This document shows, in pieces, positions 1 through 64,000 of a stretch of 64,000 bases of DNA. The stretch is from an uncultured Chloroflexia bacterium. Lineage in GTDB: Bacteria > Chloroflexota > Anaerolineae > JAAYZQ01. Each line of letters begins with the position of its first letter. Positions within the stretch are counted from its first letter, which is position 1. The notes under the pieces were generated by a model that did no database searches, was not told the origin of the DNA, and was given only the letters and a program-made list of their open reading frames with translations. The DNA lies in NCBI GenBank assembly GCA_963700285.1, contig CAVOXA010000001.1, positions 1,184,001 to 1,248,000 on the forward strand. The letters run 5' to 3'. The position numbers were made by a program, and so were the translations under genes.

Positions 1-295
1 CGTCACGTCGAACCAGGCATCTGGAAAGGGCAGATCGTGGGCATCGCCGGAACGGTACTCTGCTGCACCGCCTCGGGCCTGGGCGAAATCTATCATCTCT
101 GGATCCAGGTCCACGCCGATTACCTGCCCCTGGCTCCGGGCGGCCAGTTCCTCGGTCACAACACCTGTGCCGCTGCCCACGTCCAGCACGCGGTTTCGCC
201 CGCAGCAGGTTCGCCCGCCGGTAGAGGTGGGATCGTGTGGCCCGAGTCCAGCCCGCCTGCCGCGCAAACTGTGCGTCCCACTCCTCCAACGTCAT
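1..295 (-). CDS. Class I SAM-dependent methyltransferase, 5' part (runs off window; apparent frameshift near 192)
   Basis: Manual translation from the ATG at 295 gives MTLEEWDAQFARQAGWTRATRSHLYRRANLLRA, then after a 1-nt shift RVLDVGSGTG...VIGVDLDPEMIDFA...GDAHDLPFPDAWFDV (SAM-binding motif I and the LPF..FD motif). Confidence 0.75.
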   Translation of the reverse strand, partial: MTLEEWDAQFARQAGWTRATRSHLYRRANLLRAKPRAGRGQRHRCCDRGTGRPEPGAGNRRGPGSRDDRFRPGPRRCSRVPFRRCPRSALSRCLVRRD

Positions 296-317
296 GAGCG
301 TGGCCATGGGTCGTGCG

Positions 318-2471
318 TCAGCTCTCTGCCAGGGCAATTAGCAGTACCACCGAACGTGGTTGTACTCGGTACACAGATGCCTCGACCAGGGGAGCAGTAT
401 CCAGGCCACTGATGTCATGCGGTGGGTCGAGGTAGGTATCTATCACCCGCTGCCAGCCCAGAGGCGCCCCATCGGGCGCAGGCGGCAGCTCGAAGTCGAG
501 GACCTGCCAGTAGGCGTTCATGATCAGGTGGAATAGGCCTCGTCTGCCTTGCACGGCAAAGGCCAGGCTGTGGGAGTTCCATCGCCAGTCGGGCTTGTGT
601 AGCTCCACGCCATGCCATTGCAGCTTGGACTGGAGTAGGAGCTGGATGAGGCTCATCCCCCGCTCTTCCTTGTAGATGCTGAGACCGCGGCGGAAACGAA
701 TCAAGTGCTTGACAAAGCGGTGAATGTCGTTGTGTTCCTCCAGGAGCGTCCAATCAAACCAGCCGATCTCATTGTCCTGGCAATAGGCGTTGTTGTTCCC
801 AAGCTGGGTGCGGCGCACTTCGTCGCCCATGAGCAGCATCGGCACCCCCAGCGCCAGGAGCGTGAGGCTGAGGAAATTCTTGATCTGCCGGTTGCGTAGT
901 TGCTCAATAGCAGGGTCCTTTGTCGGCCCTTCCACGCCACAATTCCAGCTCTGATTGTCGTTGTGCCCGTCGTGATTCCCCTCCCGGTTCGCTTCGTTGT
1001 GCTTCTGGTTATAGGATACGACGTCGTTGAGGGTAAACCCGTCATGGGAGGTCACGAAATTGATGCTCTGCTCCGGCTCCCGTTCCTCGTGGCCGTAGAG
1101 GTCAGGGCTGGCCAGGAAACGGGATGCCAGCTTGCTCACCATGCCCGGATCCCCCTTCACAAAGCTGCGGATGTCGTCGCGAAACCTTCCGTTCCACTCT
1201 TTCCAGCGGTCTCCGATGAACGTGCCCACCTGGTAGAGACCGGCTGCATCCCACGCCTCGGCGATCAGTTTCGTACCGGCCAGGATCGGGTCCGTTTCGA
1301 TCTCCCACAGGATAGGCGGATTCACCAAGGGCTGGCCGGTGTCATCCCTTGCCAGGATAGAGGCCAGGTCGAAGCGGAAGCCATCCACGTGCATCTCCTC
1401 CACCCAATAGTGCAGGCTGTCGAGAATCAGACGGCGGACCACTGACAAGTTGCCGTTCAGGGTGTTGCCCGTGCCGCTATAGTTGGCATAGTGGGATAGG
1501 TCCTGGGAAGCCCTTCTGGGCAGAAGGGAGGATATGCTCAGATCCCCGTTCTGGACAGTGCCAGAGGCCCCATCCTGGGTACCGTCCAATGCTGAGGCTT
1601 CTTCCAGGATGTAGTAGGTTCGGTTCTCCAGGCCGCGGAAGCAGAAGGTCGGACCTGACTCGTCGCTCTCTGCGGTGTGATTATACACGACGTCCAGGAT
1701 CACTTCGATGCCTGCCTGATGCAGTGCCTTGACCATATCCCGGAACTCGTCCAAAGGGCCTAAGGGATCCCGCCGGGAGCTGTAGCCGCAGTGGGGCGCA
1801 AAGAAAGAAACCGGATTGTAGCCCCAGTAGTTGGTCAGGCCCGGCGGCGCTTCTTGCGCGTCGTGCTGGAATATGGGGAGCAGTTCCACAGCGGTGATGC
1901 CTAGATCCTGAAGGTAAGGGATCTTTTCAATCAGCCCAGCATAGGTGCCCCGCAGAAATGGGTCCAGCCCGGAGCTGGGATGGCGCGTGAAGCCGGCCAC
2001 GTGCATCTCATAGATCACGGTCTGGGTAAAGGGCCGTTTGAGCGGCACGTCACCCTCCCAGTCGTAGCTGCCCGCACCCGAGACGACGCTTCTCATGGCC
2101 ACGGCGGCATTGTCCCCTGGCCGCGCCGCGGCTTGTCGGTCATAGGTACTGGGGATGGCCACGGCCCGGCCATAGGGATCCAGAAGGACCTTGCTGGCGT
2201 CAAAGCGATGGCCCTTTGGGGGCTCAAAGGGACCGTGCGCTCGTAGGCCGTATACCTGGCCTGCCTCGAGCCCGCGAACAAAGACGTGCCAGTAGTGGAA
2301 GGTCCTGTGAACCCTTGGGTCAAGGGCGATCACGCGAGAGGGCAGAGGATCGTCGACGCCATCGAAGAGCAGCAGCTCCAATCCCGTACTGTTCTTGGAA
2401 TAGACGACAAAGTTGACGCCTTCAGGGTAGACTGTGGCGCCAAGGGGAAAGCTCTTACCTGGGCTGATCAT
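318..2471 (-). CDS. glgX: Glycogen debranching enzyme GlgX (isoamylase, GH13)
   Basis: 717 aa; PLGAT N-terminus, NYWGY, ILDVVYNH, DGFRFDLA, LIAEAWD, SINFVTSHDGFTL and QLGNNNAYCQDN motifs. Confidence 0.95.
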   Translation of the reverse strand: MISPGKSFPLGATVYPEGVNFVVYSKNSTGLELLLFDGVDDPLPSRVIALDPRVHRTFHYWHVFVRGLEAGQVYGLRAHGPFEPPKGHRFDASKVLLDPYGRAVAIPSTYDRQAAARPGDNAAVAMRSVVSGAGSYDWEGDVPLKRPFTQTVIYEMHVAGFTRHPSSGLDPFLRGTYAGLIEKIPYLQDLGITAVELLPIFQHDAQEAPPGLTNYWGYNPVSFFAPHCGYSSRRDPLGPLDEFRDMVKALHQAGIEVILDVVYNHTAESDESGPTFCFRGLENRTYYILEEASALDGTQDGASGTVQNGDLSISSLLPRRASQDLSHYANYSGTGNTLNGNLSVVRRLILDSLHYWVEEMHVDGFRFDLASILARDDTGQPLVNPPILWEIETDPILAGTKLIAEAWDAAGLYQVGTFIGDRWKEWNGRFRDDIRSFVKGDPGMVSKLASRFLASPDLYGHEEREPEQSINFVTSHDGFTLNDVVSYNQKHNEANREGNHDGHNDNQSWNCGVEGPTKDPAIEQLRNRQIKNFLSLTLLALGVPMLLMGDEVRRTQLGNNNAYCQDNEIGWFDWTLLEEHNDIHRFVKHLIRFRRGLSIYKEERGMSLIQLLLQSKLQWHGVELHKPDWRWNSHSLAFAVQGRRGLFHLIMNAYWQVLDFELPPAPDGAPLGWQRVIDTYLDPPHDISGLDTAPLVEASVYRVQPRSVVLLIALAES

Positions 2472-2675
2472 GGGACTCCTAGCTGTGCTTCATGAGGCTC
2501 GACTTGTACTCGACGATAACCAGTCATTTCAAGAACAATAAACGGCGTCTTGCGGATAGCGAGCGCTTCTGCGCTCATGATCCTGAAGGCAACCTGGTTC
2601 CGATTCTGATATGACACGATTATACCACACGCGATGCAAGGAGACAACAACCCAGCGGAGCGCAAGAAGCGTCGA

Positions 2676-4139
2676 TCACGGCAGGTGGCGCGCTTGACCC
2701 GGCGCAGGTACGACTTTGATCAATCTGACATCATTCAGCTCGGCTTTGAGGGAGTGCGGAACGTCCCAAGTTTCGAGCACCGGGTATCCTGTCATGCCCA
2801 GGAGCTGGAGTAAGGCAGAGACATGTTCCTCCCAACCTGCAAGACCCTTGGGCTGGTACACGGGATACACACCGTGGGAGAACTGCAGGGTCTGGCAGGT
2901 GGCTTCATCGGGGCAGACGGCCACGATCCAGACCGGAAGCCGCAACCGGCTGAGGTTCCGGGCGGTGGCCCCATCATGGGTGGAAATGAGGATCGCGGCA
3001 GGTTTTCGTTGCTCTACCATGGCCCGCAGCTCCAGCAGCATGCGGTCCTCAGCTCCAGTCTCCTGGCCCTTGCTGCCTGCGTCCAGTCCTATGGTCCCCC
3101 GATCCTGCCTGTCGCAGGCTTCAACAGCCCGGGCTATGCGGGCCATCATGGCCACTGCTTCCGCCGGATGGTTGCCCAGTGCCGTTTCGGCGGAAAGCGT
3201 CAGGCAGTCGGTCCCGTCGAGGATGGCGTTGGTCACGTCGGCGACCTCGGCGCGGGTGGGCAGCCTCTGGTGGGTCATCGATTCCAGCATGTGGGTGGCG
3301 GTGATTGTGGGTGTGCCAGCCTGATGCGCCAAGCGTAGGATCTCTTTCTGAAGCAGGACAACCTCCTCGATAGGAGTCTCGATGCCCAGGTCCCCCCTGG
3401 CGACGACGATGGCGTCGGCGCCAGCCAGGATGGCCTCCAGGTTCTGGACAGCCTGCGCGCGCTCGATCTTGGCCAGGAGGAACGGAAAGTAGTCCAACTC
3501 TGCCGCAGTCTGGCGGACGGCATCAAGGTCGGCTGCATTCTGTATGAAAGAGGGGCTGACTGCGTCTAGACCCAACGCGGCGGCAAAGGTCAGGCGTATC
3601 CTGTCCCGGCTGGTGAAGGCGCTCAAGCCCAGGTCAATGCCGGGCACGTTCACGCCGTCGTGGGTGCCGAGCTTCCCACCATCCAATACCCGGCAGCGAA
3701 TCTCCTCACCCTCCACCCTCTCTACCTCGAGCTGGATCAGACCATCGTTGAGATGTACCCTGTCGCCGGGTCTCACAGACTGAGACAGCCCGGAAAAGCT
3801 CACTGCGGCCTGAGCCGCGTTGCCAACGAATTCGCCAGCCTTGAGGACAAAGCACTGGCCCGGCTGGAGCCACACAGCGCCGCTGTCTACGCGGCCGATG
3901 CGCATCTTGGGACCCGGCAGATCGCCCCAGATGGCCACCCGCTCCCCCATGGCGGCTGCAGCCGCACGGACGCGATGGATTGTCTGGGCATGCCTGTCGA
4001 GGTCGCCGTGACTGAGGTTGACGCGGGCAATGTCCATGCCGTTGCATATCATGCGCTCGAGCACGGGCTGGGACTGGGAGGCGGGGCCGATGGTGCAGAC
4101 AATCTTGGTTTTCGAGGACGGCAATTTGGACTTGGCCAT
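2676..4139 (-). CDS. pyk: Pyruvate kinase (divergent copy)
   Basis: 487 aa; KTKIVCTIGPAS, DLPGPKMRIG, AKIE, VARGDLG and PTRAEVADV motifs. Confidence 0.9.
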   Translation of the reverse strand: MAKSKLPSSKTKIVCTIGPASQSQPVLERMICNGMDIARVNLSHGDLDRHAQTIHRVRAAAAAMGERVAIWGDLPGPKMRIGRVDSGAVWLQPGQCFVLKAGEFVGNAAQAAVSFSGLSQSVRPGDRVHLNDGLIQLEVERVEGEEIRCRVLDGGKLGTHDGVNVPGIDLGLSAFTSRDRIRLTFAAALGLDAVSPSFIQNAADLDAVRQTAAELDYFPFLLAKIERAQAVQNLEAILAGADAIVVARGDLGIETPIEEVVLLQKEILRLAHQAGTPTITATHMLESMTHQRLPTRAEVADVTNAILDGTDCLTLSAETALGNHPAEAVAMMARIARAVEACDRQDRGTIGLDAGSKGQETGAEDRMLLELRAMVEQRKPAAILISTHDGATARNLSRLRLPVWIVAVCPDEATCQTLQFSHGVYPVYQPKGLAGWEEHVSALLQLLGMTGYPVLETWDVPHSLKAELNDVRLIKVVPAPGQARHLP

Positions 4140-4193
4140 GGTTCCTGAATAGACCTGGACCAGGATAGCGAATCAAGTAGACCAATGTGGATG

Positions 4194-6290
4194 TTAGGTA
4201 TTCTGGGCCTGTACAGCCGTTATGGCCACAGTGTTGATGACATCTTCCACGGTGCAGCCCCGGCTTAGATCGTTGACCGGTTTCTTAACGCCCTGGAGTA
4301 CAGGCCCGATGGCGATGGCGCCCGTCTCGCGCTGCACGGCCTTGTAGGTGTTGTTGCCGGTATTCAGGTCGGGGAAGATGAACACGGTGGCCCGGCCCGC
4401 AACCTCGGAATTGGGCATTTTTTTGGCGGCCACGCCCATGTCCACGGCGGCATCGTACTGCATGGGGCCGTCCAGCTCCAGGTCAGGCCTTCTCGCCCGG
4501 GCAAGTTGGGTCGCTTCTCGCACTCTCTCGACATCCGCTCCCATGCCGGACTCGCCGGAAGAGTAGGACAGCATGGCTACCCTGGGTTCTATGCCAAAGG
4601 CCCGGGCCGTGTCGGCGGAGGAAATGGCAATCTCGGCCAGTTGTTCGGCGGTAGGGTTGGTGTTCACGGCACAATCGCCGTAGACCAGGACCTGGTCGTC
4701 AAGGCACATAAAGAACACAGAGGACGCCACGGAGAAGCCAGGTTTTGTCTTGATGAACTGCAATGCTGGCCGGATGGTGTGCTGCGTCGTGTGGGCGGCG
4801 CCCGAGACCATGCCATCGGCCACACCCTTGTAGACCATCATGGTGCCATAATAGGAGACGTCACGCATCAGGTCAAAGGCCGTTTCCCGGCTCATTCCCT
4901 TGTGCTTCCGCAACCCCAGGAGGGTCTCGGCGTATTCTTGGTATTCGGTCGACATGTAGGGGCGAATGACCGGGACGCGGTAAAGGTCGATCTCCAGCCC
5001 CAATTGCAGGATCAAGCCGTGGACTTCTTCGGGGTTGCCGAGCAGGGTCAGGTCCACGATGTCACGGCCGAGTAGGAACTCGGCGGCCCTGAGTATACGC
5101 TCGTCGTTGCCTTCGGGCAAGACTATGTGCTGCTTGTCGGCCTTGGCCTGCTGAACGAGGTTGTAGGTGAACATTCTGGGCGTCATGCCGCGGGGCTGGA
5201 TGCTGCTGATCTGAGCCTCGAGGGCCGCCGTATCGACAAACTCCTCAAACAACTCCAGGCTGAGTTCGATCTTGGCCTGGTTGTCGGCCGTGATGTAGGA
5301 GTGGAGGTTGCTGACCCTGGCCGCTGTGTCATAGGTATCGGTCTGTACAGCCAGGATCGGAACCATGTCTGGCAGACCATCCAGAAGGCGGGCGACTGCC
5401 GGTGGAGGCTCCAGGCCGCCACTCAATAGTATGCCGGCAAGCTGGGGATAGTATTGAGATTGATGGGCTTGCAGCGCGCTGAGGATTACGTCGCTGCGGT
5501 CACCCGAGGTGATGAGCAGCGCGTTCTCGGTCAGGCGGGGCAGGTAGTTGTGGAGATGCATGGCAATGACGAGGGGCCGGTGGGCAAGCCTTTCGAGATA
5601 GTCCGCCCCATAAAGGATCTTGGCATCCAACTGCTCGGCGACCTCTTTGAGGGTGGGGCTGCTTAGCGTGGTATGGGCGGGGATCACTGACAGCATGGCG
5701 CTGTCCCGGGGCAGTTCCTCTTTGAGCGCGGCGCGCAGCGTATGCGCTGTCTCCAGCACGGCGCGGTTGACGATCATGCCCAACACCTCTGCGCCTCGTT
5801 CCTGGAATGCATCCAGAGAAGCCCGGCAGGCATTGACAACGGCCGCTACGTCGCGTTTGGCCCCACTGGCGACGAGCAGGACCGGGCAGCCAAGGTTCTT
5901 GGCCACATCGGCGTTAAAGTCGAACTCCAGAGCGGCTGTCTTTCCTTCCAGGTCTGAGCCGATGCACAGGATAAAGTCGCAGCAGCCATCCAGGGCCTTG
6001 TACCTTTCGATGACCCTGTCCAGGACCTGGTCGTAGTGGCCCTGGCCGATGAGGTCTACTGCCTCCTGCATCAGCAGCCCAAAGGTGTCTTCATAGGCGG
6101 AACCGAGGTTAAAGTGGGTGAGAAGGAGATCGATGTTCTTGTCCCGCTCTTCGACTGAACGGGACCCAATGATCGGTCGGAAGATGCCGACCCGGCTGGT
6201 TCGACGCAGGAGAAGATCTACGATGCCCAGTGAAACGAGCGACTTGCCCGAGTAGGGGTCTGTTGTCGCAATATAGAGAGAATTGGTCAT
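4194..6290 (-). CDS. pta: Phosphate acetyltransferase, long form (AAA_26/DRTGG N-terminus)
   Basis: 698 aa; SGKSLVSLG, ITSGDRSD, IVLPEG, YGDCAVN, FPDLNTGNNTYKAVQR and KPVNDLSRG motifs. Confidence 0.95.
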   Translation of the reverse strand: MTNSLYIATTDPYSGKSLVSLGIVDLLLRRTSRVGIFRPIIGSRSVEERDKNIDLLLTHFNLGSAYEDTFGLLMQEAVDLIGQGHYDQVLDRVIERYKALDGCCDFILCIGSDLEGKTAALEFDFNADVAKNLGCPVLLVASGAKRDVAAVVNACRASLDAFQERGAEVLGMIVNRAVLETAHTLRAALKEELPRDSAMLSVIPAHTTLSSPTLKEVAEQLDAKILYGADYLERLAHRPLVIAMHLHNYLPRLTENALLITSGDRSDVILSALQAHQSQYYPQLAGILLSGGLEPPPAVARLLDGLPDMVPILAVQTDTYDTAARVSNLHSYITADNQAKIELSLELFEEFVDTAALEAQISSIQPRGMTPRMFTYNLVQQAKADKQHIVLPEGNDERILRAAEFLLGRDIVDLTLLGNPEEVHGLILQLGLEIDLYRVPVIRPYMSTEYQEYAETLLGLRKHKGMSRETAFDLMRDVSYYGTMMVYKGVADGMVSGAAHTTQHTIRPALQFIKTKPGFSVASSVFFMCLDDQVLVYGDCAVNTNPTAEQLAEIAISSADTARAFGIEPRVAMLSYSSGESGMGADVERVREATQLARARRPDLELDGPMQYDAAVDMGVAAKKMPNSEVAGRATVFIFPDLNTGNNTYKAVQRETGAIAIGPVLQGVKKPVNDLSRGCTVEDVINTVAITAVQAQNT

Positions 6291-6300
6291 GGTTCTGTCC

Positions 6301-9067
6301 TCAAGGGCTCTGGTGCTGTGGCTGAGCCGCTGCGCGCCCCGTCCTCAACCGCCTGACGGCCTTGGAAACCTCGACGGCGACAAAGACGCCGAGGCTGGCC
6401 AGCGCACAGACGAGGAACTCCTGGGCGCCCAGGGGCTGTGTCTTGAAGATGCGCTGGAAGGCCGGTACGTAGATCAGGACCAGCTGCAGCGCAAAGGTAC
6501 TCACGACGGCGAACACCATCAGCCGGTTGGAGAAGGGGCCGATGCGAAACAACGAATCGATGCTGGAGCGTATGGCCAGGGCGTTGCCCATCTGACTCAG
6601 AACCATGGTGGTGAAGACCATCGTGCGCCAGGGACCCTCTGGATCGCTCCTCCAGTACTGGTAACCCACCAGGAGCGAGACAGCTCCCATCAGGAGGCCG
6701 ATCCAGATGATCTGTGTCCCCAGCCCGCGGCTAAAGACACTCTCCTTCGGGTGGAAGGGGGGACGTCTCATGATGCCCCGTTCCCCTTTCTCATCGGCCA
6801 GGGCAATGCCAGGCAGGCCATCGGTGACCAGGTTGATCCACAGGATCTGGAGAGGCAGGAGGGGTAAGGGCATGCCCAAGAAGGGACCGATGAGCATCAC
6901 GAACAGCTCCCCGGTATTGCTGGACAGGGTGTACTTGATGAACTTGCGGATGTTGTCAAAGATGACGCGGCCTTGCTCCACGGCGGCGACTATGGTCGCA
7001 AAATTATCGTCCAACAGGACCATGTCGGACGCCTCTTTGGACACGTCGGTGCCGGTGATGCCCATGGCCACGCCGATGTCGGCCTTTTTGAGGGCTGGCG
7101 CGTCGTTGACGCCATCGCCCGTCATCGCTACGATCTCCCCCTGATACTGAAGGGCCTCCACGATGCGCAGTTTGTGTTCTGGCGCAACCCGGGCGTAAAC
7201 AGCGACTTGTTCAACTACTTGTTCGAGATCGCTGCTTGACATCCGCTGCAGATCCTGTCCGGTCAGGCAGTGATCAAGGCAGCGATCCTCTTGGGCAATA
7301 TCCAGGTCCTTGGCAATCTGAAAGGCGGTGAGAGGGTGATCGCCGGTGATCATCACGGGTCGGATGCCTGCTTCGCGGGCCGTGGCAACTGCCTCCTTGA
7401 CTTCGGCGCGAGGCGGATCCATCATGGAGACCAGGCCAACAAAGACTCCGTCCGCTTCTAGCTGAGCCTCGTCGTCCGGCAGGCTATCGCTATCCCAGAT
7501 GCGGAAAGAGACTCCTAGAACCCGTTGGCCTTGCTGGGCAAGCTCCGCGTTGGCCGTCCAAGATCCGTCTCTCGAACTCTTGGTCCAGGGGGACAATATC
7601 CTTGTCGATGAGCACCTTGCTGGTGGTCTCCAGCAGGCCGTCGACCGCGCCCTTGGTGAGGAACACGTGGGACGCATTGCGCCAGGGCACATCGTACTCG
7701 CGGACGGCCGGTGTCATCCTGTGTACGGTGGTCATACGCTTCCGTTCGGAAGTAAAGGGTACTTCGCGAACGCGCGGGAACTCGGCTTCCAGCGCGCTTT
7801 TTTCAAAGCCAAGCTCTCGAGCGGCCAGGACCAGCGCGGCTTCGGTGGGGTCGCCGATGGCGTGCACTATCCCATCGTCGTCCACATCGAGCACGGCGTC
7901 GTTGCAGAGGGCGCCGGCCCGGACCAGCACGCTCAGCGCTGCCAGGTCGGGCGCGGTCTGGGGGTCAGCCAGCCGGGCCTCCAACAGGTCGTTTTCCTGG
8001 CGATGGACCATGGTCTCCAGCCTTTCGGTATTGCCGGCCACATCCAGGATGGTGACGGTCATGCGGTTCTCGGTGAGTGTTCCGGTCTTGTCGGAACAGA
8101 TCACGGTCACCGAGCCGAGGGTCTCCACGGCAGGGAGCTTGCGGATGAGGGCATTCCGTTTCAGGAGCCTCTGCCCGCCGAGGGCCAGGGTGATCGTGAC
8201 GACGGCGGCCAGGCTCTCGGGGATGACGGCGACGGCCAGGCTTACGCCCGTCAGGAAGATGGTCTCCAGATCGTCGCCACGGAGCCAGCCGGTGATGACC
8301 ACCACGGCGATGATGAGCAAGGCTGCAAGGGCTAGCGTGCGGCCCAGCCTGTCCAAGCGCTTCTGGAGGGGCGTTTTGTCCGGTTCTACACCCTGGAGCA
8401 TGCCGGCGATCTTGCCCAGCTGAGTGGCCATGCCGGTCTCGACGACGACCATCTCGCCCCGGCCGTAAGTCACAATGGTGCCCATGAAGAGCATATCCCG
8501 CTGATCTCCAAGGGCCAGATCTTCCCCCTCGGGAATTGATACCTGTTTCTCCACGGGCTCTGATTCGCCGGTGAGGGCTGCCTCCTCGGCCTTGAGGCTG
8601 GCGCTCTCCAGCATGCGTCCGTCAGCCGGGACGATGTTGCCTGCTTCGAGCAGCACGATGTCGCCGGGTACCAGCTCTGTTGACGGGATCTCCAGTATAT
8701 GGCCCCCGCGCCGTACCCGTACCGTAGGGACGGCCATTTTCTTGAGCGCCGCCATGGCTTTTTCGGCCCGGTACTCCTGGGTGAATCCGAGAATAGCGTT
8801 CAAGACTACGATGGCCAGGATCACACCCACTTCCAGCCATTCGCCCAGGGCAGCCGAGACAAGGGCTGCGACGATGAGAATGATGACCATGATCTCTTTG
8901 AACTGGTCGAGAAATATGCGCCAGGGTTCCTTGGCCGCTTTCTCGACCAGTTCATTGGTTCCGTACTGATCAAGGCGCTGCCGAGCTTCTTCTCCAGAGA
9001 GTCCTTCCAGGGAACTTGTTCCCAGTTTCTGAAGTACTTCTTGGGCCGCGAGTTTGTACCAGATCAT
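6301..9067 (-). CDS. Cation-transporting P-type ATPase (P2A-like), split by one frameshift near 7557
   Basis: ORF 7490..9067 has LTGES and CSDKTGTLT; ORF 6301..7692 has MDPPR, MITGD, TGDGVNDAPALKKAD and QILWINLVTDG. The junction reads ATC TTG GAC g GCC AAC (one extra base). Confidence 0.9.
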
Positions 9068-9079
9068 AGTCCGTGTCTC

Positions 9080-11317
9080 CTATGCACCGGGATCCTGCGG
9101 GTCCGGCGCGGCCAGCACCCGGGCAATGGACCGGAGTTGCAGCCACCACTGTTCTTTGGGTCGCCGTGCGTCCTTTTCCACGAGCCGGGGTAGGTCTTGT
9201 AGGTCGGTGAACCCAATCCTGCCGCCTTGCCAACCAATGGCGGATGCGCCCGGTGAACTCGTCATGGCCTCATCCGTCAGAAATTCGATGCATTCTGCGG
9301 CCAGGCGAGTGGCCTGGATGCGGTCGAAAGGCGAGGGGCTGCCACCTTGCTGCATGTGGCCCAGGATCGCCTGGCGCACGTCAAAGAGCTGTCCTCCCTC
9401 CTTCTCAAAGAGCGAGTGCATGAAGTGGGTGGTATAGAAGTGATCGGTGTTCTCGGCGCGGATCATCAGGCCCAGACGCTTGCCGTGCTCAAACCCCTCC
9501 ATCAGACTGCAGACGTCTTCCTGGAGGTCAGCCAGGGAGACGCCTTCCTCGGGCAGGTACACCCGCTCCGCTCCCGTAGCCAGCCCGCTGATCAGCGCCA
9601 GGTAGCCGCAGTCCCCTCCCATCACCTCTACCACAAAACAACGACGGGAGGCCACGGCCGACTGCTTGATCTTGTCGACAGCGGCGATGATGGTGTTGAG
9701 GGCGGTATCGGCGCCGATGCTCAATTGCGAACCAGGTAGATTATTGTCTATGGAAGCCGGAAGGCAGACGATAGGGATGTTAAAGGCCGGGTAATCATCA
9801 CGTTTGCTAAAGATCTGGTGGGCGGCCTGATATCCGCTCCAGCCGCCAACAATCATCAGTCCGTCGATGCTGTGGGCTTCGAGCTGGCGAGCGATCATGT
9901 AAAAGTCGGCACCTTCCGGAACCTTGCGATTGGTCCCCAGCTCGGCGCCGCCTCTCGAAACCCAGCCACTGACGCTCATCCAGTCCATCTCCTGGATGTC
10001 GCCGTCGATCAGTCCCTGGAAGCCGTTCTGTACCGCAATCATGGTATGGCCCTTGTCCAGGCCCAGCCTGACCGCCACACGGACCGCAGTATTCATACCA
10101 GGCGCTGGTCCTCCGCCATGTAGAATGGCCAGCCTCAGCTGCTTCTGCCCGGGCTTGGGCTCGTGAGGTTGGGCGCGCAACAGCGTACGCAGGATCCGAA
10201 ACGAGTCGGAGAAGCTGCCACCGCGCATGGCCATGGCCGATTCATAGTCCCGAGCCGCAATGACCTCGGCAACCTGGTGTGTCTTGGCCACACAATCCAT
10301 CAGTGGCGAACGGACTACATGGTGCTGCCGGATTCCGATCAGTTTTGGTTTGTCCTCGGGGGATGCGGACAGAACCTCGTCGACGGCGGCATAGCCTAGC
10401 AGCGTGCTCATATAGCGATCAAAGGCGGTGGGTGAACCGCCCCTTTGCACGTGACCCAGAATCGTCACGCGCACATCCTCTCCCAGGCGCTCCTCCAACA
10501 CCTGTTTCACGTAGCTACTGGCAATGGGGCTGCCATAGCGGTCTTGGGCTCCCTCAGCGATGATCACGACGCTATGTCTGCGGCCGATTTCGCGGCCCGC
10601 ATGGATAGCGCGGCACATCCTTTCCTCCCAATCATCTACGTTGGGCGGGCTCTCGGGAATAAAGACCCAGTTTGCGCCAGTGGCCAGGGCGCTCATCAGT
10701 GCTAGATAACCGCAATGGCGCCCCATAACTTCGATGACAAAGGTACGCTGATGGCTGGCCGCCGTCGCGCCGATGGCATCTACGGCTTCGGTGATACGGT
10801 GCAGGGCGGTGTCGGCGCCGATGGTCATGTCTGTTCCAAACATGTCGTTGTCGATGGAGCCAACCAACCCGGCCAGGATCAACTGGGGATGAGCCTCCGC
10901 TTCTTGAGGGCTGACCTGGCCCTCTGCCGCCAGCTCGGCCAACAGTTCGGGCCATTCCTGGCGGAAGACATTGGCGCCTGTCAAGCTGCCGTCCCCACCA
11001 ATGACCACCAAGCTGTCGATTCCATGTCTGATCAGGTTCCTGGCTGCCAGCTTGCGCCCTTCTCGCGTGTGGAACTCTGCACATCGTGCTGAGCCGATGA
11101 CGGTTCCTCCCTGATGGATGATGCCACCGACCGCATCCCAGGTCATTTTTCGGATATTGCTGCCGCCGGCGACCATGCCCTGGTAGCCTTCGTAGATGGC
11201 GTATACATCCACGCCACGGGCAAGTGCGGTGCGCACCACGGCTCTCACGGCGGCGTTCATTCCCGGCGCATCGCCGCCGCTGGTCAGGACGCCCAGGCTT
11301 TTCTTGTGGTGGTCCAT
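9080..11317 (-). CDS. pfkA: 6-phosphofructokinase, double-domain (eukaryote-type)
   Basis: Two tandem PFK domains: LTSGGDAPGMN...GGDGS...SIDND...EVMGR, then HGGGPAPGMN...SIDNN...EVMGG. Start placed at MDHHKK (11317). Confidence 0.92.
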   Translation of the reverse strand: MDHHKKSLGVLTSGGDAPGMNAAVRAVVRTALARGVDVYAIYEGYQGMVAGGSNIRKMTWDAVGGIIHQGGTVIGSARCAEFHTREGRKLAARNLIRHGIDSLVVIGGDGSLTGANVFRQEWPELLAELAAEGQVSPQEAEAHPQLILAGLVGSIDNDMFGTDMTIGADTALHRITEAVDAIGATAASHQRTFVIEVMGRHCGYLALMSALATGANWVFIPESPPNVDDWEERMCRAIHAGREIGRRHSVVIIAEGAQDRYGSPIASSYVKQVLEERLGEDVRVTILGHVQRGGSPTAFDRYMSTLLGYAAVDEVLSASPEDKPKLIGIRQHHVVRSPLMDCVAKTHQVAEVIAARDYESAMAMRGGSFSDSFRILRTLLRAQPHEPKPGQKQLRLAILHGGGPAPGMNTAVRVAVRLGLDKGHTMIAVQNGFQGLIDGDIQEMDWMSVSGWVSRGGAELGTNRKVPEGADFYMIARQLEAHSIDGLMIVGGWSGYQAAHQIFSKRDDYPAFNIPIVCLPASIDNNLPGSQLSIGADTALNTIIAAVDKIKQSAVASRRCFVVEVMGGDCGYLALISGLATGAERVYLPEEGVSLADLQEDVCSLMEGFEHGKRLGLMIRAENTDHFYTTHFMHSLFEKEGGQLFDVRQAILGHMQQGGSPSPFDRIQATRLAAECIEFLTDEAMTSSPGASAIGWQGGRIGFTDLQDLPRLVEKDARRPKEQWWLQLRSIARVLAAPDPQDPGA

Positions 11318-11554
11318 TGGTCTCTTCCCTGCTTTCTCACGGATGCTCCCAATGGCTGCCGCACAGCGATTGGGCACCTGGCATAATTCCCTGATGGCGC
11401 AATTGTAGCAAAAAAGCGGGCTTTTGGGAACTCTCGTCGACGTCTGAGCCCGGTGCGCCTCCGGCAATTGGCGCTGGACACAATCCGTCTACCCCTTTGC
11501 TGATCGCGTCTCGGTCCCGGCAGTCGCCTTGCTGCGCTTTTGTCAGCCTCAGGC

Positions 11555-11923
11555 TCAGTCTCTATGGCAAGCCCAGTCCCAGGCATCCTGAATCTGCGCT
11601 GGCTCAAAATACGCCTCAGTGGTACGCCGGGTGAAGGGGTCCATGAGCTTGACCATCCACTTGTGCCACTTCTTGTCGCTGACAAAAGCGCAGCGTTCGA
11701 CGCTGCGGTACTGCTTCTTGCCAAACTGGAAATCCTCCTTGGCAGCGCCCAGCTCGCCCCACCCGTCAAAGTCCGAGAGAACAACAACCATGTTGATCTT
11801 GCCGTGGGCCTCGATGGCTTCATCCAGCCTAGGGAGGAGCATCTCATAGTCGGCAACGACAGCCTTGCCGCTGGCCTTGAAGCCGATACAGGTCTCGGTG
11901 CTTTCTTCCAGGATCTCAAACAT
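11555..11923 (-). CDS. STAS/SEC14 (SpoIIAA-like) domain protein
   Basis: MFEIL...GFKASGK...DY...FDGW...AFVSDKKW...YFEPAQIQDAWDW pattern; AGGAG RBS before ATG 11923. Confidence 0.8.
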   Translation of the reverse strand: MFEILEESTETCIGFKASGKAVVADYEMLLPRLDEAIEAHGKINMVVVLSDFDGWGELGAAKEDFQFGKKQYRSVERCAFVSDKKWHKWMVKLMDPFTRRTTEAYFEPAQIQDAWDWACHRD

Positions 11924-11984
11924 TGGTTTCTCCTTTCTGTCCAGTTTCAAAAGCCATTTTCAATTGCTGGGCCTGGAGAGCATG

Positions 11985-12096
11985 GAATGCTGCCCGTTGC
12001 CTCAGAGTGGAAGAAATCCTGAAACATTCGGGTCAGGAGGTGGGGACTCTTGACGATCTGTTCGATTCTGTTCTCGGCAGTCGCTACTGTATCCAT
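11985..12096 (-). pseudogene. nhaA: 5' remnant of a Na+/H+ antiporter NhaA-like gene
   Basis: GAGG RBS plus ATG gives MDTVATAENRIEQIVKSPHLLTRMFQDFFHSEATGSI, resembling the NhaA N-terminal F..FF.SEA.G.I motif; similarity then stops. Confidence 0.5.
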
Positions 12097-12332
12097 GGGT
12101 ACCTCGGGTTTCAATAGTACGTGGCTGATGGGCCTATGATACCATGCTTGATACCAAAGATCAAACTCTCCAGCAAACATCCTACAGGTTGAAGGATGAC
12201 TGCAGTCACGGAGCCTTCACCATGAGCGCGACAGTCTTCTATCGCGACGGATGATGGGTCAGGACATGGTCTGTTCTGCAGTTTCGCGCCGTGTTTCTCT
12301 GCCCGCGGAATCGAGGGTAATCCGAGCCGCCG

Positions 12333-13784
12333 TTACCAGACAAAGACATCGTCCGTAGGATGGCTCAGATCGACGATCTCGATCTGGTTGGTTCCACCGC
12401 CGAGGGCAGTACCCGACCCGTGGGTCAGAACCACCAGACCTTCTGTCAGTCCGTGCTCCGCTAGCCAATTTCGGGTGTAGGCCTGCCAGCTTTCCGGTCG
12501 CCTGCGCTCGTAGACGGCGTCAACGCCGTAGGAAAACTGCAGCGTCTGGCATGTAGACTCGTTGGGGCTGACGGCAACGATCCATACTTGCAACTGGAAC
12601 CGGCCAAGGCAGCGTGCCGTGGTACCGCTCAAAGTAGGGGTCACGACTGCGACAGGCTGGATGGCCTCCACGGTCCGGTAGATGCTCAGCGACACAAGGT
12701 CCTCGTTGCTGATCTCACCGCTGGCCTTCGCCTCCCGAAGGAGCCGGGCGACGTCGGGAGGGCCGACCTGTGGTTCTGTCACCTGGGCAATGCGCGCCAT
12801 CGTGGCCACGGCCTCCACCGGAAAGTTTCCCATAGCCGTCTCGCCCGACAGCATCACACAATCTGTGCCGTCGAGAATGGCATTGGCCACATCCGTCACC
12901 TCGGCGCGGGTGGGGCGGGGCTGTACCGTCATCGACTCGAGCATCTGCGTGGCGGTGATGACCGGTCTGCCAAAGAGATTGGCCCGCCGGATCACGTGTT
13001 TCTGGACCGTGGCTATCTCTTCGATAGGAATCTCGACGCCCAGATCACCGCGGGCGACCATGATTCCGTCCGTAGCCGCCAGGATAGCATCCAGATGCGC
13101 CAAGGCCTGCGCGCGCTCAAGTTTGGCGATGATGAAGGGCCGGTAGCCCATCGCCTGCGCTGCCTCCCGCACCACCTTGATATCCTCCGGGCCCTGGACA
13201 AAGGATTGGCTGATCGCATCCAACTTCTGTTCGGCCGCAAAGCCCAAGAACTCCCGGTCTCGCTCGGTGAAGGCGCTGATGCCCAGGTTGATTCCGGGAA
13301 AATTCACGCCTTTGAAGGAGCGGAGCTCTCCACCCACCTGTACCCGGCAATGGACCTCGCCCTCTACGACTTTCAGAACGCGGAGTTGGATGAAGCCATC
13401 ATTGACATAAACTTCGTCGCCTCGCTTGACGGCCTGTGGCAGGCCCTTGAAGCTCAACGACGCACGTTGGTCGTCCCCTACAATCTCCTCGGTCTGCAGG
13501 ATGAAGGACTGGCCGCGGACCAGTTCCACCGGTTCCTCGGCCAACTGCCCAATGCGCATCTTGGGCCCTGGCAGGTCGCCCAGGATGGCGACACGCTTGC
13601 CGGTCGCCGCCGCCGCCGCACGGATGTTCTCGATCACCTTGGCGTGGCTCTCAAAATCGCCGTGGGCAAAGTTGAGTCGAGCAACGTTCATACCGCTGCT
13701 CACCAGGTTCTCCAGCGTTTCCCGGGACTCGGACGCGGGACCGATGGTGCAGACGATCTTTGTCTTCTTGAGTGGGAAGTCCAT
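12333..13784 (-). CDS. pyk: Pyruvate kinase (canonical copy)
   Basis: KTKIVCTIGPAS, ARLNFAHG, SFKGVN, AKLE, MVARGDLGVE, ATQMLESM and VMLSGETA motifs; AGGAGG RBS before ATG 13784. Confidence 0.95.
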   Translation of the reverse strand: MDFPLKKTKIVCTIGPASESRETLENLVSSGMNVARLNFAHGDFESHAKVIENIRAAAAATGKRVAILGDLPGPKMRIGQLAEEPVELVRGQSFILQTEEIVGDDQRASLSFKGLPQAVKRGDEVYVNDGFIQLRVLKVVEGEVHCRVQVGGELRSFKGVNFPGINLGISAFTERDREFLGFAAEQKLDAISQSFVQGPEDIKVVREAAQAMGYRPFIIAKLERAQALAHLDAILAATDGIMVARGDLGVEIPIEEIATVQKHVIRRANLFGRPVITATQMLESMTVQPRPTRAEVTDVANAILDGTDCVMLSGETAMGNFPVEAVATMARIAQVTEPQVGPPDVARLLREAKASGEISNEDLVSLSIYRTVEAIQPVAVVTPTLSGTTARCLGRFQLQVWIVAVSPNESTCQTLQFSYGVDAVYERRRPESWQAYTRNWLAEHGLTEGLVVLTHGSGTALGGGTNQIEIVDLSHPTDDVFVW

Positions 13785-13786
13785 TG

Positions 13787-13880
13787 TCAAGCCTCCTCGC
13801 CAAAGCTGATCCCCAGTGCCCGCCCGTCGTGTACCAGCTCGCCGTCGCGCGGCACGGTACGGATCTGGTCTATATGGGAT
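13787..13880 (-). pseudogene. 3' remnant of a single-domain phosphofructokinase gene
   Basis: Reads ...IDQIRTVPRDGELVHDGRALGISFGEEA*, resembling the PfkA-family C-terminal TVP.DG....AR.LGISFG tail; it stops 2 nt before the pyk ATG. Confidence 0.55.
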
Positions 13881-13922
13881 AGAGCCTCGTGATCCTGCGC
13901 ATGCACAGGATCACGAGGCTCT
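13881..13922. repeat. Inverted repeat with a perfect 17-bp stem
   Basis: AGAGCCTCGTGATCCTG-cgcatgca-CAGGATCACGAGGCTCT. Confidence 0.9.
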
Positions 13923-14015
13923 GACATCAGGTTGCCCAGGAAGGCCGCCCTATCCTGTTCGTTGAATATAGGGCTGTGACGAGAGAACCATTTGGCTCAG
14001 CTCGATATCTGGCCG

Positions 14016-14492
14016 CTAGAGCCCCAGTAGTTGCCGTTTCTTGGCCTCAAAGTCCTCGTCGCTGATGATCCCTCGATCGCGCAGGTCAGCCAGCCGTTCC
14101 AGCTCGTCCAGATAGGATTCTTCCACTGCAGGCTGCGCCGCTGCGATAGGCTGCGCTGCCGCTGCATCAGCCGCTGGGGGAGTCCCCTCGTCTGTGATAA
14201 TCGCCTTATCGTCGTCGGTAAGCTCGATACTTTGGATACCAAGTTGCTCCATGGCGGCCACCAGCTCGTCTTCCGTCAATTCCTCGACCGAAGCGCCGGT
14301 GTGTTCCTCGATGCGTTCGGAGTCCTTCTGCGAGAGCTTGACAGCGCCATAGGCGGCGCCACCTACGGCCAGGAGCACCATACCTCCGACCATGATGCGC
14401 CTTCTTCTGCGGCGTCGCATACGCCGTACTGTCCGATGCGTGGTTCGCCTTGCGGTTCGCCTGCCAGCTCGTCTGGCTCCTCTTCTAGGCAT
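14016..14492 (-). CDS. SHOCT-domain membrane protein with Arg-rich N-terminus
   Basis: C-terminal YLDELERLADLRDRGIISDEDFEAKKRQLLGL (SHOCT); one hydrophobic segment after a poly-Arg stretch; GGAGG RBS. Confidence 0.85.
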   Translation of the reverse strand: MPRRGARRAGRRTARRTTHRTVRRMRRRRRRRIMVGGMVLLAVGGAAYGAVKLSQKDSERIEEHTGASVEELTEDELVAAMEQLGIQSIELTDDDKAIITDEGTPPAADAAAAQPIAAAQPAVEESYLDELERLADLRDRGIISDEDFEAKKRQLLGL

Positions 14493-14580
14493 GGTTTCCG
14501 TACCTCCGTCCTATCTTCCGGCGCCTATCGGGCCGCCTTTTCCTGGTCCTGTTTTCAGTGTGCACCAAATTCGCATCTTG

Positions 14581-14610
14581 ATTGTACACCATCAGGTCAA
14601 TGCCTGTCAA
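14581..14610 (-). promoter_or_regulatory. Sigma-70-type promoter of the SHOCT gene
   Basis: Minus strand TTGACA-N18-TACAAT. Confidence 0.55.
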
Positions 14611-16154
14611 AGCGAGATCCCGGCCTGGGCACCATCCAGGAAGGTCGGGGCGTAGACACGGATGGCGCTCTCGCCACCCAGCGGACACTGGTACTCGCAG
14701 ATGCCACAACCGATGCACAGTTCCCGGATGACCCGGGGGCGCTGCAGTACAACCGTCTCGCCCTGGGCGTTGAGAGCTTTGACCTCGTCCAGTTTGATGG
14801 CCTTGTCCTCCACCGGACAGCATTCCTCGCAAACGATGCAGTGTGTGCTGTAGGTCCAGGGCAGGCAGCGGTCGCGGTCGATGCGGGCCAGGCCGATGGG
14901 CGTGTGTTGCTTGACGACGAGCGCCATCTCTGGGATTGCGCCAGTGGGGCAGACGTGGCTGCAGGCGTTGCAGCCAAAGTTGCAGTAGCCCAGGCGCGGC
15001 ACCAGGCGTGGGGTCAGCATGTTTTGCACGCCGCCCTCAAAGAGACTGGGTTGCAGACCTTGGGTGGGGCAGACGCGGACACAGGCGCCGCAGCGGGCAC
15101 AGAGAGCGCTGAAATCAACGGGGGCCGCACCTGGGGGACGGATCATGGTCGCCGGTTCCCGGAATACGATGGGCTCTACACCAGCAAGCGCGACGCCAGC
15201 GGCGGATACGCCTATGGCAGCCAGAACCTGCCGGCGCGTGGGGTCATAGTCGTGCCGTGTTGCTGGCCGCCAGGCGGGCAGTTGCCAGTGGAAGCCAATC
15301 TCTGAGCGTGAACAGTCTACCAGACAGTCGAAACAGACGATACACTCGGCCGGATCGCTGCGGAAGTTGTCGTGTAGGTCGATGGTTCCTGTTGGGCATT
15401 GATGGCTACAACGGGCGCATTGTACGCAGTCGTCGCTCACTTTTCGGCGCACTAGTGAGAGCTTGGAGACCAAACCCAGCAAGCCGCCCAGGGGGCAGAG
15501 ATAGCGGCACCAGAAGCGCTGCGCCCACCAATTCAGGGCTACCAACCCGGCGAAGAGGAGAGCGACCAACATCGTCAAGCTGAACACGGGCTGTATCTCC
15601 TGGAAGAGGGGCCGCGTCAGCGAGTTGTGTAGCAGGTCCAACACCCCCCACAGTGGGGAAAACTGGTACAGGAATGCCTCGGTCTGCAGGACTGCAGAAT
15701 GTAGGGCGGGCCAGATGGCCGTTGCCATCGTCCGGTTGAGGATGGTAATGGGATCAAGGATCATGAGTGTCTGGTTGCCCAGAAGGGCCGCAAAGAGGAT
15801 GATAACCAGCAACAGGTACTTGATGATGCGCCAGCTTTCGGGAGGGGCTTTGCTTCGCCGCCGCCGGGGCGCCAGCCATTCCAGTACCGTCCCCAGGGGG
15901 CAGATCCAGCCACACCAAACCCTTCCGAACAGCAGCGTGAGGAACAGCACGAGTCCGGCCAGGATCAGGCCAGCCTGTAGCACTCGCCCGGCCAGCGTGG
16001 CCGCGGCCATGAGGAGGGGGTCGAGGCGGGAAAAGATATCCGCCCAGAAGGCAACTGGCCTCTGGGCATTCGCGTAAACAAAGAGACCGGCATAGAGCAG
16101 CAGCGCCAAGATCTGCGCGCCCTGCCGGAATCTGCGCCAGGCGCGAGGGCTCAC
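14607..16154 (-). CDS. Membrane-bound polyferredoxin (NapH/MauN-like plus NapG/MauM-like 4Fe-4S domains)
   Basis: GRVWCGWICPLG and FWCRYLCPLG motifs, several CxxCxxCxxxCP clusters, internal TRRQVL and IRPPGA. Start placed at GTG 16154. Confidence 0.88.
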   Translation of the reverse strand: MSPRAWRRFRQGAQILALLLYAGLFVYANAQRPVAFWADIFSRLDPLLMAAATLAGRVLQAGLILAGLVLFLTLLFGRVWCGWICPLGTVLEWLAPRRRRSKAPPESWRIIKYLLLVIILFAALLGNQTLMILDPITILNRTMATAIWPALHSAVLQTEAFLYQFSPLWGVLDLLHNSLTRPLFQEIQPVFSLTMLVALLFAGLVALNWWAQRFWCRYLCPLGGLLGLVSKLSLVRRKVSDDCVQCARCSHQCPTGTIDLHDNFRSDPAECIVCFDCLVDCSRSEIGFHWQLPAWRPATRHDYDPTRRQVLAAIGVSAAGVALAGVEPIVFREPATMIRPPGAAPVDFSALCARCGACVRVCPTQGLQPSLFEGGVQNMLTPRLVPRLGYCNFGCNACSHVCPTGAIPEMALVVKQHTPIGLARIDRDRCLPWTYSTHCIVCEECCPVEDKAIKLDEVKALNAQGETVVLQRPRVIRELCIGCGICEYQCPLGGESAIRVYAPTFLDGAQAGISL

Positions 16155-16188
16155 TTGGTCCCTTGTCTTTCGTCTTTCCTCAACTCTG

Positions 16189-17154
16189 CTAGACCGCAAT
16201 CTCTTCGATCTGGATGGACGACAGGTCCAGGATACCCAGGCCCATCTCGGCCGCGGCTTTGACGTAGGCAATGTCCTCGCCCACCAGGTCAAATAGGGTG
16301 GCCGCGTAGGCGTCGGCGGCGACGATGTCGTGGCTGGCGATGACGGTGTTGGACAGGCGTACATCATCCAGGCTGCCGCCGCCCGGCCCGTGAGCTACGA
16401 GCGTGCGCACGGCATCCACCACGGTCAAATTTGGGCGCACCAAGCTGACCAGGTCAGCCGTGCGCTGGCCCAGGTTGCTGTGCATCTTGTTGCGGTTCTG
16501 GACGACGCCCAACAGGTTTTTTCCTGCCAGGCTCAAGCGAGCCAGGCTGTGATGTTTGGCAATTGGTACGTCGATCACCACGTCGGCGTTGAGAACTTGC
16601 TGATAGACTGGCCAACTGCTGATATCTCTGCCCTCTGGGATGTCGGTTTCTCGGAACTTGGCGGGGTTCATCGCTTCCATCTGGCCGCCGGCTGCGGCCA
16701 CAGCGTCGGCGATGCCGCTGCGTGCGTAGGCGCTTTCGGCACTCCCGCCAAAGGGGCTGTCCATGACACGCACGCGCCGGGCGCCCGCGCCCAAGCATAG
16801 CTCGACCAGTGTTGCCACTACCTCTGGGTTGGTCGTCGCGGCATACTCAAAAGTACGAAAATCAACACAGATGTTGGGCTTGACGATGACATCGTCGCCG
16901 TCTTTGACAAAGCGTTCCATGCCGCCGATAGCTGCCAAAGCGGTCCGGGTTAGTGCTGCTGGTACACTCCCGCGGGCCACTGCCAGGTAGGCAGCGTCTC
17001 TTGGCGGAGGCAAGGGTATCTCGGCCTGCGCCCGTGGTAAGCTGGCGGGTTCCTTACCCCCACAGGCAGCAAGGGCTGTTCCCAGTCCGGCGGCTGCTGC
17101 CAACCGGACGAACTGGCGGCGGGTGACTGTGCCTGGCTTTTTGTGTGGATTCAA
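16189..17154 (-). CDS. DUF362-domain protein with Tat/lipoprotein signal
   Basis: VTRRQFV...ALAACG; GGMERFVKDGDDVIVKPN, TTNPEVV, PIAKHH and DIVAADA motifs; AGGAGG RBS before TTG 17154. Confidence 0.88.
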   Translation of the reverse strand: MNPHKKPGTVTRRQFVRLAAAAGLGTALAACGGKEPASLPRAQAEIPLPPPRDAAYLAVARGSVPAALTRTALAAIGGMERFVKDGDDVIVKPNICVDFRTFEYAATTNPEVVATLVELCLGAGARRVRVMDSPFGGSAESAYARSGIADAVAAAGGQMEAMNPAKFRETDIPEGRDISSWPVYQQVLNADVVIDVPIAKHHSLARLSLAGKNLLGVVQNRNKMHSNLGQRTADLVSLVRPNLTVVDAVRTLVAHGPGGGSLDDVRLSNTVIASHDIVAADAYAATLFDLVGEDIAYVKAAAEMGLGILDLSSIQIEEIAV

Positions 17155-17184
17155 AGGTACCTCCTGCCTACTTTCTAGAGCAAG

Positions 17185-17213
17185 AGCATACCACACATGC
17201 TGATGGCTGTCAA
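17185..17213 (-). promoter_or_regulatory. Sigma-70-type promoter of the DUF362 operon
   Basis: Minus strand TTGACA-N17-TATGCT with an extended -10 TG. Confidence 0.65.
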
Positions 17214-17582
17214 ACGCCATCTGGCAGGCCCAGGTTCGCGGTAGGATGGGCAAAGCCCTCCTCATGATGACCTGTACACGAGGCGCAAGGGTATTCGAAG
17301 CAGAAGGTTCCTTTAGTAGGGGATTTGAGGGGTGCGGGTGGGGTTGATCGGTCAACAAATGCCAGCCAAGGCAGGTTGAAACGAAGCAGAAGCGAGTAGC
17401 AGACCGGGATGAAGGATTCCGGCAGGCAGTTTGGTCCTGAGAAGGCAGTTGAGAGGGCTGTGGGGCAAGTTTGCGGCTTGGGGAACTGCTTCTGAAAGGC
17501 AGAAAAGGGATGGGCAAGCAGGGGGCAGCACACCACGCGGAAGAGCATCCATGAGGCTTTCAGCGTGATAGGCAGACCGCAC

Positions 17583-18225
17583 TTAGACAGTGACGAAGGT
17601 AGTCTCGCGCACGAGACGGGCGAGAGTAGTCAGGGTAGCCCAGGTATCAGCCAGGTAGGCGAGGGCTTTGCCCCGCAGTCCGCCATATACCAGCAGGCGC
17701 TTGAGGTTCCAGTGCTCGAAGGTGGCATTGCGGGCTTCCGAAGTGTTCCGGGCTTGATGGTAGAGACGTTTCCAGGCGCTAGAGCCCACGGGCAGGTCGC
17801 GCGCCAAGCGGATGGAGCCATTGGTGAAACGTTCCCCCAGATTGAAGATTTTACCAAAGGGATGAGTAGAGGCGTCGGGATAGAAAAGGGGCAATTGCAG
17901 AAGAAGGGAAGCGCCTGGCACCTCTTCCCGCTCATTGGCTGCAGGAAATCGGCCAGCAAGGCGAGGTGGAAGCGGCGACTGGGGCTGGACGCCGGTTGAT
18001 TGGAGCCCGTGTACCAGACAAAACGAGCTTGGGCATCCCGGGGCGTGGCGTGGTGGCAGGCCTCGACACAGGCGGGGGTATCACAATCACAACCCCGGCG
18101 CTCTTTCTTCTTGGCCGGGCAGGGACGCGGGTTGTCGGAGCCCGTAGGTTGGTAGCAGCTCTGCTGTATGGAGGTACAGCGCATGCGGGAAGCCGCATGG
18201 AGGAGCATGCCGTCCGGTTAGCCAT
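17583..18225 (-). pseudogene. Internally deleted, frameshifted DDE-type transposase (IS5/IS1182-like)
   Basis: Fragments in three frames: MANR / DGMLLHAASRMRC...PCPAK...GCDCDTPACVEAC...RDAQARFVWY / ...WKRLYHQARNTSEARNATFEHWNLKR. The last carries a Y..R...E..N signature like the C-terminal catalytic Glu region of IS4-clan transposases. Confidence 0.65.
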
Positions 18226-18920
18226 GTCGGCCTCCTCGCCACCGTAACCAGCGCTGAGTGTCGGCCTCGACGGTCTCGTAATCGGCCAACGTGTGGCGGG
18301 CCAGGAGAGAACGCAACTGCTGGGAGTGAGCGGGTTGGCGAAGCCAGATCAAGGCTTCAGTATGCAGTTGGCGCGCCCGCTCGCCGTTGACGCTCAACGC
18401 AGCGCCGATCGCAGAATAGAAGACTTGGGGCTTCCCAGTTAATTCACAGCGAGCCAGACGACGATGCGCAATCGCTCTGGCAGCCGGGCAAGGAGATCCC
18501 AGAAGGCGGAGCGGATGGCATCTGCTTCCCAGGCTTGGGCTGGATCTGTCGTTCCCGCCGCCGAAGAAGAGGCTTCGTCGAGGTCAAGATGTTCCATGGC
18601 TCGACAAGGGGCACGCTCGGCAAGCTTGACCTCTCGCCAGACCTGGTGCATAATGGAGGTCCAGGCGTAGGTGGAAAAGGCTGTTCTCTGCTCGGGATCA
18701 AAGCCCAGGATGGCGTGCCACAGGCCAATGCGACCCGCCTGCAAGGCCTCGGCAAATGGCAGGTCGCCCAAGACCTGCTTCCGCACGACGGCGTGGACTA
18801 AACCCTCGTGCGCTGCCATGAGTCGCGCCAGACTGTCTCGGTATCCCGCTTGTGTCTGGCGGAAAAGGGCGGCCCCGGTGGGCTGACCAGGGAACTCGGG
18901 CGAAAACCTTTGGGTTGATA
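18220..18920 (-). pseudogene. Sigma-70 family RNA polymerase sigma factor (regions 2 and 4), frameshifted near 18452
   Basis: ALFRQTQAGYRDSLARLMAAHEGLVHAVVRK...EALQAGRIGLWHAILGFDPEQRTAFSTYAWTSI (region 2), LLARLPERLRIVV, then in a shifted frame YSAIGAALSVNGERARQLHTEALIWLRQP (region 4 HTH) to RGGRHG*. The stop overlaps the transposase start. Confidence 0.8.
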
Positions 18921-19172
18921 GCGGACTTCAGTTCTGCTTCGAAAGCTGCATGGGTGAAAGTTGTCCTACGGCGGAGTCCATGGTAGAATAGGCTGGCCTG
19001 TAGTGCTCGCCTGGGCTTGGTGAAGGCGAATTTCGAGCCGCAGCGTTGGCTCTTCCCAGGAGGAGAGAAATGCGGCTTGACAGCCGATAACCCTGCCCCG
19101 GGTGGCAGTGTGGTACTGGCTGTTTTCTTTTCTGGGAAAGGGAGCAAACGGTTCACTTGAAGGAGGGAAAGG

Positions 19173-19598
19173 ATGTCAGATCAACCGCAGTACGAACAGA
19201 GGCGCGACGAGAAGGACGAGAAGCAGGAAAAGGGAAACGGGGACAGTTGGGACGAAAAGTGGCGCCGTGACCCTGTGGACGCTGCCATGTGGGCCCTTAT
19301 CCTCATCTGGGTCGGGGTGGTGCTGCTGGGCGCCAACCTGGGCTTTTTTCGGGGATTGCCGCTAGAATCCTGGTCCATCGGCTTTTTGGGAGCTGGCGTC
19401 ATTGTGCTCTTGACGGTGCTCTTTCGCTTGCTGGTGCCGGCTTACCGGAAACCTCTGGGCGGTACCGTCATCCTGGGGGTGATCTTTATCGGGATTGGCC
19501 TGGGCGCCAAGGTTGGATGGATCATCATTGGACCCTTGGTTCTGATTGGCATCGGCGTGGGTATCATCCTGACGGGCATCTTTCGGAAACGCGAGTAG
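19173..19598 (+). CDS. Small integral membrane protein (about 4 TM)
   Basis: 141 aa; AGGAGG RBS; charged N-terminus followed by hydrophobic helices. Confidence 0.75.
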   Translation: MSDQPQYEQRRDEKDEKQEKGNGDSWDEKWRRDPVDAAMWALILIWVGVVLLGANLGFFRGLPLESWSIGFLGAGVIVLLTVLFRLLVPAYRKPLGGTVILGVIFIGIGLGAKVGWIIIGPLVLIGIGVGIILTGIFRKRE

Positions 19599-19851
19599 AC
19601 CCGATAGCCTACGCCCGTACAGGTGCATGACAGGTGCTTTGGTACCATTGAGGCGCGCTCAAGGGCGCCTGTTGCCTAGCAGAGTTATCAAGGTCCTCAG
19701 CGCCATCTTGGCGCGTGAGTCAGTCCGTACCTGGGAGCAGAATGCGTTGGACTGTGGTCCAACGCGAGCCTGACTGTGCGAAAACTCGCTTGTTTCTCGT
19801 GCCGTGGAGCGCGTTTGTATGGCACGCCCTCCTGCAGAAAGGAACTGGGCT

Positions 19852-21261
19852 TTGCGCGTTCTGTTGCTTGAACCCCCCAAGGTCCCCTGGGAGATGATGG
19901 GCGATGTCGTGGCTCCGCCACTGGGACTGGCCCAACTGGCCGGTTGTCTGGAAGAGGCCGGCATCCCAGTCGAGGTCCTGGATGCCAACGCGTTGGAGAT
20001 TGGTTGGGACAGGCTGGGGCTCTCCATCGCCGGGGCCAAGCCGGACCTGATCGGCATGACGGTCTATACCCCCTTTGTACCCGAAGTGAGCCGCGCCGCG
20101 CGCATTGCCCGCCAGGCGGCGCCCCAGGCTATTATCGCCCTGGGCGGCCCCCACGTCACCTTCACGGTCGAAGAGACGCTGCAGACTATGCCCGAGGTGG
20201 ACGTTGTGGCCCGGGGGGAGGGCGACCGGATCATCGTCGATCTGGCCCGTGCAGTGGAGGCCAGCGACGGGCTCGACCGGGTACCGGGCATCAGCTACCG
20301 CCGCGACAATCAAATCGTGGAAAACCCTGCTCCGCCACCCCCGGACCTCACCGGCCTGCCGCTGCCTGCCTTTCACTTGATGCCCATGGAGCGCTACCAC
20401 TTTCAGGTACTTGGCGGCCCATTTGCTTCCGTCGTCGCCAGTCGTGGCTGTCCGTTCCGGTGTACCTTCTGCTCCGAGTGGCCCTTCTGGGGCGGCGGCT
20501 GGCGTCCCTATGACCCCGAGCAGATCGTTGAGCAGCTAGATGTCCTGGTGAACCACTATGGGCGCACGAACATCTGGTTTGGCGACGATTGCTTTAACGT
20601 GGACGGCGATCACGTGGCCGCCATCTGCGAGGGGATTCTGAGCCGGGGCATCGACGTCAACTGGTACTATCAGGGGCGCGCTGACCTGCTGGTCAAGTAC
20701 AAGGACCTGCTGCCGCTGATGCGCCGGGCTGGTAACCGCATGGCCCAGATCGGCATCGAGGCCTCCAGCGACGAGCAGCGGGATGAACTGAACAAGCAGT
20801 TGGGCACCGAGACGGTGGCAGAAGCGGTACGCCTGCTGCGCCAGCATGGTATCGTCTGTCAGGGTATGTTCATCGTCGGCCTGCCCAGCGATACCCCACG
20901 TACGATCGAGCAAAAGGTGCGGCTGGCTACCCGTCTCGACGTCGACTTTCCCATCTTTGTCATATACACCCTCTTTCCCGGTTCCGCCGACTATCAGCGG
21001 GCTATCGCTGAGGGCCGGCTCAGGATCCCGGCGGACTATGGCCGCCATGATATGGCCCACGTGTTGGTCGCTCCTGACAAGATGGTTCCCCGCCAGGTGT
21101 ATGCCTATACCCGCTGGGCAGTGACGAGCATCTACTTGCACCCAGTACGGCTTGCCCGGGCCCTGTTCTCGCCCAACGACTGGCAGCGGCACAGTTCTGG
21201 ATCGATGCTCCTTTACCTTGGCAAGCAGTTTGTCCGCAACCTGTTGCCCAGGTTTGGGTGA
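19852..21261 (+). CDS. B12-binding-domain radical SAM protein
   Basis: PPLGLAQLAG, LGGPHVT, ARGEGD, SRGCPFRCTFC (CxxxCxxC) and FGDDCF motifs. Start placed at TTG 19852. Confidence 0.9.
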   Translation: MRVLLLEPPKVPWEMMGDVVAPPLGLAQLAGCLEEAGIPVEVLDANALEIGWDRLGLSIAGAKPDLIGMTVYTPFVPEVSRAARIARQAAPQAIIALGGPHVTFTVEETLQTMPEVDVVARGEGDRIIVDLARAVEASDGLDRVPGISYRRDNQIVENPAPPPPDLTGLPLPAFHLMPMERYHFQVLGGPFASVVASRGCPFRCTFCSEWPFWGGGWRPYDPEQIVEQLDVLVNHYGRTNIWFGDDCFNVDGDHVAAICEGILSRGIDVNWYYQGRADLLVKYKDLLPLMRRAGNRMAQIGIEASSDEQRDELNKQLGTETVAEAVRLLRQHGIVCQGMFIVGLPSDTPRTIEQKVRLATRLDVDFPIFVIYTLFPGSADYQRAIAEGRLRIPADYGRHDMAHVLVAPDKMVPRQVYAYTRWAVTSIYLHPVRLARALFSPNDWQRHSSGSMLLYLGKQFVRNLLPRFG

Positions 21262-21294
21262 CGCGTCCCAGGAGGGGGGCGCAAAAAGTTATCG

Positions 21295-22713
21295 TCACTC
21301 GAGGGGCAAGTGCACCGTAAACGTGCTACCCTCGCCAGAGACGCTGTGCACCGTCAGGTCACCGCCGTGAGCGCGTACCATCTCGCGGGCGATAGAGAGC
21401 CCCAGCCCGGCGCCCCCGCCCTCCCGGCGGCGGGCGCGATCCACGCGGTGAAAGCGGTCAAAGATGTGGGGTAGGTGCTCGTTGGAGATGCCCGACCCGC
21501 TGTCAGAGATGCTGATCCTGATCTCGCCGCCGCCTGCCGGGTCGTAATGGGCGTCTACTCGCACGCGACCCGGTGTGGTGGTGTACTTGATGGCATTGTC
21601 TAGCAGGTTTAGCATCGCCTGGGTAATGGAATCCGGATCCACGCTGGCTACCAGGTCTGGCGCGATCTGGACCGTCAGCTCCAGGCCCTTGTCCGCGGCC
21701 ATGGGCTGTGTCTGCTCGATCAGATCGGTGAGTAGGTTGCTCAGGTTCACCGTCTGCCGATGGAGAGAGACGCCTTCGGCGTCGGACCGGGCCAGGGCCA
21801 GGAGTCGGTCCACCAGACGGCTCATCTGGTTCACTTTGTCGTTTACCTCCACCAGGACCCTATGGTAGTAGTCGACGTTGCGGGGGTGCGCCAATGCCAG
21901 GCCCAAGTTTCCCTTCATGATGGTCAGGGGAGTGCGTAGCTCGTGAGAAGCATCGGCGGTGAAGCGGCGCTGGCGACTGAATGCCTGGTCGAGTCGGGCG
22001 ATCATGGCATCAAAGGTACGAGCCAGTCGCCCTAGCTCATCGTCAGGTAGGTCCAGGTTCAGTCGCTGGCTCAAGTCCCTGGCGCTGATGGACTTGGCAG
22101 CGTGTGTGATCTGGTCCACTGGACGCAGGGCACGGTCGGCCAGGAACAGCCCGCCGCCGCTGGCCAGGGCTAGCGTTGCCGGCAGGGTCAGGAGCAGAAC
22201 CCAACGGAACGCGGTCAGGATCTGCTGCGTATCGTCCATGGAGAGAGCCTCCTGGACCACGCCGACGATCTCCCCCTGGTAGATGGCCGGCGCGCTGTAC
22301 ACGCGAACCGGTTCGTGCCCCTCGCGGACGGCCTGGAAAACCTCTCGCCCGGCCAGCGCTTGGGCGATGGCCGCCGGTTCGACCGGCAAGTCGCCCAGGT
22401 CTTGCATGCCGGCATGAGCCACGATCTGCCCCGAGGGGTCTATGACGCGCCACAGGTGCTCCCCTCGTTTCGAATCGCTCCATGCCAGTGACTGCTCGGC
22501 CCCCGCGCTCAGATTTCCCAGGGCGTCTACCTGAAGGATACTGACAGCCAAGGTCGCACCGTTGATCAGGACATCATCAAGGTTGTCGTACAGCGTACGC
22601 AGCAGGGCTACGTACAGCGTCCCGCAGAACAGGCCCAGCATGACAGCCAGAAGAAGGACGTACCACAGTGTCAGGCGCACACGGATGGGGCGGACCAGGT
22701 TGCGCAGATTCAC
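21295..22713 (-). CDS. HAMP-domain sensor histidine kinase
   Basis: Two TMs, HAMP (ALRPV...DDELGRLA), FTADASHELRTPL H-box, NLLDNAIKY, DSGSGI and GAGLGLSI. Confidence 0.95.
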   Translation of the reverse strand: MNLRNLVRPIRVRLTLWYVLLLAVMLGLFCGTLYVALLRTLYDNLDDVLINGATLAVSILQVDALGNLSAGAEQSLAWSDSKRGEHLWRVIDPSGQIVAHAGMQDLGDLPVEPAAIAQALAGREVFQAVREGHEPVRVYSAPAIYQGEIVGVVQEALSMDDTQQILTAFRWVLLLTLPATLALASGGGLFLADRALRPVDQITHAAKSISARDLSQRLNLDLPDDELGRLARTFDAMIARLDQAFSRQRRFTADASHELRTPLTIMKGNLGLALAHPRNVDYYHRVLVEVNDKVNQMSRLVDRLLALARSDAEGVSLHRQTVNLSNLLTDLIEQTQPMAADKGLELTVQIAPDLVASVDPDSITQAMLNLLDNAIKYTTTPGRVRVDAHYDPAGGGEIRISISDSGSGISNEHLPHIFDRFHRVDRARRREGGGAGLGLSIAREMVRAHGGDLTVHSVSGEGSTFTVHLPLE

Positions 22714-23384
22714 GATGCGGCCTCGATCTTGTAGCCCGAGCCTCGCACCGTATGGATGAGATTGAAGTCAACGCCCCTGTCGATCTTGCGCCGCAGGTAG
22801 CCGATGTACACGTCCACGACGTTGGAGCTGGAAAAAAAGTCGTAATCCCAGACGTGCTCGGCGATCTGGGTCCGGCTGAGCACCTGGCGCGGGTGTCGCA
22901 TCAGGAATTCGAGCAGGGCATACTCACGGGCTGTTAGCTCGATGACTCGCCCATCCCGCGTGGCACGATGGGCGAGAGTGTCCAGTGTCAAGTCACTGAC
23001 TTGCAGGCATGCGGTCTTGGTCTCGCCTCGGCGGCGCAATAGCGCGCGGAGGCGGGCCAGCAGCTCCCGGAAGGCAAAGGGCTTGACCAGGTAGTCGTCG
23101 GCGCCGCTGTCCAGTCCGCGCACCCGGTCTTTGACGGCGTCCCGGGCGGTGAGCATCAGGATGGGTACTTTGCTGCCCTGTGCCCCAAGCTCTCGGCAGA
23201 CTTGGATGCCGTCCTTCTTGGGCAGCAGCACGTCGAGCACGATGAGATCATACTCTGCCACGGCTGCCCAATCCATGGCCTCTTGGCCATCATAGGCGAT
23301 GTCCACCGCGTAGCGCTCTTCCTCCAGGCCTCGCTTGATGATGGCGGCGATCCGCCGTTTGTCTTCTACAACCAGAATTCGCAT
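22710..23384 (-). CDS. OmpR-family response regulator
   Basis: MRILVVED, DLIVLDVLLP, LTARD, GADDYLVKPF, NVVDVYIGYLRRK and HTVRGSGY; 4-bp overlap with the kinase. Confidence 0.95.
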   Translation of the reverse strand: MRILVVEDKRRIAAIIKRGLEEERYAVDIAYDGQEAMDWAAVAEYDLIVLDVLLPKKDGIQVCRELGAQGSKVPILMLTARDAVKDRVRGLDSGADDYLVKPFAFRELLARLRALLRRRGETKTACLQVSDLTLDTLAHRATRDGRVIELTAREYALLEFLMRHPRQVLSRTQIAEHVWDYDFFSSSNVVDVYIGYLRRKIDRGVDFNLIHTVRGSGYKIEAAS

Positions 23385-23424
23385 GGAGAATGCCTTTTGA
23401 TGCCGGTGTGCGGGAACCTTCTCC

Positions 23425-23965
23425 CTGTTTCCCCCAGACGATACGGTCACTGCTGGCTCCGACAAGCATTGCGCCATAGTCTGAGCTGTACCTCACCAGG
23501 CTACCAGCCACGACCCCCCGGAAGCGATAACTGCGCTGACCACCCAGACCGTTCACAAAGTATGGACAGCCATCTTTGAGAATGCGCTCATAACTGTGGT
23601 CATGCCCGGCGATCACGGCTGTCGCTCCCCATTCCTTGAAAGGCCATCGTAGTCCAGGCGAGGACCTATGCCTGCCCGATGAGAATGGCGGATGGTGCAT
23701 ATAGACTATTCTCCAGGGCGCGGTGGAAGCTGCCAGCTTGTCTCGCAGCCAAGTCGCCTGGACCGAAGTCTGTGTGACCCCATCGGGTTCGTGGGCAGCC
23801 CTGTCCAGGGCAAAAAAGTCTACCGGCCCCAGCCAAAGCCATAATAGCGTTCGTTCCCGGGCAGCGCAAAGTAGTCGAGATAGGGTTGTGCATTCGGGGC
23901 GCGCCAATCATGGTTGCCCAACGTGGGGAAAAAGCGATTAGGGAACGGATAAGAGTATGGTGAGA
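23425..23965 (-). pseudogene. Metallophosphoesterase (calcineurin-like) remnant
   Basis: PNRFFPTLGNHDW...YLDYFALPGNERYY in one frame; GPVDFFALD...HHPPFSSG...AGHDHSYER...NGLGG in another. N-terminus missing. Confidence 0.75.
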
Positions 23966-24045
23966 GTTCAATGAGAGTCTTCCTAGGCTCCGGAAAGAGG
24001 TCATACAGTGCAGAGCCTCGCCGTATGTGCTAATGTGAGTGAGAC

Positions 24046-24230
24046 GAGACCCACGAGCTGGATCCCTATCTGAGTGTTGACGAGCCCATGTACGCGGCCT
24101 ACGAGCCGGATTCGGGCTATGCCGATCCCTGCTCGGCGACGATGGGTTTTGCCGAAGCGGCACGCCGCCAGGGCGCTCAGATTGTCCAGGGCGTGGAGGT
24201 TACAAGCATTCTTACTGGTAGTGGTCGAGT
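24046..24230 (+). pseudogene. Internal fragment of an FAD-dependent (DAO/sarcosine oxidase-like) oxidoreductase
   Basis: Translates ELDPYLSVDEPMYAAYEPDSGYADPCSATMGFAEAARRQGAQIVQGVEVTSILTGSGRV. Confidence 0.65.
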
Positions 24231-24257
24231 GAGATTGCATGCCTACGGGTGATTCTT

Positions 24258-25559
24258 TACGGCTGTTGCAAAGTCTATTGACAGGATGAAAAAAGCCCCT
24301 ACCTTGGTATAATGGGGAGTGATGAGCAACCCAGGAACCAAGGAGGGGCAAGATGAAGTATATTCCGCTTTCGTTCGATGTCAATCTGAGGCCCGAAGGA
24401 GTCGTCATTGATTTGGACAGTTTGTTCGCCGCCTTGGCCGAGCTCCAGGATCGACGTGATGCGCGCGGGCTGCGCTTCACCTTGGTGACCGTATTGGTAT
24501 TCATCGTCCTGGCCAAGCTGAGTGGAGAAGACCATCTACGCGGGATTGCACAGTGGGTAGCACTCCGCAAAGAGGTTTTGGCCGAGGCCCTGGGGCTGTC
24601 CAAGGCGCAAGCACCACACGCCACGACGTACAGCCGTGTTCTGAACAAGGCAATAGACATCGATGCCTTTGAACAAGTAGTCCGTGATTTCTTTCAGGAG
24701 CAGCCGGGGACAGGGCAAAGCATTCTGATCAATCTGGATGGCAAGACGATGCGGGCCACGATCCCGGAGGGTAAAACTAGAGGTGTTCATCTACTAAGCG
24801 CATATTTGCCGGAAGAGGGCTGGGTCGCGTTTCAGGTCGAGGTGGGTAGCCACGAAAACGAGATTCCAGCCGCCATGCGAGCCATCAAACAGCTTGATTT
24901 GCGAGGAAAAGTAGTGACCGGCGACGCATTGTTGACGCAGCGGGAGCTATCGATGGCGATAGTGGAAGATGGTGGGGACTATGTCTGGAGGGTGAAGGAC
25001 AATCAGGGGCAGTTGAAACGAGACATCGAAACCTTGTTTGAGCCCGAAATGTGCACCGGTGGATTCAGTCCGTGTCACAAAGATTTCCAGACGGCAACCA
25101 CTCATGGAAAAGGACATGGCCGCCGGGAACGACGAACCCTGACCAGCAGTAGCATGCTGAAGGAGTATGTAAAATGGCCTGATTGTGAGCAGGTCTTCCG
25201 TCTAGAACGCCATTTTGTACGCACCTCGGATGACAAGGTCTTCCAGGAAGTCTCGTATGGCGTAAGCAGCCTGACAAGAGATGAGGCGAATGCGGACCGA
25301 CTGTTAGCGCTTAATCGTGGTCATTGGGGCATTGAAAACGGGCTTCATTTCCGTCGCGATGATACCCTAAAAGAGGATCGCTGCAGATTGAAGGGCCAAG
25401 GAGCACAAGCGATGGCCGCTATCAATAACCTGGTGTTGGGCTTGCTACGGGATGTCAGTTTTGAGACCCTGCCGGATGCGCGTCGCTACTACGCGGCCAA
25501 TCTGCCAGATGCGGTAGCCTTGGTTCTACGGTCTCCGGGATGACTTTGCAACAGCCGTA
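24258..25559 (+). mobile_element. Complete ISAs1-family insertion sequence (1302 bp)
   Basis: Perfect 18-bp IRs TACGGCTGTTGCAAAGTC / GACTTTGCAACAGCCGTA; 9-bp TSD GTGATTCTT at 24249-24257 and 25560-25568. Confidence 0.95.
24353..25543 (+). CDS. ISAs1-family transposase
   Basis: 396 aa; LQDRRDARG, LDGKTMR, NEIPA, VTGDALLTQ, VKDNQ, HGRRERR and RGHWGIENGLHFRRD..LKED motifs. Confidence 0.95.
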   Translation: MKYIPLSFDVNLRPEGVVIDLDSLFAALAELQDRRDARGLRFTLVTVLVFIVLAKLSGEDHLRGIAQWVALRKEVLAEALGLSKAQAPHATTYSRVLNKAIDIDAFEQVVRDFFQEQPGTGQSILINLDGKTMRATIPEGKTRGVHLLSAYLPEEGWVAFQVEVGSHENEIPAAMRAIKQLDLRGKVVTGDALLTQRELSMAIVEDGGDYVWRVKDNQGQLKRDIETLFEPEMCTGGFSPCHKDFQTATTHGKGHGRRERRTLTSSSMLKEYVKWPDCEQVFRLERHFVRTSDDKVFQEVSYGVSSLTRDEANADRLLALNRGHWGIENGLHFRRDDTLKEDRCRLKGQGAQAMAAINNLVLGLLRDVSFETLPDARRYYAANLPDAVALVLRSPG

Positions 25560-25577
25560 GTGATTCTTGACTTTCTC

Positions 25578-25606
25578 TTGACAACTCGCCCGCCATGTGA
25601 TATAAT
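25578..25606 (+). promoter_or_regulatory. Perfect consensus sigma-70 promoter upstream of the caspase gene
   Basis: TTGACA (25578-25583)-N17-TATAAT (25601-25606). Confidence 0.8.
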
Positions 25607-25789
25607 GTTCATGTAGTTACGCGGCCACATGTCTCGCGGCTTCTGCTGACGCCGACAGCGACACCCTGGATCCACAACCAACTGTACACCAGCCCGCCAG
25701 GCACTCTTTGCTGATGGGCTGGTATTGTCTTGGCAAGGGATAAAAGATGACAATGGCTGGACAGCGATTGATGATTCCTGGAGCCGCAC

Positions 25790-28057
25790 ATGAACGGAGG
25801 AGGCATGAGCCCACCAGGGCCGCATGACCTACGGCTGCTGCGTCCGCCCTCGTTGGCCGAGTCCTCCAGATCGCGCAATGGCAACCGCTACGCGCTGGTC
25901 ATCGGCATCAACGACTATGACGTCACGGGGTGGCAGCTAGCAAACGCCCTGAACGATGCCAAAGCCGTAGCCGCCAGACTGGAGGAGAGCTTTGGCTTTG
26001 TCGTAACACGGTTGCTCGACAAGCAGGCTACCCTCAAAACTGTCCGCTGCATCTTGGCCAAATGGAGGGACGAGGCAGGTCCAGGAGACGACCTCTTGTT
26101 TTTCTTTGCCGGGCATGGCGAGAACCGTCAGGAAGCGGGTCCCTCGCCTGAGGGATACCTGATACCTGTGGACGCGGACTGGGATCCCCGATCCTGGTTT
26201 GCGGAGGCGGAACTCATTCAGTGGGCCAAAGAGATGCCGTCCCAGCGCGTCTTTCTCGTGCTAGATGCTTGTTATGCTGGTACAGCCATGCGCCTGAGTG
26301 ATGCGATTCAAACGGGCACCCGCGATGACCAGGTGCTCAAGATCTTGGTGGCAGGCACCGAGGACCAGCCAGTGCTCGACGGCGGCGCCCGCGATCACTC
26401 TGTTTTCACGCGGGCCCTACTGGATGGGCTGGACGGGCTGGCGGACGTGGGTCAACGACCCGATGGCATTGTGTCGGCCAGTGAGCTGATCGTCTACGTC
26501 CGGTCAGAGGTCCCCTGGCGCAGTCGGATTCGGGGCACCGAACAGACACCGGTTGGCGGCGCGCTGCAGGGTACAAAGGCCGGGGATGACTTTGAGTTCA
26601 GGCCCATAGAACCACGCTTATCCGCTGCGGTGCTGCGCAACCTGTACAGCCAGGAGCCGGCCGATCGTCGGGCCGCCGCGGAACGATTGATGGGCCACCG
26701 CGGCACGGTCACAGCCGGGCTTGCCGCCGGGGAGCTGATTCACCTGGTCCGGGATGACAGGGCTCCCTACGGGCGGGACGTCATGTCCCAGAGGGAGCTG
26801 CAGGCCGTGCGGAATTCGGCGACCGAAGCCATTGGCGCTCTGGGTCACCCTCTGGGCTTTGCTGCCTTGACCACTCTACTGGCGTCTGAGGATCTTTCTG
26901 GGGACCCGGATGAGCTGCGGGCGACTGCAACGGCATCGTTGGGCCAGTTGGCCGAGACGGGCTTGGAAACCGGCGAGTATGACCTGGCTGCCCTGCGGCA
27001 AGATGCAATCGAGAGCCTGATCGAGTTGCTGCAAGATAGCAACAGGAGAGTACAGCTCGCGGCAATTGAGGGCGTCAGCCGCCTCCCGGACGCGGTTCCC
27101 CGGCTCAAGCGAGAGTTTGAGGCGGCGCGTGACCCGTCCGCAGAGGGCCGTACCGGTACCATCGAACGAAAATGGAAGCCCGTCGTCGAGGCGCTGGCTT
27201 CCTTGGCCGACCGCCATCCTGACGACGAGCGCGCCTGGCCGGCGCTGAGCGGAATCGACGCCCGGCTCCTTCGGCGAACCTACCTTGTCCATCTGCGACT
27301 CCACCCCCACCTGCGCGACATTGCCCGCCAGGCCATGACCATGGGCCTGCTCGGCGCCTTTGGACTGAGCATGGCCTACCTGGTCGCAGTCTCTGTGATC
27401 TTTGGCGAGAGTATCAGGGTCTTTGGCCCTGCCACCTTGACCGTCACCGCGCCGTTCGGCTTTCTGGCGGGTGCGTCCTATGTCTTGCTGCCGCGCCTGT
27501 ACTGCGGAGCAGCCTGGCGTTCCGGGAGGATGGCAGCGCTGCTTGGCGGGCTTGGAGCTGGACTCTTGCTTGCTCTCTGGATGTTCGTACCCAACTGGTT
27601 CCTGGGCATCGGTTGTGCGGGCAGTCAGTGCGAGCTCTATGTCTGGTTGCTCTGGCTTGTGCCCGGTTTGGTCGTTGGGCCCCTGATGGGTCTGGCCTTG
27701 GTCTCGCTGCACTGGCGATTTCCTGCTTCGGTGCGAGCGACATCTGGAGGACTCCAGGAAGCGGCCCGCATGGCACGGTGGAACGTGGATTCTTTTGCGC
27801 TCGTCACGCTGATTGGGGGACTCGGGATGGCAGCAGTACGGAGCATTCCCCAACTCACATTCGCCATTCTGGAGCCTCTCTGGCCCGAGGCGCTTCTTTG
27901 GGGCGTTGGCGGCGCGATTTTGGGGGCAATGCTTGCTGTGGGTTGGTATGTCACTTTGCCTGCCAGCAATCAGCCAGCCGTTGCGCTGCGCAATCTCTGT
28001 CAGGTGCTCTTGTACCGGCCAGTGATTGCGGCAGAGAAAGGAGGCGAGGACCGATGA
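25790..28057 (+). CDS. Caspase-family (peptidase C14) protein with HEAT-like repeats and a multi-TM C-terminus
   Basis: YALVIGINDY, FFFAGHG and LVLDACYAG (His-Cys dyad), HSVFTRALL; helical repeats (RRAAAERL, VRNSATEAIGALG, LRATATASLG, VQLAAIEGV); about 6 hydrophobic helices. Confidence 0.88.
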   Translation: MNGGGMSPPGPHDLRLLRPPSLAESSRSRNGNRYALVIGINDYDVTGWQLANALNDAKAVAARLEESFGFVVTRLLDKQATLKTVRCILAKWRDEAGPGDDLLFFFAGHGENRQEAGPSPEGYLIPVDADWDPRSWFAEAELIQWAKEMPSQRVFLVLDACYAGTAMRLSDAIQTGTRDDQVLKILVAGTEDQPVLDGGARDHSVFTRALLDGLDGLADVGQRPDGIVSASELIVYVRSEVPWRSRIRGTEQTPVGGALQGTKAGDDFEFRPIEPRLSAAVLRNLYSQEPADRRAAAERLMGHRGTVTAGLAAGELIHLVRDDRAPYGRDVMSQRELQAVRNSATEAIGALGHPLGFAALTTLLASEDLSGDPDELRATATASLGQLAETGLETGEYDLAALRQDAIESLIELLQDSNRRVQLAAIEGVSRLPDAVPRLKREFEAARDPSAEGRTGTIERKWKPVVEALASLADRHPDDERAWPALSGIDARLLRRTYLVHLRLHPHLRDIARQAMTMGLLGAFGLSMAYLVAVSVIFGESIRVFGPATLTVTAPFGFLAGASYVLLPRLYCGAAWRSGRMAALLGGLGAGLLLALWMFVPNWFLGIGCAGSQCELYVWLLWLVPGLVVGPLMGLALVSLHWRFPASVRATSGGLQEAARMARWNVDSFALVTLIGGLGMAAVRSIPQLTFAILEPLWPEALLWGVGGAILGAMLAVGWYVTLPASNQPAVALRNLCQVLLYRPVIAAEKGGEDR

Positions 28058-29136
28058 ACAGGGTGCTTCTCGTGGTCCTGTTCGCCATCGTGGGTTTGGC
28101 CCTATGCTTGGGAGTTGTTTTGCTGGTTATTCCAGACGACAACGGTGGAGGTGGCGGCCAGTCTGGCAGTGGCGATCGGTCTGGTACCGGAGGCGGCCAG
28201 TCCGTGAAACGGACGGCCGATCTCGAGGCTGTCATCACCGCTGTGGAGCGTTGGAACGCCAGTGCGTCTCAAAGAGAATCCCTGGCCCAGGGCGCTCACC
28301 AGAAGCTGTACGAAGGCGATGGCGCTACGGTCGACGGGCTTGGCTATGCCAAGCTCAACATGGGCGGCTGTCTCTTGGCCATCTTTCGCGATTCCAAGCT
28401 CGATGTTCAGGGGGTTCCCTCCGAGAGTGCGCCAGCTTGCGTCGTCAAGTTCCAGCATGGGACCATCTACAATCAGGTCAAGACGCAGACAATTGTGCAA
28501 ACCGAGTGGGCCGTCATCAGGACGCTGGGCACTGACTTTTTGGTTCACCTTGATCTCGACCGTGGCCTCCTTTGGGTGATCGTAAAGAATGGACTCGTAG
28601 AGGTTGAGGCAGCCGGTCAGCGCGTGGAGGTTGACGCTGGCCGCCAAACCTGGGTCCACCGGAACAAGCCACCCGAGCCGCCGCGACCTGCAACCCGATG
28701 GGACGTTGGCGATCTCTTTCCATCCTTGGATGATCTGACCAATGGGCAGTTGCCCGATGACCGCCTACTCGAGCCAGGCGGGGAACCATCAGCCAGAGAG
28801 GAATTGAGCCTTTCCCTGGAGCAGAGCACGGATGAGGTCTTTGCCGGTGAGTGCGGTGAACCCCAGACTGTGCAGGTTGTTGCCAGGCTTTCGGGTCCAC
28901 CCGAGGCCATTGCGGACGTTGCCATCGCTACCTTGAGGTACCGGTGGGAGGGGATTGAGGAGCAGTTGCTAGAGATGGAACGGGTGGATGATGTGACTTT
29001 CATGGTCGAGATCGACCCGTCAGACTATTGCTGCCAACAGACCCCCCTTGTCTATGAAGTGGAGGTATTGGATCGTTTTGAGGAAATCGTTGCCAGTGGA
29101 GCCCGGGAGCTGCTGCTGACCTTCTGCCTTGGCTAG
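28054..29136 (+). CDS. FecR-domain single-pass membrane protein with a C-terminal beta-rich domain
   Basis: N-terminal TM, Gly/Ser linker, LYEGD...VQTEWAVIRTLGTDFLV...VKNGLVEV...VDAGR (FecR pattern); GGAGG RBS; ATGA overlap with the caspase stop. Confidence 0.78.
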   Translation: MNRVLLVVLFAIVGLALCLGVVLLVIPDDNGGGGGQSGSGDRSGTGGGQSVKRTADLEAVITAVERWNASASQRESLAQGAHQKLYEGDGATVDGLGYAKLNMGGCLLAIFRDSKLDVQGVPSESAPACVVKFQHGTIYNQVKTQTIVQTEWAVIRTLGTDFLVHLDLDRGLLWVIVKNGLVEVEAAGQRVEVDAGRQTWVHRNKPPEPPRPATRWDVGDLFPSLDDLTNGQLPDDRLLEPGGEPSAREELSLSLEQSTDEVFAGECGEPQTVQVVARLSGPPEAIADVAIATLRYRWEGIEEQLLEMERVDDVTFMVEIDPSDYCCQQTPLVYEVEVLDRFEEIVASGARELLLTFCLG

Positions 29137-29198
29137 TCTGTGCCGCAAAGAGAGCCGAATGATCCCACTCGGTCGGAATCCTTACCCGGAAAGGACGG

Positions 29199-30338
29199 CT
29201 ACTCAATTTGGAGGTCGATCAGGACTGGCCCTGAGGATGCATACGCGCGAGCAATGACTGATTCAGCCTCTCGCCGGTTCCTGGCCAGCAGTCCGGGAAT
29301 ACCGTAGGCTTCCGCCAACCTGACAAAGTCCGGTCCCACCAGCCCGTTGCCGGGGAATGCCTCTCTGGTAGAGGGAGTTGTTGCCGTGGCTTCGGCAGCC
29401 GTGTGGCCTCTATTTACAACTGCGATCCGAATGGCGATGCTTTCCTGGACGACAGTTGCCAGTTCCTGTAGGGTAGCCTGAAAACCATCGTTGCCAGCCA
29501 GTGCCCATACCTGCTCGTGGGGCAGGGCCATCTGTGCACCGATGGCGGCTGGAAGCGCAAATCCCTTTGTCGCCAGGCTCCCCAGCCCGAGCAGGGATCG
29601 TGGACCGCGAGTCTCAAGAGCGGGTATGTCGCCCATGGGATCGGCCACCAAGACGATTTCTCCCCGCGTAATGTTGCAGATCTGGAGTGCCACAGCCCGA
29701 AGCATGCCACTGCCGCTTTCCATTTGCGCGACCGGCCGTCTCCGCCACTGATCTTCGCAGACTCTGTCGGATGAGCAAGGTTGTTCCACAGGTGCGTATT
29801 CCGAGGAATGGATCTGTGCTGGATGAGAGTACTCGCACTTGTCTGTCTGCACGTCATTGGCAACCACAACCAGTACGGGGCCTGGCTGGCCGGTCCGAGC
29901 GATGTGGAATGCCTCTTTCATGACTTGAGGGACCTCGTGTGCGGCCGTTACAAGATAGTTGTGCTTGGTAATGGGTTCGGTGAGCGACACGATGTCGACC
30001 TCTTGGAAGGCATCGGTGCCCAGTACTCTCAAGGGGGACTGTCCGCACAGGGCTACGATGGGGGACCTGGCCATGTAGGCGGTTGCTAAACCCGTTGCCA
30101 GGTTCGTCGCACCGGGTCCAGAGGTAGTCAAGCAGACGCCAACGTCTCCTGTCGCACGAGCATAGCCGTCGGCCGCGTGGATTGCTCCCTGTTCGTGGCG
30201 CACCAGCACGTGATGGATGGGATAATCCGCCAGCGAATGGTACAGTGGGATGACCGAACCACCAGGGATGCCAAAGACAGTGCCAACTCTTTCGCGGAGG
30301 AGGCTCTCGCACACGAGTTGAGCCCCAGTCTTTAGCAT
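29199..30338 (-). CDS. ilvB: Acetolactate synthase large subunit-like protein lacking the central domain (possible pseudogene)
   Basis: FGIPGG, RHEQGA.HAADGYAR, TSGPGATN and DAFQE are intact; only 379 aa, and the ThDP motif is degenerate (AGNDG...VVNRG). Confidence 0.7.
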   Translation of the reverse strand: MLKTGAQLVCESLLRERVGTVFGIPGGSVIPLYHSLADYPIHHVLVRHEQGAIHAADGYARATGDVGVCLTTSGPGATNLATGLATAYMARSPIVALCGQSPLRVLGTDAFQEVDIVSLTEPITKHNYLVTAAHEVPQVMKEAFHIARTGQPGPVLVVVANDVQTDKCEYSHPAQIHSSEYAPVEQPCSSDRVCEDQWRRRPVAQMESGSGMLRAVALQICNITRGEIVLVADPMGDIPALETRGPRSLLGLGSLATKGFALPAAIGAQMALPHEQVWALAGNDGFQATLQELATVVQESIAIRIAVVNRGHTAAEATATTPSTREAFPGNGLVGPDFVRLAEAYGIPGLLARNRREAESVIARAYASSGPVLIDLQIE

Positions 30339-30354
30339 CGCGCGCTCCGGTCTC

Positions 30355-31143
30355 TTACTTGCTCAATACCATACCCGTGGGGTCGATCTCCTGGAGGAGC
30401 GTGCGCTCTTCTAGAGTCGGTGGCTCTGACTCCGGTACCCGGCCCTTGACCAAGATCTCGAACTGGCTGTTGGCCTGGACGTCGTTCAGGCTTACGCCCG
30501 GGTGCAGGGCGAGCAGTTCAAGCCTCTTGCTCTCCTCCTCAAAGCCATAGACTCCCAGTTGCGTGATCACCCGGTAGGGTCCGCAGTCTGCCGGCAAGCC
30601 AGCCCGCTCCCGGCTGCCGGGCCCATCCAGATAGCCCGGCGTCGTCAGAAAGTCCAGCTCGTTGACAAAGGTCCGCGTGCTCTGATTGCGCATAACGTAA
30701 ATAGTCCGCCAGCAGAAAGAACCCAGATCGTTCGCCCCTCCGGAACCGGGCAGCCGTACCTTGGGCCGGTCCCAATCGCCGATGACGGTGGTATTGATGT
30801 TGCCGTAGGCGTCCATAGCTGCGGCGCCCAGAAAGCCATAGTCAATGTAGCCTGCCTGCGCCGCCGACATGATGTCGTGCATCGTCGTGGCCACCAACGC
30901 CCTGTGAAAGGTGCGCGAATCCCCCACCGAAACAGGCAGAGATGGCAATTGGGGACCCATGCCGCCTGCCTCAAAGACCATCATGATGTTGGGCGCATGG
31001 AGGCGTTGGGCAAGCATGGTGGCGGTCATTGGCAACCCCGTGCCAACAAAGACGGCTCGATTGTCTTCCAGCATCCGGGCGGCTACGCAGCACAGCAATT
31101 CTGCGAGGGTATAGTCTCCGCCTGACCCGTTATTTGGTACCAT
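30355..31143 (-). CDS. Family I CoA-transferase subunit B (glutaconate/3-oxoadipate CoA-transferase-like)
   Basis: FVGTGLP, FEAG, GFLGAA.MD.YGNINTT, RLPGSGGAND and DFLTTPG motifs. Confidence 0.9.
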   Translation of the reverse strand: MVPNNGSGGDYTLAELLCCVAARMLEDNRAVFVGTGLPMTATMLAQRLHAPNIMMVFEAGGMGPQLPSLPVSVGDSRTFHRALVATTMHDIMSAAQAGYIDYGFLGAAAMDAYGNINTTVIGDWDRPKVRLPGSGGANDLGSFCWRTIYVMRNQSTRTFVNELDFLTTPGYLDGPGSRERAGLPADCGPYRVITQLGVYGFEEESKRLELLALHPGVSLNDVQANSQFEILVKGRVPESEPPTLEERTLLQEIDPTGMVLSK

Positions 31144-31159
31144 TATCTGTCTCCTCCCC

Positions 31160-32167
31160 CTACAGTCTTCCCTTGCCGCCTTTTTCGATGGCTGCCAGTT
31201 CTTCCAGCCGCTTCATGCCGCCCACAAGATCCAAATAGCCCCCAAAGTCTGCTACGCTATGTATGTACCTGTCCATGTACTCCTGAGCGCCCTCAGGGGT
31301 TTTGCTCAGGCTCAACCATTCGCCGATGTGCTCTTCGTCAAAGAAGTAACGGTAGGGCATCTGGCCTGGATGGCCACCAAAGGGCACCTCGCACACGGCG
31401 TCCACCACGTAAAAGGGCACCACGGTTCGGTCTGGCTGGCGCCGGATCTCTTCCTCGTCAATGATATCCTCGGCGGTGACGATGACGCGCCGCCCAGCCC
31501 GGGCCAGCTCCACATCTTCCATAGGAATACCGTCGATCTGGGCGTTGCCGAATCGGTCGCATCGCGGAACGTGCAAGAGAGCCACGTCAGGATAAGCGGC
31601 CGGGATCAGGGTCACTGGTTTCTCGCTCCAGGGATCTTGGATTACGATGGCCGAGCTTTTCTCAAAGGTATCGGTGCCGGCCAGGCTGCGGACAGGGATG
31701 AAGGGAATGCCCATCATCCCTGCCAGGAAGCGCCACTGATAGGTGCCGTTGGACAATTCCCCGATCACCCTCACAGTGCCGTTTTCCACCGCGCGCCGGC
31801 CCGAGGGCGAGAGCCCGCGTAGCTCGTGTCCAAAGGCGTAGGCGCACTCAACTCTGCTAACGCAGCCGGCTCCAATCATCACATCAATGTCATGTACCGC
31901 CGTTTTGCCCGCTACGGCCAGGTCCCGGCGGCCCTGGCGGATGATCTCATAGATCACGGCCATGGGCACGCGAACGTGGCCAAAACCGCCGATGGCGACA
32001 AAGTCGCCATCGTGAACAAATCGCTCGACAGCCTCGCGCACTGTCATCCGCTTGTCGACAAGCCCCCTGGGCTTTTGGTCGCGTACCCAGGCCCGATGCT
32101 CATCGGGGTCGTGCCATCCTATCAGTTCCCCCTGGCCTTGCTTCAGGATCCTGATGCTATCTGTCAT
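31160..32167 (-). CDS. Family I CoA-transferase subunit A
   Basis: EAVERFVHDGD.VAIGGF, GIPFIP.RSL.GTD, PDVALLH...D.FGNA and VDAVCEVPFGGHP motifs. Confidence 0.9.
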   Translation of the reverse strand: MTDSIRILKQGQGELIGWHDPDEHRAWVRDQKPRGLVDKRMTVREAVERFVHDGDFVAIGGFGHVRVPMAVIYEIIRQGRRDLAVAGKTAVHDIDVMIGAGCVSRVECAYAFGHELRGLSPSGRRAVENGTVRVIGELSNGTYQWRFLAGMMGIPFIPVRSLAGTDTFEKSSAIVIQDPWSEKPVTLIPAAYPDVALLHVPRCDRFGNAQIDGIPMEDVELARAGRRVIVTAEDIIDEEEIRRQPDRTVVPFYVVDAVCEVPFGGHPGQMPYRYFFDEEHIGEWLSLSKTPEGAQEYMDRYIHSVADFGGYLDLVGGMKRLEELAAIEKGGKGRL

Positions 32168-32273
32168 GGATGTGCCTCTTTCTCCCTCTTTCCTTTCCTC
32201 AACTGACTTTCCGTAAGCGACTCTCTTCTCCCTACCGAACTATGTCCTGAGATATCGGTGATTGCCACCATGA

Positions 32274-33239
32274 TCAGTACTGGCTGGGTGACGCTGACAG
32301 ATCCAGCATCTCGCGGGCCTGTGCTGGTGTAGCGATCTCCCTGTTCAGTTCCCGCGCAATGCGTACCACGCGCTGTACTGCCTCGACGTTGCTCTCCAGG
32401 AGCCGCCCCCGTTTGTAGTATACGTTGTCCTCCATACCCACGCGCACCATCTGCGCCCCCAGGATCATGGCCAGGCTGGTCATGGGCAGTTGGAAGGGGC
32501 CAACGCCTGACACTTCGACCACGCACCGGGATGGCAGTTGTTCAAAAAAGTTGACGAGGTTACCTGGAGTGGCCCAGGGCGACATGCCATAGCCCATCAC
32601 AAACTGGATCAGGTACGGTGGGGCTACCAGGCCTTGTTCCATCAGATCAAAGACGCTCCACAGTTGCCCGGGGTGGTAGACTTCCATCTCGGGCTTGATG
32701 TTGCGTTCTCGCATGGCTTGGGCAAAGCGCTGCAGTTCCCTGTGGGTGATGGGTAGAGTCCCGCTCAACTCCTGGGCAGGTCGCGGGTGGGGCAGGGGTG
32801 CCTTTCGCTCCTTGAGCCTGATCTTGTACATATCCGGCCCCATATTCAGTGTGGCGACCTCTGGCGCTGCGTCCAGGCAGGCCACCCGGTCCTCGACGGA
32901 CATACCGAAAGAGCCGCCGGTGGTATTGTTGATGATAATCTCGGGACACGCGTCGCGGATCAGGGCATGGACCTTGCGGTACTGCGCCACGTCGCCTGAA
33001 CCGTCCCACCACTTTTCGGGGTCGCGCACGTGCAGATGCACCATGGAGGCACCGGCCCGGTAGCAGGCCAGGGTTTGCTCCACCTGCTCCTCCGGCGTCT
33101 CGGGCAGGTTGGGGTTTGCTTCCTTGCCCTGGACGCCGCCGGTGATGGCGACGGTGATGGCCAGCGGAGGAAAACTGGATCTGCGTACTCTCTCGAGCCA
33201 TTCGTAGGGATTGTAATAGTCCCAGACGTAATTCTGCAT
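32274..33239 (-). CDS. Beta-keto acid cleavage enzyme (BKACE/DUF849, Kce-like)
   Basis: ITVAITGG...NPNLPETPEE, AGASMVHLHVRD, NNTTGG, LNMG, KPEME and VRVGMEDN motifs. Confidence 0.9.
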   Translation of the reverse strand: MQNYVWDYYNPYEWLERVRRSSFPPLAITVAITGGVQGKEANPNLPETPEEQVEQTLACYRAGASMVHLHVRDPEKWWDGSGDVAQYRKVHALIRDACPEIIINNTTGGSFGMSVEDRVACLDAAPEVATLNMGPDMYKIRLKERKAPLPHPRPAQELSGTLPITHRELQRFAQAMRERNIKPEMEVYHPGQLWSVFDLMEQGLVAPPYLIQFVMGYGMSPWATPGNLVNFFEQLPSRCVVEVSGVGPFQLPMTSLAMILGAQMVRVGMEDNVYYKRGRLLESNVEAVQRVVRIARELNREIATPAQAREMLDLSASPSQY

Positions 33240-33312
33240 CGTTGCACGCTCCAATGCCTTCAGTTTTACTCTGGTACAGGTCCCCAGGACCAGAGGCGCA
33301 CGCAGTCTGCGG

Positions 33313-33342
33313 TAGTATAACGGCAGAGACCCATCCGGTCAA
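33313..33342 (-). promoter_or_regulatory. Sigma-70-type promoter of the BKACE/CoA-transferase operon
   Basis: Minus strand TTGACC-N17-TATACT. Confidence 0.55.
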
Positions 33343-33446
33343 GATGGCAGCATCATTGATTCGGTGCGCCTGGCAACCGGCTGCTGCGATCTAGAAATCC
33401 GCGGTTGGTGTGCTGCTCCCCTAAAAGGCATCATCGGCTGCCGCCA

Positions 33447-34608
33447 TCAGGCGCGACCAAAATCCAGGTAGCGGACGCCATCCAGCCGGTACAACCACTT
33501 GGTCCAGCGGCCTTCGCGACCGATACAGCGAAAGTAGGGCGGATCAAAAGCACGTACCAGGTCTCCGATCCGGTAGCGGGGCAGGACCGGAGTGGACACG
33601 ATCAGGCTGCCATACTCCCCGGGCCTCATCTCGTGCAGCATCTTGACCGTCCCTGATTCTAGAAGAACCTCAAAGACGTACAGGTCATAGTTGGGCACCA
33701 AAAGCTGGCGCTCGTCGAGTTGCTGGGCAAAGGCACCCTCGGTGGCGATGTACATCTCTACCACGTCCACGGTGCCGTACAGAGCGCGCAATGCCGGTTC
33801 GTATTGGGTGTGGATGCCCGGCACGCTGGTGGCAGCAATGGCGCGCATGGACCAGATATCCTTGGGCAGCACGCGGTGGTGGCGTTGGAGGTAGTGTCCG
33901 AACTCGAGGATGGAAGGGCAGACCCCGGCGCACATGGTGATGGAAGCATCTTTGGTGCGCTGGTAGACCCACTCGAAGCGACGCTGCCAGGCGCTGGGCG
34001 TGTTTCCCCCGCCCAGGGCATCGATCTCTTCCTGGGGCGGCAGGATCTCGACGGGGGTGGCCTCAGCCGCGTGCCGGACATAGATGCCGGAACTGAAGCC
34101 GTAGGGTACTTGCTGACCATCCACCTCCATCGTTCCTACCACGGAAGGGTAGTTGAGGTTGAGGCTGTAGCCCTCGATGGCATCAAGCTGGTCCGTCCGC
34201 AACAGGTGGTTGAGGAGGCCACGGGCGGCGGCCACTCGGATGCCCAGATCGGTCTCAGTGATGGGAATACGCTTGGGCGTGCCGCGCGTGGTACCCCGGG
34301 TCATGGCCCAGGCAACCGGTGGTTCTGGCAGCAGGGCCTCAATCTCGCCAGCAATGACCCTGTCGATCCAGGGCTTGACCTCAGTCATAGGTGACGATGG
34401 GGAAGGCGCTGCGGTATGCCTCAAAGAGGAGGGGTGGATCGCCGGCCAGGTCCGGAAGCCCGGCGGCGCCGTACTGCTGGCCGTACGTCGTTTTGGCATA
34501 GCCCTCGAGCAGCCACGCCAGGGTCTGGGCCTGGGTTTGAGCTGGATTCTTCAGTCCCTTGTGCCACAATTCGACAAAGAGCTGGATGAACTCCCGATAC
34601 TCCTCCAT
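33447..34608 (-). CDS. GH3 family (acyl acid-amido synthetase-like) protein, frameshift near 34383
   Basis: NPAQTQ..TL...YG...FPIVTYD, then (shifted) EVKPWIDRV..GE...MTRGTT.G.PKRIP, EMYIATEG and LPRYRIGDLV. Confidence 0.8.
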
Positions 34609-34862
34609 CCTTCATTTTCTCCAAGCGGATTCGATTTGTATCGCTGTTCAGATTCTACCACATCGGGCTGGCGAGGGCAAGGTCATCGTCGAGCTCAGAT
34701 TTCCATTGGGTATGAGTATTAGGGATGCCAGGTCTGTCTGCAGGGTACAGACCCGTGACGGCGCCGTCAAGATAGGCGGAGGCTTGACGCCGGATCCGAC
34801 CTGTGGTAGGATAGATCCGTCCATGCGCTCATCGTAGCCGATCCAAGATCTGGAGGTCGACA

Positions 34863-36530
34863 GTGTTGGGAATTGAGGCCTTTTTGGAAATCCTCGCCGC
34901 TTCTGGCGTGGAGTACATATTTGGCAATCCGGGCTCGACCGAACTGCCCCTCAGCGATGCTCTGGCCCGGGATCCACGCTTTGAGTATATCTTTGGCCTG
35001 CACGAAGGGCCCCTGACTGCCATGGGCGATGGCTATGCCATGGCTTCGGGCAAACCAGGTGTGGTCTGCGTGCACATTTCCTGCGGCGTGGGCAATTCCA
35101 TGGGCATGCTCTACAACGCCTACAGCGCCGGTTCGCCGCTCCTGCTCGTCGCCGGCCAGCAGGACCGGCGCCTGCGGCTGGGAGAGCCGGTACTGGCGGG
35201 TGAGACCGTGGAGGTGACGCGTCCCTGGACCAAGTGGTCGTACGAGGTTCAGCGCGTCGAGGATGTGCCGCTAGCTGTGCGCCGGGCTGTGCAAGCGGCG
35301 CTGACGCCACCCACGGGACCGGTCTTTCTGTCGCTGCCGGTCGATGTCCAGCTCGAGCTTGCGCAAGGGCTCGAGCTGAGCCCGCCGTACATTCCCGACC
35401 GCCGAATCAGACCGCCGTCGGATGCCCTGCGCCAGGCCGCAGAGCTGCTGGCCCAGGCCCGAAACCCGGCCATCCTGGCCGGCAGCAGGGTGACCGAGGC
35501 GGGTGCTGTGCCCGAGTTGGTCTCGCTGGCCGAGCAGCTCGGTGCGCCTGTGCTGGCCGAACAGCAGACTTCTCACGCGCGGCTGCCCATGCCGGCTGAC
35601 CATCCCCTCTATGCGGGCGGCCTGCCTCTGTGGGGACCGCAGGTTCACGAGACTCTGTCGGAATTCGACACAATCCTGGTGGTAGGCATGGATCTGTTGC
35701 GCCTCTACATCCACCAGGAGCCGCCACGGCCCATGCCGGAACAGGCGCGCTTGATCCACCTGGACGCGGATCCCTGGCAGATAGGCAAGAACTATCCGGT
35801 GGAAGTAGGTCTGGTGGGCGACCCGAAGGCCGGTCTGGCGGAGCTGGCTCGGTGCCTGACGAAGCTTCTTTCAGCGGAGCAGAACCAGGCGGCTGCCGAG
35901 CGCCTGGGAGCGCACGCCGCCCGGCGCAAGGCCGAGCACGAGGCGCTGTGCTCCGAGATCGACAGACAGTGGGATCTGCAGCCCATGACGCCCTACGCCT
36001 TTATGGGCGCGCTGTGCCGTGTCCTGCCGCCGGACGCAGCAGTGGTGGAGGAAGCCGTTACCACGCACCAGTACCTGCTGGAGAGGCTGGGCGTGCTGAA
36101 GGATCCCAGTGGCTATTTCGGCCACCGCGGCTGGGCCCTGGGCTGGGGGCTGGGTTGTGCCATAGGCGTCAAGCTGGCCTGGCCTGACCGGCCGGCTGTG
36201 GCCCTGTCCGGCGATGGTGCGGCGATGTATGGCATCCAGGCGCTTTGGACGGCGGCCCATCACCGCATCCCGGTGGTGTTTATCATCGCTAACAACGCCC
36301 AGTACAAGATCCTGAAGGTAAGCGGCGACGTGATGCAGTTGCCCCAGATGGTCCAAAAAAACTACCTGGCCATGGACCTGGTTGGACCGGAGATCGATTT
36401 CGTGGGCCTGGCCCGCTCTCTGGGCGTCCAAGCCCTGCGGGTGAGCAGGCCGGATGATCTAAGTGACAGCGTTCGCGACGCGTTTGAAGGCACCGAGCCG
36501 GTCCTGCTGGATGTGATCGTCGACCGCTGA
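34863..36530 (+). CDS. ThDP-dependent enzyme, benzoylformate decarboxylase-like
   Basis: 555 aa; IFGNPGSTELP, LHEG...MGDGYA, GPVFLSLP, LGWGLG and GDGAAMYG...NNAQY motifs. Confidence 0.9.
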   Translation: MLGIEAFLEILAASGVEYIFGNPGSTELPLSDALARDPRFEYIFGLHEGPLTAMGDGYAMASGKPGVVCVHISCGVGNSMGMLYNAYSAGSPLLLVAGQQDRRLRLGEPVLAGETVEVTRPWTKWSYEVQRVEDVPLAVRRAVQAALTPPTGPVFLSLPVDVQLELAQGLELSPPYIPDRRIRPPSDALRQAAELLAQARNPAILAGSRVTEAGAVPELVSLAEQLGAPVLAEQQTSHARLPMPADHPLYAGGLPLWGPQVHETLSEFDTILVVGMDLLRLYIHQEPPRPMPEQARLIHLDADPWQIGKNYPVEVGLVGDPKAGLAELARCLTKLLSAEQNQAAAERLGAHAARRKAEHEALCSEIDRQWDLQPMTPYAFMGALCRVLPPDAAVVEEAVTTHQYLLERLGVLKDPSGYFGHRGWALGWGLGCAIGVKLAWPDRPAVALSGDGAAMYGIQALWTAAHHRIPVVFIIANNAQYKILKVSGDVMQLPQMVQKNYLAMDLVGPEIDFVGLARSLGVQALRVSRPDDLSDSVRDAFEGTEPVLLDVIVDR

Positions 36531-36728
36531 TTACCTTGCTGCCGGAGAAGCCAGCGGCCCGGATCCGGTTGTGGTCCTGAACTTTGGCGACTAGGCGACT
36601 GCGGAGAGGACCAACGAAAGCATGACGTAGCATATCCCGCCGGCTGTGGACCTGCGGCAGCGTGTGGTCGATGGGGTCCAATCTGATGCCGCGAACGGAC
36701 GGAAACAAAACAGCAGTTGGAGCGAGCT

Positions 36729-38789
36729 ATGGAACAACGGCTGCTAGCGATCGCCAAGAAGCTCGGGTTTGAGCCCGAGACCCCGAGCGAACTCGATCGG
36801 GCAGCTATTGCCTGGGGCCTCTTTGGCGTTCTCTATTCGGTACCGTTGGTGCTCGCCGGCCTCGCGTGGCTTGTTGCTGTCACTGATGTGAGCCTACTAC
36901 TCGCTGAATGGCCGACCTGCCTGGTTCTGTGTGTATTCCTCTTTCTGTTCAAGCGGCTCAGGTTCTTCTTTTTCATCGAGTCGCCTGGAAACGAGCAGAC
37001 CAGATTCAACAGCACATTCGAACCCATCGTCATCTGGTCGGCAGTCCTGATATTCGGCCCTTCCTTGCTGTGGATAGCTGTTTTTCTAGATACGCTGGCC
37101 TACGGCCGCCGCGTGCGCCGGGCGGCAAGTGGCGTGGGCCGCTGGGATTATCTCCGCAACCTTCTGCACAACCTTGCGAGCACTACGCTGGTCAGTTTGG
37201 TCGCTCTAGACCTCTATGGGCGCTGGGGCGGCGCCATCCCCTTCCCTGGCTTGACGCTTGCGGCCGTAATGCCCGCTGTCCTGGCGACTCTGGCCCATGT
37301 GGGCCTGCAGGCGCTTATCTATGCACCCCTCTTGTTGTATGTCGCGGTGGGCTGGTCGCCGGTGTTTCGCCGGGAGCCGGGCTGGCTGAGTACGCTGACC
37401 TGGGGTTTCGGTATTACCCTTGGGGCCACAGGCTTGATCGAGCTCTTTGCCATTCTGGCGGCAGGCCTGTACGTCGACAATGGCCCCGGTGTCTATTTTG
37501 CCTTTCTTACTGGCCTGCTACTGGTGAGTTGGCTGGCATTTCGGCTGAGCATGTACCTGGAGCGCAGCCAGCAACGATCGCGCGAACTGGAGAGATTGGA
37601 GGAGCTGGGGCGCGCCATCTTGAGAGCGCCGCCGGACGCCTCCACGCTGCCTGACTTGCTGGACGAGCACGCCGGCAGCATGTTCCTGCGCAGCCAGATA
37701 GAGATTCGCCTCTATCCCGATGGGACGCTGTTGCACAGCCCTGATAACTGGCCACCGGTCGGTGATCTAGTCTGGGAGTGGCTTCGAGCAAACCCTGAGT
37801 CGCGTTCCTATCTGCCAGGTTCCAACCTTCCCTGGGATGAACAGGTGGACCACAACGCTGGGCTGGCCCTGGCCCCGATCTTTGAAGCCGACAGTGGGGG
37901 CGAGGCGCCATTGCCACCCATCGGAGGCATCTATCTGCTTCGAGATCAAGACCCTGTGGATGTGGCCAGCCTGCTGCCGGCCCTGCAGTCGCTGGCCGCC
38001 CAGATTGCCTCCGCGCTGCACAGGGCCGAGGTGGTCCGCATCGAGCAAGAATTGGCTGTCGCCGGCCGGATCCAGGCTAGTTTCCTGCCAGAGAGCTTGC
38101 CGCAGATCCCCGGCTGGAAGTTGGCAGCGGCCTTGGAGCCGGCTCGAGAGACCTCGGGTGATTTCTACGACGTCATCCCGCTTCCGAATGGCCGCTGGGG
38201 GCTCCTGGTGGCCGACGTGGCCGACAAGGGCACCGGGGCAGCGCTGTATATGGCCCTGAGCCGGACGCTGATCCGTACCTTTGCTGTAGAATACCCCCAT
38301 CAGCCTGATCTCGCGCTGGGAGCCGCCAACCGGCGCATCCTGGCCGATGCGAGCGCCGATCTCTTTGTCACGGTCTTTTACGGAGTCTTGGATCCGGGTT
38401 CAGGCATGCTGACCTACTGTAACGCAGGCCACAATCCACCCTTTCTGCTGGGAGAAGAGCCTGGCGCGCGGAACTGGGCTCTGACCGGAACAGGACTCCC
38501 GTTGGGGGTACTGGAGGAAGAGATCTGGGAGCCGCGCTCCGTCCGGCTCGATGGAGGGAGCACCCTGGTATTGTACACGGACGGCGTAACTGAGACAGGG
38601 GATCCCCAGGAAGAGATGTTTGGTAAGGAACGGCTGCTCGGGGTCCTGAAAGCAGCCCAGGGGGCCAGCGCACAGGGGATCCTGGACACTGTACTGAGCG
38701 CAGTGCATGAATTCGCAGCTGATTCACCCCACTCTCAGCACGATGATATCACCATCATGGTTCTGGTCCGCGGCACGCCACAGGGTTGA
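36729..38789 (+). CDS. Membrane-bound PP2C/SpoIIE (RsbU-like) phosphatase
   Basis: Multi-TM N-terminus, GAF-like middle, IQASFLP, SGDFYD, ADVADKG, NAGHNPP, LYTDGVTE and DDIT motifs. Confidence 0.92.
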   Translation: MEQRLLAIAKKLGFEPETPSELDRAAIAWGLFGVLYSVPLVLAGLAWLVAVTDVSLLLAEWPTCLVLCVFLFLFKRLRFFFFIESPGNEQTRFNSTFEPIVIWSAVLIFGPSLLWIAVFLDTLAYGRRVRRAASGVGRWDYLRNLLHNLASTTLVSLVALDLYGRWGGAIPFPGLTLAAVMPAVLATLAHVGLQALIYAPLLLYVAVGWSPVFRREPGWLSTLTWGFGITLGATGLIELFAILAAGLYVDNGPGVYFAFLTGLLLVSWLAFRLSMYLERSQQRSRELERLEELGRAILRAPPDASTLPDLLDEHAGSMFLRSQIEIRLYPDGTLLHSPDNWPPVGDLVWEWLRANPESRSYLPGSNLPWDEQVDHNAGLALAPIFEADSGGEAPLPPIGGIYLLRDQDPVDVASLLPALQSLAAQIASALHRAEVVRIEQELAVAGRIQASFLPESLPQIPGWKLAAALEPARETSGDFYDVIPLPNGRWGLLVADVADKGTGAALYMALSRTLIRTFAVEYPHQPDLALGAANRRILADASADLFVTVFYGVLDPGSGMLTYCNAGHNPPFLLGEEPGARNWALTGTGLPLGVLEEEIWEPRSVRLDGGSTLVLYTDGVTETGDPQEEMFGKERLLGVLKAAQGASAQGILDTVLSAVHEFAADSPHSQHDDITIMVLVRGTPQG

Positions 38790-38924
38790 GGCTTGCCCGG
38801 TGCTGGCTCGCATCGAACCTCGGACTGCGCGAGCCGTGTGAAAAGTGACGTTGAGTCCATAGTCCGAGTGTCTGTTTAGAGTAAACTCGTGATGGCCCCG
38901 TAGGGGGCAAGGAGGTCAGAAAGC

Positions 38925-39629
38925 ATGCGATCAAGAACGATAAGGCAAGCGATCGTCCTGGGCGGATTCTTGGTTCTCGCCGGTATTCTGTTGCTGCTCC
39001 AGACCTTTGTCGATCTAAGCGCCTGGCTCTGGTTTGCCCTGATGGCTGTCGGGGGGCTGGTTGCTCTGGTTCTGTACCTTGCAGACCGTTCCGACCTGGC
39101 GATGCTCATCACGGCCTACGTGCTGTTGGCCATTGCCGGGTTGGTGGCCCTGATAATGCTTAACGTCCTGCGCGATGAGGGCGTGGCTGCCTATGTCCTT
39201 ACGGCCGTTGCTGTGCCCTTCCTGGCGGTATATGGGCGCGACCGGCAGCAGTGGTGGGCACTCATACCGGCCTACGTTCTGCTAGCCCTGGCTTTGATGA
39301 TCGGCCTGATGGGGCTCGGGATCCTGGCAGAGCTCCTGGTTCCGGCCTATGTCATGTTTGCCATCGCCATCCCCTTCTTTGCGGTGTATGTCTGGGATCG
39401 CAGGCGGTGGTGGGCGCTGATCCCCGCTGGGATCCTGGCCGCTGTGGGCCTTTTTTTGTCTATTGCCGAAGGCTTGTTCCCATACGTCGTACCCCTTCTC
39501 CTGGTTCTTGTGGGTCTCTCGATCCTGGTACGGGCCTTTGTCCGCCGCGCGCCTGCAGATGGTGCGGGTCTGTCCACCCCGGAAGCGCTGCCGCAGACGG
39601 ATAAGGAAGCGGGGGGCCGGGAGGGATGA
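38925..39629 (+). CDS. Integral membrane protein with repeated WWALIPA segments
   Basis: 234-aa hydrophobic ORF with AGGAGG RBS. Confidence 0.75.
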   Translation: MRSRTIRQAIVLGGFLVLAGILLLLQTFVDLSAWLWFALMAVGGLVALVLYLADRSDLAMLITAYVLLAIAGLVALIMLNVLRDEGVAAYVLTAVAVPFLAVYGRDRQQWWALIPAYVLLALALMIGLMGLGILAELLVPAYVMFAIAIPFFAVYVWDRRRWWALIPAGILAAVGLFLSIAEGLFPYVVPLLLVLVGLSILVRAFVRRAPADGAGLSTPEALPQTDKEAGGREG

Positions 39630-39679
39630 CCTCAGGGAACCTTCCATTCGGCCCGGAGCCATGCAGGTTGCTACCGCTT

Positions 39680-40651
39680 CTATTCCTTCCTGGCACGGGG
39701 CCAAAGCACCCGGCGTGATGTTCCCCGCCATGCCCTCGCCCCGAACAGCACGGCTCGGGCTGTCCAGCCGACCGTCTTCTGGACCACGCGATATGCCAAG
39801 GTTCGCTCTCCATAGCGCGCGGCCAGGTCGTCGACGGTCGCTTGCATCATGACGGGCTGCTCGTGGCGCGCCTGCAGCTCCTCGTGGCTGCGGCACAACC
39901 ACAGATACAGGTCGGCCTCGGTACGCCCGGGAAAGTCCCCAAGGATCCGCCGGTCGCGGATGATATGGACGATGGGAGTATAGCACAGTGTACCCCAAAG
40001 CTGCACGGCTTCCTCAAAAGGGACTTCCCGCCCGTCTATCTCAGAGATGGCTAGCTGGAAGGCCTCTATCTCGGCCAGTAGATCGACATAACCATCGGCG
40101 TGGGTAAGCTCGATGTACAGGCCAGGGCACAGGCGATCGAAATGGGTTCGCTCTACAAAGGCAGCGTAGGCGCTCTTGCCCAACAGCGCGTCGATGTCCG
40201 CGTCCGGCTCGAAAGGGATGTCGGTTTCGAACTCCCAAACTTTGGCCTGGATATTGCGTTGTCTGTACTGGCGCGCCACCGATACCCGGTGGTTGCCGTC
40301 TCGGACAAAGTAGGCCTGGCCTACCTTGTAGAGTTCAATGGGGGGCATGCTATGGCCCGAAGAAACCAACCGCTCGATCCGCTGCCAGCGCTCTTGCAGG
40401 TGGTCCTGCCGGGGGCCAAAGGCGCGGGTAAAGTCGGCGTAGCGGCCCGCGCTTCCCACGATGTCGTCCAGGGGTACGGTCTGGATCCCCTGGTCTTGCA
40501 TGTCGCTTAGCTGGAGCCTTTGGCTCACCTGCTCAAAGCTGAGCAAGTAGGCGGGCCGCTGGGAAAAGGAGGCCAGGACATCCTGGACAAACGCCGCCCG
40601 TCGCGCATGTTTCCATTCCGGGCTTTCTGCGGCTGTGTAGGTGTCTCTCAA
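39680..40651 (-). CDS. ParB/Srx-fold N-terminal domain protein (DUF4032-like C-terminus)
   Basis: VPLDDIVGS.GRY.DF, MPPIELYKVG..YFVRDGNHRVSVAR and FPGRTEADLYLW motifs. Confidence 0.8.
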   Translation of the reverse strand: MRDTYTAAESPEWKHARRAAFVQDVLASFSQRPAYLLSFEQVSQRLQLSDMQDQGIQTVPLDDIVGSAGRYADFTRAFGPRQDHLQERWQRIERLVSSGHSMPPIELYKVGQAYFVRDGNHRVSVARQYRQRNIQAKVWEFETDIPFEPDADIDALLGKSAYAAFVERTHFDRLCPGLYIELTHADGYVDLLAEIEAFQLAISEIDGREVPFEEAVQLWGTLCYTPIVHIIRDRRILGDFPGRTEADLYLWLCRSHEELQARHEQPVMMQATVDDLAARYGERTLAYRVVQKTVGWTARAVLFGARAWRGTSRRVLWPRARKE

Positions 40652-40898
40652 GCGAGCTCCTCCCGTTTGATGCCTGCATATCGACCCCTATGCAGGCTAG
40701 GCAGCCGCCCTGAGCTGGCCGCTGCGGCATTCTCACCGGTGAAAGGTTGCCGGTCGGCTGCGAGCCCGCAGCGCATCGCGCTCGGAGCCGACTGTCCCCC
40801 TACCCATCAAACGCCTGTCCTGGCGTCAGGTCTGGCACTGGCCAGAACACGATGCCAGGCGAACCGGTGGGACTATGCCTCCCAGGGATGGAGAGAGC

Positions 40899-42260
40899 CT
40901 ATTCGACTGCGTCCGGTTCCGCTGCTGCTCCCGGCACCGTTGCTTCGTGCTGCGCGTCCGCTTGCGCTGCGGATTCCCGCACCTCGCCCTCCAGCGCAGT
41001 GGTTTCTTGTTCCGCGGCCTCTCCTGCTGCCTGCACTGGTTCTCGCTTGCGGAAGGCTACCAGCCAGATGGCGCCCAATCCCAGGATGATGGCGACGATC
41101 TCGATGACCCAGCCTAGGTGGGGGATGGCGCGCAGCAGCATGTAGATAGCCAGGCCCAACAGAAGCGCTACTATCCGGTGGGCGGCTGCCCTCGGGGCCA
41201 GGCGTTTGAGGATCAGGAAACCCACCAGGTAGGCAACGATCACTTTGCTGCCGTAGAACACGGCCAGGGCAAAGAGTGAACCGGCCAGTACCAGGAGTGA
41301 GAAGCCGATGCCCCAGAACAGAAAAGCCAGCTCCCACAGCGTGACCGAGCCCAGCCAGAGACCCACGCCGACCAGCATCGCTGCCAGCAGCAGGGCGATG
41401 CCGATCCCGTTCACAAAGATGACGGCTGCCAGGACACCATAGCCCGTAGCCGCCAGTGGTCTGCCCCGCAGGCTGCCCGCACCGCGGTCGAGCCAGCTGG
41501 GGAGCAGCCAGACCGCCAGGGAGCCCACCAGCAGCAGCGCTACGAGCTCTCCCAGCCGGGCCACAAACCACTCGGGGACGCCCACGCCTCCGCTCTCTCC
41601 GCTCTGCTGGAAGAGAGGAATGCGCATGGGGGCTGCGTAGCCGGCGACCTTCTGTCCGCCCAGTCCGACAAAGAGCAGGCTCTCGGAGGGCTCGCCCGTC
41701 CCGGGCTGCCAGAACCCCAACTCGCCAGCCGACCCCTCCTGCGGGCTGAATCCGATCTTGCCGTGGAACGATAGCAGGGCGATGATCGCGTTCAGGCCCC
41801 GTCCGATCTCGCTGCCGATGCTGGCCCGGACGCTGGCTGCCACCAAATCCCGGCCGATTTTGGAGCCCTGGGCGCTGTCCAGCAGCACGCCGCCAAAGTG
41901 TACGTTGTGGTGGATCTGGGATGCCGGCCCGAGTCTGAGCGTTCTGCCCGCTACATAGACGCTGCCCCCTACCTCACCGTTCAGCGACACCTCACGGCCC
42001 GCGACTACCAGGCTGCCAGTGGTCGTGCCGTTTATGGATACAGAGGAGCCGACGGCCACCACGTCGCCGTTCACCGTGCCATTTACCGTCACATTGGTCC
42101 CGGTGAGGATCACGTCATTCTCGATGACCTCTCCAGCCGGGATCGTGTCGCCCCGCACAATCCACTGGGCCTGCGCCGCCTGGGGCACAGCGAATAGTGC
42201 GACGACGATGAGTGCCAGGGCCAGCGCCATCCGCGCCGGCAGGTTGAGAACTTGATTCAT
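40899..42260 (-). CDS. Polymer-forming cytoskeletal (bactofilin-like beta-helix) membrane protein
   Basis: Signal peptide, repeated V.ING.V.GD/SV...G units and a multi-TM C-terminus. Confidence 0.8.
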   Translation of the reverse strand: MNQVLNLPARMALALALIVVALFAVPQAAQAQWIVRGDTIPAGEVIENDVILTGTNVTVNGTVNGDVVAVGSSVSINGTTTGSLVVAGREVSLNGEVGGSVYVAGRTLRLGPASQIHHNVHFGGVLLDSAQGSKIGRDLVAASVRASIGSEIGRGLNAIIALLSFHGKIGFSPQEGSAGELGFWQPGTGEPSESLLFVGLGGQKVAGYAAPMRIPLFQQSGESGGVGVPEWFVARLGELVALLLVGSLAVWLLPSWLDRGAGSLRGRPLAATGYGVLAAVIFVNGIGIALLLAAMLVGVGLWLGSVTLWELAFLFWGIGFSLLVLAGSLFALAVFYGSKVIVAYLVGFLILKRLAPRAAAHRIVALLLGLAIYMLLRAIPHLGWVIEIVAIILGLGAIWLVAFRKREPVQAAGEAAEQETTALEGEVRESAAQADAQHEATVPGAAAEPDAVE

Positions 42261-42429
42261 GGTGCCCCCCTATGCCTTCTGTGTTCCAGGAATGCCTGGT
42301 GTGTGGTCCCGCCGGAGCGGGTCTGCCAACGAACTGCGATCTAGAAAGAGCATCCGCAAGCCTTGGGGTTCGCGCTTGGTTATTGTAGCACAGTTCACGG
42401 ATGTGTGCAACAGCGATTGGTGCCCGCAT

Positions 42430-42447
42430 TAGGGCTGTTGCAAAGTC
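42430..42447 (+). repeat. Solitary ISAs1-type terminal IR
   Basis: TAGGGCTGTTGCAAAGTC matches the IR at 24258 at 17 of 18 positions. Confidence 0.8.
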
Positions 42448-42456
42448 GTCATCGCG

Positions 42457-43570
42457 CGAGGCGAGGCTTTGAAGTCTACCTGGTCAATGCCCGCCATGTC
42501 AAGAACGTGCCTGGGCGGAAGTCAGACATCCACGATTCTCAGTGGATTCAGCAGTTGCACACATACGGTCTGTTGCGTGCCTCGTTCCGGCCCTGAAGAG
42601 ATATGCGCTCTACGAGCGCTGACCAGAATCGGGACAACTTGATTCGGTATCGTTCTGCCCATATCCAGCACATGCAGAAAGCCATGCAGCTGATGAATGT
42701 GAAGCTAAGCCAGGTTGTCACTGATATCACCGGTGTGACAGGTCTGAGCATCATCCGCGCCATTGTGGCTGGAGAGCGAGACCCTCACCAGCTGGCTGAG
42801 CTTCGACAGCCAGGCTGTGCCAAGAGTGAAGAACAGATTGCCAAGGCTCTGGACGGCAACTACAAGCAGGAACACGTGTTTGTCCTAAAGCAGGCGGTGG
42901 CTCAATACGACTTCTACCAGCAACAGCTTCAGGAGTGTGACACAGAGATGGAGGCAATGTACGCTGCTATGGCTCCCTCCGATCCAGAGGATCTGGTTTC
43001 TCCGCCACCTAAGCCAAAGAGGGGCAAGCCGCGCAAGAACCAAGCCCACTTTGACCTAGCAGCTTCGCTCTATCAGGTCGTGGGTGTAGACCTGACTGCC
43101 ATTGATGGCATTGATGCCCTGACGGCCAGTCGATCATCACCGAGATTGGCACAGATGTGAGTGCTTGGCCCACTGTAAAGCACTTCACTTCTTGGCTAGG
43201 TCTATCTCCCCACAACGATACGTCAGGCGGAAAGGTACTGCGCAGGCGCACCAAGAAGACCAAGAACAGAGCCAATCTGGCATTCAGGCTGGCTGCTCAG
43301 AGCCTGAGCCGAAGCCAGTGTGCAGTTGGCGCATTCTACCGCCGCATGAAGGCGAGGCAGGGTCCGGCCAAAGCCCTCACAGCTACTGCTCACAAACTTG
43401 CGCGGATTGTCTACTTCATGTTAAAGAACCGCACGGCCTACACTGATCCTGGCGTCTCCTACTATGAACAGCAGTATCGCGATCGAGTTGTACGTAGCCT
43501 CAAGCGCAAGGCGGCTGCCATGGGATTCGAATTGATACCCAACCATGCACCTTCAACCACGGTTTCTTAG
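42457..43570 (+). mobile_element. IS110-family transposase pseudogene (5'-truncated, frameshifted)
   Basis: RGFEVYLVNARHVKNVPGRKSDIHD..WIQ.LH.YGLL; QKAMQLMN..L..VVTDITG.TG; WPTVKHFTSWLGLSP....SGGK; KALTATAHKLAR across three frames. Confidence 0.9.
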
Positions 43571-43573
43571 TAG

Positions 43574-43687
43574 CGTCAGCGCCTGTCCCGAGCATGTCCT
43601 GAGTCCGCGAAGGGCCTGCCGAGGGAAAGCGATCTCCACTTGTGCCCTGGGGATTGCCACGGCGCAAACAGCGCGCCTCGCAATGAC
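43574..43687. repeat. REP-like palindromic element (right part)
   Basis: ...GCGATCTCC...GGGATTGCCACGGCGC...GCGCCTCGCAATGAC. The terminal CGCAATGAC pairs with GTCATCGCG at 42448 on the other side of the IS110. Confidence 0.55.
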
Positions 43688-43990
43688 AGATCTGACTGGC
43701 AGTGTATGTCAAGGGACAATGCACCAGCCGTAGTGCCCGCATGCCTCGCGGCCCAAAGCCCGTGGCTCGGGTGCGGTTCGGAAAAGCGCGTTGCGGCTAT
43801 GCCCAGCTCCACGCTTCCTCTTGGGGGCTGGCCCTATGCCGCCGGCGACGCAGCACAGACCAGATTCAAGCGCAAGCCTGCGGGAGGACAGAGGACAGAA
43901 GTGCCCACCCGGCCAGGAGCGCCAATCGTGTCGCCTGATTCCTGAGGACTGGCTTCCACTCCGGGTAGAACCGGTGGGCTGCCGCCGGCG

Positions 43991-44791
43991 CTACTGGCCG
44001 TGGTGTACTGGTTCGGCCACCACATAGATGCGTTGGGCAAAGGGTGCGGCGTTGCCGCCAGAACAGGTCACCAATGTGAGGCGTTCTGGCCCGCCAGGAT
44101 AGAGTAGGTCGCTGTGCTGCTCTAGTTCGGCGGCGTTCTTTCGCCGCCATGGAAGCCGCTCCACATGGGTCACGCGATAGGCAAAAGTCTGCCCGTCCCG
44201 GTCAATGACCTCAACTTCCTGGCCGGGTTGCAGCCGGCCCAGTGACAAGAATACCCCGGTGCCGGTGTAGCTGTAGTTGTGGCCCACAAGGACCACGTTG
44301 CCCTCTCCACCGGGATAGGCCAATCCACCCCAATGGCCTACGAGATCCGGTCGGCCACTCCGGAAGAGCTGATCCACGTCCCGTGTCCAGGCGCCAGTGC
44401 GCGGGTCGCGGATCTGCTGCAACTCGATGATGGCCCGGTCGACGTCGATCGCGGGGATCCGGACGCGGGCCGGTGCGGCGCGGCCGGAAACAACATCAGG
44501 CCAGGCGTTCCGTTGCACAGCGGCTTGAGCGTAGGCTGGGGTGGGAAGGACGGGAGTAGGAGTCCGGGTCGGCATGATGAGCGTATGGTCCACGATGCCA
44601 TCGCCCGCCAGGAAGCGGTCCTGCGCGCTGAACCAGCCGGTCAGGACAGCAAGCGCTACGTAGCAGCCCGCCAAGGCCAAGAGCACGATGCCCACGGCGT
44701 ACAGCAGCCTGCCCGCTACTCGCTCACGCCACCTGTGTTGGCCCGGCATCGGGTTCGATGGGTCCTGGTCTGGCTCCCACAATTCTTCCAT
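43991..44791 (-). CDS. Sortase
   Basis: N-terminal TM, VRIPAIDV, PGGEGNVVLVGHN (His), RLTLVTC (Cys) and RIYVVAE (Arg). Confidence 0.9.
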   Translation of the reverse strand: MEELWEPDQDPSNPMPGQHRWRERVAGRLLYAVGIVLLALAGCYVALAVLTGWFSAQDRFLAGDGIVDHTLIMPTRTPTPVLPTPAYAQAAVQRNAWPDVVSGRAAPARVRIPAIDVDRAIIELQQIRDPRTGAWTRDVDQLFRSGRPDLVGHWGGLAYPGGEGNVVLVGHNYSYTGTGVFLSLGRLQPGQEVEVIDRDGQTFAYRVTHVERLPWRRKNAAELEQHSDLLYPGGPERLTLVTCSGGNAAPFAQRIYVVAEPVHHGQ

Positions 44792-44797
44792 AGCCGC

Positions 44798-44826
44798 ATT
44801 ATACCCTCAACCAGTCCCGGCGTCAA
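44798..44826 (-). promoter_or_regulatory. Sortase promoter, probably leaderless
   Basis: Minus strand TTGACG-N17-TATAAT, then 6 nt and the ATG; no SD. Confidence 0.7.
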
Positions 44827-44903
44827 TCTGGCACTATGACCTGCTCAAAGTTCGTTGATTCTGCTCGTTCCGCTCAAGATCTGAGAGTATACACCTGCTC
44901 CGG

Positions 44904-44932
44904 TTGACATACTGTGCACAATGTGGTACACT
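44904..44932 (+). promoter_or_regulatory. Promoter of the repeat surface protein
   Basis: TTGACA-N17-TACACT with an extended -10 TG. Confidence 0.65.
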
Positions 44933-45069
44933 TGATATGCAGACTAGGGGCCGCCGCCGGTACGTCTTGCGGCGGGTTCTCGATGTTGTGGCCCGGTGAG
45001 GTGGTAGACTTGGGGATGGGCCGTGGTACAGTCAGTGTGTGACGCATGCGCGCGACAGGAGGTGGAGAG

Positions 45070-47112
45070 ATGAAAGAGTTAGCTCCGTGGAAGTACCTGG
45101 CATTGAGTCTGGCAAGAACGTTCCTGTCGGGCCTCTTGCTCATGGCCTTGCCTATAGTCGCTAGGGCAACCGCTCCCACGTCTCGCCTCTACGATTCGCT
45201 GCCCACCATCGAGGTGGCCAAAGCGGCCACTCCGGCCCAAGTACCCGAGCCGGGCGGCACGGTGACTTTTCGGGTCAAGGTCAGGAATACCAGCAGCGAC
45301 GACCTGGCTGTGAACCTGGTGCGCATGGAGGACAACCTCTATGGCGATCTGCTCAATCCAGGGAATTCCAAGATCTCTAACAGCACCTGTGCTTCGGGCA
45401 CGATACAGGCTGGTGATACCTACCAATGTACCTTTCAGGCCGATGTGGCTGGCAGCGGCGGCAGCAGTGTGACGGATACGGTGACGGCCAAGGTCAAAGA
45501 TGATGCGGGCAACGCGGCGCAAGCCAGCGCCCAGGCTACGGTCACCATAATCGCTGGTACACCGTCAGAGCTAGAGGTCGCAAAAAGCGCCAATCCAACC
45601 CAAGTCACCGAGCCTGGTGGTACAGTGACCTTCCAGGTCAAGGTGCGCAACAGTGGCGGCGGGCAGGCCCTGACGCTGGTCCGTCTGGAGGACAACCTTT
45701 ACGGCGATCTGACCAGCGGCGGCAACTCAAAGATCTCCAATACTACCTGCTTCCTGGCTACCATTCAACCCGGGGACACCTACCAGTGTACTTTCCAGGC
45801 AGAGGTCACGGGCAGCGGGGGCACTACTGCGACCGATACGGTGACGGCCAAGGCCAAGGATGCCGCGGGCAACGCGGTTCAGGCCAGTGCCCAGGCTACG
45901 GTCACCATCATTGCCGGTACACCGTCAGAGCTAGAAGTCGCAAAAAGTGCCAATCCGGCGCAAGTAACCGAGCCTGGTGGTACAGTGACCTTTCAGGTGA
46001 AGGTACGCAACAGTGGCGGCGGGCAGGCCCTGACGCTGGTCCGTCTGGAGGACAACCTTTACGGCGATCTGACCAGCGGCGGCAACTCAAAGATCTCCAA
46101 TGCTACCTGTTTCCTGGCTACCATTCAACCCGGGGACACCTACCAGTGTACTTTCCAGGCAGAGGTCACGGGCAGCGGGGGCACTACTGCGACCGATACG
46201 GTGACGGCCAAGGCCAAGGATGCCGCGGGCAACGCGGTTCAGGCCAGTGCCCAGGCCTCGGTGGGCATCATTGCCGGGGAAAAACCGGGGATCACGGTGG
46301 AAAAGAGCGCCAACCCGTCCCAGGTCACCGAGCCGGGGGGTACCGTGACCTACCAGGTCAAAGTGCGCAACATCTCAGGTGGGGTGAGCCTGCAACTGGT
46401 GCGGCTGGAGGACAACCTCTATGGTGACCTCACCAGCGCAGGCAACACGCATATCTCCAACAGCACTTGCGGGCTGGTCACCATCTCATCCGGGAACACC
46501 TACCAGTGCTCCTTCCAGGCGGAGGTGACCGGCAGTAATGGCAGCAGTGTGACAGATACGGTCACCGCCAAGGCCAAAGACCCTGCGGGCAACGCCGTGC
46601 AGGCCAGCGCTCAGGCCACGGTGACCATCGGCGCCCAGCCGCAGCCTGGCATCAGCGTCAGCAAGAAGGCCAATCCAACCTGGGTGCTTGAGCCAGGGGG
46701 CACGGTGACTTACAAGGTACATGTGTCGAACAATAGTCCGGCAGGCGTGCCGGTGACCCTGTCCCAGATCCAGGACAACATCTATGGCAATCTGACCGAC
46801 CTGGCAAACCCCAACACGTCCAACAGCAACTGCCAGCTTGCTACCATTCAGCCCGGCGCTACCTACCAGTGCTCTTTCCAGGGTCAGGTGTCAGGCAATG
46901 CAGGAACTATGGTCACCGACACGGTCAGCGTCATCGCCAAGGCCAACTCGGGCTATCAGGTAGAGGCCAGCGCCAAGGCTACCGTCAGTATTCTCAGCGA
47001 GCCGCCCGATACGGGTGTTCCCCTGACACCGCCGCTTATCGCCGGTGGTCTCATGGCCCTGGGTGCGGCGGCTCTGGGAGCGGGTGCATTGGTGACTCGC
47101 CGGGCAAGCTGA
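45070..47112 (+). CDS. Sortase-anchored surface protein with five Ig-like (DUF11-like) repeats
   Basis: Signal peptide; five ~120-aa repeats (V.K.ANP.QV.EPGGTVT...DNLYG.L...C...YQC.F...TDTVTA); C-terminal PPDTG plus hydrophobic helix and RR. Confidence 0.88.
   Translation: MKELAPWKYLALSLARTFLSGLLLMALPIVARATAPTSRLYDSLPTIEVAKAATPAQVPEPGGTVTFRVKVRNTSSDDLAVNLVRMEDNLYGDLLNPGNSKISNSTCASGTIQAGDTYQCTFQADVAGSGGSSVTDTVTAKVKDDAGNAAQASAQATVTIIAGTPSELEVAKSANPTQVTEPGGTVTFQVKVRNSGGGQALTLVRLEDNLYGDLTSGGNSKISNTTCFLATIQPGDTYQCTFQAEVTGSGGTTATDTVTAKAKDAAGNAVQASAQATVTIIAGTPSELEVAKSANPAQVTEPGGTVTFQVKVRNSGGGQALTLVRLEDNLYGDLTSGGNSKISNATCFLATIQPGDTYQCTFQAEVTGSGGTTATDTVTAKAKDAAGNAVQASAQASVGIIAGEKPGITVEKSANPSQVTEPGGTVTYQVKVRNISGGVSLQLVRLEDNLYGDLTSAGNTHISNSTCGLVTISSGNTYQCSFQAEVTGSNGSSVTDTVTAKAKDPAGNAVQASAQATVTIGAQPQPGISVSKKANPTWVLEPGGTVTYKVHVSNNSPAGVPVTLSQIQDNIYGNLTDLANPNTSNSNCQLATIQPGATYQCSFQGQVSGNAGTMVTDTVSVIAKANSGYQVEASAKATVSILSEPPDTGVPLTPPLIAGGLMALGAAALGAGALVTRRAS
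45208..47000 (+). repeat. Intragenic tandem repeat, five ~360-bp units
   Basis: Units start at about 45208, 45571, 45931, 46291 and 46651; units 2 and 3 are near-identical in DNA. Confidence 0.92.
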
Positions 47113-47127
47113 GAATGGCCATGAGAT

Positions 47128-47157
47128 CCTTGCAAAGGGTTTCGAACCTTCGCAAGG
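47128..47157 (+). terminator. Hairpin downstream of the surface protein gene
   Basis: CCTTGCAAAGGGTT-TCG-AACCTTCGCAAGG; imperfect stem, no U-tract. Confidence 0.45.
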
Positions 47158-47244
47158 GTGGGTTGGCGTGAAGACCCAATTGCAGCTCGGGACAGGATGT
47201 GGTAGAATGGGGCACATCATTTCAGGGAGAGGAGTCATCTGGTC

Positions 47245-47817
47245 ATGAAGGCTCTAAAAAGCGCAGGTGTAGTACTCATCATCGGAACGATCCTTTTTGC
47301 CATTGGTTCCTTCTCGCCAAGCATCGGCGTATTCTGGGAGTCTGATGCGACGAGCAGGTTGCAGCAGATCGAGGAGGCCAGGGGGCTCTGGCAGCTCACC
47401 CACCTATTCTGGGCCGCGGGCGCCCTGGTCACTGTCATCGGTCTGGGGCTGGTGACCTACCATCTCCGCAAGTCGCACGTTGCCGTACTGGCCTTCCTCG
47501 GCCTTGTCGCCGCGGCCTTGGGCGCTGCCATCGGCGTCTGGCAATTCTACCTACGGGCGACCGATCCCGCGGCCTTTGTCCAGGGTGCGTTGGCCGGCTG
47601 GCAATATGGGGCCTACACCGTACTGACCTTGCTTGGCCTGGCGATCTATGGCTTTGTGTATCTCCGTTCGGGGCTGCCCCGTTGGCTTGGCTATGTCACC
47701 ATTGGCGGCGCTGTGCTCGCCTTCGTCGGCTTTGTTGTCCTTCAAGACGTCTGGCCGCCCCTCAGCTACTATATCCTCACGTTGTTGGCGGGTGTGGTTC
47801 TGGTCCGTCTCGACTGA
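47245..47817 (+). CDS. Integral membrane protein (about 6 TM)
   Basis: 190-aa hydrophobic ORF with AGGAG RBS and a GLPRWLGY motif. Confidence 0.75.
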   Translation: MKALKSAGVVLIIGTILFAIGSFSPSIGVFWESDATSRLQQIEEARGLWQLTHLFWAAGALVTVIGLGLVTYHLRKSHVAVLAFLGLVAAALGAAIGVWQFYLRATDPAAFVQGALAGWQYGAYTVLTLLGLAIYGFVYLRSGLPRWLGYVTIGGAVLAFVGFVVLQDVWPPLSYYILTLLAGVVLVRLD

Positions 47818-48131
47818 GCACACACAAAGGGGCGTGATGGTACCTCTTGGGCGCCGTCCGGCCCGGCAAGCCTGGGAACCGAAGCGGCGCGTCTGCGCGC
47901 TTGGTCCTCCATAGAGCAATTCTCTGGTAAACATTGGCCAGGTGGCACATCGAAAGATTGGCCACCTGGCCAATTCGAATCCAGGAAGCTTCGATCTCCG
48001 GCTTGACCGTCCCTTTCTCTTTCTCATCCGCGACATCCAGACCGGGGCCATACTCTTCCTCGGTCGCGTCTTGGACCCCAGCCAGGCTTGAGTGCCCAGA
48101 ACAACGGGAGCACTTGATCCTCAGCCTGGGG

Positions 48132-48191
48132 AATAGTCCATCTGGCCTACCCGAAATAGTCCATCTGTCCAGTCAAAGATTGTCCATCTGG
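48132..48191 (+). promoter_or_regulatory. Three direct repeats of GTCCATCTG at 23-bp period (putative regulator-binding array)
   Basis: Cores at 48136, 48159 and 48182, upstream of a TATAGT -10-like box and the DUF4097 gene. Confidence 0.65.
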
Positions 48192-48259
48192 CTGATGCCA
48201 TACTCGCAACTGTGTCGTATAGTGAGCCAGGGTAGTACGATCGGACGTGGAGGCAAGAA

Positions 48260-49132
48260 ATGGAGTCCAAGAGTCGGGGCGTGTGGATCATCGTGGTTGT
48301 GATTGTGATCTTTGCCTGTTGCAGCCTGCTGGCCTGTTCGGCGGTAGGCGTGGGCCTGCTTGCATGGCCGTCGCTGCAGCGGGTTTCAGACCAGCTACCA
48401 GTAGGGGACACGGAGGGCGGCCTTCAAACGCAGCGCATCAACGAGAGCTTTGATGTTGGGAGTGAGCCCACCCTGCAGGTTGACAGTTTTGCCGGAGGTG
48501 TTACGGTTCGTGGAGACGAGGTGGAGGCGATCCAGGTCGTTGCCACGAAAAAGGCCCGGCGACGGAGCGCTCTAGACCGGATCGAAATCAGCATGGTTGA
48601 GCGCGACGGCAGCCTGGAGATCAAGACCAGGAACCCATCCCGCGCCAACAACGCCTCTGTCTTGTTTGAGATTACGGTGCCGGCTGCCACTCATCTGGAG
48701 GTGGACCTGGCAGCGGGGGCTGTCGTTGTGGAAGGCCTGACCGGGGGGCTGCGAGTGGGCAATGCGGCGGGCGCAATCGTACTCAAGGATGTCAGCGGTG
48801 GGATCGACGCCCGCACCGCCGCAGGGACTGTTAGCGCCCGCGGGGCGACCGGCCCGGTGAGCCTGGAGTCTGCCGCCGGCGTTGTCGAGTACCAGGGAAC
48901 GCCCCAGGGCGACTGCCACTTTGGCGCGGCTGTCGGCAGCATCTCCCTCGACCTGCCCGCCGATCCGGAGGTGGTAGTCGATCTTCAGGCCACCATCGGC
49001 GCCGTGGATACGGCCTGTGACGTGAAGGGCCAGACTACAGGGCGAGCGCTCAGAGGTGTCATCGGCTCTGGTGCCCAGGGCACAGTCACGGCGCGTGCGA
49101 CCGTGGGAGACATTAATATGGTCTGCCGGTGA
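48260..49132 (+). CDS. DUF4097 beta-strand repeat (adhesin-like) membrane-anchored protein
   Basis: N-terminal TM, FEITVP, repeated AAG.V/I.. units, ends ATVGDINM. Confidence 0.82.
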   Translation: MESKSRGVWIIVVVIVIFACCSLLACSAVGVGLLAWPSLQRVSDQLPVGDTEGGLQTQRINESFDVGSEPTLQVDSFAGGVTVRGDEVEAIQVVATKKARRRSALDRIEISMVERDGSLEIKTRNPSRANNASVLFEITVPAATHLEVDLAAGAVVVEGLTGGLRVGNAAGAIVLKDVSGGIDARTAAGTVSARGATGPVSLESAAGVVEYQGTPQGDCHFGAAVGSISLDLPADPEVVVDLQATIGAVDTACDVKGQTTGRALRGVIGSGAQGTVTARATVGDINMVCR

Positions 49133-49235
49133 GTAGAGATGGACGGAGGACGGCAGACGATGGAAAAAGAGTGCAACACGAATCACGCAACAGGTATCAC
49201 GTACTACGAAGCACGTGCGACCAAGGAGGAGTCAA

Positions 49236-49640
49236 GTGAACCAACTCAATGAACACGATTTGAAGCTCCACGTAACCATCATCGGCTGGCTGAACATCAT
49301 ATCAAGCGCCATGCTGCTGGGGGTGGGCCTGTGTGGCTGCCTGTTCTTTGCCGGAATCGGTACCTTTGCCGCCGCCGATAGCAGCGACCCGGTGGCGCTG
49401 GGCATCCTGGGCACGATTGGCGCAGTCGCTCTTCTCTTCTTTGTTGTGCTGGCTCTACCGGGCATGCTGGCCGGTTATGGCCTGTTGCGGAGCAGGAAGT
49501 GGGGCCAGATCCTGGGCATCGTCGTTGGGATTCTGAGTCTGCTCAACTTTCCAATCGGGACCGCCATCGGTGCCTACACGCTGTTTGTCCTCTTTCAGGA
49601 TGCAGCTTCCGACTACTTTTCGGGTGCGGAAGCGAGCTAG
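49236..49640 (+). CDS. Small membrane protein
   Basis: AGGAGG RBS plus GTG; AGYGLL..RKWG.ILGIV..IL.L..FPIGTAIGAY.LFVL. Confidence 0.78.
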   Translation: MNQLNEHDLKLHVTIIGWLNIISSAMLLGVGLCGCLFFAGIGTFAAADSSDPVALGILGTIGAVALLFFVVLALPGMLAGYGLLRSRKWGQILGIVVGILSLLNFPIGTAIGAYTLFVLFQDAASDYFSGAEAS

Positions 49641-49832
49641 CGCACTTGGCGCAACGCTCCTGCCAGGTGCGTTGCGCCTCGGGCATCTGGGATCCTCTGC
49701 CGGGACGAGAGGTCCTCTTTGGGATCGCAATCTACTCAAGGGTCAGAACTCCTGATATAGGACCAGGCAAGTGCAGGCGGTCTCTGCGCCTGGGCCGCTG
49801 GCCATGGATGGGCAGGCAGAGAGCCTCGACAG

Positions 49833-49868
49833 GACCTGTAGGCGCTGCGCGCGCAGCGCCTACAGGTC
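49833..49868. repeat. Perfect 36-bp palindrome
   Basis: GACCTGTAGGCGCTGCGC|GCGCAGCGCCTACAGGTC. Confidence 0.9.
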
Positions 49869-50232
49869 TGGGAGGGTTCTATATTGACAACAGCCTGGGC
49901 ATCGGCGGCGTCGTACCTGATGGGTTGGTTCGAGGCCATGCCCGGCCTCTTTCCCGGCACGCACCTGGTGAGCCCCCCAGACGCCCGTCCCGGGACGGTA
50001 CTCATCCAACGGCTGGAGGCAGGTTCCACGTTAGACCAGGTGGCCGAGGAGTGGGGACCCCGGCTGGGCCTGGAGGAAGCGCCGATGACCAGTACGGCAT
50101 GGACGACAGTCTACGCCTCGCGGCCAGACGCTGGACTCTCGGCCAAACCTGTGCTATAGTCTATGAGAACCCAACCGGTACTCTGGCCAGTCTGCATCCC
50201 AACGACGCCTGCGGTGGAGAAAGGTGGTCAAG

Positions 50233-50682
50233 ATGAAGCACATGGTTGCCCTGTGGGGCGGCAAGCGATGGTGGACGACGATCATCTTTCTATTCATCGG
50301 CGCGGTGGCCCTGATCGCGGCCTTTCTGGTGGGCGTGGCCGACAACCTTCCAGGGCTGGTGCTGGTCTACGTGGCCGTCACCGCTTTCATGCTGGCCCTG
50401 GTGCATACTTGGCGTAGCGTCAAGAGGTTTCTCATACTCCTCGGGGCTGCGCTGCTGGGCTTCCCGCTCGCCGTCGTACTGCACAATTTGTTCTATGCTC
50501 TGGCCGAGCTGGCTTCTGATTTCGCGGGGCTGGTGCAGGTCTTGGGCTTGCTGGAAGTGTTGTTCTTCCTGGTGGCGGTGGTCATCAGCCCGCCGGGCGC
50601 CCTAGTCGGGGCGGCGGGCGCCGCGGTCATGGCCATCCTCCGCGCCAGGCACAAACGGGGCCCGGATGGGATGTCCTTGTAG
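50233..50682 (+). CDS. Small membrane protein (about 4 TM)
   Basis: Hydrophobic ORF with VGVADNLPG and VVLHNLFY segments. Confidence 0.7.
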   Translation: MKHMVALWGGKRWWTTIIFLFIGAVALIAAFLVGVADNLPGLVLVYVAVTAFMLALVHTWRSVKRFLILLGAALLGFPLAVVLHNLFYALAELASDFAGLVQVLGLLEVLFFLVAVVISPPGALVGAAGAAVMAILRARHKRGPDGMSL

Positions 50683-50799
50683 CGAGGCGTTCCAGGCTCC
50701 CGAAGTTGCGAACCCTCCGACTGCGCTCAGGGTAGGCCTTTGGTGCATCCGAGACTTCGGAGGTGTATGACTATCCCTATGACAGAGAGGGAGAAGCCC

Positions 50800-51468
50800 A
50801 TGACAGCAGAGATCAAAGAATCCCTCAAAAAAACGGTAGTCGAGGCCGGGCAGACGATGGTCCGCGAGCGCCTGACGCTGGGCACTTGGGGCAATGTCAG
50901 CCTGCGCGACCCGGAGACCGGCCTTATCTATATCACCCCCAGCGGCATCCCCTACATGGAGATCTTGGTATCGGACATTGTGGTGATGAATAGCGACGAA
51001 GAGGTTGTCGACGGCCACCGCATTCCCTCCATCGAACGGGGCATGCACATCGCCGTCTACAATGTCCGCGAAGACGTGAACGCGGTCGTGCACTCACATC
51101 CCCTCTATTCGAGCGTGCTAGGCGTCAACCACATGGAGTTGCCGGGCATGAGCGAGGACTTTGTCCAGATCGTGGCCGACAAGATCATCTGCTCCGAATA
51201 CGCCCTGCCCGGCACGCCCGAGCTGGCCCGCAACGTGGTGGCAGCCCTGGGCGAGCGGAACGCGGTGCTGCTGCCCAACCACGGGACGCTGTGCGCCGGC
51301 GAGGACATGACGCGTACCCTGCTGATCAGTCAAGCCGTGGAAAAGACGGCCCAGATCTATATCATGGCCAAGAGCATCGGTACCCCGCACCTGATCTCCC
51401 AGGAGCACATTGAGGCCATGCAGTACTATGCCCGGCATCTCTATGGGCAGAGGCCAGAAGCCTTGTAG
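50800..51468 (+). CDS. Class II aldolase/adducin family (L-fuculose-phosphate aldolase-like)
   Basis: GTWGNVSLR, ITPSG, PSIERGMH, AVVHSHP and LLPNHG motifs; start uncertain (50767, 50779 or 50800). Confidence 0.9.
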   Translation: MTAEIKESLKKTVVEAGQTMVRERLTLGTWGNVSLRDPETGLIYITPSGIPYMEILVSDIVVMNSDEEVVDGHRIPSIERGMHIAVYNVREDVNAVVHSHPLYSSVLGVNHMELPGMSEDFVQIVADKIICSEYALPGTPELARNVVAALGERNAVLLPNHGTLCAGEDMTRTLLISQAVEKTAQIYIMAKSIGTPHLISQEHIEAMQYYARHLYGQRPEAL

Positions 51469-51649
51469 GTATGATCAGGACTGATGCCGGGTGGGGCTAG
51501 AGCCATCGCACAACTGAGGTACGCCCCATCCATGGGTCTGCTTTCGGCAGCAACTAGATCGGATATCCCTGCTTCTGTAGCGTGTTTTTCCTAGGGACCA
51601 GGGGCACCTGGCTCCTTGTAGTATGATCCCTGCTGTGGCAAACCCTTCC

Positions 51650-51678
51650 TTGCCAAATGCCGGATCCCAGAGTACAAT
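51650..51678 (+). promoter_or_regulatory. Promoter of the acyl-CoA ligase
   Basis: TTGCCA-N17-TACAAT; also retained in the inverted copy at about 55785-55813. Confidence 0.6.
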
Positions 51679-51719
51679 GGTGCGGTCAATCGCCTAGTTG
51701 TTGTTTCGGAGGTCTCGTC

Positions 51720-53303
51720 ATGATCGTACCACGTTTGTTGCGGTGGCTCAATCCCCAGCGGATGTTGGCTCTGGGGCGCTGGCTTGGGCCTAATTCGGAA
51801 TGGCTCATCACCCCCGAAGAGCGCCTGACCCGCCGCCAGGTCTTTGAGCGGGTTGACAGGCTGGCGGCCGGACTGCAGTCGCTGGGTGTACAACAAGGGG
51901 ACCGGGTGGTCGCCCTCTTGCCGGCCTGTCCCGAATCGGTCTATAGTGTTTTTCTACCCTGGTTGCTGGGTACGGTCGAAGTGCAACTCAACCCCCTGCT
52001 GCGGGAGCACGAACTGCGCCACATCCTGACCCACTGTCAGGCGAACGTGGTGTTGACCACCCAGAGCTGGCTGGGCCAGGACTATCCGGCCCTCCTGGAG
52101 CGCCTGCTGCCCGACCTGCCTGACCTGCGCGCCGTCGTAGTTCGGGATGCAAAGGGAGAAGACGGCCAGATGTTCTTCTCCCAGGAGGCGGTCATGGCCC
52201 GAGGCGAGGAGCTACGCAAGGTGTCCCTCTCGGCTGCTGACATGAAGCGCATCACCTATACCTCGGGTACGACCGGCATGCCCAAAGGGGTGGTCCACAC
52301 CTGGGACCAGATATGGGGCCTGGTACGCCCGGCCATCGCGCCGCGCCTGAACCCCAGGTTGCTGCGCAGTGTGCTGGTGCCCTTTCCCATGGCCTACTAC
52401 TCGGGGCTAGTGGGGGCCATCATTACACTCATATCCGGCGGCAAGCTGCTACTGATGGACCGCTTCCGTGCGCGGCTGGCCTGGGAGCTGATCGAGCAGG
52501 AGAAGGTGACCCAGGTGGGCTGTTCGCCGACGATGTACCGCCTGATGCTGCGCCAGCGCGACCAGGAGCGCTATGACGTGTCGTCGGTGCGCGTGGTTAG
52601 CTTTGGCTCCGAGCCTATGCCCCCCGACGTGGCCCGGGCGCTCTACGAGCGTTTCCAGTGTCCCATCGAGCAGCACTATGGCATGAATGAGACAGGTCAC
52701 ATCTCCTGGAGCGCCCTGGACGACCCGCCCGAGATTGTGGCCACAACGGTCGGCAAGCCCGTGCCCGGCGCCCGTGTGCGCATCGTGGACGACGATCGGC
52801 AACCGCTGCCCCAGGGTGAGCGGGGCGAAGTCGCCGTCAGGACCTCGCAGATGATGTTGGGCTACTATCGTGCCCCGGAACTGACGGCCCAGGTCTTTGA
52901 CGACGAAGGCTGGTTCTATACCGGGGACGTCGGCTACCAGGGTGACGATGGCTATCTGCGCCTGGTCGATCGCAAGAATGACGTGATCATCCGCGGCGGT
53001 CAGAATATCTATCCGGCCGAGGTCGAGGCCTATCTGGACCTGCATCCGGAGATCTATCGCGCTGGCGTGGTCGGCGTGGCCAGCGACCTGGGGGGGCAGG
53101 CCGTGTGGGCCTACGTGCAACTGGAGCCGGGGGCAACGTTGAGCGCCAGAGAGGTACGCAGCTACTGCCGGGGCAAGATCGCGGCCTTCAAGGTACCCAA
53201 CCAGGTGCGCTTTGTGGAGCGCATGCCCCTATCTGTCACCGACAAGGTACAGCGCTACAAGCTTCGAGAGCTGGCTGCCCAGGAGCTTTCCGAAGAACCA
53301 TAA
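51720..53303 (+). CDS. AMP-dependent acyl-CoA synthetase (class I adenylate-forming)
   Basis: YTSGTTGMPKGV, HYGMNET, WFYTGDVG, DRKNDVIIRGGQNIYP.EVE and FKVP motifs; GGAGG RBS. Confidence 0.92.
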   Translation: MIVPRLLRWLNPQRMLALGRWLGPNSEWLITPEERLTRRQVFERVDRLAAGLQSLGVQQGDRVVALLPACPESVYSVFLPWLLGTVEVQLNPLLREHELRHILTHCQANVVLTTQSWLGQDYPALLERLLPDLPDLRAVVVRDAKGEDGQMFFSQEAVMARGEELRKVSLSAADMKRITYTSGTTGMPKGVVHTWDQIWGLVRPAIAPRLNPRLLRSVLVPFPMAYYSGLVGAIITLISGGKLLLMDRFRARLAWELIEQEKVTQVGCSPTMYRLMLRQRDQERYDVSSVRVVSFGSEPMPPDVARALYERFQCPIEQHYGMNETGHISWSALDDPPEIVATTVGKPVPGARVRIVDDDRQPLPQGERGEVAVRTSQMMLGYYRAPELTAQVFDDEGWFYTGDVGYQGDDGYLRLVDRKNDVIIRGGQNIYPAEVEAYLDLHPEIYRAGVVGVASDLGGQAVWAYVQLEPGATLSAREVRSYCRGKIAAFKVPNQVRFVERMPLSVTDKVQRYKLRELAAQELSEEP

Positions 53304-53446
53304 TAGTCCCTACAGTCCAACCAAAAATCAGTCACCTGGCCGACCGCCACCTGGACCAAGCAGCGCGCCAGGCCGATGTACGGTGCTCGGCGGAGCTGCC
53401 CAACTCGGAGGAATCAGTGGCGTCGATGTCCTGGGAGGGCCGGCTC

Positions 53447-53730
53447 ATGGGCCGCATATCCCAGTTTCTAGTGACGCTGGGTGGGCAGCTTGTGTACGAT
53501 GGGCTGCAACGGTTGACCCTCCTTTGGAGCCTGCTGGTCTTCACGGGGATCGCCTTTCTGTCCGCCAAGATCACCAACCTGCCCGTGCCCTAGTGGCCTT
53601 CGCCGGCTTTCAGAATGTGATGATCATCTATCCCGAGCAGGGCTTTGGCGTGGTGGTCTGCACCAACAACGACCTGCTCAGCCCCGAGGTGGCGGTCGAG
53701 ATCGCGCACCGGGCGCTGGGGGCAAGATCG
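53447..53730 (+). pseudogene. Serine hydrolase (beta-lactamase family) remnant
   Basis: Short TM-bearing start MGRISQFL...NLPVP*, followed by AGFQNVMIIYPEQGFGVVVCTNN...EIAHRALG, a beta-lactamase-like C-terminal motif. Confidence 0.5.
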
Positions 53731-53823
53731 AGCCCATCATGCGCCAGGCAACTGGCTTGGCCTACAACTATCATCCGGGATAGTAGCGCCCCGTCACTGT
53801 CGGCGCTGCCTACAGAGATCGCA

Positions 53824-55061
53824 TCACTCGCTGAACTGGCCGGTTGGCTGGGGTGGCTTCCACAGCAGCATCAGCACGGCGGCGCCCAGAGCCATGACGG
53901 CCCCAAAGTAGAAGGGAGCCGAAGGGCTGACGGTCTGCCACAGCAGGCCGGCGATGAGCGACGCCGGAAAGTCCAGCAGGCCCAGCGTGGCGTTGTAGGT
54001 GCCATAGGCTGTGCCGCGCAGCTCGGCCGGCACCAGGTCGGCCACCAGGGCCTTGGTCGTGCCGTAGGCCAGGCCATAGTACACGCCGTAGAGGGCATAC
54101 AGCACCCAGACCTGCCAGCCCTCGCCCGGCCAGGGCAAAGCCCAGGTAGATGGCCGCGTAGGCCAGCCAGCCGCCGACGATCACCTTGCGCCGGCCGACC
54201 CGGTCCGACAGCGAGCCGGCGGGCGTCGAGACCAGGGCATAGACCAGGTTGAAGGTGACCAGCATGCCCAGGATGCCCGACCACGCTCAGTCCGCGCTCC
54301 TGGGCGCGCAGCACCAGAAAGGCGTCCGACGAGTTGCCCAGGTCGAACAGGCCGACGATGACCAGGAAGACCAGGAATGGCTTACCCAACCCTCTGAAGC
54401 GTGATGGCCGGCCGCTCGCGCTGGCGATGTCACCGGCACGTCCCTGGCGCCCAGGGCCAGCGAGAGCACCGCCAGCACGGCCGGCACCAGGCTGACCAGC
54501 ACGACGATCTGGAAGGTGTGCTGCCCAAGCTCTACCGAAGCCGCCTGCGCCGCCCAGACCACGCCCAGGGCGATGAGCAGGCCCACCACGGCGCCGCCGG
54601 TGTCGGCCGCGCGGTGGAAGCCAAAGGCCAGCCCCCGCTGGCTCTCGTCGATGCTGTCGGCCACCAGCGCGTCGCGGGGCGCGGTGCGGATGCCCTTGCC
54701 CACCCGGTCGGCCCAGCGCACAGCGGCCACCGCCGTGCCAGGTGTTGGCAAAGTAGAAGAAGGGCTTGGACAGGGCCGAGATGCCGTAGCCGACCACGGC
54801 CAGCCACTTGCGCGCCCCCAGCCGGTCCGAGAGCCAGCCGGAAAAGACCTTGAGCAGGCTGGCCGTCGCCTCGGCAATGCCCTCGATGAGGCCGATGACG
54901 CCCGCTCCCACACCCAGCACGTTGGACAGGAAGAGGGGCAGGAGGTTGATGACCATCTCGCTGGAGATGTCCATGAAAAAACTGGTCAGGCTCACCGCCC
55001 ACACGTTGCGGGGCAGCGAGCGCCAGCCGGTCTTGGGCTTGGAAGCGGTTGATCGGCTCAT
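53824..55061 (-). CDS. MFS transporter with several frameshifts (pseudogene or assembly error)
   Basis: LPRNVWAVSLTSFFMDISSEM, GWLSDRLG.RK, DRVGKGIRTAPRDAL, LGNSSDAFL, GSLSDRVGRRK and RGTAYG motifs spread over several frames. Confidence 0.85.
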
Positions 55062-55079
55062 ACCGGCACGTCCTTTCCG

Positions 55080-55815
55080 TTAGTTCTCCTGTTGGTTCTC
55101 TTGGGCAAGTTCCTCGGCCGCCAGTTCGCGGACCTTGTAGCGTTGCACCTTGTCGGTGGCCGATAGGGGCATCCGCTCCACAAAGCGCACCTCGCTCGGC
55201 ACCTTAAAGCCCGCGATCTTGCCCCGGCAGGAGGCGCGCACCTCCGCGGCGCTGAGTGTCGCCCCGGGCCACAACCTCGCCCAGGGAGAAGAAGAGGCGA
55301 CCGTCTCCGCCCTGGGCGTCCTTCACGACGACGGAGCGCAGATCGGGCAGGTCCGGCAGAAGGTGCTCCAGGGGGGCAGGATAGTCCTGTCCGAGCCAGG
55401 TCTGGGTGGTCAAAATCACGTTGGCCTTGCAGTGGTTCAGGATGTGGCGCGGCCCGTGCTCTCGCAGCAGGGGATTCAGTTAGACCTCGACGGTGTCCAG
55501 CAGCCAGGGCAGGAACACGCTATAGACCGATTCAGGCCAGGCCGGCGACGGGGTCACCACCCGGTCCCCCTGTTGAACGCCCAAGTCCTGCAGGCCGCCA
55601 GCCGATCCACCCGTTCGAAGACCGGGCAGCGCGTCAGGCGCTTCTCGGGCGCGATCAGCCATTAGGCGTTTGGCCCCAGGCGGCGTCCAATGGTCAACGT
55701 TCGCTGGGGGTTGAGCCAATGCAATAGACGAGGGATGATTATATTGAGCCTCCGCACAAACCAGCACCGGGATTGACGGTCCCCATTGTACTTCGGGATA
55801 CTAGATTTGGCAAGA
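55080..55815 (-). pseudogene. Inverted, internally deleted paralog of the acyl-CoA ligase at 51720
   Basis: Matches the promoter and 5' ~490 bp (IIPRLLHWLNPQR, QQGDRVV...PESVYSVFLPWL, TTQTWLGQDYPA) joined directly to the 3' end (PGATLSAAEVRASCRGKIAGFKVP...DKVQRYK). Confidence 0.88.
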
Positions 55816-56040
55816 AGTCGGGTCTCTGATCGCGGGCATGCCTGCGTTCGGGGATTCAGCCTGGAACGACCGATGAAACTGGACGGCGCAGATGTCCCCA
55901 GCCTGTGACGGTTACAAGTCAGTCTATTGCCCCCAGCCCAATCTGTGGTATAATCTACATATGTTTCAGCCATGTCCCCATATAATGGATAATGGGACCG
56001 AGACAAACGCCGGAGCACTGCCCGCAGGGAGGGAACCGTT

Positions 56041-57258
56041 GTGACTGACCCCAAGTTCGACATAGCCATCGTCGGCGCAGGAATCGTTGGCCTCGCTACG
56101 GCCATGGAGCTGGTACAGCGCCGCCCCGACCTCAAGTTGGTCGTCCTGGAGAAAGAGGCGGAGGTTGCCGCCCATCAAACCGGAAACAACAGTGGCGTCA
56201 TCCACGCCGGCCTGTACTACAAGCCGGGCAGCCTCAAAGCCCAGATGGTCGTAGAAGGCGCGCGTCTCATGGTTGAATTCTGCCAGAAACACGAGTTGCC
56301 CTACGAACTGTGCGGCAAAGTCGTGGTCGCCATGGGCCAAGAAGAACTCCCCCGCCTCCAAGATCTCCATCGCCGGGGCACAGCCAACGGCGTGTCCGGC
56401 CTGACAGAGATCAGCAGCGACGAGATAAAAGAGCACGAGCCCCATACCGTTGGCGTTGCTGGCCTGTGGTCACCCAATACCGGCATTGTCGACTACAAGG
56501 CCGTCACGCGCACCTATGCCCAGATCGTCGAGGCCGGTGGTGGCCAGGTTCGGCTGGACACAAAAGTGATCGGCATCGACCAGAGGCCCGATGAGTTGGT
56601 CGTAGAGACGACTCAGGGCGATGTGCACACGCGCGCCCTCATCAACTGCGGCGGCCTGCAGAGTGACCTGGTCGCCAGGATGATGGGCAGTACCGGCGGC
56701 CTGCGCATCGTGCCCTTCCGCGGCGAGTACTATGTGCTGGCGCCCGAGAGTCAAAAGCTGGTTCGCGGCCTCATCTACCCCGTGCCTGACCCTAGATTTC
56801 CCTTCCTGGGTGTGCATTTCACCAAAAAGATAGACGGCTCGGTCGAAGCCGGCCCCAATGCCGTTCTGGCCTTTTCACGCGAGGGCTACGGGAAGACCGA
56901 CTTTAGCCTGGGATACGTGTTGGGGTTGCTGACCTTCTCCGGCTTCTGGGTCATGGGCGCCAAGTACTGGCGCATGGGTTTTGGCGAGATGTATCGCTCC
57001 TGGAACAAGCGCGCTTTCGTCGCTGCGCTGCAGGCCTTGCTCCCCGAACTGGGCATGGACGACGTTGTGCCCGGTGGGGCGGGCGTCCGCGCCCAGGCCA
57101 TGGATGCCAAGGGCAACCTCATGGACGATTTCAGCTTCATCGAAGGGCCCAACGCCATCCACGTGCTCAATGCCCCGTCACCCGCGGCCACCGCTTCCAT
57201 CGTCATCGGCCGGGCCATCGTGGACAAGGCCCTTGCCAATTTCGAGTTCTCTTCCTGA
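56041..57258 (+). CDS. lhgO: L-2-hydroxyglutarate oxidase
   Basis: GAGIVGLA, HQTGNNSGVIHAGLYYKPGSLKA, PFRGEYY, YPVPDPRFPFLGVHFT, GVRAQA and NAPSPAATAS motifs. Confidence 0.93.
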   Translation: MTDPKFDIAIVGAGIVGLATAMELVQRRPDLKLVVLEKEAEVAAHQTGNNSGVIHAGLYYKPGSLKAQMVVEGARLMVEFCQKHELPYELCGKVVVAMGQEELPRLQDLHRRGTANGVSGLTEISSDEIKEHEPHTVGVAGLWSPNTGIVDYKAVTRTYAQIVEAGGGQVRLDTKVIGIDQRPDELVVETTQGDVHTRALINCGGLQSDLVARMMGSTGGLRIVPFRGEYYVLAPESQKLVRGLIYPVPDPRFPFLGVHFTKKIDGSVEAGPNAVLAFSREGYGKTDFSLGYVLGLLTFSGFWVMGAKYWRMGFGEMYRSWNKRAFVAALQALLPELGMDDVVPGGAGVRAQAMDAKGNLMDDFSFIEGPNAIHVLNAPSPAATASIVIGRAIVDKALANFEFSS

Positions 57259-57351
57259 AACAGGCGCGTGACAGACCGGAGGCCACCCGTAGCGCCTCCG
57301 ACGCAACACGCACCACGAAACACGCAACAATTCCGACACCAAGGAGTCACC

Positions 57352-58605
57352 ATGGAAACACCAACCGTAGAGATCAAACGAGGTCTTGAGGGTGTCATCT
57401 TTACCGAGACCTATCTCAGTGCCATCGACGGCGAGGCGGGGATCCTGTCCTACTGCGGCTACGACATTGCCCATCTAGCTGCTCACGCCTCGTATGAGGA
57501 GGCTGCCTTCCTGCTTTGGTATCAGCGCCTGCCTGCCGAGCCCGAGCTGGTCATGCTTTCGAACTGGCTGCGCGCCAACCGCCGGCTGCCCAAGGTCGTC
57601 TGGGGCATCATGCACTCGCTGCCTGAGCAAGCCACGCCCATGGAGGCTCTGCGCACCATCGCCTCCACCCTGTCGATGTTTGACCATTCCTGCATCCATG
57701 AAGAGGAAGGCGGCTCATCGCTGTGCCGGTCTGTGAGCATTACCGCCAAGCTGCCTACCATTGTTGCCTCTTTTGACCGCCTTCGGCGCGACCTCCCGCC
57801 CATCGAACCCCGCCCTGACCTGGGGCACGCTGCCAATTTTCTCTACATGATGACCGGCCAAGAGCCGGATGAGGTGAGCGCCGACGCACTGGACAGGTAC
57901 TTTGTCCTCCTGGCCGACCACGGCATGAACGCTTCCACCTTTTCGGCCCGTGTGACGGCCAGTACCCTGGCCGACGTCTATTCCTCTGTCGTTGCCGGGC
58001 TGGGCACCCTCAAGGGCCCACTGCACGGCGGCGCCAGTCAAAAATCCATGGAGCAGTTGTTAGAGATCGGCAGTCTGGAGGATGTCGATGCCTGGTTCGA
58101 CCAGCAGATGGCCGCCAAACAGCGCATGTTTGGTTTTGGACACCGGGTTTACAAGGCCGAGGACCCCCGGGCCACCATCTTGCGTGAGCTTTCCCGCCAG
58201 GTGGCGGGGCGCAGCGGCAATACGCTTTGGTATGACATGTCTGCCCGTCTGGAAGAACGCGTGCTCAATCATCCCTACTTCCAGGAGCGCCGGATCTATG
58301 CCAACGTGGACTTTTACACCGCGCCCTTGCTCTACGCCCTGGACATTCCCATCGATCTTTTTATTCCCATGTTCGCCATCTCCCGCGTCGCTGGCTGGAC
58401 GGCCCATGTCCTGGAGCAACAGCAGCACAACCGGCTCATCCGGCCGCGGGCCCTCTATGCCGGTCCCAGGAACCTGGATTGGCCCCGCATGGCCGGACGC
58501 GAGCCGCGCGTCGAAGCCCAGCCGGAAATCCAGTGCGTAGCCGGCCGGCCGGCCAACTGCCCGGCCGCGCTCGACGTGCCGCCGCGGTTCTGGCCCGTAA
58601 CCTAG
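57352..58605 (+). CDS. gltA: Citrate synthase / 2-methylcitrate synthase family
   Basis: GLEGV, ADHGMNAST, LKGPLHGGA, FGFGHRVYK..DPR, ANVDFY, SRVAGWTAH and LIRPRA motifs; AAGGAG RBS. Confidence 0.9.
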   Translation: METPTVEIKRGLEGVIFTETYLSAIDGEAGILSYCGYDIAHLAAHASYEEAAFLLWYQRLPAEPELVMLSNWLRANRRLPKVVWGIMHSLPEQATPMEALRTIASTLSMFDHSCIHEEEGGSSLCRSVSITAKLPTIVASFDRLRRDLPPIEPRPDLGHAANFLYMMTGQEPDEVSADALDRYFVLLADHGMNASTFSARVTASTLADVYSSVVAGLGTLKGPLHGGASQKSMEQLLEIGSLEDVDAWFDQQMAAKQRMFGFGHRVYKAEDPRATILRELSRQVAGRSGNTLWYDMSARLEERVLNHPYFQERRIYANVDFYTAPLLYALDIPIDLFIPMFAISRVAGWTAHVLEQQQHNRLIRPRALYAGPRNLDWPRMAGREPRVEAQPEIQCVAGRPANCPAALDVPPRFWPVT

Positions 58606-58650
58606 TGGGTCGACACATGGCCGATTCTGGCTTTTCCTTGCTCTCACCTT

Positions 58651-58677
58651 GCTCGCAACCGGTCCGTGACCGGTTGC
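58651..58677. repeat. Hairpin repeat, copy 1 (after citrate synthase)
   Basis: GCTCGCAACCGGTCCGTGACCGGTTGC. Confidence 0.8.
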
Positions 58678-58857
58678 ACAGGGCTCAAACTGCCGGAGTA
58701 TTCCTGCTCGTGAATCAGGCAGGGGTAGGGAGAAGCAGAGGTCTGTTGTGTGAAAAGTCACTTGGTAAGGCCACAGATTGACGTTTCACATACACCCAGC
58801 GGCTTTGCGCAGCCGCCAGCGGCTCTCCATAGCAGCCGCCAACCCAGGAGAATGACC

Positions 58858-59886
58858 ATGACCTATCGTGTTACCCTGATCCCCGGCGACGGCACCGGGC
58901 CCGAACTGGTCACCGCGACCCGCCGCGTGCTGGAAGCGACCGGCGTCGCGTTCGACTGGGACGTGCAGGAGGCCGGCGCCGACGTGATGGACAAGTATGG
59001 CACGCCGCTGCCCGACGGTGTGCTCGATTCGATCCGGGCCAACAAGGTGGCCCTCAAAGGCCCCATCACCACGCCCATCGGCACCGGCTTTCGCAGCGTC
59101 AACGTCGCCATCCGCAAGGCGCTGGACCTGTACGCCAACGTGCGCCCGGCCCGGGCCATGCCGGGCTGTCCCGTCTGCCACGAGGACGTGGACCTGGTCG
59201 TCGTCCGCGAGAACACCGAGGGGCTGTACGCCGGCATCGAGCACGACGTCATCCCCGACGAGGCCGCCGAGTCGATCCGCATCATCACCCGCCGCGCCAG
59301 CGAGCGCATCGTGCGCTTTGCCTTCGAGTATGCCCGGGCCAACGGCCGCCGCCTGGTGACGGCCGTGCACAAGGCCAACATCCTCAAGGCCACCGACGGC
59401 CTGTATCTGCGCGTGGCCCGTGAGGTGGCGGCCGGCTACCCCGACATCGAGTTCAACGACCGCATCGTGGACAACATGTGCATGCAGCTGGTCCAGCGGC
59501 CCCACGAGTACGACGTGCTGGTCTGCCCCAACCTCTTTGGCGACATCGTCAGCGACCTCTGCTCGGGGCTGGTCGGCGGGCTGGGCGTGGCGCCGGGCGC
59601 CAACATCGGCGACGGAATCTGGCCGTCTTTGAGCCGGTGCACGGCTCGGCGCCCAAGTACACGGGCAGAACAAGGTCAACCCCACGGCCACCATCCTCAG
59701 CGGGGCGCTGATGCTGCGCCACCTGGGCGAGACTGGAGGCCGCCGAGCGCGTGGAAGCGGCCGTGGCCCAGGTCATCGCCGAGGGGCGCAGCGTGACCTA
59801 CGACCTGAAACCCACCCGCGACGATCCCACGCGCCGTGGGCACCCAGGAGATGGCCGACGCCATCATCGCCGCGATGAACCCGTAG
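58858..59886 (+). CDS. icd: NAD-dependent isocitrate/isopropylmalate dehydrogenase family, frameshifts in the 3' third
   Basis: [45 protein letters not shown] and PNLFGDI.SD; [12 protein letters not shown] and VTYDL occur in shifted frames. Confidence 0.88.
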
Positions 59887-59944
59887 GTTCAATCGCCGCG
59901 CCGAGCTGCCGCCTTTTCACAGTGCTCGTACCTGCCTTCTCTCT

Positions 59945-59971
59945 GCTCGCAACCAGTCCGTGACCGGTTGC
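59945..59971. repeat. Hairpin repeat, copy 2 (after icd)
   Basis: GCTCGCAACCAGTCCGTGACCGGTTGC, 26 of 27 identical to the copy at 58651. Confidence 0.8.
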
Positions 59972-60072
59972 CTGCGGCCAGAAACAAGCAGAAAGGCCGA
60001 GGTACAGACCTGGCTTGAGCAGACAACAACCAATCGCTGTCAGCTTTTGGATACCTTTGGTGGAGAGTCTCA

Positions 60073-60900
60073 GTGAACAAGGATAGCACGACTGGAAGAG
60101 ACGGCAGCCAAACCCCTGGCGGACAGAGGCGACGGGCCGGCAAGTTCGATGCGGTGCCCTATTACCGCGACATCCACGATGCCCTGGGCCAGCCAGGATG
60201 TCCTTTCTGCCGGCTGCTAACAGTGAAGGCTGACCGGTACCTGGATGCCGTTCTCTGGGAATTGGTGAATGATCCTGGGGTACGGTCAGAACTCAATCAG
60301 GCCCGGGGCTACTGCCAGCAGCATGGCTGGCTGCTGGTCCGCAAGGGGTCCGCGTTGGGCGTGGCCATCCTGACCCGCGACGTGGTCAAGACGCTGCTGG
60401 ACGTTGTGGCTTCGAGTCCCCTGGACGGCAGACCGGAATCGGTCTTGCAGAGCCTCCGGCGAAGCCTGGACAAGGACCGCCTCTCCCCGGGGACAGCTCC
60501 TCTCGTTGCACGGCTCTCGCCTCAGGAGCTCTGCCCCGCCTGCGCTCATGAGCAATCGACCGAAAAGGATTGCGCCGGGACGCTGCTCAAGCACTTTGAG
60601 GGGCCGAGTGCCCTGTCAGACTCTTATCGCGCCTCTGATGGGCTGTGTCTGCCCCACTTCCGCCGGGTTCTGGCCCGCGCTCCGTCTGGAAAGACGGCAG
60701 AGGCGCTGGTGTCGGCTCAGCTGGAGGTCTGGCAGCGACTCTACGCCGACCTGGGCGAGTTCATCCGAAAGAAGGATGTGCGCTTCAGGGATGAGTCCTT
60801 TGGCGAGGAAAGGGATTCGTGGCGGCGGGCGTTGGAGGCCATCTCCGGCGCGCCGCCGCGCAGCGAATCAGACCGGCAGGGCTTGACCCAAACCATGTGA
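60073..60900 (+). CDS. DUF6062-like protein with duplicated CxxC...CxxH motifs
   Basis: GCPFC...ELVNDPGVR...GYCQQH and CPAC...GLCLPH...L.EFIRK.D motifs. Confidence 0.8.
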   Translation: MNKDSTTGRDGSQTPGGQRRRAGKFDAVPYYRDIHDALGQPGCPFCRLLTVKADRYLDAVLWELVNDPGVRSELNQARGYCQQHGWLLVRKGSALGVAILTRDVVKTLLDVVASSPLDGRPESVLQSLRRSLDKDRLSPGTAPLVARLSPQELCPACAHEQSTEKDCAGTLLKHFEGPSALSDSYRASDGLCLPHFRRVLARAPSGKTAEALVSAQLEVWQRLYADLGEFIRKKDVRFRDESFGEERDSWRRALEAISGAPPRSESDRQGLTQTM

Positions 60901-61060
60901 GTTTGCTCTCTCGAAAGCAGAGAACCCAATTCTTTGCGGAAAAGGACGCCCTCTGCTCCCGAGCAGTCATTCCCCCCTACCGTCGCGAGGGCAGATTCCG
61001 GTAGGGATCCAGACTTCCGGCACTGTCATTACTTGGGTCTGCTATCAGATCCACCAGACC

Positions 61061-63388
61061 TCAGGGCGCCGCGCTGGCCAGGATCTGCAGCACTACTTCC
61101 GCCAAGCGCGCGAGCCGGCTGCTGCGCTGCGAAAGTGGCCTGTCGCCACCAGATGCGTAGTTTGAATCTTGTGACGCTCCTCCGGCTGCCTGGAGGCCTA
61201 CCTGCGTAGATTGGCCTGCATCCGAGATACTGTCCTCCAGCCCATCCTCGATGGCAATCACCTGACCCTTGTGTGCAAACACCACGTTGGCGCCGCTCTG
61301 CAGGAAGGGCCGGGCCTCTGGATCCCTGGCCAGGGCAAAGTACGCCTCCGAGCCGAAGGAGATGGTGCGGTCAATGCTGACATTGTCTTTGATCCAGGTG
61401 CCATCCACCGCTGTGCCCGGGTCGCTGTGCCCAAGCAACAGCGATAGGTCCAAGTTCTGCGCTCCAACCTGCGCCAGGCTGCGCTCGCCCTCGTTGTACA
61501 CATTGGCGCCGGTGGCCAGATCCGCCTGAGAAGCCAGTTGGTATGCCTGGTTCTGAACCCGCGCCATGATCGTCGTCTGGCCTGACGCCTGGTTCACCTC
61601 TGTCCGGCCATAGAGCGCCATGTTATCCGCGGATGCAGCTCCCTCTGTCTGGCCCTGGATGACAAAGGTCGTATAGGGAGTCACCAGTCCATAGGCCAGG
61701 CCCAGGGTCCTTATCTCCTCGACCAGCGCCGCGTTCTCACCCTCAACGCGTACCTGGTCCAGCAGCAGTCCGATGCGGCGCGTGGCCCACAGACGAGGTA
61801 CAAAGTGACGTTCGCCGATCTCTGCCAGGTCAAAGTGGTATACATACTCACGCAGCTCCTCTCCCGCCCGGCCTCGAACCCGTACCGTAGCCCTTTCGCC
61901 TGTGGCTTGGTAGCGACCGGTCAGCAACAAGCTCGAGCCCTGAAAGAGATCGGGGATTTCCGCCGGGAACAGGTCGCTCGCCTGCAGCCCCTCAAACTCG
62001 ATCTCGACGTCGGTCAGCATCGGCCGGGCGATACCCTCGTAGAACGCTGTCAGCGCTGTTTCCAGGTTCTCGCCGGGCTGGACATAGGTCACCGTGCCCC
62101 CGTTGTCGGCGGCCAGCCGGTCCAGCAGGTGGCTGTTGACGTCGTAGCCCACGCCAAAGACGTGTAGGCGGGCCTCCGTCGTGGTGTTGGCCCGGCCCAC
62201 CATCTGGGCGATGCGCTCCTCGTCTGTGATGCCCGGCCGTGGGCAGGCCGTCGGTCAGGAAGACGATCATACGCGGCGCGAGCGCGCCGGGCCGCGCTTC
62301 AGGATCTCCAGCCCGGTCTGCAGCGCTGCCTCCAGGTCGGTGGAGCCGTCGGCTGATCAGGCGGTCGACGAAGCGCCGGGCATCGTGCCGAGAGCCCTCC
62401 AGTCCACTGGCCGCAGCGTCCGTCCAGGACCGAGAGACTGTCGTCGAAGCGCGACGATGGAAAAGCGATCCTCCTCGCCAAGCCGGCCCAGCATAAAGTG
62501 CAGGGCATTTCGCGCCTGTTCCATCTTCTCGCCGCTCATGCTCCCCGAGCGGTCGATGACGAACACGATGTCCTTGGGCAGCGTCTCCGCCTGTCGCTGC
62601 TCAAGACTGGGCGAGAACATGAACAGAAAGTGATCGCGTCCGTCTCGCTGGCCCGTGAGCAGTCCGCCGCCGAAACCTGCCTCGGCGGGGGCGTAGTAAA
62701 CCTCAAAGTCCTGAGAAGGACGGACATCTCTGGCCTCCCAGCGCACCTGGGCCCGGGACGCTCCCTGTCGCTCGGTGACTACTGGATGGCTGGGCGAGTA
62801 GAGGCTGGCCAACCCTTTTGACGACGCGATCCCCACGCTCATCGTCACCTCCTCCAGGGGCCGGGACGAGTAGCGCTCCGTGCCCAGGACGTACCGGTAG
62901 TGGTACAGTCCGCCGCTGGGCGCCAGGACCTCCTCGTACTCCAGGTTCATCTTCCGCGAACCGCCGGGCGGCAGGTCGAGGTCAAGGGCCAGGCTCTCCC
63001 AATCGGTATACGCCAGCAGGGAGGGATCGCGCTGCCGCGCCACGACCGCGTTCAGGGTGGCGTTGGTCGTCGCTGGATCCTGGCGCCTCATGACCTGCGG
63101 CCTCCCGTCCACCGTTGCCTGGAACCCGGTCAACATGGCCTCCGGCGGAATGGGGAACAGGTACTGGCCCTGAACCGGAAAGTCATGGGGGTTGTAGAAC
63201 TCCTGCTCCACCCGCGTCACCGCATGGCCGTCCTCGATCTGGACATCCACGTGATGATAGCGCACAGCGACATAGTCAGTGTCTGTCGCCCCGGGCAGCG
63301 GCAACATCATGCCGTCCGCCAGCGCTACAGAGCCGCCAGCCGTCAGCCATAGGGTGTTCGCCAACAGGAATAGCATCATCTTACGCAT
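61061..63388 (-). CDS. Secreted VIT + vWA domain protein, frameshifted around 62200-62460
   Basis: Signal peptide, VIT (TRVEQEFYNP...YLFPIP), MIDAS VIDRSGSMSG, FLTDGLPT, FGVGYDVN..LLD.LA and RLWATRRI...YGLVTPYT. Confidence 0.87.
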
Positions 63389-63424
63389 GACCAAATACCT
63401 CCTCTGATCTGTCTGCCCATGACC

Positions 63425-64000
63425 TCACCTGGCCAGCTCAAAACTCACCGATACGCTGGCGTTGACGTTGATCTGACCAGGGGCCAGGCTGCCATCGCCA
63501 CTTGGCGTGTTCCCGCCGATCTCCTGAATGACGTTCTGGGTCAGCGCGCCCCCCCAGTGACGGCCCCACCATCCACTGTAGCTGGACCACCAACCACTCT
63601 GGACCTCGTTGATGCTGACCGGCTCGCCCAGCTTCTGGCCCAGTTCCCCGGCCAGGGCGTCCGCTTTCTCTCGTGCGGCCTGAACGGCCAGGGCTCTGGC
63701 CTGGTCTCTGTACTTCCGCAGCTCCGTCGTACGAAACTCGATCCCGTGCACATAGTTGACCCCGGCCCCAAGTGCTTCGGCAAGCAGATCCTCAAAACCA
63801 GAGAGGTCTCGGAGGGTAATCACTATCGTCCGCCGGACGAAAAAGCCAACGAAATCGCGCTCATCGTAGTAGCCGTCGCGGTACCTTGGCTCGATGGACA
63901 CAAATTCTGTCTGAATATGTTCGGGTGCAATCCCATGGTCCTCGGCAACGCCTAGCAGCTTGGTGACAATCCGGTTGTTCTCATCCTGGGCCGCTTCCAG
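63425..64000 (-). CDS. SIMPL (DUF541) domain protein, 3' part
   Basis: IQT...SIEPRY...GVNYVHGIEF...RDQARALAVQAAREKA..LA...LG...PGQINVNASVSVSF. Confidence 0.85.
   Translation of the reverse strand: MEAAQDENNRIVTKLLGVAEDHGIAPEHIQTEFVSIEPRYRDGYYDERDFVGFFVRRTIVITLRDLSGFEDLLAEALGAGVNYVHGIEFRTTELRKYRDQARALAVQAAREKADALAGELGQKLGEPVSINEVQSGWWSSYSGWWGRHWGGALTQNVIQEIGGNTPSGDGSLAPGQINVNASVSVSFELAR

Follow-up and report, generated by a model that had tools for sequence, protein, structure and literature searches.

An insertion sequence family of Anaerolineae that carries a sigma-like gene and lands at a fixed distance upstream of predicted host promoters

Target choice in Tn7 (TnsD/TniQ) and in CRISPR-associated transposons is made by a separate element-encoded protein; in Tn7 this takes a dedicated DNA-binding protein together with an ATPase adaptor. 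The IS1182 family has a single transposase gene, and Tn5 has no sigma partner, makes 9-bp duplications and shows loose specificity. Promoters serve as landing sites for TnGBS, ISLre2 and ISKra4, whose insertions, according to the parts of two papers available to us, lie 15-17 bp upstream of promoters of the sigmaA type (PMC3942029, PMC4701971); for TnGBS and ISLre2, contact with host RNA polymerase was proposed in the accessible text of the former (PMC3942029). The sigma gene that appears in the available part of PMC4701971 belongs to Tn1549-type conjugation modules. In dCas12f-sigmaE, a sigma factor is paired with a transposon-derived protein, and the pair, in the part of the report available, drives transcription and does not steer transposition (PMC13472631). 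Sigma is nowhere mentioned in the accessible part of PMC9208149, and the IS accessory genes given in that of 10.64898/2026.09.24.754181 are Arc, TnpB and Orf121 only. A search by title and abstract opening, largely outside subscription journals, found no published insertion sequence (IS) with its own sigma.

The window analysed here is a stretch of 64,000 nt from an uncultured Chloroflexia bacterium, whose genome is referred to as G000. An initial annotation, made from the letters alone, had proposed that it holds a decayed member of a multi-copy IS family encoding its own sigma-like factor, and the gene linkage, ends and copies described below support this proposal. The element had been placed between the arms of a 12-bp inverted repeat (17294-17305 and 18932-18943). 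The repeat is indeed perfect, but the limits were too narrow: the edges lie at 17289 and 18946, the points at which other G000 copies diverge from the window, and the terminal repeats are 17 bp long (Table 1). By itself the 12-bp repeat ranked 21st among 77 inverted pairs. We judge it real because it forms the core of the 17-bp terminal repeat GGGnnTTCGAAGCAGAA, which 58 relatives carry at each end.

Table 1. Features of the decayed element and its flanks, in window coordinates.
Feature	Position	Strand	Remarks
Decayed insertion sequence	17289..18946	minus	1658 nt remain of ~2.8 kb
Left terminal inverted repeat	18932..18946	minus	outer 2 of 17 bases missing
Right terminal inverted repeat GGGTATTCGAAGCAGAA	17289..17305	plus	
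5-bp target repeat TGCAT	18947..18951	plus	partner TGCAA, right end of 197-bp mini-copy
5-bp target repeat CGCAA	17284..17288	plus	exact partner, left end of mini-copy, G000:C1:1567726
Putative host sigma70-type promoter (target)	18961..18989	plus	TTGTCC 18961-18966, 17 nt, TAGAAT 18984-18989
Conserved subterminal motif ATCAACCC(C)	18911..18919	minus	position 30 of left end
Sigma-like pseudogene	18218..18893	minus	RpoD-derived regions 2 and 4 and C-terminal helix; start deleted
GGAGG ribosome site and transposase ATG	18223..18236	minus	overlap sigma 3' end
Transposase remnant, ~aa 216-296	17978..18217	minus	holds first catalytic Asp D218 and Cys cluster
Transposase remnant, ~aa 327-361	17874..17977	minus	1-nt loss at 17943
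Transposase remnant, ~aa 476-564	17583..17873	minus	catalytic Glu E514 present
Conserved hairpin, then TGCCCCCTGC	17518..17565	minus	directly after transposase stop
Inner copy of terminal-repeat core	17379..17391	minus	~102 nt from right end
Second ATCAACCCC motif	17340..17348	minus	59-60 nt from right end

The window copy is 84% identical (1363/1624) to L014, the intact element used as reference for mapping losses. The losses mapped agree with the earlier statement that this copy is dead by frameshift and internal deletions. An 85-nt deletion at 18893 removed the element's putative promoter, the ribosome site and the sigma start codon, and a 1-nt loss causes a frameshift in the sigma gene at 18457. 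The transposase has lost 643 nt directly after its true start ATG at 18225, 90 nt at 17978, a single nucleotide at 17943 and, at 17874, a stretch of 342 nt that included the second catalytic Asp, D371. The closeness of the inverted repeat to the sigma reading frame, to which the initial annotation had drawn attention, was observed but is not the original layout; it results from the 85-nt deletion, since the sigma gene of intact copies begins near base 113. A BLAST search of G000 with this region returned 14 further matching stretches on five contigs, all of them partial. Public sequencing runs contained at most 0.31 of the window's words, and the four runs examined gave fragments and no joints.

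The two flanks of the window copy do not match each other because they have been swapped with those of a 197-bp mini-copy 365 kb away (G000 C1:1567530-1567726). Paired with the mini-copy, the CGCAA flank matches exactly, and TGCAT faces TGCAA. In the congener G263, which lacks the element, the corresponding flanks are joined over TGCAT, and the target promoter is present there also. A third swapped pair in G000, ACAGC, is split between C10:654675 and C10:552430. These segments of G000 were presumably rearranged by recombination between copies or by replicative transposition. Between the left end of the window copy and the -35 box lie 14 nt, and the promoter is directed away from the element; from its match to the consensus, the TTGTCC/TAGAAT site presumably acts as a promoter.

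The longest transposase piece in G000 (377 aa, at C10:774730) was used as a query and retrieved 1356 proteins among 7995 candidates, mostly of about 565 aa and lacking Pfam annotation. The complete element is 2.7-3.0 kb long and consists of a sigma gene of 210-240 aa followed by a transposase gene of 565 aa. In the window's clade, 57/58 complete elements measure 2723-2893 nt; distant clades have variant terminal repeats and lengths of up to 3000 nt. The 17-bp repeats are complementary within the 58 elements, and the match falls to background level from position 18. Of 161 loci drawn from genomes and metagenomes, 114 were distinct, retained the transposase N-terminus and had at least 400 nt upstream; among the remainder, 7 had too little room, 17 had no N-terminus and the others were duplicates or gave no hit. 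Sigma lay upstream of the transposase in 112 of these 114, the two negative loci being short fragments, and the linkage persisted down to 32-42% transposase identity. The two genes occur together as a multi-copy unit at unrelated loci, with the ends and 5-bp repeats, which was the check suggested in the initial annotation.

The family was present in 12/23 genomes of the window's order, 25/301 of the class and 5/401 of a phylum sample (G000 being counted in each). Its hosts are sediment bacteria belonging to the Anaerolineae, mostly uncultured, and the retrieved relatives lie mostly on 2-5 kb contigs, a pattern that repeated elements are expected to produce by breaking assemblies. G000 carries nine left ends, and identical elements occur with different flanks (L014/L058 and L066/L067). 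The viral contigs searched held no relative of the sigma-linked family and one weak match for the sigma-less family described below, and the plasmids searched held sigma-less relatives only.

A 5-bp direct repeat flanked 4/58 elements as compared with 0.09 expected. It was seen directly at only 6/69 complete elements, in addition to the three swapped pairs in G000; contigs without it are probably chimeric assemblies or rearranged. Repeats of 3 bp (4/69) were near chance, and palindromic or zero-length target repeats were dropped, as only the 5-bp class clearly exceeded expectation. Within the ends, the left subterminal motif stood at position 30 in 63/68 left ends, and 53/69 right ends had the second ATCAACCCC motif at a distance of 59-60 nt; the CAACCC core of this motif was kept in distant clades. 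An inner copy of the terminal-repeat core, 101-103 nt from the right end in 57/69 cases, is likely a second transposase site. An outward promoter composed of the left ATCAACCCC complement and the repeat core was considered and dropped, since no -10 box was conserved at the right-end copy. Rfam gave no match for the hairpin region or the loci in eight relatives.

The sigma-70-type gene with regions 2 and 4 that had been recognized in the initial annotation was recovered from the minus-strand frames of the window (PF04542, E 1.5e-8; PF04545, E 0.028). Intact sigma proteins are mostly 210-243 aa long. Both families scored above cut-off in 6/6 of those scanned, in which regions 1.1, 1.2 and 3 had no Pfam match. 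Alignment to host RpoD covered residues 218-295 and 336-454 only, the linker of ~40 aa between regions 2 and 4 aligning weakly. The closest proteins in the host genome were two of RpoD type (E 1e-31), with ECF types at 1e-5 or weaker, and the best PDB matches were headed by RpoS and SigA (E 1e-30). The C-terminal LRHP..S motif of RpoD is kept and is followed by an extra conserved helix of 25 aa. These sequence comparisons identify the protein as an RpoD derivative that lacks regions 1 and 3. It does not belong to the MZA defence system: scores for MzaA were 48-63 bits against a cut-off of 800, the neighbour is a transposase, and PADLOC gave a weak match to sigma region 2 only.

Across 177 non-independent pairs, the sigma gene had a median dN/dS of 0.25 (0.19 in region 2, 0.13 in region 4 and 0.145 in the tail, with 0.17 for the transposase), which indicates that it is under purifying selection. 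Sigma and transposase distances correlated at 0.83 across 73 elements. The overlap of the sigma stop with a transposase ATG, preceded by GGAGG inside the sigma 3' end, was found as annotated, and the two genes most likely form an operon that is translationally coupled through it. In E. coli numbering, taken from ungapped PDB alignments, the equivalents of F427 and Y430 are kept in 74/74 sigmas. W433 is mostly replaced by P or T and W434 by C, A or S, W being outside the three commonest residues at both positions, and the Q437 equivalent is H or R in 72/74. Positions 407, 409 and 413, which we take to face core polymerase, are A, R and W. The residue changes thus noted lie in regions 2.2-2.4. 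For E. coli, the available part of PMC2613000 lists W433 and W434 among the residues needed for promoter opening and reports that Q437H relaxes -12, that in the absence of core DNA binding by sigma70 without region 1.1 is weak, and that spacer length is sensed by region 2-4 peptides.

In the transposase, all 13 diverse members compared have D218, D371 and E514. A model built from 105 sequences reached a pLDDT of 91.7, and its best Foldseek matches were Tn5 transposase structures (E 8e-4, probability 1.0), at 10-11% identity and with a TM-score of ~0.3 over the query. The transposase is thus predicted to have a DDE, Tn5-type fold, an assignment made by Foldseek alone and in line with the DDE transposase first proposed. 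This model replaced an earlier one from 59 close sequences (pLDDT 56.8), which had no Foldseek match. A PDB sequence search with the transposase profile found no match, and the Mutator and ISLre2 models in Pfam and NCBIfam did not match the protein; when 50%-identity representatives were searched with a profile, 882 matched, 159 of them at E 1e-30. The Cys cluster that had been singled out lies after the first Asp, beside the DG motif, but is not special to the element, as the transposases of sigma-less sisters have a similar one.

In the flanks of 64 left ends, read outward, positions 15-17 were T, T and G in 51, 56 and 54 cases, respectively, and TATAAT-like bases followed at positions 38-43. 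Flanks were scored by one fixed promoter rule: TTG at offset 14-17, a -10 box with A2, T6 and 4/6 matches, and a spacer of 16-18. In the window's clade, 56/68 left flanks and 5/74 right flanks passed, as compared with 333/200000 random genome windows (0.17%). In distant clades the preference lay at the other end, with 4/14 left and 13/18 right flanks passing (8/13 without five right ends placed by hand after viewing). The distance from the end to the -35 box was exactly 14 nt in 62/78 sites, the spacer was 17 nt in 63/78, and T stood at -12 in 78/78. Among left flanks of the window's clade, 47/68 fell at one offset and none at offsets 1-13. In G000, inspection by eye placed a promoter at offset 13-15 at 9/9 left ends and at 0/6 listed right ends. 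Judged by consensus, insertions of the element lie 14 bp upstream of -35 boxes in predicted host TTG-17-TATAAT promoters, in a clade-specific orientation. The element's own putative promoter had G at -12 in 34/65 cases and TTG at -35 in 6/65, a departure from the target consensus that may reflect avoidance of self-insertion or else a promoter private to the element sigma.

Single-gene relatives at 22-29% identity, found on Bacillota plasmids and in Anaerolineae including G000, served as a control. These sigma-less sisters are 1.8-1.9 kb long, have ends starting with GAG and match IS1182 at E 3e-17 to 3e-14. Their ends were gathered by repeat pattern from 40 regions in addition to loci already in the set, mostly without a transposase gene; many are short non-coding derivatives, and some of the 18 that carry a mismatch may be chance matches. 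None of the 85 passed the promoter rule. A Shine-Dalgarno-like word started 9-14 nt outside 25/67 exact-match sister ends, as compared with 1.9% of random windows and 3/174 flanks of sigma elements. The comparison between sigma and sigma-less families amounts to a single evolutionary contrast.

We consider it likely, at a probability of roughly 0.7, that the cut-down sigma is a target selector that brings the transposase to promoters. With somewhat more reserve, though still at better than even odds, we favour a history in which a captured primary sigma was stripped to its promoter-reading domains and became a protein guide with a retuned -35 helix, the sigma-less sister using Shine-Dalgarno sites instead. 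Recognition of the -35 box would fall to sigma region 4.2 and that of the -10 box to region 2, and the element-specific C-terminal helix or an altered region 2.2 surface would bind the transposase. Promoter-bound sigma, acting on its own, in association with the transposase or as a holoenzyme with host core RNA polymerase, would recruit a transpososome assembled at the terminal repeats and at the inner copy of their core. The Tn5-like transposase would then insert the ends into a 5-bp site separated by 9 bp from the downstream -35 hexamer, one end being preferred at the promoter side in each clade. The likely benefit is a safe intergenic landing place that leaves the core promoter intact. Of the three sigma roles suggested initially, the one at target promoters is supported by the flanks; self-expression and end-binding are less likely alternatives.

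A transposase docking on promoter-bound host RNA polymerase-sigmaA, with the element sigma transcribing only its own operon, would be the foremost alternative, although we regard it as unlikely. Host-factor targeting has a precedent at 15-17 bp in the accessible parts of the TnGBS and ISLre2 literature, and the fact that these elements reach nearly the same site without a reported targeting sigma gene speaks against a selector role for sigma (PMC3942029, PMC4701971). The element's own putative promoter is unlike the targets and, together with H or R at the Q437 equivalent, could be a private one. An extended -10 TG occurs in 42/78 targets overall and in 32/61 near-clade targets; it could point to host sigma, since region 3, its reader according to the available text of PMC2613000, is missing from the element sigma. 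Against docking on host polymerase stand the replacement of the two promoter-opening tryptophans in most element sigmas and the sigma-less sisters, which do not target promoters.

The spectra of -35 boxes argue in the same direction. Choice by the host holoenzyme would give all clades one spectrum, yet clades sharing one host differ: in G686, elements of different clades hit TTGTGA and TTGCAC versus TTGACA three times, and in G690 TTGCGA and TTGTGT versus TTGACA. The clade rule has exceptions, as a distant-clade element in G693 (L190) hit TTGCCA. When helix labels were assigned by profile alignment, elements with an ERARQ recognition helix had TTGAC at 0/43 target sites, as compared with 22/34 for other helices (10/18 in the same clade and 12/16 in distant clades) and with 390/856 intergenic promoter-like sites (46%) in G000, the one genome that served as host background. 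C was found at -31 in 27/31 sites where the R584 equivalent is basic and in 21/46 where it is small (p 2.7e-4). This trend has the direction expected from E. coli genetics, in which, in the part of the report available, R584 contacts -31 and its substitution relaxes -31 (PMC2613000).

Helix states changed 6-9 times on a tree made by a quick method, unrooted, with long-branch joins flagged and the order of events left out. Seven independent pairs gave a mean of 2.8 as predicted, 0.5 opposite and 3.7 without difference (median sign-test p 0.5), and the other two helix traits, with five independent pairs, were not significant. As kin are non-independent and lineage pairs too few, the covariation of helix and -35 box is suggestive only; moreover, sigma and transposase are co-inherited, so that a change in the transposase could cause the -35 shift.

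Less probable still is a role of sigma as an accessory factor in end binding or regulation, acting on the two ATCAACCCC motifs, the complement of which begins with TTGA, or in operon repression, with a transposase domain such as the Cys cluster or a host factor choosing targets. The fixed distances of ATCAACCCC from both ends, the retention of CAACCC in distant clades and the position of region 4 as the most constrained part of sigma are consistent with it. End-binding leaves unexplained, however, both the conservation of region 2, as seen in the F427 and Y430 equivalents, and the correspondence of the helix with the -35 box that is hit; in ERARQ elements, with their avoidance of TTGAC at the target, the end motif remains TTGA-like, and the Cys cluster is shared with sigma-less sisters that choose other sites. 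Untargeted insertion, with survival only of copies just upstream of promoters, is very improbable: all observed sites are survivors in natural genomes and selection favours intergenic copies, but single-base precision and end-specific orientation go beyond survival alone, and the sigma-less sister shows a different pattern in the same class of hosts.

If sigma is the target selector, sigma-guided targeting would add a new mode of target choice to those of transposons, and an exapted sigma would be a third kind of element-encoded selector beside TnsD and RNA guides. The long-standing question of how promoter-targeting transposons find promoters would become testable. A two-gene system of 2.8 kb in which the -35 preference apparently follows a small number of residues in the helix could serve as a compact, retunable integration tool; alternative sigma domains read other promoters. 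In mostly uncultured Anaerolineae, the insertion sites would in addition locate housekeeping promoters with single-base accuracy. Even without sigma as guide, one IS family would combine a conserved sigma core gene with base-exact promoter targeting; such a family apparently has no catalogue entry in the libraries and literature searched, ISfinder aside.

Among named families, IS1182 (NCBIfam NF033551; Pfam DUF772, DDE_Tnp_1, DDE_Tnp_1_6) gave the best transposase match (E 2e-6 to 1e-2), and Atlas neighbours of the transposase carry the same three Pfam domains. Shared features are the DDE triad and a Cys-rich insertion between the second D and E. Because the NF033551 score was 14-27 bits against a cut-off of 270, the transposase is IS1182-like and not a member by cut-off; none of the Pfam families passes its cut-off. 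The element differs from IS1182 in the extra Cys cluster after the first Asp, the upstream sigma and the promoter-anchored targets. Tn5/IS50 of the IS4 family is the top match of the predicted fold, at the low sequence identity given above. As compared with the group 1 sigmas RpoD and SigA, the element sigma keeps regions 2 and 4 and LRHP..S without regions 1 and 3, adds the 25-aa C-terminal helix and is changed at 407, 409, 413, 433, 434 and 437. With Tn7 and CRISPR-associated transposons it would share a separate element-encoded target chooser. TnGBS, ISLre2 and ISKra4 are alike in their fixed distance upstream of the -35 box (15-17 nt, and 14 nt here), but the accessible accounts of them describe a Mutator-like transposase, of an unrelated superfamily, and an 8-bp duplication, in contrast to the predicted Tn5/IS4-type fold and 5-bp repeat found here, and mention no element-encoded targeting sigma, whereas the present element carries a likely guide. 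We conclude that it resembles TnGBS in its landing site and is not a member of the TnGBS family.

Target repeats have been exchanged between far-apart copies of the element at two places in the genome of the window, G000:C1:1201289-1567726 and C10:552430-654675. Because distant copies carry swapped target repeats, we infer that segments of 365 kb (C1) and 102 kb (C10) were rearranged by the element. The other junctions of the 365-kb C1 segment are retained in the congener genome G263.

Features of the window and loci of the sigma-less sister IS and its short derivatives
Feature	Position or loci	Strand	Remark
Bulged hairpin, then TGCCCCCTGC	window 17518-17565		directly 3' of transposase stop
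DUF362 gene and 4Fe-4S-rich membrane protein gene	window 14607-17271	minus	left of element
Small membrane protein gene	window 19173-19598		downstream of targeted promoter; weak LiaF-TM match (E 0.0015)
Sigma-less sister IS, Anaerolineae	L168-L171, L213-L282		L171 = G000:C15:140021-141936
Sigma-less sister IS, Bacillota plasmids	L158, L159, L161-L163

Promoter-like sites flank both sides of five copies (L120, L199, L203, L104 and L094), at an offset of 14-16 nt. Either these copies inserted amid divergent promoters, or two copies in opposite orientation were joined in the contig. At nine loci (L070, L094, L097, L103, L107, L110, L111, L046 and L095), a second end of the same family lies a few bases beyond the element end, suggesting that one promoter was entered repeatedly. 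The 3-kb contig that carries an intact element with 84% identity to the window copy (L014) has been placed in a Thermotogae genome, which may reflect misbinning or transfer.

The bulged hairpin and TGCCCCCTGC are common to the near, distant and sigma-less families (46 loci), and six of the seven predicted pairs show two-sided changes. An Rfam search of 8 of the relatives gave no match. The hairpin may work as an RNA element or, alternatively, as a site in the DNA.

The sigma-less sister IS measure 1.8-1.9 kb, with ends GAGnnnTCTCGGAAAGT and repeats of 4-6 bp. AAGGAGG-type Shine-Dalgarno words lie 9-14 nt downstream of 25 of 67 ends, short derivatives included, as compared with 1.9% by chance. 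The sister IS appears to be a second family that targets a landmark; an analogue is the mycobacterial IS900, which belongs to a different family.
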